From contig JALDTO010000266.1 in NCBI GenBank assembly GCA_023515725.1, positions 993,043-1,057,042 on the forward strand: DNA of 64,000 bases, read 5' to 3'. The stretch's first letter is position 1. Every line of letters begins with the position of its first letter. Shown here one piece after another: positions 1 to 64,000 of this stretch. The position numbers and the translations under genes are program-made. The DNA is from Amoeboaphelidium protococcarum X5 (Eukaryota; Fungi; Aphelidiomycota). The notes beneath the pieces were generated by a model that saw only the letters and a program-made list of their open reading frames with translations, was not told where the DNA came from and did no database searches.

Positions 1-2
1 AG

Positions 3-1415
3 AAAATCAGTGAAATATACGACTTGAAATATCTTGAACTCAAGATAAAGCCTTTTGAACACAGTTTCAGGGACTACAATGAAGAAGAATAGAACTAAGA
101 GAAAGAGTATAACTTTTTCAAAATGGCAGACAAATTCATAGAACTTTATGGTGATAGATTTTGTATTAGTGGAGGTATCTTATTCTACAAGAACGATGAC
201 GACTTTTGGATTGAAGACTCAGAATAAGGTTATCTCAATTCTTTTTTGACAAAATCCAAATTTTACAAAGAAGTGAATGAAGATTCTTAGGTGTTTGAAC
301 ATTTAGTAAATTGTGATAAATTTTACCAACAACTTAGAAACAAGATGATTATAAAGTAAAAGGATAGAGCATTTTAACCAAATCAACAACTCTTAAAGGA
401 CAATGAAATTAACACCTTTCCAGGATTTACACATCCTACTAATTTACAAGTAAATTCAAGTGAGATTCAAGAATTCATTGACCTTGTAATGAACTAAGCT
501 CAAGGTGATTAAGAAAGATTTGAGTTTTTAATGAAATGGTACGCCAACGTATGTAAAGGTAATAAAAATGAGACTTGTATCATACTGTTTTCCGATACTC
601 AAGGGACCGGAAAATCTTGTGTGAGTCAGTATATTGGATAAAAGCTTCTACCTAAATTCTTTTACTAGACAAGTAATATGGAATCTGTGTTTTCAAGATT
701 TAATGATACGAGGGACTAGAAACTCTTGATACTTTTGGAGGAAATATCAGCTGGTCATAAAGGATTTAATTAGATTTTGAAAGATGCCATTACTAATTCA
801 CATATGAGTATTGAAAGTAAAGGTAAACAAATTTTTAGAACCAACAATTTGAACAACTTTGTCATTACTAGTAACGAGTACTTACCTGTGAGAATTGAAC
901 AAAGTGATAGACGTTTTAATGTGTTTAAGGTTGATGAACGACTTACAAAGGAATAACTTAGTGAAAGGATTGAAAAGATACAAGCTGAAGAATACTAATA
1001 AAAAGTGTTTAGTTATCTTTACAATTACGATACAACAGGTTTTAATCCAAGACAGTGTTTTAATACTACTGAAAAAGAGGAAGTTTAAATTGAAAGCACA
1101 AGTGTTTCCAAGTTTTTTCATAGTCTCAAGACTGAATTTGTAGAAATGTTGAATAGCTGTATGTATGGAGATTAAATTGACGAGAAGTAAAGATAAGATT
1201 TGATTAGTTCAATGGACAATTAAACCCAGACATTGAAAATGACCAAAACATAGTTATACAGTTTTTACGAGTCATACCTCAAGACTTACAATTTGAAATA
1301 CAAAGTTGAAGAACGTGGTTGGTTTTTTAGAAAGATGAGCAAAGTAAAAGGTATTAATACCAAAATAACACGAACAACTGATGGGGTGAGGCTTATAGAA
1401 GTATAATTTGAATGA
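3..1415 (+). CDS. 5'-truncated D5-like / NrS-1-type superfamily 3 helicase (primase-helicase or TVpol-helicase C-terminal part) of a viral/mobile element
   Basis: Single TGA-free frame from window start to TGA 1413-1415 with TAR=Gln. Walker A SDTQGTGKS (GTGKS 603-617), Walker B LLILLEE (723-743), motif C FVITSN, Arg finger SDRRF (903-917), plus INTFPGF and FLMKWYA segments typical of this helicase family. Confidence 0.85.
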
Positions 1416-1454
1416 AACCACTACAATCCACACCAACCTCAACACAATGACAAA

Positions 1455-1486
1455 CCCCGTAGTGAATTTACTGCGGGGCTTTTTTT
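1455..1486 (+). terminator. GC-rich hairpin followed by T7 tract, candidate 3'-end signal of the helicase gene
   Basis: CCCCGTAGT-GAATTT-ACTGCGGGG-C-TTTTTTT, 40 nt after the helicase TGA. Confidence 0.45.
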
Positions 1487-1497
1487 ATTACTGTGAA

Positions 1498-1782
1498 TGA
1501 AAGGTGTAGTAGTAGTATTTTTACTCCTTAAAAGTTTGGTTGGTTTGGTTGGAGGTTTTAATTTTGGTTGGAGGCTACTAAAATCATTTCCCCGGAAGTG
1601 AAACGTGTAGTAGGAACTTTTTACTCCTCTAAAACTTTAATATTTTAACCTCCAACCAAACCAACCAAACCAACCAAAATACTATATAGTATAAAATCAA
1701 AATGATTACTACTTCTTTTTTTTTTATAAACTTGTTTTTTTATATTTTTAAAGAATAAAAATTTTGGTTGGTGGTTGGAGGC
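1498..1782. repeat. Iteron-like direct and inverted repeat block (GGTTGGAGG / CCTCCAACC)
   Basis: Perfect 24-bp inverted repeat 1534-1557 / 1647-1670. GGTTGGAGG occurs at 1547, 1566 and 1773, with its reverse complement at 1649. Imperfect direct repeat TGAAA(G/C)GTGTAGTAG...TTTTTACTCCT at 1498 and 1599. Confidence 0.8.
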
Positions 1783-1882
1783 TGGTTTTGAGATTCTTAA
1801 CATTTTAAAACCCGCGATTATTTTTATTTTTAATTGAGCTTTTGAAAAATAAAATTGAGTAAATGTTATTTTTTTTGTAGAC

Positions 1883-1936
1883 TGACTCAGTCCGATAGTC
1901 AGTTTGTATATACAAACTGACTATCGGACTGAGTCA
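1883..1936. repeat. Perfect 54-bp palindrome (27-bp arms, no spacer)
   Basis: TGACTCAGTCCGATAGTCAGTTTGTAT|ATACAAACTGACTATCGGACTGAGTCA, arms checked base by base. Confidence 0.95.
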
Positions 1937-2585
1937 CCCTGTCGCCAATGATGTTTCTGCTCAGCTTGCTCTGGTGGATGAACAAATACTTCTCTCTGGA
2001 AGCTTCAATCTTGATATCCAACACCTGTTGCATATGAGCATTCAAAGCATCCAAGTGATATTACGCCGCAACAGCAGGCCCAGTTTCAGAGCACGGCGAG
2101 ACACGAGCAACGGCAAAGTATTCATTATGCTGGAGATGATGAGGCATCATCCCAAACATTAGCAAGTCCTTGTAGATAGTATACTCTTATTTCTATCCAC
2201 CTTGCCAATTTGCTTCTTTTAGGAAGAAATACTTCCTGCCATCAACCACAAGCCACAGCTGCTTATCCTCGGCATTTGGCTTCAACGAGCGCATGTAGCT
2301 CTCCAAATGCGTCTCTAGTAGAGACTGAGGACACTCACCGATATCTCCGCCTTGTTAACTTCTGGCAATAGACCTTTCCAATTTTTGTCGAAAGTACAAG
2401 GTGGAGTAGCCATAGTAGCATATAACATATTAGAATGAATTTAAGATTTAGCCATCATCTTCGGCATCTTTAGCCTAGAAATCCTGGTCGCCTTTATCCA
2501 AAATTTACACAGGATGCAAATTAGATCATTGATTATCGCTGGGTGGCATAATTCTATGGAATATGTCATTCAACAAGATCACCAT
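1899..2585 (-). pseudogene. Disrupted hypothetical gene running into the palindrome
   Basis: ATG 2585, one in-frame TGA at 2526-2528, then ~208 open codons (TAR=Gln) ending ...IIGDRVTQSDSQFVYTN* inside the palindrome. Confidence 0.5.
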
Positions 2586-2825
2586 GGCTATGAAGAAATT
2601 TAGCACTTCACTCTAAAATCATGTGCAAACAAACAATGAAAAAGGGAAAAAAACGTTTATGGAAACCTTGAAGAGAAAGGTCAAAGGCATTACAATTTGA
2701 AAAAAGTCTTTTTAAAAAACTTGTTCCTCAAGTATTAAATGCTATCAAAATAATGAAACGCAAAATATATTTTGTCAAGATTCAATATTATTAAAACTGA
2801 TATGGGAATAGATAATGCAGATTAA

Positions 2826-3578
2826 TCAGTCGCTAATGAGGAAACCCACAGCGTAAATAGCGATAATGATAGGATAGGCAATAAATCCCAGAATCAAGGG
2901 AATCCATCTGCTGTTAGAAAGAGTGGTAAGAAATGCCCAGATAATGATACAGGCCATAAAAATCCAACCTAGCGTGTTGGCAGATGGTGTAGGATCGAAT
3001 GAGAGTGCATTAAGGACAGTACCACCCAGCAGCAGCAACCAACCTCTCCAAAACACATCAGCGCCACGGCTCAGTCCCACACTCGCTTTAGAGTCATATG
3101 GAGTACCAATGTGACTGTTGATTCCCTAAGTGCCGTCATTATACGCGCCCTTACCTCCAAATCCTCCTTAAGCACCTGGTCCACCGGGACCGCCAGGACC
3201 CATGGGAAATCCAGCTTGAGGTTGCTATTACTATTGTGCCTACTACTGCATGGGTGGAGCATTTGCCATTGGTGGAGGCGCGGGCATCGGTGATTGACGC
3301 GTCTGAAACAATCCCATAATTCCTCCGCCTTTTGCGCCGCCCATTTAGCGCTGCATTCTCCACTGTTGATATGGAGACATGCCTTACATTCCCTCTGGCC
3401 CAGGCGTGTACATTTCCTTGTATGCTGGACTGAACATGTTGAATATGTACTTGAGCAGCACCCACAGAATCCAGAACAGCAGAAGAATGTATGTGGCAAC
3501 GAACATGCCCTCAACGTTTTCTGCAAAGCCTTTTATTCCTCCTGGATTTCTTCCGCTGGAGAGTTGTTTGATATCCAT
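2826..3578 (-). CDS. Hypothetical membrane protein (N-terminal TM helix, G/P/Q/M-rich linker, ~3 C-terminal TM helices)
   Basis: ORFs 3384-3578 and 2826-3080 are the same frame joined through TAR codons, giving 250 aa ending in TGA. Confidence 0.75.
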
Positions 3579-4054
3579 TGTAATTTTTTGTTTAATATTT
3601 CAAATAGATTACCCGTATGTGGTTGGCACTAGATTGAGTTTAAGGATTAAATAAAGAAAAGAACTATGAGCTGCCAACTTCAGATCACCTCCATGTCATG
3701 GACACGTATGCCAACTGACCAGCCTTCTACCTTTATTCATATGCAATAAATAGATTCGCCCTTCAATTTAAAGAACGCAGTTCAGAACGAAGGTGAACTT
3801 CATATATATATATAAGAACATCATCATTAAGTTTGAGCAGAATATTGTTGCAGAATTCCACGTTGTGATTATAATCAGCGCAACTAGTGATTGGTGGTTA
3901 ATCAACACAATTGCGCAAAGGTAATTAAGGCAATCTGGCCATCAAATTCCATTCCATTTGTTTTCATATTCGCGTTATATACCTACAAAAATTTGGTAAT
4001 AATCTGTCATATCAAGCGAAATTAATAAGTTTACTCAAATACATTCAGTGAACA

Positions 4055-6211
4055 ATGAAAACAAGTGCTTCATGTCCATATTTGCCTCGCTCCGCCATGA
4101 ACAAGGATGATGAAACAATGTCGAATGGTGTCTTTAATGCTTCTGCCAAACCGTCGTCTGAGTCGCGTAAGAATGCTGGAATCTGGTAAAATTTTCGCGT
4201 ATGGTTAGCCAAGTAAGCACCCAAGGCAAACTCTGTGAGTGGTCCGAAGCTACATAAAGCGTCAAAGCTATTCTCAAAATCCGCCATCATTGTCAAGAGT
4301 AGTAGCTATGAAGTGAGCGATGAAGAAGATGGTTATGACCGCTTGGATATGAGCAGTCTAGAGCGTGTTCCTAGCTGGCGTACACCTGTGGCCGTGTAGC
4401 CGTATAATAGATTAAATTAGAGAAGGAATAGCGTGTACAATTCCAGTTCAGAGTCTCTCTCATCTGTAAAGTCGACAGGGGCTCGTTCACAATGGGCGAA
4501 CAAGATTTTTGGTAATCAGAAGGAAGCAGTATCCTCCGATCAGTAATCAAGTACTTCTAACACGTAATTACACTCTAATGCTGGCAATAGTATTAAGGTT
4601 AAACATCATACCTCCTACTCGCTGAGTAAGTTGGACAATTCCCAATGTCGTGATGGCTAAATCAATCTTCGTCCGAAATCCAAGTCTGATGAAATTGCGA
4701 TTCATGCGTCAAGTTAGTATTCACGGCGGCCTCAGACTCCAGCTTTTCCGCAATCATAATCACTGCAATAACGAAAGATTTCCACTCACTCCGTTAAGGA
4801 AACCAAGACTATCGAGTCTATATAGTGTACTTATACGTCGTCGTCGCAATGCCTCTACTCAGCTGATGCTTCTTCAGATGCGTGTTCACCTGGTCTCTAA
4901 AAGGATAAGCCCATTTCGCGCACCAGTGTATCCAGTGTAAATTCTATTTTTGAAGATTACAAGTCCAAGTATGAGCTACCAGTCATTGAAGGGATGATTA
5001 ACTAGTATGTGCTGGTCAAGCAGATTGGAGAAGGCTCTTTCAGTAAAGTCTGGCTGGTATTTGATGTTGAGACGGAACTTTATTACGCGTGCAAGTGCAT
5101 CAGTAAGAAGAAGCTGCGCAAGATGGGAATGTGGAAAAGTGGTCCTGACCGCAAGAGAAAGTAGACTCAGGACATTACATTATCATCCGCAACTGACGCT
5201 CCTTCATCTCAAAGCAATTGTAAAGCAAAAGTTTCATAATCAACATCGATATCATCTTAATCTGCGATTGCATTCGACTACATGAATTTTGTAAAGCATG
5301 AAATTGCTGTGCTCAAGAAGCTGTCTAGACATCCGAATATTGCGACATTAGTAGAGACTTTGGATGATTAAAAGTATGACACGCTGTACATGGTGTTTGA
5401 TCTGTGCGAATATGGCTCTGTAATGAAGTTGACTGCAAAGCCCTCAGAGTGTGTAAATTAAGTGACAGAGTCTGCATTCTCTGAGTAATTAAGTCGCCGC
5501 TACTTTCGCGATATTGTGCTTGGACTGGAGTACTTGCACAGTAAGAATATTGTGCATCGCGATTTGAAGCCAGACAACATTTTACTGAAAGCTGACAATC
5601 ATGTGGTAATTGGTGATTTTGGAATATCATTCAGCATGAGTCAAGTTGGTAATATGTCTGCGGGGAACGGCCTCTTAACACCAGCTTTAACACCTCCAGA
5701 GTTGATTAATGATGCTAGCGTTAACTAAGTGGCACCGAAGCAAGGAGACGCCGATTTTGGAGTTGATATCTGGTCATTGGGAATAACACTCTTTGCCTTT
5801 CTGCATGGCTACGCTCCTTTCTAAGGATAGTCAGTATCTGAAATGTATAATGAAATTGCGACTCTAAACGTTTAAACTCTGTGGAATTCTCAACTAACTG
5901 CGTCATGTAAGGATTTAATGTCAAGACTGTTGTAGAAGGATCCTAAGCAGCGTATCACGCTAAGTCAAGTGAAAGTTCATCCATGGACCACTAATAATAA
6001 CAAAGATCCTCTGTGTAATCATGATCCAGATGAAGACTATCGTGATGGTAACAATCCTACTGGTATCTCATGTCAATAGTTTAGCGCGCATCAAGACAGT
6101 TTCGTATCTCAGCATGAAGTGTCCAACGCTGTAAAACCTGCAATGACTATGCTAGACAAACTACGCCTCTCAAAAACTAATACTGCTCCCATCGCTGCAA
6201 AAGATAATTGA
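4055..6211 (+). CDS. Ser/Thr protein kinase, CaMKK/Ssp1-Sak1-like
   Basis: [53 protein letters not shown]; continuous frame with TAR=Gln. Confidence 0.85.
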
Positions 6212-6310
6212 GATCTTGTCCATTAGACCCTTATCGATTAAGATGATTTCTTCGTTTTCTTTCGCTTTCACCTTTTAACACCACGCGCTTCATAATATTA
6301 TAGTGACGAA

Positions 6311-7180
6311 ATGAGGCGATATCAGCACTTGAGATCTATCTAACCTCCTCACTCGCTTTATAAGCATAGTAGATACTTTACGACATAATAGCCATCATCT
6401 AATGTGAGTTTATAAAAGGGTAAGTAAACACCGACTGAGAGCGTAGCAAGTGCTAAGGTGTGGAATAAGTATCACGGGCTCGGACTGACATCCCAGGTCA
6501 GAGAGGCTCAGGATAAAAGACGCAAGCGTAATGCAAATGCTTTAACAAATCGAATGGGAAATTTTATGGTAGATCTACTGGTCAGGCACGATGATAAGAC
6601 TCTTGTTTAAAAGAGGGCGCAGTAGCTGTATTGTATGATTGATCAGTCCACTCCCGATATTCTCAATCTATTCTATGGCGAAGATCGCTGCCAGATGCCC
6701 TCTAATTTTCAGTCTTGGTTTTCAATCACCCAGCTGCACTTGTGGATGTTATAATCTAGATTTATCAGTGATTAGGCGTAGTAAAAGATCGAGACTAGTG
6801 ATGGACGCGTAATTACACCTAAAATGAATAGATTGATCAACTCTGCCTTGATCGACAACCTCATGGCAGATATTGGTCTGAAATTACAGTTGGAAGGTGT
6901 CACTCAGTCAAAGATTTATGACCGCTATACATAGGAGCTAATGTCCAGTCACTATGGCTGTGTACTGGCCTATGATGAAGGTTTTGAGAAATCTGACGCG
7001 TTTCTAGCTGCAGCGTTATGGAGAAATATGTACCTACTGCGGGATGATGATACAGTTGGCATGAAGCATTTGGCTCTGATGACGGAGTACGTTAGAAAGT
7101 AGATGGCTCACATTCACTCGTTTAAAATTGAAGATTTCTACCATGCCGAAAATGTGAATGCCTTTCTGACTACTCCTTGA
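6311..7180 (+). CDS. CBP3: Ubiquinol-cytochrome c reductase assembly chaperone Cbp3/UQCC1
   Basis: FQSWFSITQLHLWML and AYDEG...DAFLAAALWRN motifs; 289 aa. Confidence 0.85.
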
Positions 7181-7231
7181 TTGGTTTGAATAAATAAATA
7201 AAGTCCTACCTTTACTATCTGATTATGTAAA

Positions 7232-9148
7232 TCAATTCTTCAAATCTTCATTCAGTCTCTGCACCAACTTGTCCATCTCAGCTTTCAACTGCTTTGGGAA
7301 TTTGGAGCCAAACTTTTTGTGATAATCCTTAATCTTCTCAGTCTCCTAAACATACGCCTTACTATCAACGTGTAACAATTTTTACATAACCTCTCTATCT
7401 GGCATTTTCTCTCCACTACCACCATTGCTGTCATAACTTTTCAAGTCTAAAGATTCCACAGTCGGCACGTACCCAATTGGAGTCTTGGTAGCATCAGCCG
7501 TGCCTTCAATGCGCCCAATAATCCACTTGAGAACACGCATATTCTCTGCAAAACCAGGCCACATAAAGTTACCCTTTTCATCCTATCTGAACCAATTCAC
7601 ATGGAACAACTTGGGCAGCTTCTTATTCTCAATCCCATCCACCTTGCTATCTTTCATATCAATCCAATGCTGGAAATAGTCTCCCATGTGATAGCCACAG
7701 AACGGTAACATTGCGAAAGGGTCAAATCTCAACTAATTCTTCTTGGAACCTTCATCAGAAGCAGAGGTCATCTCACTGGCCACCGATGAACCGGTCAAGA
7801 CACCGTGATTCCAGTCAAAAGTTTCATATGCCAGAGGCACCAGATTTCTACGTCTACCACCAAACAGAATGGCCGAAATTGGGACACCATCTGGAGCATC
7901 CCATTTCGGATCAATAGAAGGACATTGGGATAGAGGGGCAGTGAATCTAGAATTAGGATGAGCAGCTGGATTAGCCTTAGCTTTCGCTTTATCACTTGGC
8001 TGAATCCATTTCTCTCCCAGCCAGCTCGTCAATTATCCAGGCGCCTGTTTAGACATTCCTTCCCACCACACATCTCCGTCCGCAGTGAGGGCAACATTGG
8101 TGAATATAGCATTCTTCTCGATTGTCTTCATGGCATTATAATTGGTATGGTAAGAGGTACCAGGCGCAACCCCGAAAAAGCCAGCTTCTGGATTAATAGC
8201 ATACAGACGACCATCCTTCTTATTGAATCTCATCCACGCAATATCATCTCCGATACATTCAACCTTGTATCCGGGAAGATTAGAGGTAATCATTGCCAGA
8301 TTAGTCTTACCGCAAGCGGAAGGGAAAGCAGCGGCAATGTAATACTTTTTATTCTATGGAGTCGTGATGCCCAGAATTAGCATGTGCTCACCCAACCAAC
8401 CTTCTTCTCTGCCCAGCACTGAGGCAATACGGAGAGCCAGTGCCTTCTTTCCCAAAATAGAATTACCTCCGTACTGAGAACCAAATGACATGATCTCTTT
8501 AGTCTCGGGGAAGTGAGCAACAGCTCTCTTCTTGATATTACACGGCCAATTGACATCGGGCTGTCCCTCGCTCAGTGGATAGCCTACCGAGTGCAAACAG
8601 GGAACGTAACGAGCATTCTCATCCTTGTTCAGCTAGTCCAACACCGGCTGACCCATTCTAGTCATAACTTGCATAGAGGCAACCACGTATGGACTATCTG
8701 TCAATTAGACACCATGAATAGAGTACGGACTACCAAGCGGACCCATACTAAATGGTATCACATACATGTCTCTTCCCTTCATTGAGCCGTTGAACAGACT
8801 GAACAGATGCTACTTCATCTCCTAAGGATCCCGCCAATTGTTAGTCGGACCAGCATCAGACTTATTCTAAGAACAGATAAAAGTTGCACCTTCACTACGA
8901 GCAACATCCTGGGGGTGAGTACGGCAGAGGTACGAGTTGGGACGCTTCTACTGACTCAGAGGGATCAAAACTCCCTTGTCCACCAGTTGCTTCAAGTTCT
9001 CCGAGTTCTCACTCTGTGAACCATCACACACCTTAATACTCTTGGGCTGCATCATTTTAGCATTTTACAATATCCACTCCTTCAACTTTCTATTCTTGAC
9101 TGCATCCAAAGTCTAGAAGGACCGTGTAAAGTTGATAATGTTCACCAT
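7232..9148 (-). CDS. PCK: Phosphoenolpyruvate carboxykinase (GTP)
   Basis: [84 protein letters not shown]; 638 aa. Confidence 0.95.
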
Positions 9149-9646
9149 CTCTCTCAACTTACACTTATACTTATAGTGAATACTGTATAGGAATTAGAAA
9201 CTACTAAAGAAGTTTTTAACAATGAAGAATCCCTATCACTAACTTATCCTGGACAATAATGAAGTAACTGACAGGTAAATACTATATAATACAGTACCAC
9301 TAGTACAGACACTGTACTAAAGTTTATGAATTGATTGAAACGAAAAGAGAAATTGGCAACGAAACCGTAGAGAACACTTCTCTCTTAAGACGGGCGATTC
9401 TCACGCTCGTCGTTGACAGGTTGGAATTTTTTGGCGAGATGTTCCCACGCCACACTCTGTCTGTGACCGTTTAAGGTTAAAGGAGTTTCTTTCTATTATT
9501 AGAGTGTTATACTTGAAATCCCTCTTACATTATGTCTGTTATGAGAAATGTTGGCTCGTACATACCGCTTATTGTTATGTTAGAGTAATAAAGTTGAGCC
9601 TTTATTTTCATCAAGTGGATATTCATTGAGAAATTGAGACGCAAGG

Positions 9647-11065
9647 TCAAGTATAAAAACTACTAAATATGTTATATATTTATTCAAGAAACGCTATTTA
9701 ATAATTAATCATTTTCATTAAATTCTTCAAATTCACAGACTACATCTCATGAAAGACCGGTACTATGTCACCCAAGTCAACCAGAATCGACACATAAATT
9801 GCCTTTTTTTTACCAAGGATTATATGCTGACAACCAACCTTGAATTGCGGCAGTAGATTAAATTGCTTCAGCTGCAAGCCTCTCTATTCGGACAACGCCT
9901 AAATAGCGCGTTGGAAGCAATACATAATCACCAAGTATTTGTCAAAATTTTACTTGGTTATTGCACCCAGAGGATGCTCATGGTCAATATCCAGCAGAAA
10001 GCTCCAGCACATGGTCATAATCTCATCTACCACACCAAAGAAAAATGATATATCCGCGGCCTGATGACGGGCAGCCAAGAACGCCAACATAGCCTCCTAA
10101 TTATACTGCTGTGTGCCATTTAGACATTTCAGCAGGTATCTTTTCAGCCATGCCCGTCTGAAGCTGAAATCACGGCATTCCAATATCAGCTTTGCATCCA
10201 TAAAACATTCAATGGTCTTAGCAAAATTCATTTGGACATGAGTATGCAGACGCGTAAAATTACTCCGTTGCAATATATCGCATTGGCTTATGCAGCATTC
10301 GGTTCCGCAGAATATCCACGCCAGCAGGACCAAAGACATTATCTTTAAATTGTTGCAGCACCGTATTAATTCTATTGTAATTGATGACACCGGCCTGCAC
10401 TCTTTCAGGCACGCCAACCTGTATATTATCAAGACCCTGCCCATCTCCCAGCCAATCGAAGTCGGTGCCAGCTGCATTCCCACGGAAGGGGCGCATCAGA
10501 TTGTCTACCATATTTTCAGACAATTTGAGGAAACCAAGGTCGATAGCTTGTTCATTCTGCACGTTCTCCCATCTCTCCATCATTAACTGATAAACATTTT
10601 GACTATCACAGAAAGCAAGGATGTAGTAGTGAGCAAAGGCAGACGCAATGTGTCGATATACAGATTGGACAGCATAGCGCGCTCTTCGTCCTTTACCACT
10701 CAACCACATTGTGTCTATGGAAGGAGTAATAACAGTCAAATTGCCATGAGCATCTTGATATTCGACCGTTAGCACTTCAGTACGAGCCCAATAAACGTAT
10801 CTAGCAAGATTAATAGCAGCTTTAAAAGCATCATATCTGTCAGCCTGAACTATAAGCGCATCGAAATCTAGATTAGTCCAACCATCATTAGACGCAAAGC
10901 ATTTGTCAGCAGGGTGTCCGAGGAAGCCGCATACGGAACATCTTCATTGTTTTCATACAGATTTGATTGATCCGTAGTTGACTCCTTCTACTGTAAGAAC
11001 CTGGTGGTGCATACATCTGCAAGGGCGGTATTTAGACTTTTGCACTACGGTAGATAGATAGCCAT
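9647..11065 (-). pseudogene. Frameshifted hypothetical gene containing a CCHC zinc knuckle
   Basis: CSVCGFLGHPADKC (CX2CX4HX4C) at 10899-10940. Long open segments 10943-10209 and 10483-9647 lie in different frames, and there are TGA codons just upstream of the knuckle. Confidence 0.45.
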
Positions 11066-11393
11066 TAAAGTGAGAGATATTTCAATTTTCAAAGAATAGA
11101 GAACCGCATTCAGTTCATGAGACTTTTATGAAGGAAGAAAAAGAATTGCCGTAGAGATGGCCGTCACACTCTAAGAGTGTTTGTTGCGTCTCTAACGATC
11201 ACTCAAATAAGCGTCAACTCTCCGTCGTTAAGAACGTGATGCTTTTAAACTATTCCACCTGCTATTTAAAGAAAATTATAATGCATGGTAGCAGTACAAT
11301 AAAAGAATGAAACACGCATTATCTCTCACCTCAATTTGTATTAGAAATCGCAATTGACATCTCAAACTGAATACCAATCCAGCGATATGAATA

Positions 11394-12515
11394 TCAAAAG
11401 ATTGGAACATAATTGTTAATCTTCTCCCGCTGGCCTTGAGCAATACATTCAGCGATCCAGACAATATTTCTAATCTCTTGCTCTTTCAACTTAAAGTAGG
11501 CATAGAACACACCAAAGTTGAACTGACGCATAAACACATACTTGTTAGTATTCACCTCGTACCTGAAGAATTCATCTTCCATGTGCTGTACAAACGATTC
11601 TTCTCCGCCATAAGCACCACCGCTGCCCATTGATCCACTGACCATCATGAGCGATGATGCCGAGCTATCGAAAAACTATCGATACTGAGGATACTGTTCA
11701 CACGCAATCTTGACGGAATCTTCATCTTCGCACTTGCTCAATTTCAATTAACCATCAGGATACAATCTACCCATGGCCGGATACAGCTTCAGTCTCTCAT
11801 CCTTTGATAGTTCTGTATGCAGAGAGTTGAGGGTGATGGTAATAGTTCGGCGATCTGCTTCGAATTCCAGAATATCGTGCATAACCTCAGCAGTCTCTGC
11901 AGAGTCACATTCTTCACGGCAGAACCGATCGAAATCTTCCAAATAGGACTTGTACAGTGTGTTGCGTATGATTTCCACATTCATCTCATCCAAGTCGGAG
12001 GATGATGAAAACGACTGGAAATACTTGGCCAGAGGAGTGTCCACAATGCACAGATTGTACAAGTCATCCACGTTCTAGCATATACTTAGCGCAGGCAGCG
12101 ATTCAAACTATCCCAGTGGGTGACACCTCTCAATCAACTCCTTGGTGTCTCTATTATGAATGGCACCGGTGATCAACAGTACAATGTTATCAATCATGTA
12201 CGCATAAGTGATGTAATCCAGAAATTTACTCAGCGGTTCATCACTGTTGGCGCGGATGTGTTTAAACTCTTGCACCATCTTGTCCAGACAGGCAGCAGAT
12301 AGATCGCTTGATCTCAGCTTGGATCCCGTAATAGTCTGTAGCACATCAGCATACTCTGTGGCACTCAACTACAGCTTCATATCTTCCAATGTCTCACACT
12401 GCACCAAGTTGCCATACTGAGTCGAGGTGAAAATCGATTACTTGAATCCTCTCACTAAAGCCTCTAAATACCCATGGTTGGCATTAAAATACATCAATCC
12501 CCCAAGCGAAAGCAT
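11394..12515 (-). CDS. VMA6: V-ATPase V0 subunit d
   Basis: [71 protein letters not shown]; 373 aa. Confidence 0.95.
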
Positions 12516-12640
12516 ATTTATTTAATTAAAAATGGTTTGCTGATACCCAGAGTACGAAGACTATAGAAGAATCAACACAGTCAATTAATTCCCTTTGATG
12601 GAAAGAAGGAAGAGAAACGCGCGGCTATTGAAGACAGCAA

Positions 12641-12672
12641 GTGAGTGAGTGAGTGAGTGAGTGTGAGTGAGT
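12641..12672 (+). repeat. (GTGA)n microsatellite
   Basis: gtgagtgagtgagtgagtgagtgtgagtgagt. Confidence 0.8.
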
Positions 12673-12785
12673 GAAAAAGCACGACAATGAACAAAGATAA
12701 GCATAGTGTAAATGGGATGGAATCAAGACAAAATATCATACATATACATTCAACAATAGTTATATTATACAAAGTAAAAGAAAAT

Positions 12786-13346
12786 TCAATTGGCAATTTT
12801 GAGCATCTTTTAGAGAGTGGACACTTGGAGTTCAAGAGAGTGAATGGTGGAATCTTTATCAATCTCATCATCTGAGCTGAAAGCCACCGTCCTCATAAGA
12901 CTATACATTTCATCCACCTTGGATTTGAGTATCACATTCTCCCGCCTCAGTTTGTCATTCTCTTACATAACTACCTTCAGAATATTATTATTATCATTAT
13001 TACTATCCTACTCATCTCTACGGTTATCGCTAATTTAATCTCCAACAGTATCGCTAATCAGTTTATTGTACTACTACTGCATCTGGCGATACTTGTTCAT
13101 AATCAGGGTAGTCCCGTTGATCAGCTCTGTAATCTATGACTCGGCTTCAATCAGCTAAGCTTCCAAGTACTTTATTTTAGCTTCTCCATCCTGAGGAGAC
13201 ATTGAGCTGAATTGCAACTGGTCTCCTCTCATGCAAGTGTGCACCTTGTCACTAGACTACACAATGGACTTGATATCTTCCTAATTAGACATCAGCAATT
13301 CCGCCAGCTAGGCAGACATTTTCTATATCTACAGCAGTTTATCCAT
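12786..13346 (-). CDS. SIKE/FGFR1OP2-family coiled-coil protein (STRIPAK-associated)
   Basis: LIMNKYRQ and KVDEMYSLMRTVAFSSDDE...LELQVSTLQKMLKI resemble SIKE/FGFR1OP2; 186 aa. Confidence 0.6.
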
Positions 13347-13551
13347 CTTAATTTCTTAAAAATATTAATAAATGCTATTTGGCGATGTTGATTTATAGTG
13401 ACGGTGGACCTCCTACAGCTAAAACAGAAAGAGAAAGACTCAAAAAAGCGAAAACAGGCAAGCGCTCCTCTCGATCGCTTTCTCGATTGATCATTCTATC
13501 ACCAGCATCACCAGATATAAAGACCGTGATTTTAATTACAATACAATTAAA

Positions 13552-13974
13552 ATGAAACTACTTACACATAATCTTCTCGCTTGTCCATCTGCTGCATGTC
13601 GCGCTTTGAAATCTGATGCGCCCAATTTCCCGCTGATATTGAAAGAGGTTGTTCTGGCAGAGCAATAGTCGGAGGCAATGATTGATGGCGATAATGATGA
13701 CAAGCAACAGTTGGAAGATTAGATCTAATTTGTTAGGGGATTTGTCGAGAGTGGCAAATGTGATTATCCGGCTCTGTATCATACAGCGTTATCAGTTGGC
13801 ATATAGCTGCCAGAGTAGATTGACGCGCTCGCTATCGGTCAGGATTAGAAAGTACTTGAAGATATCACACGCGCCCTCCTTACTGAAGTCGTTGAAGGAT
13901 AATTACAATGTCAGCGGTGTGAGACTGAGTACCAGATTAAAAAGGGTATTCCTAACATGCTCACAAGTAAGTGA
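13552..13974 (+). CDS. TRM112: Methyltransferase activator Trm112
   Basis: MKLLTHNLLAC...FPL...EVVEGQLQCQRCETEYQIKKGIPNML. Confidence 0.9.
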
Positions 13975-14031
13975 ATATTTGCAGTTGAGAAAATAGATAT
14001 CTGAAATGAATAATAAATGTATTTCATTAGT

Positions 14032-14964
14032 TCAATTCTTGGTACCAACGGCTGCGTTAATGCCAGCCATAATTAGCAGATTATCCAATCGAGATGGCTC
14101 AGATGGAACGCGGACACCAAATTCATTATCTTCATAACTTCTAGTGGTCTGTTCTTACTACGCCACGTCACCACCTTATTACTACTACTGCTAGTACTAC
14201 TGTCGATTACGCAAGTGTTAGATATGCTGCCTCTATCTACTGATGTTGGACACAAATTTGGAAAACTTGTATGAGTCCTAGTGCAACTAGTCCTACATCG
14301 AGATCATATTCTCCAGCTACTTCACCAGTAAATCTTCTTAGCTCTACTGCTACTAATGGGAGGCATTACCGCCATCCAGACGCGTGAAAACATCAGTGAA
14401 CGAAGTCGCTGGTAATCCGGCAATCGCTTACACTGAAAACTGATCAGAGAGCAGTGAGAGAGGCAACTGACTCCAAATGGAGCCATAATTCAAGTGCTTC
14501 TTTTCCAAATCATTAATAGTGAATTGCTTGGCGGCGAACTGCTTTTTAAATGCAGTATTTAGCTAATACGCCCCAAACTATCCCTGCTGTTGGGAGGTGA
14601 GAAGAATCGCTTGAGGATGATCCTTTGCAAACTCATTGATTCTCTCAATCACCTTGTAGTTACCCAACACCTGGTGATCCTAGCCCGCATAGTGTCCGGA
14701 GAAATACAAACCAACCACAAAGTAGTCGACATTAATCGCTTTGTATAGCTGCAGAGCCTGACTGAGATACTTGGCATTCTCATCCTTGGCATTAGATGCA
14801 AATCCGTGGTTGAATGGTAAGGCGAACGTCACCTCTACCAGCTTCTTTGCCGTGTCAATGTAGCCCAGGAGATAGCTATTCTAAGTGTTCTTCAGCTGAG
14901 CCAGAGCGGCAGGACTAACCTGCACAGACTCTATTTTCTACTCCAAATCAGTCGCGTTTGTCAT
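14032..14964 (-). CDS. EIF3H: Translation initiation factor eIF3 subunit H (MPN domain), divergent
   Basis: VEVTFALPF, INVDYFVVGLY and C-terminal PSEPSRLDNLLI; 310 aa. Confidence 0.7.
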
Positions 14965-15240
14965 TTTAATTCTAATTTAACCTTTAGTTGATTAACGATC
15001 GCTTAGAACGAGAATGAGAATGAGCTCGAAGAAAAGTTCGACGTTTGGTTGGTCAAGCGGTCTGTTACGACTAATACTACTCATTGGTATACAATTTTTT
15101 ACTATCTTTTAAGCTCTCTTACCTCGGTGGCATAATGTTTATGTCTTGTTGTAATATACATCTTATTTAGTGGCTGGCGACAGTTTAATTATTAAATAAA
15201 AACGCGTTTAAGGACTCTGTTTGATCGAACCAAGGTGGTC

Positions 15241-16881
15241 ATGGAAACACGTTGTTACTCTGGACTACGGTACACAGAGAACGTTGAAAGTTCTAATCCA
15301 CTCCTATAGCAAGCATTCTAGTACATTAATTGCATCCGAACATTAAAGGTATATTCAGCGTTATTTTTGAAATTGACTATAATCACATCCAGTATGAATG
15401 GTATCGACTCTCACGCTCAGGACATTGATCATGTTCTGCTGATCAATGGTGGTTACAATGCTGGAGATGGTAAGGAGAACATCATATTCTCTGGCTATGG
15501 ATCCGCTGATGTTATCTAGACTGGTGGAGATGCTGCCATTGCTGGATCTTCGTAGGCAGTTTAAAGTCGTCCATCTACTGCTCAGAACAAGACTTCGAAT
15601 CGCTATACTTTATTCAATCCACAATCGGTATAGTCAGCTCGCCCCAAGTCACCTGGTACACCGCAATAGCTCACTAGAAAGTATTCCAAATCCGTGTCTC
15701 ATGTCACTACGTCTGCCGAGGCTGCAGCTGCGCGATTTACAACTAGTGGTGGTAGTAGTATTCACAGTATGGTCATGTCTGATCCAGAGTAACGTCCTGT
15801 CAATACGCTCCTAATGCCTAGACAAAACTCTGATATAGATACTCTGCTGCATAGATCTTAAAAGAAGGAGTAAACATCGCACTCTGGAGATACTGTACAG
15901 AACAAGAGCGACGATGAGAATCTGTTCAATTATGCCAAATCATCATCGAATAGTAATTTGACCAGGTAGAAGAATGTTAGCAGCTTCTCCAGTCTGAGAA
16001 GATTGTCCAGATCTAATGGAAGTCAGCAATAGTAGTAACAGCAGACGCATTAGTCGACCAGATTGAGATAGTCTTTCCATGCCACGGACGCATCTGTACC
16101 TCATGGTGGCTTGATGTTGCATGGATCTCGTGGTACCTTGACTACCATCGACACTAATGATAGCGGATAGAATGCAGATCTGATTACGGATATGTCAATT
16201 GCCTCTGAGGTTACCAACGATTCAGTCACCAATGATATTGATCATCTGATTAAAATAGCGAAGCACAGCTTATTTTCATCAACTGAAGGTGGGGCTGCTG
16301 GTAGAAATGGTAGAGTCTCCCAATCACAAATGGAGTTATCTTCAGATGCTGGTAGTGATCGACCGCTGATGGTCAACACTATGTCCTCGCGTCATCATAG
16401 AAATGTGGATGGTGGTGTTGGCGGCGTAACAATTCCCATGGCGTCACCTGATATCCGTCCATTAACCGCAGCAGTTACGGTTAACAGTCATTACAATACG
16501 GACATTGAATCTATATTGCAGGTCGGAGAAGGTAAAATGTCCGTAAGTTCTATTTAAAGGGTGAATATGTTGAAAGCTGCGGATGTATTTGTTGCTCAAA
16601 ACAGCCCATCATCATCATCACTACAACATAATTAGCAAGGATAACACCAACAACACGACTCTACCAAGTTTGGCAGCAAAAAGTTTGCAACTTTCAAATC
16701 CAGGCAGAAGAGATCAATGACCGTGGATAGTTTGTACAAGAATGATGAATTATCGCGTCAGGAGAAGGATCGTTTGCTGGGTATAATCTACGTGTCCAAG
16801 ACCGATCGTGATGGTAATAATAAAGGTGCTGTCGCCGCTCCTCATCAACAAGTTCGTGATAAATCCGGTTTAAGAATATGA
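15241..16881 (+). CDS. Hypothetical Ser/Gln-rich low-complexity protein
   Basis: TGA-free frame of ~546 codons containing ORF 16192-16557. The start is uncertain (alternative ATG at 15394). Confidence 0.6.
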
Positions 16882-17072
16882 GAATAAATTTTTGGTGTGT
16901 TTTTGATAGGTCCTAATTATTATAACTAGATGTTATTAGCCCTTATTCTTACACCCGCGCGCATCCATCTGTATCTTGTCTTTCAATTATTGCAAGTCAC
17001 TTCATTACATTTAACACCTCAATTCTCCATTAAACTCTGATTCAAGTTAGTAGAATAAGTTCACAAAAATAT

Positions 17073-18653
17073 ATGTTCATTTACTTACGGTAGAATAGTT
17101 AAAAGTTTGTCAATACTGGAATCGCTGTGGGATTGAGCGTTGCGTTGGGCGGATGCACCTACAAGACTCTGCACTAGAAGTAGCTGCATGACTCCAATTA
17201 TATATCGAGAGAGCAAGTGTAACAGCACAATTCGCTGGACAAGGGTGGCATATGGGTCACTTATGGTAGTTCTGTGTATGATATTACAAAATTTGTCTAA
17301 TCTCATCCGGGCGGTAATAGAATCATGCTTGCAGCTGGTGGTCCAGTTGAGCCTTACTGGAAAGTGTACACTATTCACGATAAGCCTGAGGTGAGATAGA
17401 TTTTGGAAGAGTACAAGATTGGAGAGTTGGATCCGCGCGATGTAGCCGATTAGAGCAAGTAGAAGAAGCAGTAAGAACTTGATGTATAAGATCCATTCTC
17501 TGGAGATCCGGAGAGAAGTGTATTACTGAAAGTTTAGAGCTGGAAGCCGTTTAATGCAGAGACACCTTTGACGCTTATAGGTGAAGAATTCATTACACCT
17601 TGCGAACTATTTTATAAGCGTAATCACCTACCTGTACCTCATATTACAGATCTTGACGATTATAAATTGACAGTTGAAAGCGACGATGGTAGTATGCCGC
17701 CTTAGGTAATTAAGTTGGATGATATTAAGGCTAAAGTTGCCAGCTGTCAGGATCATGTAACTCTTTAATGTGCTGGCAACAGAAGAAGGGATATGCAGGT
17801 GAGTGGTGCTCTGTAAGGTCTTTTGTGGGAAGGTGGTGCGATCGGTAATGCCGAATGGACCGGTGTACGCTTGACTGATCTACTCCATCACCTCTATCCT
17901 CAACTATCACTGTCAGATTTATGCAGGAAGTACAAACACGTCTAATTTGAAGGCCTTGATGGATATGGAGCATCAGTGCCGGTTTAAAAAGCACTTAATG
18001 AAGGCGGAGATGTGTATGTTGTATGGTAGATGAATGGACAGGATTTGCTACCTGATCATGGTTATCCATTGAGAGTTCTCATTCCAGGTCATGTTGCAGC
18101 AAGATCTGTTAAATGGTTGAGTAAAATTGTACTATCGTAAGAGGAGAGTAAGAGTCATTGGTAGCGGAATGATTATAAAAGTTTTAATCCAAGTTCTGAC
18201 TGGAATAACTTGAAGTGGGCAGATGCTAAATCTATCCAAGAGATGCCCGTTCAATCCGCTATAGCTTCACATTAGAATAATTAGATTATCCAGCTGTCGA
18301 GAGGATTGGTGGAAGATGCTAATAATGACGAATCTATTACCGTGAAAGGCTACGCTTGGAGTGGTGGTGGAAGAGGGATCATCCGCGTTGACATTAGTCC
18401 TGATGGTGGCAAGTCGTGGCAGGAGGCAAGTCTTCAGGATCGCCCATAGTAGGAAGATGGCAAAGTATGGGCGTGGACGTTGTGGGAAGCTCAGATAGAT
18501 CTCAAATCGCTCAATCAACCAAGTGAATTGCAACTCGTCTGTAAAGCTGTGGATTCCTCTTACAACTCACAGCCAGAGACTTCGAACGGCATCTATAATA
18601 AGCGCGGTGTATTGAACAATTCTTGGAATCGCATCAATATTAAAATATAATGA
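17073..18653 (+). CDS. SUOX: Sulfite oxidase (cytochrome b5 + molybdopterin + dimerisation domains)
   Basis: HPGG heme motif, [26 protein letters not shown] (Q=TAA 17766-17768), [27 protein letters not shown]. Confidence 0.95.
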
Positions 18654-18772
18654 GTTTAATCTCTCTGAGATACTATCAGCATAAATATGTTTTATTTAAG
18701 TTTGTTATTATAGATACATTAAATGTTGATCGTTTGCCTTTATCCCTTACAACTTATGAAAAAACGATAAAA

Positions 18773-19252
18773 ATGGAGATGTAAACAGATTTATAAGAGA
18801 AGATTTTACACACCAGGCGAGTGGTTGCTAAATGGTTTGACCAATGTGAAGACTAGTAGTAGTAGGCATATAATAAGAGTGATGATAGTGCCGGGCAATA
18901 AATATCTGCTTAGAGGTAGAGTATTAAAATGTCGCGATCAGAGCGATGCGGATTGGGATATCAGCAGTCGCATTAATAGAAGGGAGTTATGCGATCTGGT
19001 GACGCGTCAAAGTCACAATAGTCGCACAGATTTAGCAAGGATGATAAAGCTGCTTTGAGACTAGAGAAAAGGTTGAAATATTAGCAGAATAGTACGTAAT
19101 CCGCTGGTTTGTAAATTGAATACTCTGGCAGCGAACAGTAAAAGTCAGCGGATCAAGATAAGATTAGCGGGAAGAGTAATAACGTCAATCTTAACAAGAA
19201 GCGACGTCCGCTTGATGTGCTGTCGACTTATCTAAAAAAGAGGAAATAGTGA
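18773..19252 (+). CDS. Small basic hypothetical protein (probably one intron, ~19096-19130)
   Basis: MEMQTDLQEK...RCGLGY... and C-terminal KKRRPLDVLSTYLKKRKQ*. The splice junction is inferred. Confidence 0.45.
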
Positions 19253-19402
19253 ATGGTTATTGTGTATAATTATGATTTTTTTATCGATATTTTAATTAAA
19301 AGACTGAATCTAACGCAACATCAGTTTTAACTATTAAAAATCACGCGATAAGTCCGGATTCAACAAACTCTTCATATGACGCGTTACCAAATTATCCATT
19401 AT

Positions 19403-21589
19403 TCAGTTCTTGGTGTGGAGATTGTGAAGTGAGTTTGGCAGAGATCTTTAGTTTATAGTGACAGGAGATTCCGGATACATGTCAACGTCCAGAGATGTGT
19501 CATACTCGGGGCCGAACCAAGATGATGACATATTCTCAGATGTCAGACTGAGCGGAGAGTTTGGTGCAGTCTTACTTGACTATGATGCACGTAATTCCTA
19601 TTCATATTCGCCATCAGCATCTAATTACTGTTACGCAGAGCTCATTTACAAATTCATAGGAAGATTGAGGAATCGCTTCTTTTTTCTATTAGATGAATTC
19701 AAGTCCAATCTCTCACTCCGACCATCATCAGACTTGCTACTGCTAATATTTTATCCACCTACATCATCTATTGATGCTCCAAAAGGCTATATCGAGAGTT
19801 ATTAGAGCGGATTATGGTGCCCATAGTTTATAGTGTGATTCTTAGGCAACTGCAAATGTTGTTCCATTTATCGCATGAGAGATTCGTGCAATTACTTTGA
19901 CTTGGAGTTGGACGGCATAGTAGAGGTTCTAGCGATGCTATCGATAGATTACAAGTGCGGATTAGAATTTCTTGTGATATCTTTATGAGGTAACACCCCG
20001 CCTTTCCAATCCTATTCCAACTTTTAACACCGCAATCTGTAGATACATTCGTCAATGTACAACTCAAGTTGGCAGTGGTTACGTATAATGTTCTCCTTCT
20101 GCCAGGTGGCGCGCTGTCCTCTCTTCATTGCATCCCAAAGCTACTATTTAGTTGGATTACTAATAAGAGTCACATAGTCGCTAACACTGACTGTAGGTAC
20201 AATGGTGATATCTCCATAGTACTTTTGTGATAAAATGTTGTTAATGTGGTGCAGAGGAGTAGCCAATATATCCATCTCGATCAGCTGTTTGAGGCGATGT
20301 TACAACTCAGACATTATCAGATTAAAGCCACGACTGAACAGTGATGTGATGCTGTTGTCTTATCTAACCACTTCAGACATTGAATTCGACAGGAAAGGTA
20401 CAACGTGAGGATTCACCTAACTAACAATGAAATGGTTCACATTAAACAGTTCGCTGAGCCGTGTCATTGGCAGATCATTTTCCACACTACCATCAATCCA
20501 CAGATGATCAGACGCGACAATCGTCCCATTACGATCTCGAGCCAAAATTGGGGCAGATTTATACACAAAAGGTATCGCGCAGGAAGCAGCGACAGCAGAC
20601 CAGACAAGGACATTAGGAGCGGTCAAATAGTTAAGCAGACGTGGCATCTCATACTTGGTCGATGAGCTGACGGTGATATTCAGTATGCGTCTAGTCTTGT
20701 TGTACGCCTCTTGAAAAGTCATCTCGCCAATGTTGTTGATGATACACTTCTTTAGCACTTCAACATCAAATAAGACACCGTGCTTCAATAATCGATTTAG
20801 TTTTATAAAGACACTACCACCATGACCATCAACATTATCAAAATTAGGCTCAACATCATTGTCAATGAAATCATCTTCGAGCGCGTTCAAATCAAATAGC
20901 TCACGGTCCATGAATTCTATTAGCTCTCCATCCTCCTTTGTACCAACAATGGCAGCCATAAGACTGCCCACAGATGAGCCAGATACAATTCTGGGCATGA
21001 GCCGTAATTCTATCAATGCGCGAATAATTCCAACATGAATCAGTCCCATCATCGCACCTCCAGACAACAGTAGAGCTGTACGACCTTATAACTGTCTGAT
21101 GCTTTGGAAGAACTGCAACTTGGCGCTAACATCAAACTATTACAGATTATTTGCCTTAGGTGACTACCCATCGCTTTCATTTGCGTAAATATTGCCAGAA
21201 TGCAAAGCGCTATCAGTGTATTCCATGATACAGTTAAGTTGAAGTGTAACTTCCTCGATATAATCTTCAATCAACTTCTTTGTGCCCACTTTAGTCTAAT
21301 TGTACAGCGATGGCGTGCCCATATCAGCCAAATTTCTGAGAAGTGAAGATCTTACCAGATATAGCATCTCCTCTAAATTCCCTTCTTGCCTAGCTCTTCG
21401 CATGGCATCCAAGCGATTTGATATCAGTTGGTAATCGTAATTTGGGTCTACCGGATTCAACTTCCACTCAGCCTTGCCGTTTATTGAATCATGCGTTACA
21501 GCAATCTGGCGCCATTCATCGTAACTGTCGGCCTAATTTAATTGAACCTCTAGCTACTATAGCGATTTTTAATTCTCCTTAAATGTCAT
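19403..21589 (-). CDS. Patatin-domain triacylglycerol lipase (Tgl3/Tgl4/SDP1 family)
   Basis: SYDEW, GTKKLIEDYI, GRTALLLSGGA, GSSVG nucleophile, WIDGS, FNVNHFIVSQVNPH; 728 aa. Confidence 0.92.
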
Positions 21590-21974
21590 GATATTGAACT
21601 CTTGTAATAACTTGGATGAAGACGCGTGACTGTCTGATGATCAAATGTGTAAGAAGGTATCAGAGGTAAAAATAGCCTTTGTTACACATTGACTCAGCGA
21701 AACGCCAACTAATCAGGAAGCTTGCGATATCGGTAACAGTCATGTGGTCCACTTTTAAAACTATTGCTAAAAATGTTTATTGTTTGAAAAAATTAAATAT
21801 CATACCGAGTAAGTAAAATCTTTTTAGAATTTAGAATGTCGAAACAACACAGTGCATCTAATATGTGACTTACAAAATAGGCTTGCACTCTCTAGAAGTC
21901 TGAAGCCATTAGAAGTAACGCCTAATTACTCATTAATATATTTTTGGCGGCATCAAAAAGGACATGAATTAGGA

Positions 21975-22823
21975 TCATTTCTCCTCTGGGATGTATTGAA
22001 TGGCATGCCATTGTAATATGGAGCCCAGTAAGAACGAGTAAGAACCCCAGTATGTTGAGAAATATACACCCCATTTTAACACTTGAGGATTGGACGAGAA
22101 ATACCCTGTAAATCCAGAGAGCCAAAATCCCACTGACCCAATGACATTCCAAAAACCAACGTGCCACATCAAGCTGAACGGCTTTGGTACAAACCATTTA
22201 GGCTACGCGTCAACCATCATTGCCCAACTACTCCATATAAGGAACGCGGCGCCCACCACCTGAGGAGTCCAGAAGAGCCAAAAGTAAAGAATCGGCGCCT
22301 ATTGACCATCGCTGGGTAGAAACAAGGCACTGAATACGCTTATGAAGAATATAGTTGTTGCAATGAATTAAATTAAACCAGCTTAGAATACCAAGTCATT
22401 GAATGGCTTCAACCCATACCATCGCCATTATATCTCTTTCGAACGCGACGACTTCTCAGCATCAGACAGAGATCGTTACCGCGACATTTAAATATGATCA
22501 ACATCGATAGTTTCTACAAGTTGTTCATCGGATGAATGCCTGTTTTGCTACCTGAAAAGCCGTTAACACGCCCACCCAAATTATCCCCTCGAGCCTTAGT
22601 TCAATCCTTCCCAATATATAAAGAGACCACCTATGAGAAAACAGAAGCCACCAGCAAACCCTGTCCATTTCAATACAGTAAGCGTTACAGACTCTTCGAC
22701 TGGCTGATGAAACGCAAATATGCCATTCACTGTCCACGCGCAACTCCCCAGTGTGAACCAGAATGCTGTCTAAAACGAGACATGATATAATCTAATTGGA
22801 AGCAAATTTGACAAAATGCCCAT
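21975..22823 (-). CDS. Multi-pass integral membrane protein (fungal-type, YrhK-like repeats)
   Basis: 282 aa with ~6 Trp/Gly-rich hydrophobic helices (FWTPQVVGA, GFWNVIGSVGF, STYWGSYSFLLGS). Confidence 0.7.
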
Positions 22824-23000
22824 AATCGCTGTAATACTAATTGTTACTATTGAATCTGGAGGGCTAAATTTCTAATCTTTGATTTAAAAGAAGTATTAAC
22901 GTCAAAATAGATTAAGGAGTCTTTCAAGATCGCAAATAGTGCAAACATGCGATGAGATGATTCTCGTCAAGAATTCTAAATACAAAATTAAAGCTGGAAA

Positions 23001-24256
23001 ATGAAGGTAAATTCATAAAATAAGAAAATTTGGTAATATGTATATTAAATGTAATGTAGATTGCGGTCATTGGCTGTCTGCATGGGAAGTTAGCGAATGC
23101 TATGGATGATGTGGCGCGATATGAGACTAGGAACCAGTGCAAAGTTGATCTTGTGCTCATATGTGGTGATGTTTAGACAATGAGAAATTAAGATGATTTG
23201 TAATCTATGGCCTGTCCTGATAAATTCAAGAAGATGGAATAGTTCCAATAATACTATAACGGAATTCGCCAGCTGTCGTGTCCAGTGCTATTCATTGGTG
23301 GCAATCATGAGTCCAGTTTGTATTTGTCAGAAATACCTTACGGTGGCTGGGTGTGCGAGAATATGTACTATTTAGGTAGAGCTAATATGGTTCAATGTTG
23401 TAATTTACGTTTTGGAGGATTATCTGGGATTTATAAGGAGTACAACTACGGCAAAGGATATACAGAGAGGTCTCCGTTTAATGAGCAATCAAAGCGGTCC
23501 ATATATCATCAACGGCGCATTGAAGTTCTTAGAATGAAGTTATACGATGATATATACCATATGTCATAAGCTTAAGAGGACAAAGTAAAGGATAATATGA
23601 TATTTCTATCTCACGATTGGCCCCAGGGAATTTACAAACACGCGTCAGATAAAGAACTGCAAAGCCTATACAAGTACAAGTCTTTTCTTAGGCCAGAGAT
23701 TGAATCTTGTGAATTAGGTAGCCCGGCTAGTTAAGAAATTCTTTGCAATCTGAAGCCTCAATATTGGTTTGCTGCTCATATGCACTGTCGTTTTGAGGTG
23801 TCGTATCCGCATGGTTAACTTCGCGCAGAGTCTGAAGAGCAAAGCTAATAAAGCTCGAAGCCAGTAACGTAATTTTTGGCACTTGATAAGTGTTTACCGC
23901 GTCGATAGTACATGGAAGTGATTGATGTTGAGAATATGTTACCGGAAATCGAGTTAAAGTATGACATCTGCTGGTTGGCTGTGTTGAAGGCGACTATATA
24001 ATACGAGTCTCTGGATTATAATTTGCTGCCGAGTGAGCAAGATTTGAGAGCTGATGTGTTTGCTGCTTACCAAGTACTGAAAGAATCCCACCTTGATTTG
24101 GCTGTGAAACCGTACGCGAGAGAACCGTCGAATTCTTAATCGTCTTACTCGACAAATCCTTAAACGCTGCAATTCTTGGAAATGATTAGTTATTCACCAG
24201 TGGCAGATTCTGCGTAAAGTAATCCTAACGAGATTGTCATTGATGATGATATATGA
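23001..24256 (+). CDS. DBR1: RNA lariat debranching enzyme (intron 23007-23059)
   Basis: MK|IAVIGCLHG, CGDVQ, FIGGNHE, GGLSGIY, SHDWP, WFAAHMH, FLALDKCLPRR. Confidence 0.93.
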
Positions 24257-24446
24257 ATCAGTTCGATGTGCTTCAGCGCTAACAATTTATAATCAATGCT
24301 CTTTTCCACTTGCAGAATCGCGTTTCAAAACTTTGTTTCGTTTCAAAATCATGAAGCTTTTAGTCGCTCTGTCTCTCTTGTTACAAGTGTCATAGCTTTC
24401 TACTCTCTTGTTGAAAATAAAATAAACATATTGACGGTATCAAATT

Positions 24447-51834: not shown

Positions 51835-52240
51835 AAACGGTAGATCTGGTGCAAAGACTGACATCCGAACGAAGTAGATAGAACAGATAAAGATGATGAA
51901 TGCAGATTTACGATTAGTTTTATTATTAGTTTTCATTCAACAAGTTCTTTAGCCTTCCAACCGTAATCTTTTAGGCCAGAACCACCTTGTCTCCATAATG
52001 CAAGACTGGGACGAAGTAGTCATACTTATCTAGCCATCTTTCATTCTCCTTCTTGTCAATATCAACTACAGCGTAATCAAGATCCATACTATCCAACGCG
52101 TGCACAGCCTACTCACAAAGTCCGCAGTTCTATCGCGTGAATAATGTATAGCCAGTGCGATTTAACAGCTATTAAGAAAAGTACGACTTATGATTCCAAA
52201 TATTAAGATGGAATACAGGTTTAAATTTTCTATACAACAT
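51806..52240 (-). CDS. Glutaredoxin-like protein (DUF836/C5orf63 type)
   Basis: TLFTRQNCGLCEQA...VDIDKKENERWLDKYDYFVPVLH. The first in-frame TGA is distant (51806), so the 3' end is uncertain. Confidence 0.7.
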
Positions 52241-52426
52241 CTAGAATGAAATTTTCATGAGTTTGATCGTAAAATTTCGTAGAATAGATCACTAATAGGT
52301 GGCACTCACGTATAACATTGTTGGTAAAAGTCTGCGATATTTTATTCGCGTAATATTTCAATGTAAAAGACATTATCATTATTGACATTCTAAAGGCAAA
52401 GCTTACTTCCTGTAGTAACTATTCAC

Positions 52427-52671
52427 CAGTGTGATTTTAAGAGTAATAACCATAATGTGTGGATCCGCACATTCTTCGTACAGTTTCAGCTCAGAAAGCG
52501 TGGATCCACACATTGTGCATTTAAGCCGGTATCTCACTGAGAACATCTAAATTTGACATATAATGTATTCATTGTATTTATGAGCATAGTATAAAGTATA
52601 AGAACTTGTTGAAAAGTGATTTGCAGTGCGATTTTAAGAGTAATAACCATAATGTGTGGATCCGCACATTC
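52427..52671. repeat. 48-bp direct repeat (52427-52474, 52624-52671) containing a near-palindromic core, plus a partial third copy at ~52498-52516
   Basis: CAGTG(T/C)GATTTTAAGAGTAATAACCATAATGTGTGGATCCGCACATTC occurs twice with one mismatch. The core AATGTGTGGATCCGCACATT is self-complementary apart from one G-T pair. Confidence 0.85.
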
Positions 52672-53054
52672 GCGTTGACTTGACTGAACAGTTTCGACCC
52701 TCACAGTTGTGGCCTGTTTTTACATCAGACGATTGAGCAAGCCCGCTGGGCTACTAGCAAACTAAGCATATATTACATGAACAATGAGTAAAAGCATGTA
52801 AATCGCTTTACTGAACACGATAGTTAACCAATAACAATGAATTTTAACTTTAATATGAACAATCAATCACTCAAGGCTTACTGTTTAGTTATTATAACCC
52901 TGTCTCTCAACCGCCCGCTCGCTCGCAACGTGCTGAATCAGAGAACTGTTTGGCCGTTAGCCTTTTCCTGCTCGTATTGTTGCTCTTTGATCTTCAGCAT
53001 AACTATTGTTACGTAGAATAGAGTTAGACTGAATATATATATTAAGGCAAAGGA

Positions 53055-56000
53055 ATGCAATAAATGGTATTTTTATATAGCATTTAGTTTTATTATATTT
53101 TATGTTGAGTGAATTAAGTTTGTAGAGCCTTGAATAGACTGTGGAGAACTTTTTCGATTCCAAGATCCCGTATGATTAAAAGGCTGCTTTAGGTATGAAA
53201 TCGATTGGAATTGTCATTGTTTATTTTACCTCTCGATTTTAAAATACTTATGTAGAATCTCAGCTATAGTAATGGAAGATTAGACCGTTAGCTTGGAGGG
53301 AGGCCGTCAACATCCTATAAGGGCAGTCTAGTTAGAATATGCAGTGGTTCGCTTTATCCATGGTTGAGGTTGGTTATAATATTCGGTTCTTTTACAAGTT
53401 GAAATATTTATTGAATTGTAATGGCATGAATGTAGGAATCTATATTGAGACATTGGGAGGGAATTACAGATGGTGAATAAGAGTAGTTGAAGTAGTTCTG
53501 CCTCAATATTCTTGAACGACACAACCAGAATGGAGTGCTGTCGTTAATGTCCAGCAACAAGTTGATTAAAGTTATTGTGGACTTGGCCAAGAGAATGTGG
53601 CCTCATAGATTTCCCGAACTACTTCCTCTGATTAATAAGTGTATCTTATCACCTCCGCTCAGTCCGACGGGCAAGAAACTGACCAAGTCGCTGCATGCTG
53701 AGGCATTTACTGGACTTTCTCTCCTGAAGACTCTATTGGAAGAGTTCCTGTCCGCTGGCAATAAGCCTGATATGTCTTCAGCCAGGAAATAGGAACTGAA
53801 GCATTTACTGTTTAATGACAATGCTGCATCTAATGGATCCATCATGTCGAGTGTGCTGCATCTATTAAAGATTACACTGGATGGTATATACGGTGGAAGT
53901 GTTGGTGGTCAGCACGGAATTGGGGCAGGAAGTGGTGGTTATAATGTTCAATTTGGTGGTTCTGCGTTTCCATAGGGTGATGTTAAGCATTAGCGGAGTA
54001 TTAGTGCAGATGGAAGGGAGCCAAGTTATCAACAGGCCTACTTGCCCAGTCCATAGGCTAATTCTCCTACACCTTAATACAATCAGTCCCAGGTGGTACA
54101 AATGGCTCTAAATCTCAGCTCTGTCAATTCGCGTCAACTCTTAACTAGTCCTATTTCGATAACACCAAGAGGTTAATTTGACTCTGAGAGTAGAGAATTG
54201 TGTGTGCTGACTCTGGATATAATCGTCCTCATCTTTACTCATATTCCGCTGGATACTGCTAGTGGTTAGCAGTGCTTAAATATATACCTGCTGGATACAG
54301 TTTTTAAACTTGTGCACGTTAATGATTCCACCAGTGTCGAGATTGGCAATGCTGCGCTGAGTTGTATCAGTGAATTGCTATTGCGCAAGTTTATGCCACC
54401 ACAAAGTAATGAGTACGTGACTGTCATATTTTTGCATATTTATGAGGTGCTGAAGCATTTAACTGATGATTCGGATAACAGTCTGATGGATGATCTGGAT
54501 GATGAGTATCGATCCAGGTTTGCTGAATTGTTAACGCTATTCATGTAGAATTGCCTGGGGAAGATTGAGCGTCTATAAAATTTGCCACTTCCCAATCTAT
54601 TGGAATTGATGTACAAATTCACCATGCAGTAACCTGACGTGCTTGCGTTTAGAGAATGCTTGCTCATCTGGCACCAGATTGTCCTGTTTATTCAGTATAG
54701 TCAAGAGACGTTGTAGTCTCCTACCTCTCGATTATAATAATAGATTCCTTAGTCTTAGACTCATTAAAAGTTGAAATAAGGTATGCTTATGCTGAGTCTT
54801 AACTTGTTAGCCAAGATGCAGTATACAGTGAATCCATCCTTTCTGCAGGATATTGAGGATGCAGTGGAGAACTCTAGTGGTTAGACTGATATGGACATGT
54901 ATATCGACGAATGTTTATCTATCCTGGAGCCTACACTGAAGCTGTATCCTCAGGAAGTGATTCAGGTGATTTGGGAAATGTATGAGAGACAAGTGGCCAC
55001 CTTTTAATAGATAATCGGTTAGTAATAACAGTAACAATAAGGCATGCAGTAAAAGTCCTTGTCCGAATCTGCTCATATCATGTACAGCTACAAAGACTTG
55101 AGAACCTCCACAAAAATTGTCGGCCACCTGGCTGAGGTATTTGTGGACAACTTTGAGGCCTCTCTGGATTCCACTTTCAGTCTTGTACTCAAGTTTTTGA
55201 ATGTGATCAGTAATTGTTTGAATGGATATGCGGCCAACTAGGAGCATAATGACTACATTAAGCTGTGTACAGAATCGTATCTGGTGATTCAGTCTTATGT
55301 CTTTTGGTTGACCACTCTGTAATAGAAAGTGTGCGGCAAAGATAGTAATGGTGGTGGAAATATTGGCAATAAGAATCTACTACCAAAATTTGATGAACTA
55401 ACACAAAACATATTGAGTGCCTGTATTGCTGTATTCAGGCCGGGAATGTCAAAAAGAGTGCAGCTGGCTGCATCTCAGGTACTCTAGTCAATTTGTATAA
55501 CTGTAAAGCCATAGAATTTATTTTCATACGGAGATGTGGGTAATTTCGTGTCCAATATACACTAGATATGTCAGGATATTCCACATGAAGTTAAAGCTAA
55601 TATCTACTTTGGTGTCTCATCGGCGCTGTTGAATCTACTGCCTCATCTTAATAATGAGACCACGTAAGAGTATGCGGCCTTTGTATCCGGTGTTGTAGAT
55701 CCGTTTAAATAGCTACTTAATTAGGCTAGTAGTAATCAGTCTGTATTTGCAAATAATGAGATTCAGGATAGAATTGCGCACGTCCTTGTCATCTTATCAT
55801 CGATTCTGAAAAGTGTGGAGTGTGAAAAGGCTGCGGTGCGTTAGATTTTATACTCTACCATCCGGGATGTGGTTGGTCCTAGTGCTTAGCTGCTTAATGT
55901 ATATAATTAGAATGAGAAGCTTTTATTCTCAATCACCTCATTCCTGTTATAGTTGGTTACCTGTGTTAAACGTTAGATTGCGCCAGAGTAGTTGGTTGGT

Positions 56001-56843
56001 ATTGTTTAGCAATTACTATCTGTCTTCAATGAGCAAACTGTTGCCGCCTTATTGAATGATATCAATGAAGAATGCGCACATATCCTCAACAATGTCTTTA
56101 GTATCATGAATATTCTGGTGGAAGATCCATCCTCCTCGTCTAAAGTGTCACTATAGATTCTACCAGACGTTTGCTAATTCTGCATTGGAAGATGTGCTCC
56201 AGTTCTGTAGTAAATCGATACAGGCAATGCAATACTGAGTCGTCCTGTATTCTTTGAACTTATAAAGTCAATCGTTGTGAATTAGTGGAAGTTGATATAT
56301 CCTAATGATAGCTCATCTGCAGTTGGTGGAAATTCTTTCAGTCAACAGGTTGCTCTCTTTGACGGACTCATAAGTATATTGTTGAATGCTTTTCAGTCCA
56401 CCAGTCCGGATCTAGTCAAGGCTGATATGTAGGTGCTGATTGAGATCAACAACAAGTGCAAGTTATTCTCATCCGCTCACTTTCGTCAAGATATGTTCTC
56501 GGTGTTTGTAAGAGTGATCTTGTCGGTGCTGGTAGATAAGAGCCATGATCTGTTGCGTGACGAACTTATCCATTTCTTGTTTGTGATTGCAAGTAGTAGT
56601 GGTAGTGGTAATGGCGGAGATTTATAGCCATTTTACACTTAAGCTGTTCCATTATTTTTATAAGATAAGAATGATGTCTCTGTACGACACAGGTAATTGC
56701 TGTTGGAATCGATGAAGCCTGTTCGTGATTCTCCATCTTTTACTCTGGGCATGAATTAGTTTGTTGATGACTTGCTCTATTACTCACGTATAGATTCTAG
56801 TGATGATGCATCTTCGTAGCCATTGATGAATATGTCATTTTGA
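53055..56843 (+). CDS. XPO6: Exportin-6 (about 3 short 5' introns)
   Basis: NKLIKVIVDLAKRMWP, GLSLLKTLLEEF...DMSSARKQELKHLL, VLVDKSHDLLRDE and DSPSFT...FVDDLLYY correspond to exportin-6 signatures. Confidence 0.85.
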
Positions 56844-57071
56844 TTTATTGCTTGTTGATTGCATTGGCACTGAATTGCTGATTAGTTATATGGCTGATTG
56901 CGACTATTTAAATCAATGGTGGATCAGAAGCTAACAATTACAAGGTAAAACGGATATTGCGATAATGTGAAAATGTGAGATATATATTGAGATTGGCATA
57001 AAGATTATAGCTTCTTGAATTGTGTTCATGATACTTCACTTAAACTTTATAAAATATGATCAGACAATCAA

Positions 57072-60575
<3,504 letters not shown>

Positions 60576-61053
60576 ATTGATTTGACCCTAAAGACAGTTG
60601 AATATAAAAGTTAACTATTACCAGTAGTTAAATAAAGCAATTATTATTACCGGTATATTCACAACTGAGTGAAAGGAGAAAATGTTCGACGAGAAAGAAT
60701 AACGAACGAACGACCAGGCGAGCGTTTCAATATGCTGTACAGTATGTTTCAGATGACGAGGGAGGTTGATAGATGTAGAATTATGTGAAAGGGTAAATGA
60801 ATGCGTGCAAAGAGAAATAGTTCCAAATGATTTTCCCGGTGGCCGTTTAAAAAGTAAAGAAAGAAGTGGAGAGAAAGAGAGAGAGAAGATATAGATGGCG
60901 TGAGTCTTAAAGATACAACTATTGAAAATGACGACAATATAACTTGATGGTACCGTAAAACTACAAAAATTCGCGCGTTAAAATGGGTACAAAACCGAAT
61001 CATATTGAAAACATAATGATGATATTATCATGGATCATTAAAGAGTGATTTTT

Positions 61054-62291
61054 TCACTACTACACCTTGTTCTTTTGCATTCGAGTAGACATGAACCAGT
61101 TGCTGGCGAAAGCAAATGAATCGAATACTAAATCTCCCAGCGTACCCATGAGACGCGTCAGAAAGCGAAACTATACTCCATACATGCCCTGTATTCCGAT
61201 ACAGTAACGGGTGGCCGGTACTCTACTCTCGATGGCATCTCTCGCGGCAATGGCAACAAAAGAAGGCGGCGTTGATACAGAGCTAATAGTCTTGTAGAAC
61301 TGAGTAGCCAATGGTATCCACTGACTGTAATACTTGAACTTGTCGCTACTTGGATCTTTCTAAATACTGGCTATCCATCCATCGTCCGCAGCACTGGAAC
61401 TCTTTTCAATCAATGGACTATAGACCATACCTACATGATTTTTACCGCCAAAATGAATAAATATTAAGATAAAGTTAAACAGGCTCAAAATACTTACCTG
61501 GTTAGATGGAAGAGACAGCAATGCCTTGAGGCTTCAATTCTTGGCGCAGTGCATCGACAATAGCCTCCAGTGCATGCTTACTGCTCGAATAAGGACCGAA
61601 CGTGGCCAGGGATATAACACCGGCAATACTTGAGGTGAACACAACGCGTGGACTATACTGAGTATCTGCAGCAGTCTTACGCAGCACCGGCAGGAAGGCT
61701 TAAATCATGCGCAGAGCACCAAACACGTTAACATCGTACATATCCTACATTGTTTTGACATCCATCAGCTCCACAGGCGTAGGATTGTGTACACCAGCAT
61801 TACTCACTAGACTGACTAAGGCCATATTTTCAGTGCTGCACACCTTCTCAATTTACTGCTTGGCCTTGTTGATTTGATCTTATTTAATTACGTCGCATAT
61901 TAATGGCATAATCTTGCCTACAAATAACTAGTCAGAAGTAATTCAGGTTTAGCGATTAAGTTTTAAAAGTGATAAAAGTACCTTTAGGATGGATGTTCTT
62001 GTTCATCGCCTTCAGATCAGATACCAGAGCATCGCCATCGGACTGCTTTCTGACACAAGCGAAGACTGCGTAACCCAGAGAGGCTAGGTAAAGACTCATC
62101 TCCTTACCAATTCCAGTGCTCGATCCAGTAATCAACACAGCAGGCTATGGCGCAAAATTCTTTACATCCGTAGAGGTGGGATTGAATCGAGGTACAAGTC
62201 CAGGAAGAGCATAACTTAGTACAAGATACAGTACACCTCTCGCAAACAGCAGCGACTGGAACAGAGGAGCAAACAACAATTCGGTACCCAT
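61054..62291 (-). CDS. Short-chain dehydrogenase/reductase (retinol/17beta-HSD-like), introns 61918-61981 and 61431-61497
   Basis: [23 protein letters not shown] catalytic motif, DALRQEL. Confidence 0.9.
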
Positions 62292-63039
62292 TCTAATACG
62301 TTAAAATTTACCTCTTAAAATTGGTTAGAAAATATATATTAAACGCACCAAGCTTTTTATTGTTGCACTAAGAGTCAATGAGGAATCAAACAGTCGGACG
62401 ATCTTCAGAAAGCTTACGTTCTGAATCTGACAGTGAATGCGCGTGATTATTCGTATCTCGTGTCACTCATTGAATAAGTACAAATGTTCCATTTTCGCGT
62501 ACTATATATTCAAGCATAAATTGTATCATAATACAAAATAAAGTCAAAATACTTGAACATACATGTAGTCACCATTTACTATCTCAAACCATTTGGTGTT
62601 CACTCCAATCATCAGACATGTTTCAGACGCGTGTTATCAGATCATACGTTACAGTATAGTCGTACATCAAGAGTTAATTCGCTTTCATCACCAAAATCGT
62701 GTTATGTAATATGATCAGTATCATCTCTTCAATTCTTTGTTAGATATGAAAGCCATAACATCAAAGAAGTATATGCCACCAGCTGACTGAGGCTATTCAT
62801 TGTTCAGCAAGTAGATGTTCTATTTGATCTAAATAAATTGAGTTTCAAAGCTTATTTAGATGAGATTATTATCTTCATGGCGTTATATCTATATAAAATA
62901 AGGATAAACTTACTTTAAAGTAAATATTTACTAAAGAATTTGTGCAAGACAGTGCCACAAGATCTTGATACAAAGATCGATCAGCAAATCTTCATCTCGC
63001 ACCAAGTGAACGACACGCATAATTAGTAAAGTTAAAGAT

Positions 63040-63766
63040 ATGCCGAACAAATAAATTGTATTGGGAAGTGCATCGGTAGGTAGAAAGCATATTCTAAGTG
63101 AAATTATTGGATCAAATAATTTTCAAATACTCAAGGCTGACATTGATGAAGATGCTATCGGAGATAGGAGAAAGGATGCGCCATCAGATCTGGTTGTCAA
63201 AATCGCTTTAAAGAAAGCTGAAGCGATAATTAATAGGTACCCGAATGCACTCAAGGGCTGCATACTGATAACTAGCGATGAAGTCGTGGAATACAAAGGC
63301 TAGATACGTGAAAAACCAAAATCTGAAGAGGTATGATCTCTCAGATCTTAATGGTTATAATCATCGCGTCGTTGTAGGAATGCCGATACTTTCTGAATAG
63401 TCTCAGTAACAACAGTGTCACCTGTCATACTTCTTTAATTGTCACTGATGTTGAAACTGGTAAATAAGTGGTCAAGTGTGATTAAGCTACTCAGCATTTC
63501 AATAAAATTGCGGACGAGGCTATCAGCGCGTTGATCACAAAAGGTGATGTTATGTATTGCGCGGGCGGGTTTACTGTAGAAGATGGTGTGATTTCATTAC
63601 TTATCAACTCATTATTTATAATAGATTTAAAGCGCAAATCTTTTGTATTGTAGATTTACTGAAACCATATCTAGGCGCGCTTGAAGGCGAATTGGAGACC
63701 ATAATAGGACTTCCGAAAACCATGCTCATTAAAGTTCTTCAAGAATTTGGATATGAGTCACTCTGA
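63040..63766 (+). CDS. Maf-family nucleoside triphosphate pyrophosphatase (introns ~63331-63377 and ~63587-63653)
   Basis: IVLGSAS..R..IL, ADIDE, KAEA, ITSDEVV, IREKP, YCAGGF, IIGLP. Confidence 0.88.
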
Positions 63767-64000
63767 ATAAATAAGAATGTTTGCTTTATCCACCTTTATA
63801 TTTGCAGCATACGTGATGCTATAACAACTATGTACATCCGCTTCAATTGACATTGTTGTTAAGGTGAACTATCAAATCACAACTTTCATTCTTCGGTTAC
63901 TTCGGTTGACGGGCGCGCGAATTTTCTGAGCTTGGATCATTACAGCGAAAAGTCAGCTCACGTATTACTATCGTTAGTGATCGAAAAAAAGGAATAATTA

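Follow-up and report, generated by a model that had tools for sequence, protein, structure and literature searches.

The closest described systems are the palindrome-tipped endogenous virophages (subtypes 1, 2, 5 and 6) and polinton-like virus (PLV) subtype 4 of Halocafeteria seosinensis (bioRxiv 10.64898/2026.07.28.741278). According to the accessible parts of that preprint, 52-nt palindromes sit at the tips of their terminal inverted repeats (TIRs) and are linked to non-pPolB replicases and RVE integrases; the non-pPolB replicases lie near one end, and the TIRs of PLVs average 485 bp. Hairpin priming is proposed there for the palindromes, with accidental annealing as the alternative. Replicases that join a TVpol (PolA) domain to an SF3 helicase are described for PLVs and virophages, among them Sputnik V13, OLV25 and cryptophyte PLV cluster C1 (PMC3671162, PMC12220804). 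A virus written in its host's TAR=Gln code has already been published: the endogenous viruses of Streblomastix strix use the TAA/TAG=Gln code of their host, in a survey that, by its accessible text, left out NCBI Fungi (PMC10120064). PLVs are also reported from chytrid genomes such as Spizellomyces, and the available passages of that preprint mention neither recoding nor palindromic ends (10.64898/2026.06.19.733378). Independent replicase modules have been suggested (10.64898/2026.10.13.758929). Aphelids are not mentioned in the accessible text of PMC13533422 and PMC11633385, and no polinton-like element of aphelids came up in the literature searched, most subscription journals being outside its scope.

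How does the locus studied here compare? The window is a 64,000-nt stretch of DNA, and its first 1936 positions are one end of a multi-copy mobile element in host DNA, probably an endogenous PLV or virophage resident in a TAR=Gln host. Like the Halocafeteria elements, it has a tip palindrome (54 nt here, 52 nt there), a non-pPolB replicase near one end, a likely TIR near 500 bp and a GC content below that of its host. The combination of a tip palindrome of about 50 nt with an adjacent non-pPolB replicase is that of the palindrome-tipped virophage and PLV subtypes; a 54-bp palindrome and a likely SF3 helicase fusion at this end leave room for a pPolB further upstream. For the elements of Halocafeteria, a stramenopile, capsid genes, RVE integrases and target duplications are documented, at least as their preprint describes them; in our element all of these would lie outside the window. 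The host here is a fungus-related TAR=Gln organism and the gene is recoded. The likeness is one of description, not of sequence comparison. Like the known TVpol-SF3 replicases, the SF3 helicase is preceded by an apparent PolA-type domain end, but it shares only about 30% identity with the nearest protein, and the PolA catalytic motifs would lie outside the window. It resembles the published Streblomastix viruses in being a viral gene in its host's TAR=Gln code, although the host lineage is unrelated, and the chytrid PLVs in being a PLV-type element of an early-diverging fungal lineage. The features are collected in Table 1.

Table 1. Coordinates of the element end and its flank within the window
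Feature	Position	Strand	Basis
Predicted 3' part of a primase/polymerase-SF3 helicase gene	3..1415	+	470 codons, 22 TAR=Gln, TGA stop
Likely C-terminal end of a PolA/TVpol domain (residues 11-22)	33..68	+	Profile match, 8.3 bits
ATPase core	603..914	+	Invariant or nearly invariant columns, 50-protein alignment
Walker A	603-614	+	50-protein alignment; motif name from established knowledge
Walker B Glu	741-743	+	50-protein alignment; motif name from established knowledge
Motif C Asn	873-875	+	50-protein alignment; motif name from established knowledge
Arg finger	912-914	+	50-protein alignment; motif name from established knowledge
Likely terminal inverted repeat, ~508 bp	1429..1936	.	Contigs of X1, X2 and X6
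Possible transcript end signal: hairpin of 10 pairs, then a T run	1455..1478	+	1 found; shuffles mean 0.5, weak
Inverted array of TTTGGTTGG/CCAACCAAA repeats	1534..1670	.	Repeat search
Perfect 54-bp terminal palindrome, last base the element end (TGAGTCA)	1883..1936	.	Palindrome search, folding, public contigs
Host target DNA, continuous in empty alleles	1937..2610	.	Public contigs

Read with NCBI table 6, the replicase gene is a single frame that is open at the window edge, its start codon absent within the window. At its composition, 470 TGA-free codons are expected with a chance of 3.5e-5. The first-pass annotation had described a frame of more than 470 codons; the long open frame stands, its length being exactly 470. 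The TAG at 90 and the TAA at 96 are where it had placed them, and the frame ends in TGA, as it had said. Pfam matched a single family, PF19263 DUF5906 (E 1.3e-16), and PHROGs five, three of which are named DNA primase. The PDB matches were only two sequences, 6k9c and 6k9e ('Primase', E 5.6e-14), which we take to be the NrS-1 helicase. Query residues G203, K204, E247, K260, N291 and R304 occupy the six invariant columns of a 50-protein alignment. We assign these columns, from established knowledge, to Walker A, Walker B, motif C and the Arg finger; all of these motifs had been called intact earlier, and they do look intact, within a DUF5906-type domain. We conclude that the gene, with the hallmarks of an SF3 helicase, is predicted to encode an NrS-1-type, D5-like one. 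Neither Pfam, PHROGs nor the PDB gave a match to a cellular ATPase, the outcome that the annotation itself had named as counting against its reading.

The best of 11,180 library matches to this helicase, P0025, is a protein of 718 aa with 31% identity, aligned over query residues 5-431. A "longer" protein search returned nine proteins, all of them distant, and tblastn against phages returned 151 records, all below 60% identity (24-27% among the ten listed). Helicase scans confirmed as relatives 0 of 6 candidates on viral contigs, 0 of 83 on metagenome contigs and 0 of 46 on prokaryote genome contigs, and no short gene-call fragments covering residues 1-45 were found. An alignment scan collected 38 distant viral loci. 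When 27 ORFs from seven of these were scanned, one, at locus L006, was an A32 ATPase beside the distant helicase.

Is the helicase fused to a TVpol primase-polymerase? The annotation had noted that its first residues resemble the C-terminal end of TVpol domains. Scored against a profile of 22 PolA/TVpol domain ends from which P0025 was left out, the first 25 residues gave the match entered in Table 1, which none of the 485 shuffles scored (of 500) reached; the best non-overlapping window had 2.7 bits. The 22 ends were chosen with a profile partly seeded by P0025, which makes this test not fully independent. P0025 itself carries, upstream of its helicase, motifs that we take to be PolA/TVpol-like, while Pfam found no PolA/TVpol-type domain in it. 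By comparison with P0025, about 265 residues of our protein are expected upstream of the window. In a quick tree of 72 helicase domains, the query grouped with P0025, P0058 and the AEP-type P0026 (SH-aLRT 87, not starred), and TVpol proteins were scattered; the tree does not settle TVpol versus AEP for the query. The Atlas neighbour clusters of P0025 are viral, mostly Preplasmiviricota, and a search for a viral locus carrying P0025 confirmed 0 of 12 candidates. From 12 residues and the motif labels given above, we consider a fusion to TVpol likely, in agreement with the annotation.

We then compared copies of the gene. A variant contig in run X2 has 71 differences from the window over 1-1224, 37 of them listed, and another in X1 has 12 over 1150-1378, all 12 listed; the differences listed are the best supported ones, not all. 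Among those listed, 33 of 49 fall in third codon positions, and 34 of the 44 changed codons are silent (19% expected), two of the silent changes being TAR/CAR swaps. TAR makes up 22 of the 36 Gln codons in the helicase and 160 of 303 in six host frames (P=0.38). With its in-frame TAR codons, silent-biased changes and TAR/CAR swaps, the gene bears out the proposal that a virus-like replication gene is written here in the TAR=Gln code of its host, and we conclude from these sequence comparisons that it is under selection in that code. Because it contains 22 in-frame TAR codons, the element would be confined to recoded hosts. Such confinement would make it a host-range marker for a parasite of standard-code algae, given the host identity that we infer below. 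The differences between copies cluster in blocks (window 370-416 and 605-788), and which of the two X5 follows, variant or window, changes from block to block. This block pattern suggests recombination among copies.

Where does the element end? Public contigs from 7 of 14 listed runs (X1, X2, X5, X6, X7, X10 and X11) were compared with the window; X1 and X2 are one sample, possibly the window's source. X7, X10 and X11, from three studies, carry an empty site: their contigs match the window from 1937-1940 on, and the letters before this point differ from the window and resemble one another. The X7 empty-site contig has 0 differences over 1937-2048. In X2 and in X6, an unrelated freshwater run, the palindrome leaves at 1936 and 1937 into two other flanks. 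The window's own junction is present in an X2 contig (1907-2521, 0 differences) whose element side is 30 letters long, one fewer than the 31 that the bridging rule demands, and no contig among those listed spans helicase to host. X5 holds the helicase and terminal region at 95-98% identity and reaches 646 bases past base 1, with no junction among the rows listed. One more loose end in X1, before 1880, represents a further junction or else the interior of the other end. X10 and X11 have no cover over the helicase, which by itself proves nothing. The element is thus integrated in host DNA with a defined end at 1936. An endogenous element had been proposed by the annotation, with an empty-site allele as one thing to look for, and both are now found. 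Its proposed long-term residence is not datable; the insertion at this site is a recent, polymorphic one.

The palindrome at this end consists of two perfect arms of 27 bp, while elsewhere in the window no perfect arm is longer than 9 bp, and none of 200 shuffles folded as well. The full palindrome is not on every end: one other copy ends without it at the inner TGACTCA (1889), joining right after 2610 in a diverged copy of the host locus (X1, X2), a junction at which X7, X10 and X11 are empty. This end in the other host-locus copy lies only about 670 bp from the window's insertion point. Local hopping or a hotspot could underlie this second end nearby. No target common to the flanks of the element ends was apparent by eye. 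The palindrome pattern had 0 matches in metagenome collections, and a looser pattern found nine viral loci, which carried neither the helicase nor a long palindrome. No comparable palindrome was present in the 38 distant helicase loci, where the longest arm was 15 bp (L001). The Halocafeteria preprint, in the parts available, does not decide whether the palindromes at such element ends have a function or arise by accident when DNA breaks (10.64898/2026.07.28.741278). Since the same fixed end recurs across insertions, our data favor a programmed palindrome over an accidental one; the same palindrome with the same end base, in different samples and in an unrelated host lineage, likewise favors a programmed hairpin end. 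Together with the likely TIR, the palindrome is the most informative part of the element; the annotation had named neither.

The likely TIR starts 14 bp after the helicase stop and is AT-rich and variable between copies, X1 showing a tandem duplication and X7 a deletion; element GC is 30%, versus 41% for the host. In X1, X2 and X6, contigs agree with the window only from 1429 onward; what precedes this point is another sequence, common to the three. Such a shared loose end is what a recurrence of the segment at the element's other end would produce, and we regard the segment as a likely TIR, seen at one end only; derivatives with another interior would look the same in contigs. For the window's allele in X1, depth was 77.5 at the helicase end versus 167 at 1492-1745, which fits a twofold repeat, while the X2 value of 85.5 at 1492-1745 does not fit the twofold expectation, and in both runs contig depth is not copy number, as the tool warns. 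With the same reservation, variant helicase contigs are covered about three to four times as deeply as contigs from single loci. Within the segment, the TTTGGTTGG/CCAACCAAA array has 32-bp arms, 91% complementary and 73 bp apart, with a further copy at 1763; there are seven copies in 1535-1771 versus one in the other 62 kb. The TTTGGTTGG array is a candidate helicase-loading origin. CCAACCAAA occurred at 24 loci in viral collections, none with a helicase or TVpol match, and was not clustered behind the helicase in the 38 distant loci; given these negative searches, the origin reading is without outside support. Rfam gave 16 matches, all of them hairpin look-alikes below gathering scores, and no RNA dataset was among the runs listed. 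A weak inverted likeness (74%) of window 61038-61068 to 1501-1531 was not recovered by blastn and is likely chance.

Perhaps the element is not a virus at all? The sequences themselves show the helicase, its code, the silent-biased change between copies, the end at 1936, the empty sites and the other junctions. The virus assignment draws on one end; a double jelly-roll capsid, A32-like packaging ATPase, integrase, far end and target duplication would precede base 1. Of the two genes that mark a Maverick/Polinton proper, protein-primed PolB and rve integrase, the window contains neither. A capsid-less self-copying transposon, consisting of a TVpol-helicase with or without an integrase between palindrome-tipped repeats and moving alone or with the help of full viruses, fits all the mobility evidence (empty sites and junctions) equally well. 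We rate it a possible though less probable account. Repeat-bracketed PolA/AEP modules may move independently, according to available passages of one preprint (10.64898/2026.10.13.758929), and capsid-less remnants in Halocafeteria are described as keeping their TIRs (10.64898/2026.07.28.741278). Several close relatives of the helicase come from contigs that are only 3-7 kb long, although such short contigs are common. However, a TIR of about 500 bp with a replicase at the genome end is typical of full PLVs, as the latter preprint describes them (10.64898/2026.07.28.741278), and P0025 occurs on contigs up to 24.7 kb with viral Atlas neighbours. Both readings stand. In a more specific form, which we consider doubtful, a capsid-less TVpol-SF3 transposon with hairpin-forming ends, fully in TAR=Gln, would now be spreading through the populations, both wild and cultured, of a fungus-related parasite. 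It would replicate by hairpin priming, and one terminus would offer two alternative joining points. If true, it would be a minimal replicon linking polinton-like viruses to transposons.

Two other explanations are far less probable. Giant viruses persist in zoosporic fungi, some with polinton-like integrases (PMC13533422, accessible text), and 2 of the 30 Atlas matches of P0025 are Nucleocytoviricota clusters. Could the window begin in a fragment of an integrated giant virus, Mycodnaviridae-like or from other Nucleocytoviricota, with the helicase as its D5 gene? Pfam matched neither D5_N nor PriCT-2 in the 470 residues seen, the upstream part lying outside the window. Moreover, the N-terminal residues fit a PolA end, and one sharp end and one short terminal segment are common to several copies; we consider this origin very unlikely. 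An assembly chimera, in which DNA of a free virus or co-cultured organism was joined to a host contig and the palindrome is a hairpin-end artefact, is equally improbable. With a repeated end, an assembler might have combined this flank with the wrong interior, and under the 31-letter rule none of the listed contigs counts as bridging the junction. Nevertheless, an X2 contig carries the last 30 palindrome letters into host DNA letter for letter, the same end meets other flanks in X2 and the unrelated X6, and TAR usage in the gene matches that of the host frames. The chimeric join that the annotation had named as a danger to its reading was thus not found.

We conclude that the element is real, mobile and recoded. 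By analogy, its mode of action is probably that of the palindrome-tipped endogenous virophages and PLVs. Once the element is excised, its helicase, likely fused to a TVpol primase-polymerase, would load onto the array of TTTGGTTGG repeats. Folded into a hairpin, the palindrome may prime or resolve the replication of the ends, taking over the role of a terminal protein. Joining of the TGASTCA end to host DNA, with little preference for particular targets, would then fall to an integrase whose gene lies outside the window. Both end points (1936 and 1889) finish in CA, and ends in CA recall rve integrases. An rve-type enzyme, expected to leave a target duplication, is slightly favored, with a tyrosine recombinase, expected to leave none, a serious if lesser candidate. 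PolA replicases are reported to correlate with tyrosine recombinases and not with DDE integrases, in the sections available (10.64898/2026.10.13.758929). The earlier description of a self-replicating DNA element holds as to a virus-like replication gene on a mobile integrated element, self-replication being what we infer from these. Because there are filled as well as empty sites and the host is apparently available from more than one sample, direct tests of excision, end structure and target duplication are feasible.

The host is likely an aphelid. This assignment draws on the neighbouring genes and on the TAR=Gln code, which Amoeboaphelidium protococcarum, an aphelid, is reported to share with other lineages (PMC11687900, in its accessible text). 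In table 6, the neighbouring frames are ordinary eukaryotic genes (protein kinase, PEPCK, USP7, V-ATPase d and KARI), and 9 of 12 have a Pfam match. KARI is closest to the mitochondrial enzyme 7toc, presumably fungal, and V-ATPase d to subunit d1 entries.

A 208-codon open frame on the minus strand (window 1902-2525) runs on across the empty site. The insertion is not shown to lie in a host exon: only 4 of 19 changed codons in this frame are silent, and it had no Pfam match and no meaningful PDB match. A single-sequence structure model was useless (pLDDT 34). The frame may be a fast-evolving gene or a pseudogene. X7, X10 and X11 each carry two versions of the host locus (1937-2610), one near-identical to the window and the other about 86-93% alike, a pattern that a hybrid or duplicated genome would give. 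Farther into the host DNA, a small intergenic repeat of 48 bp is present at window 52427-52671 as two direct copies and an inverted partial copy.
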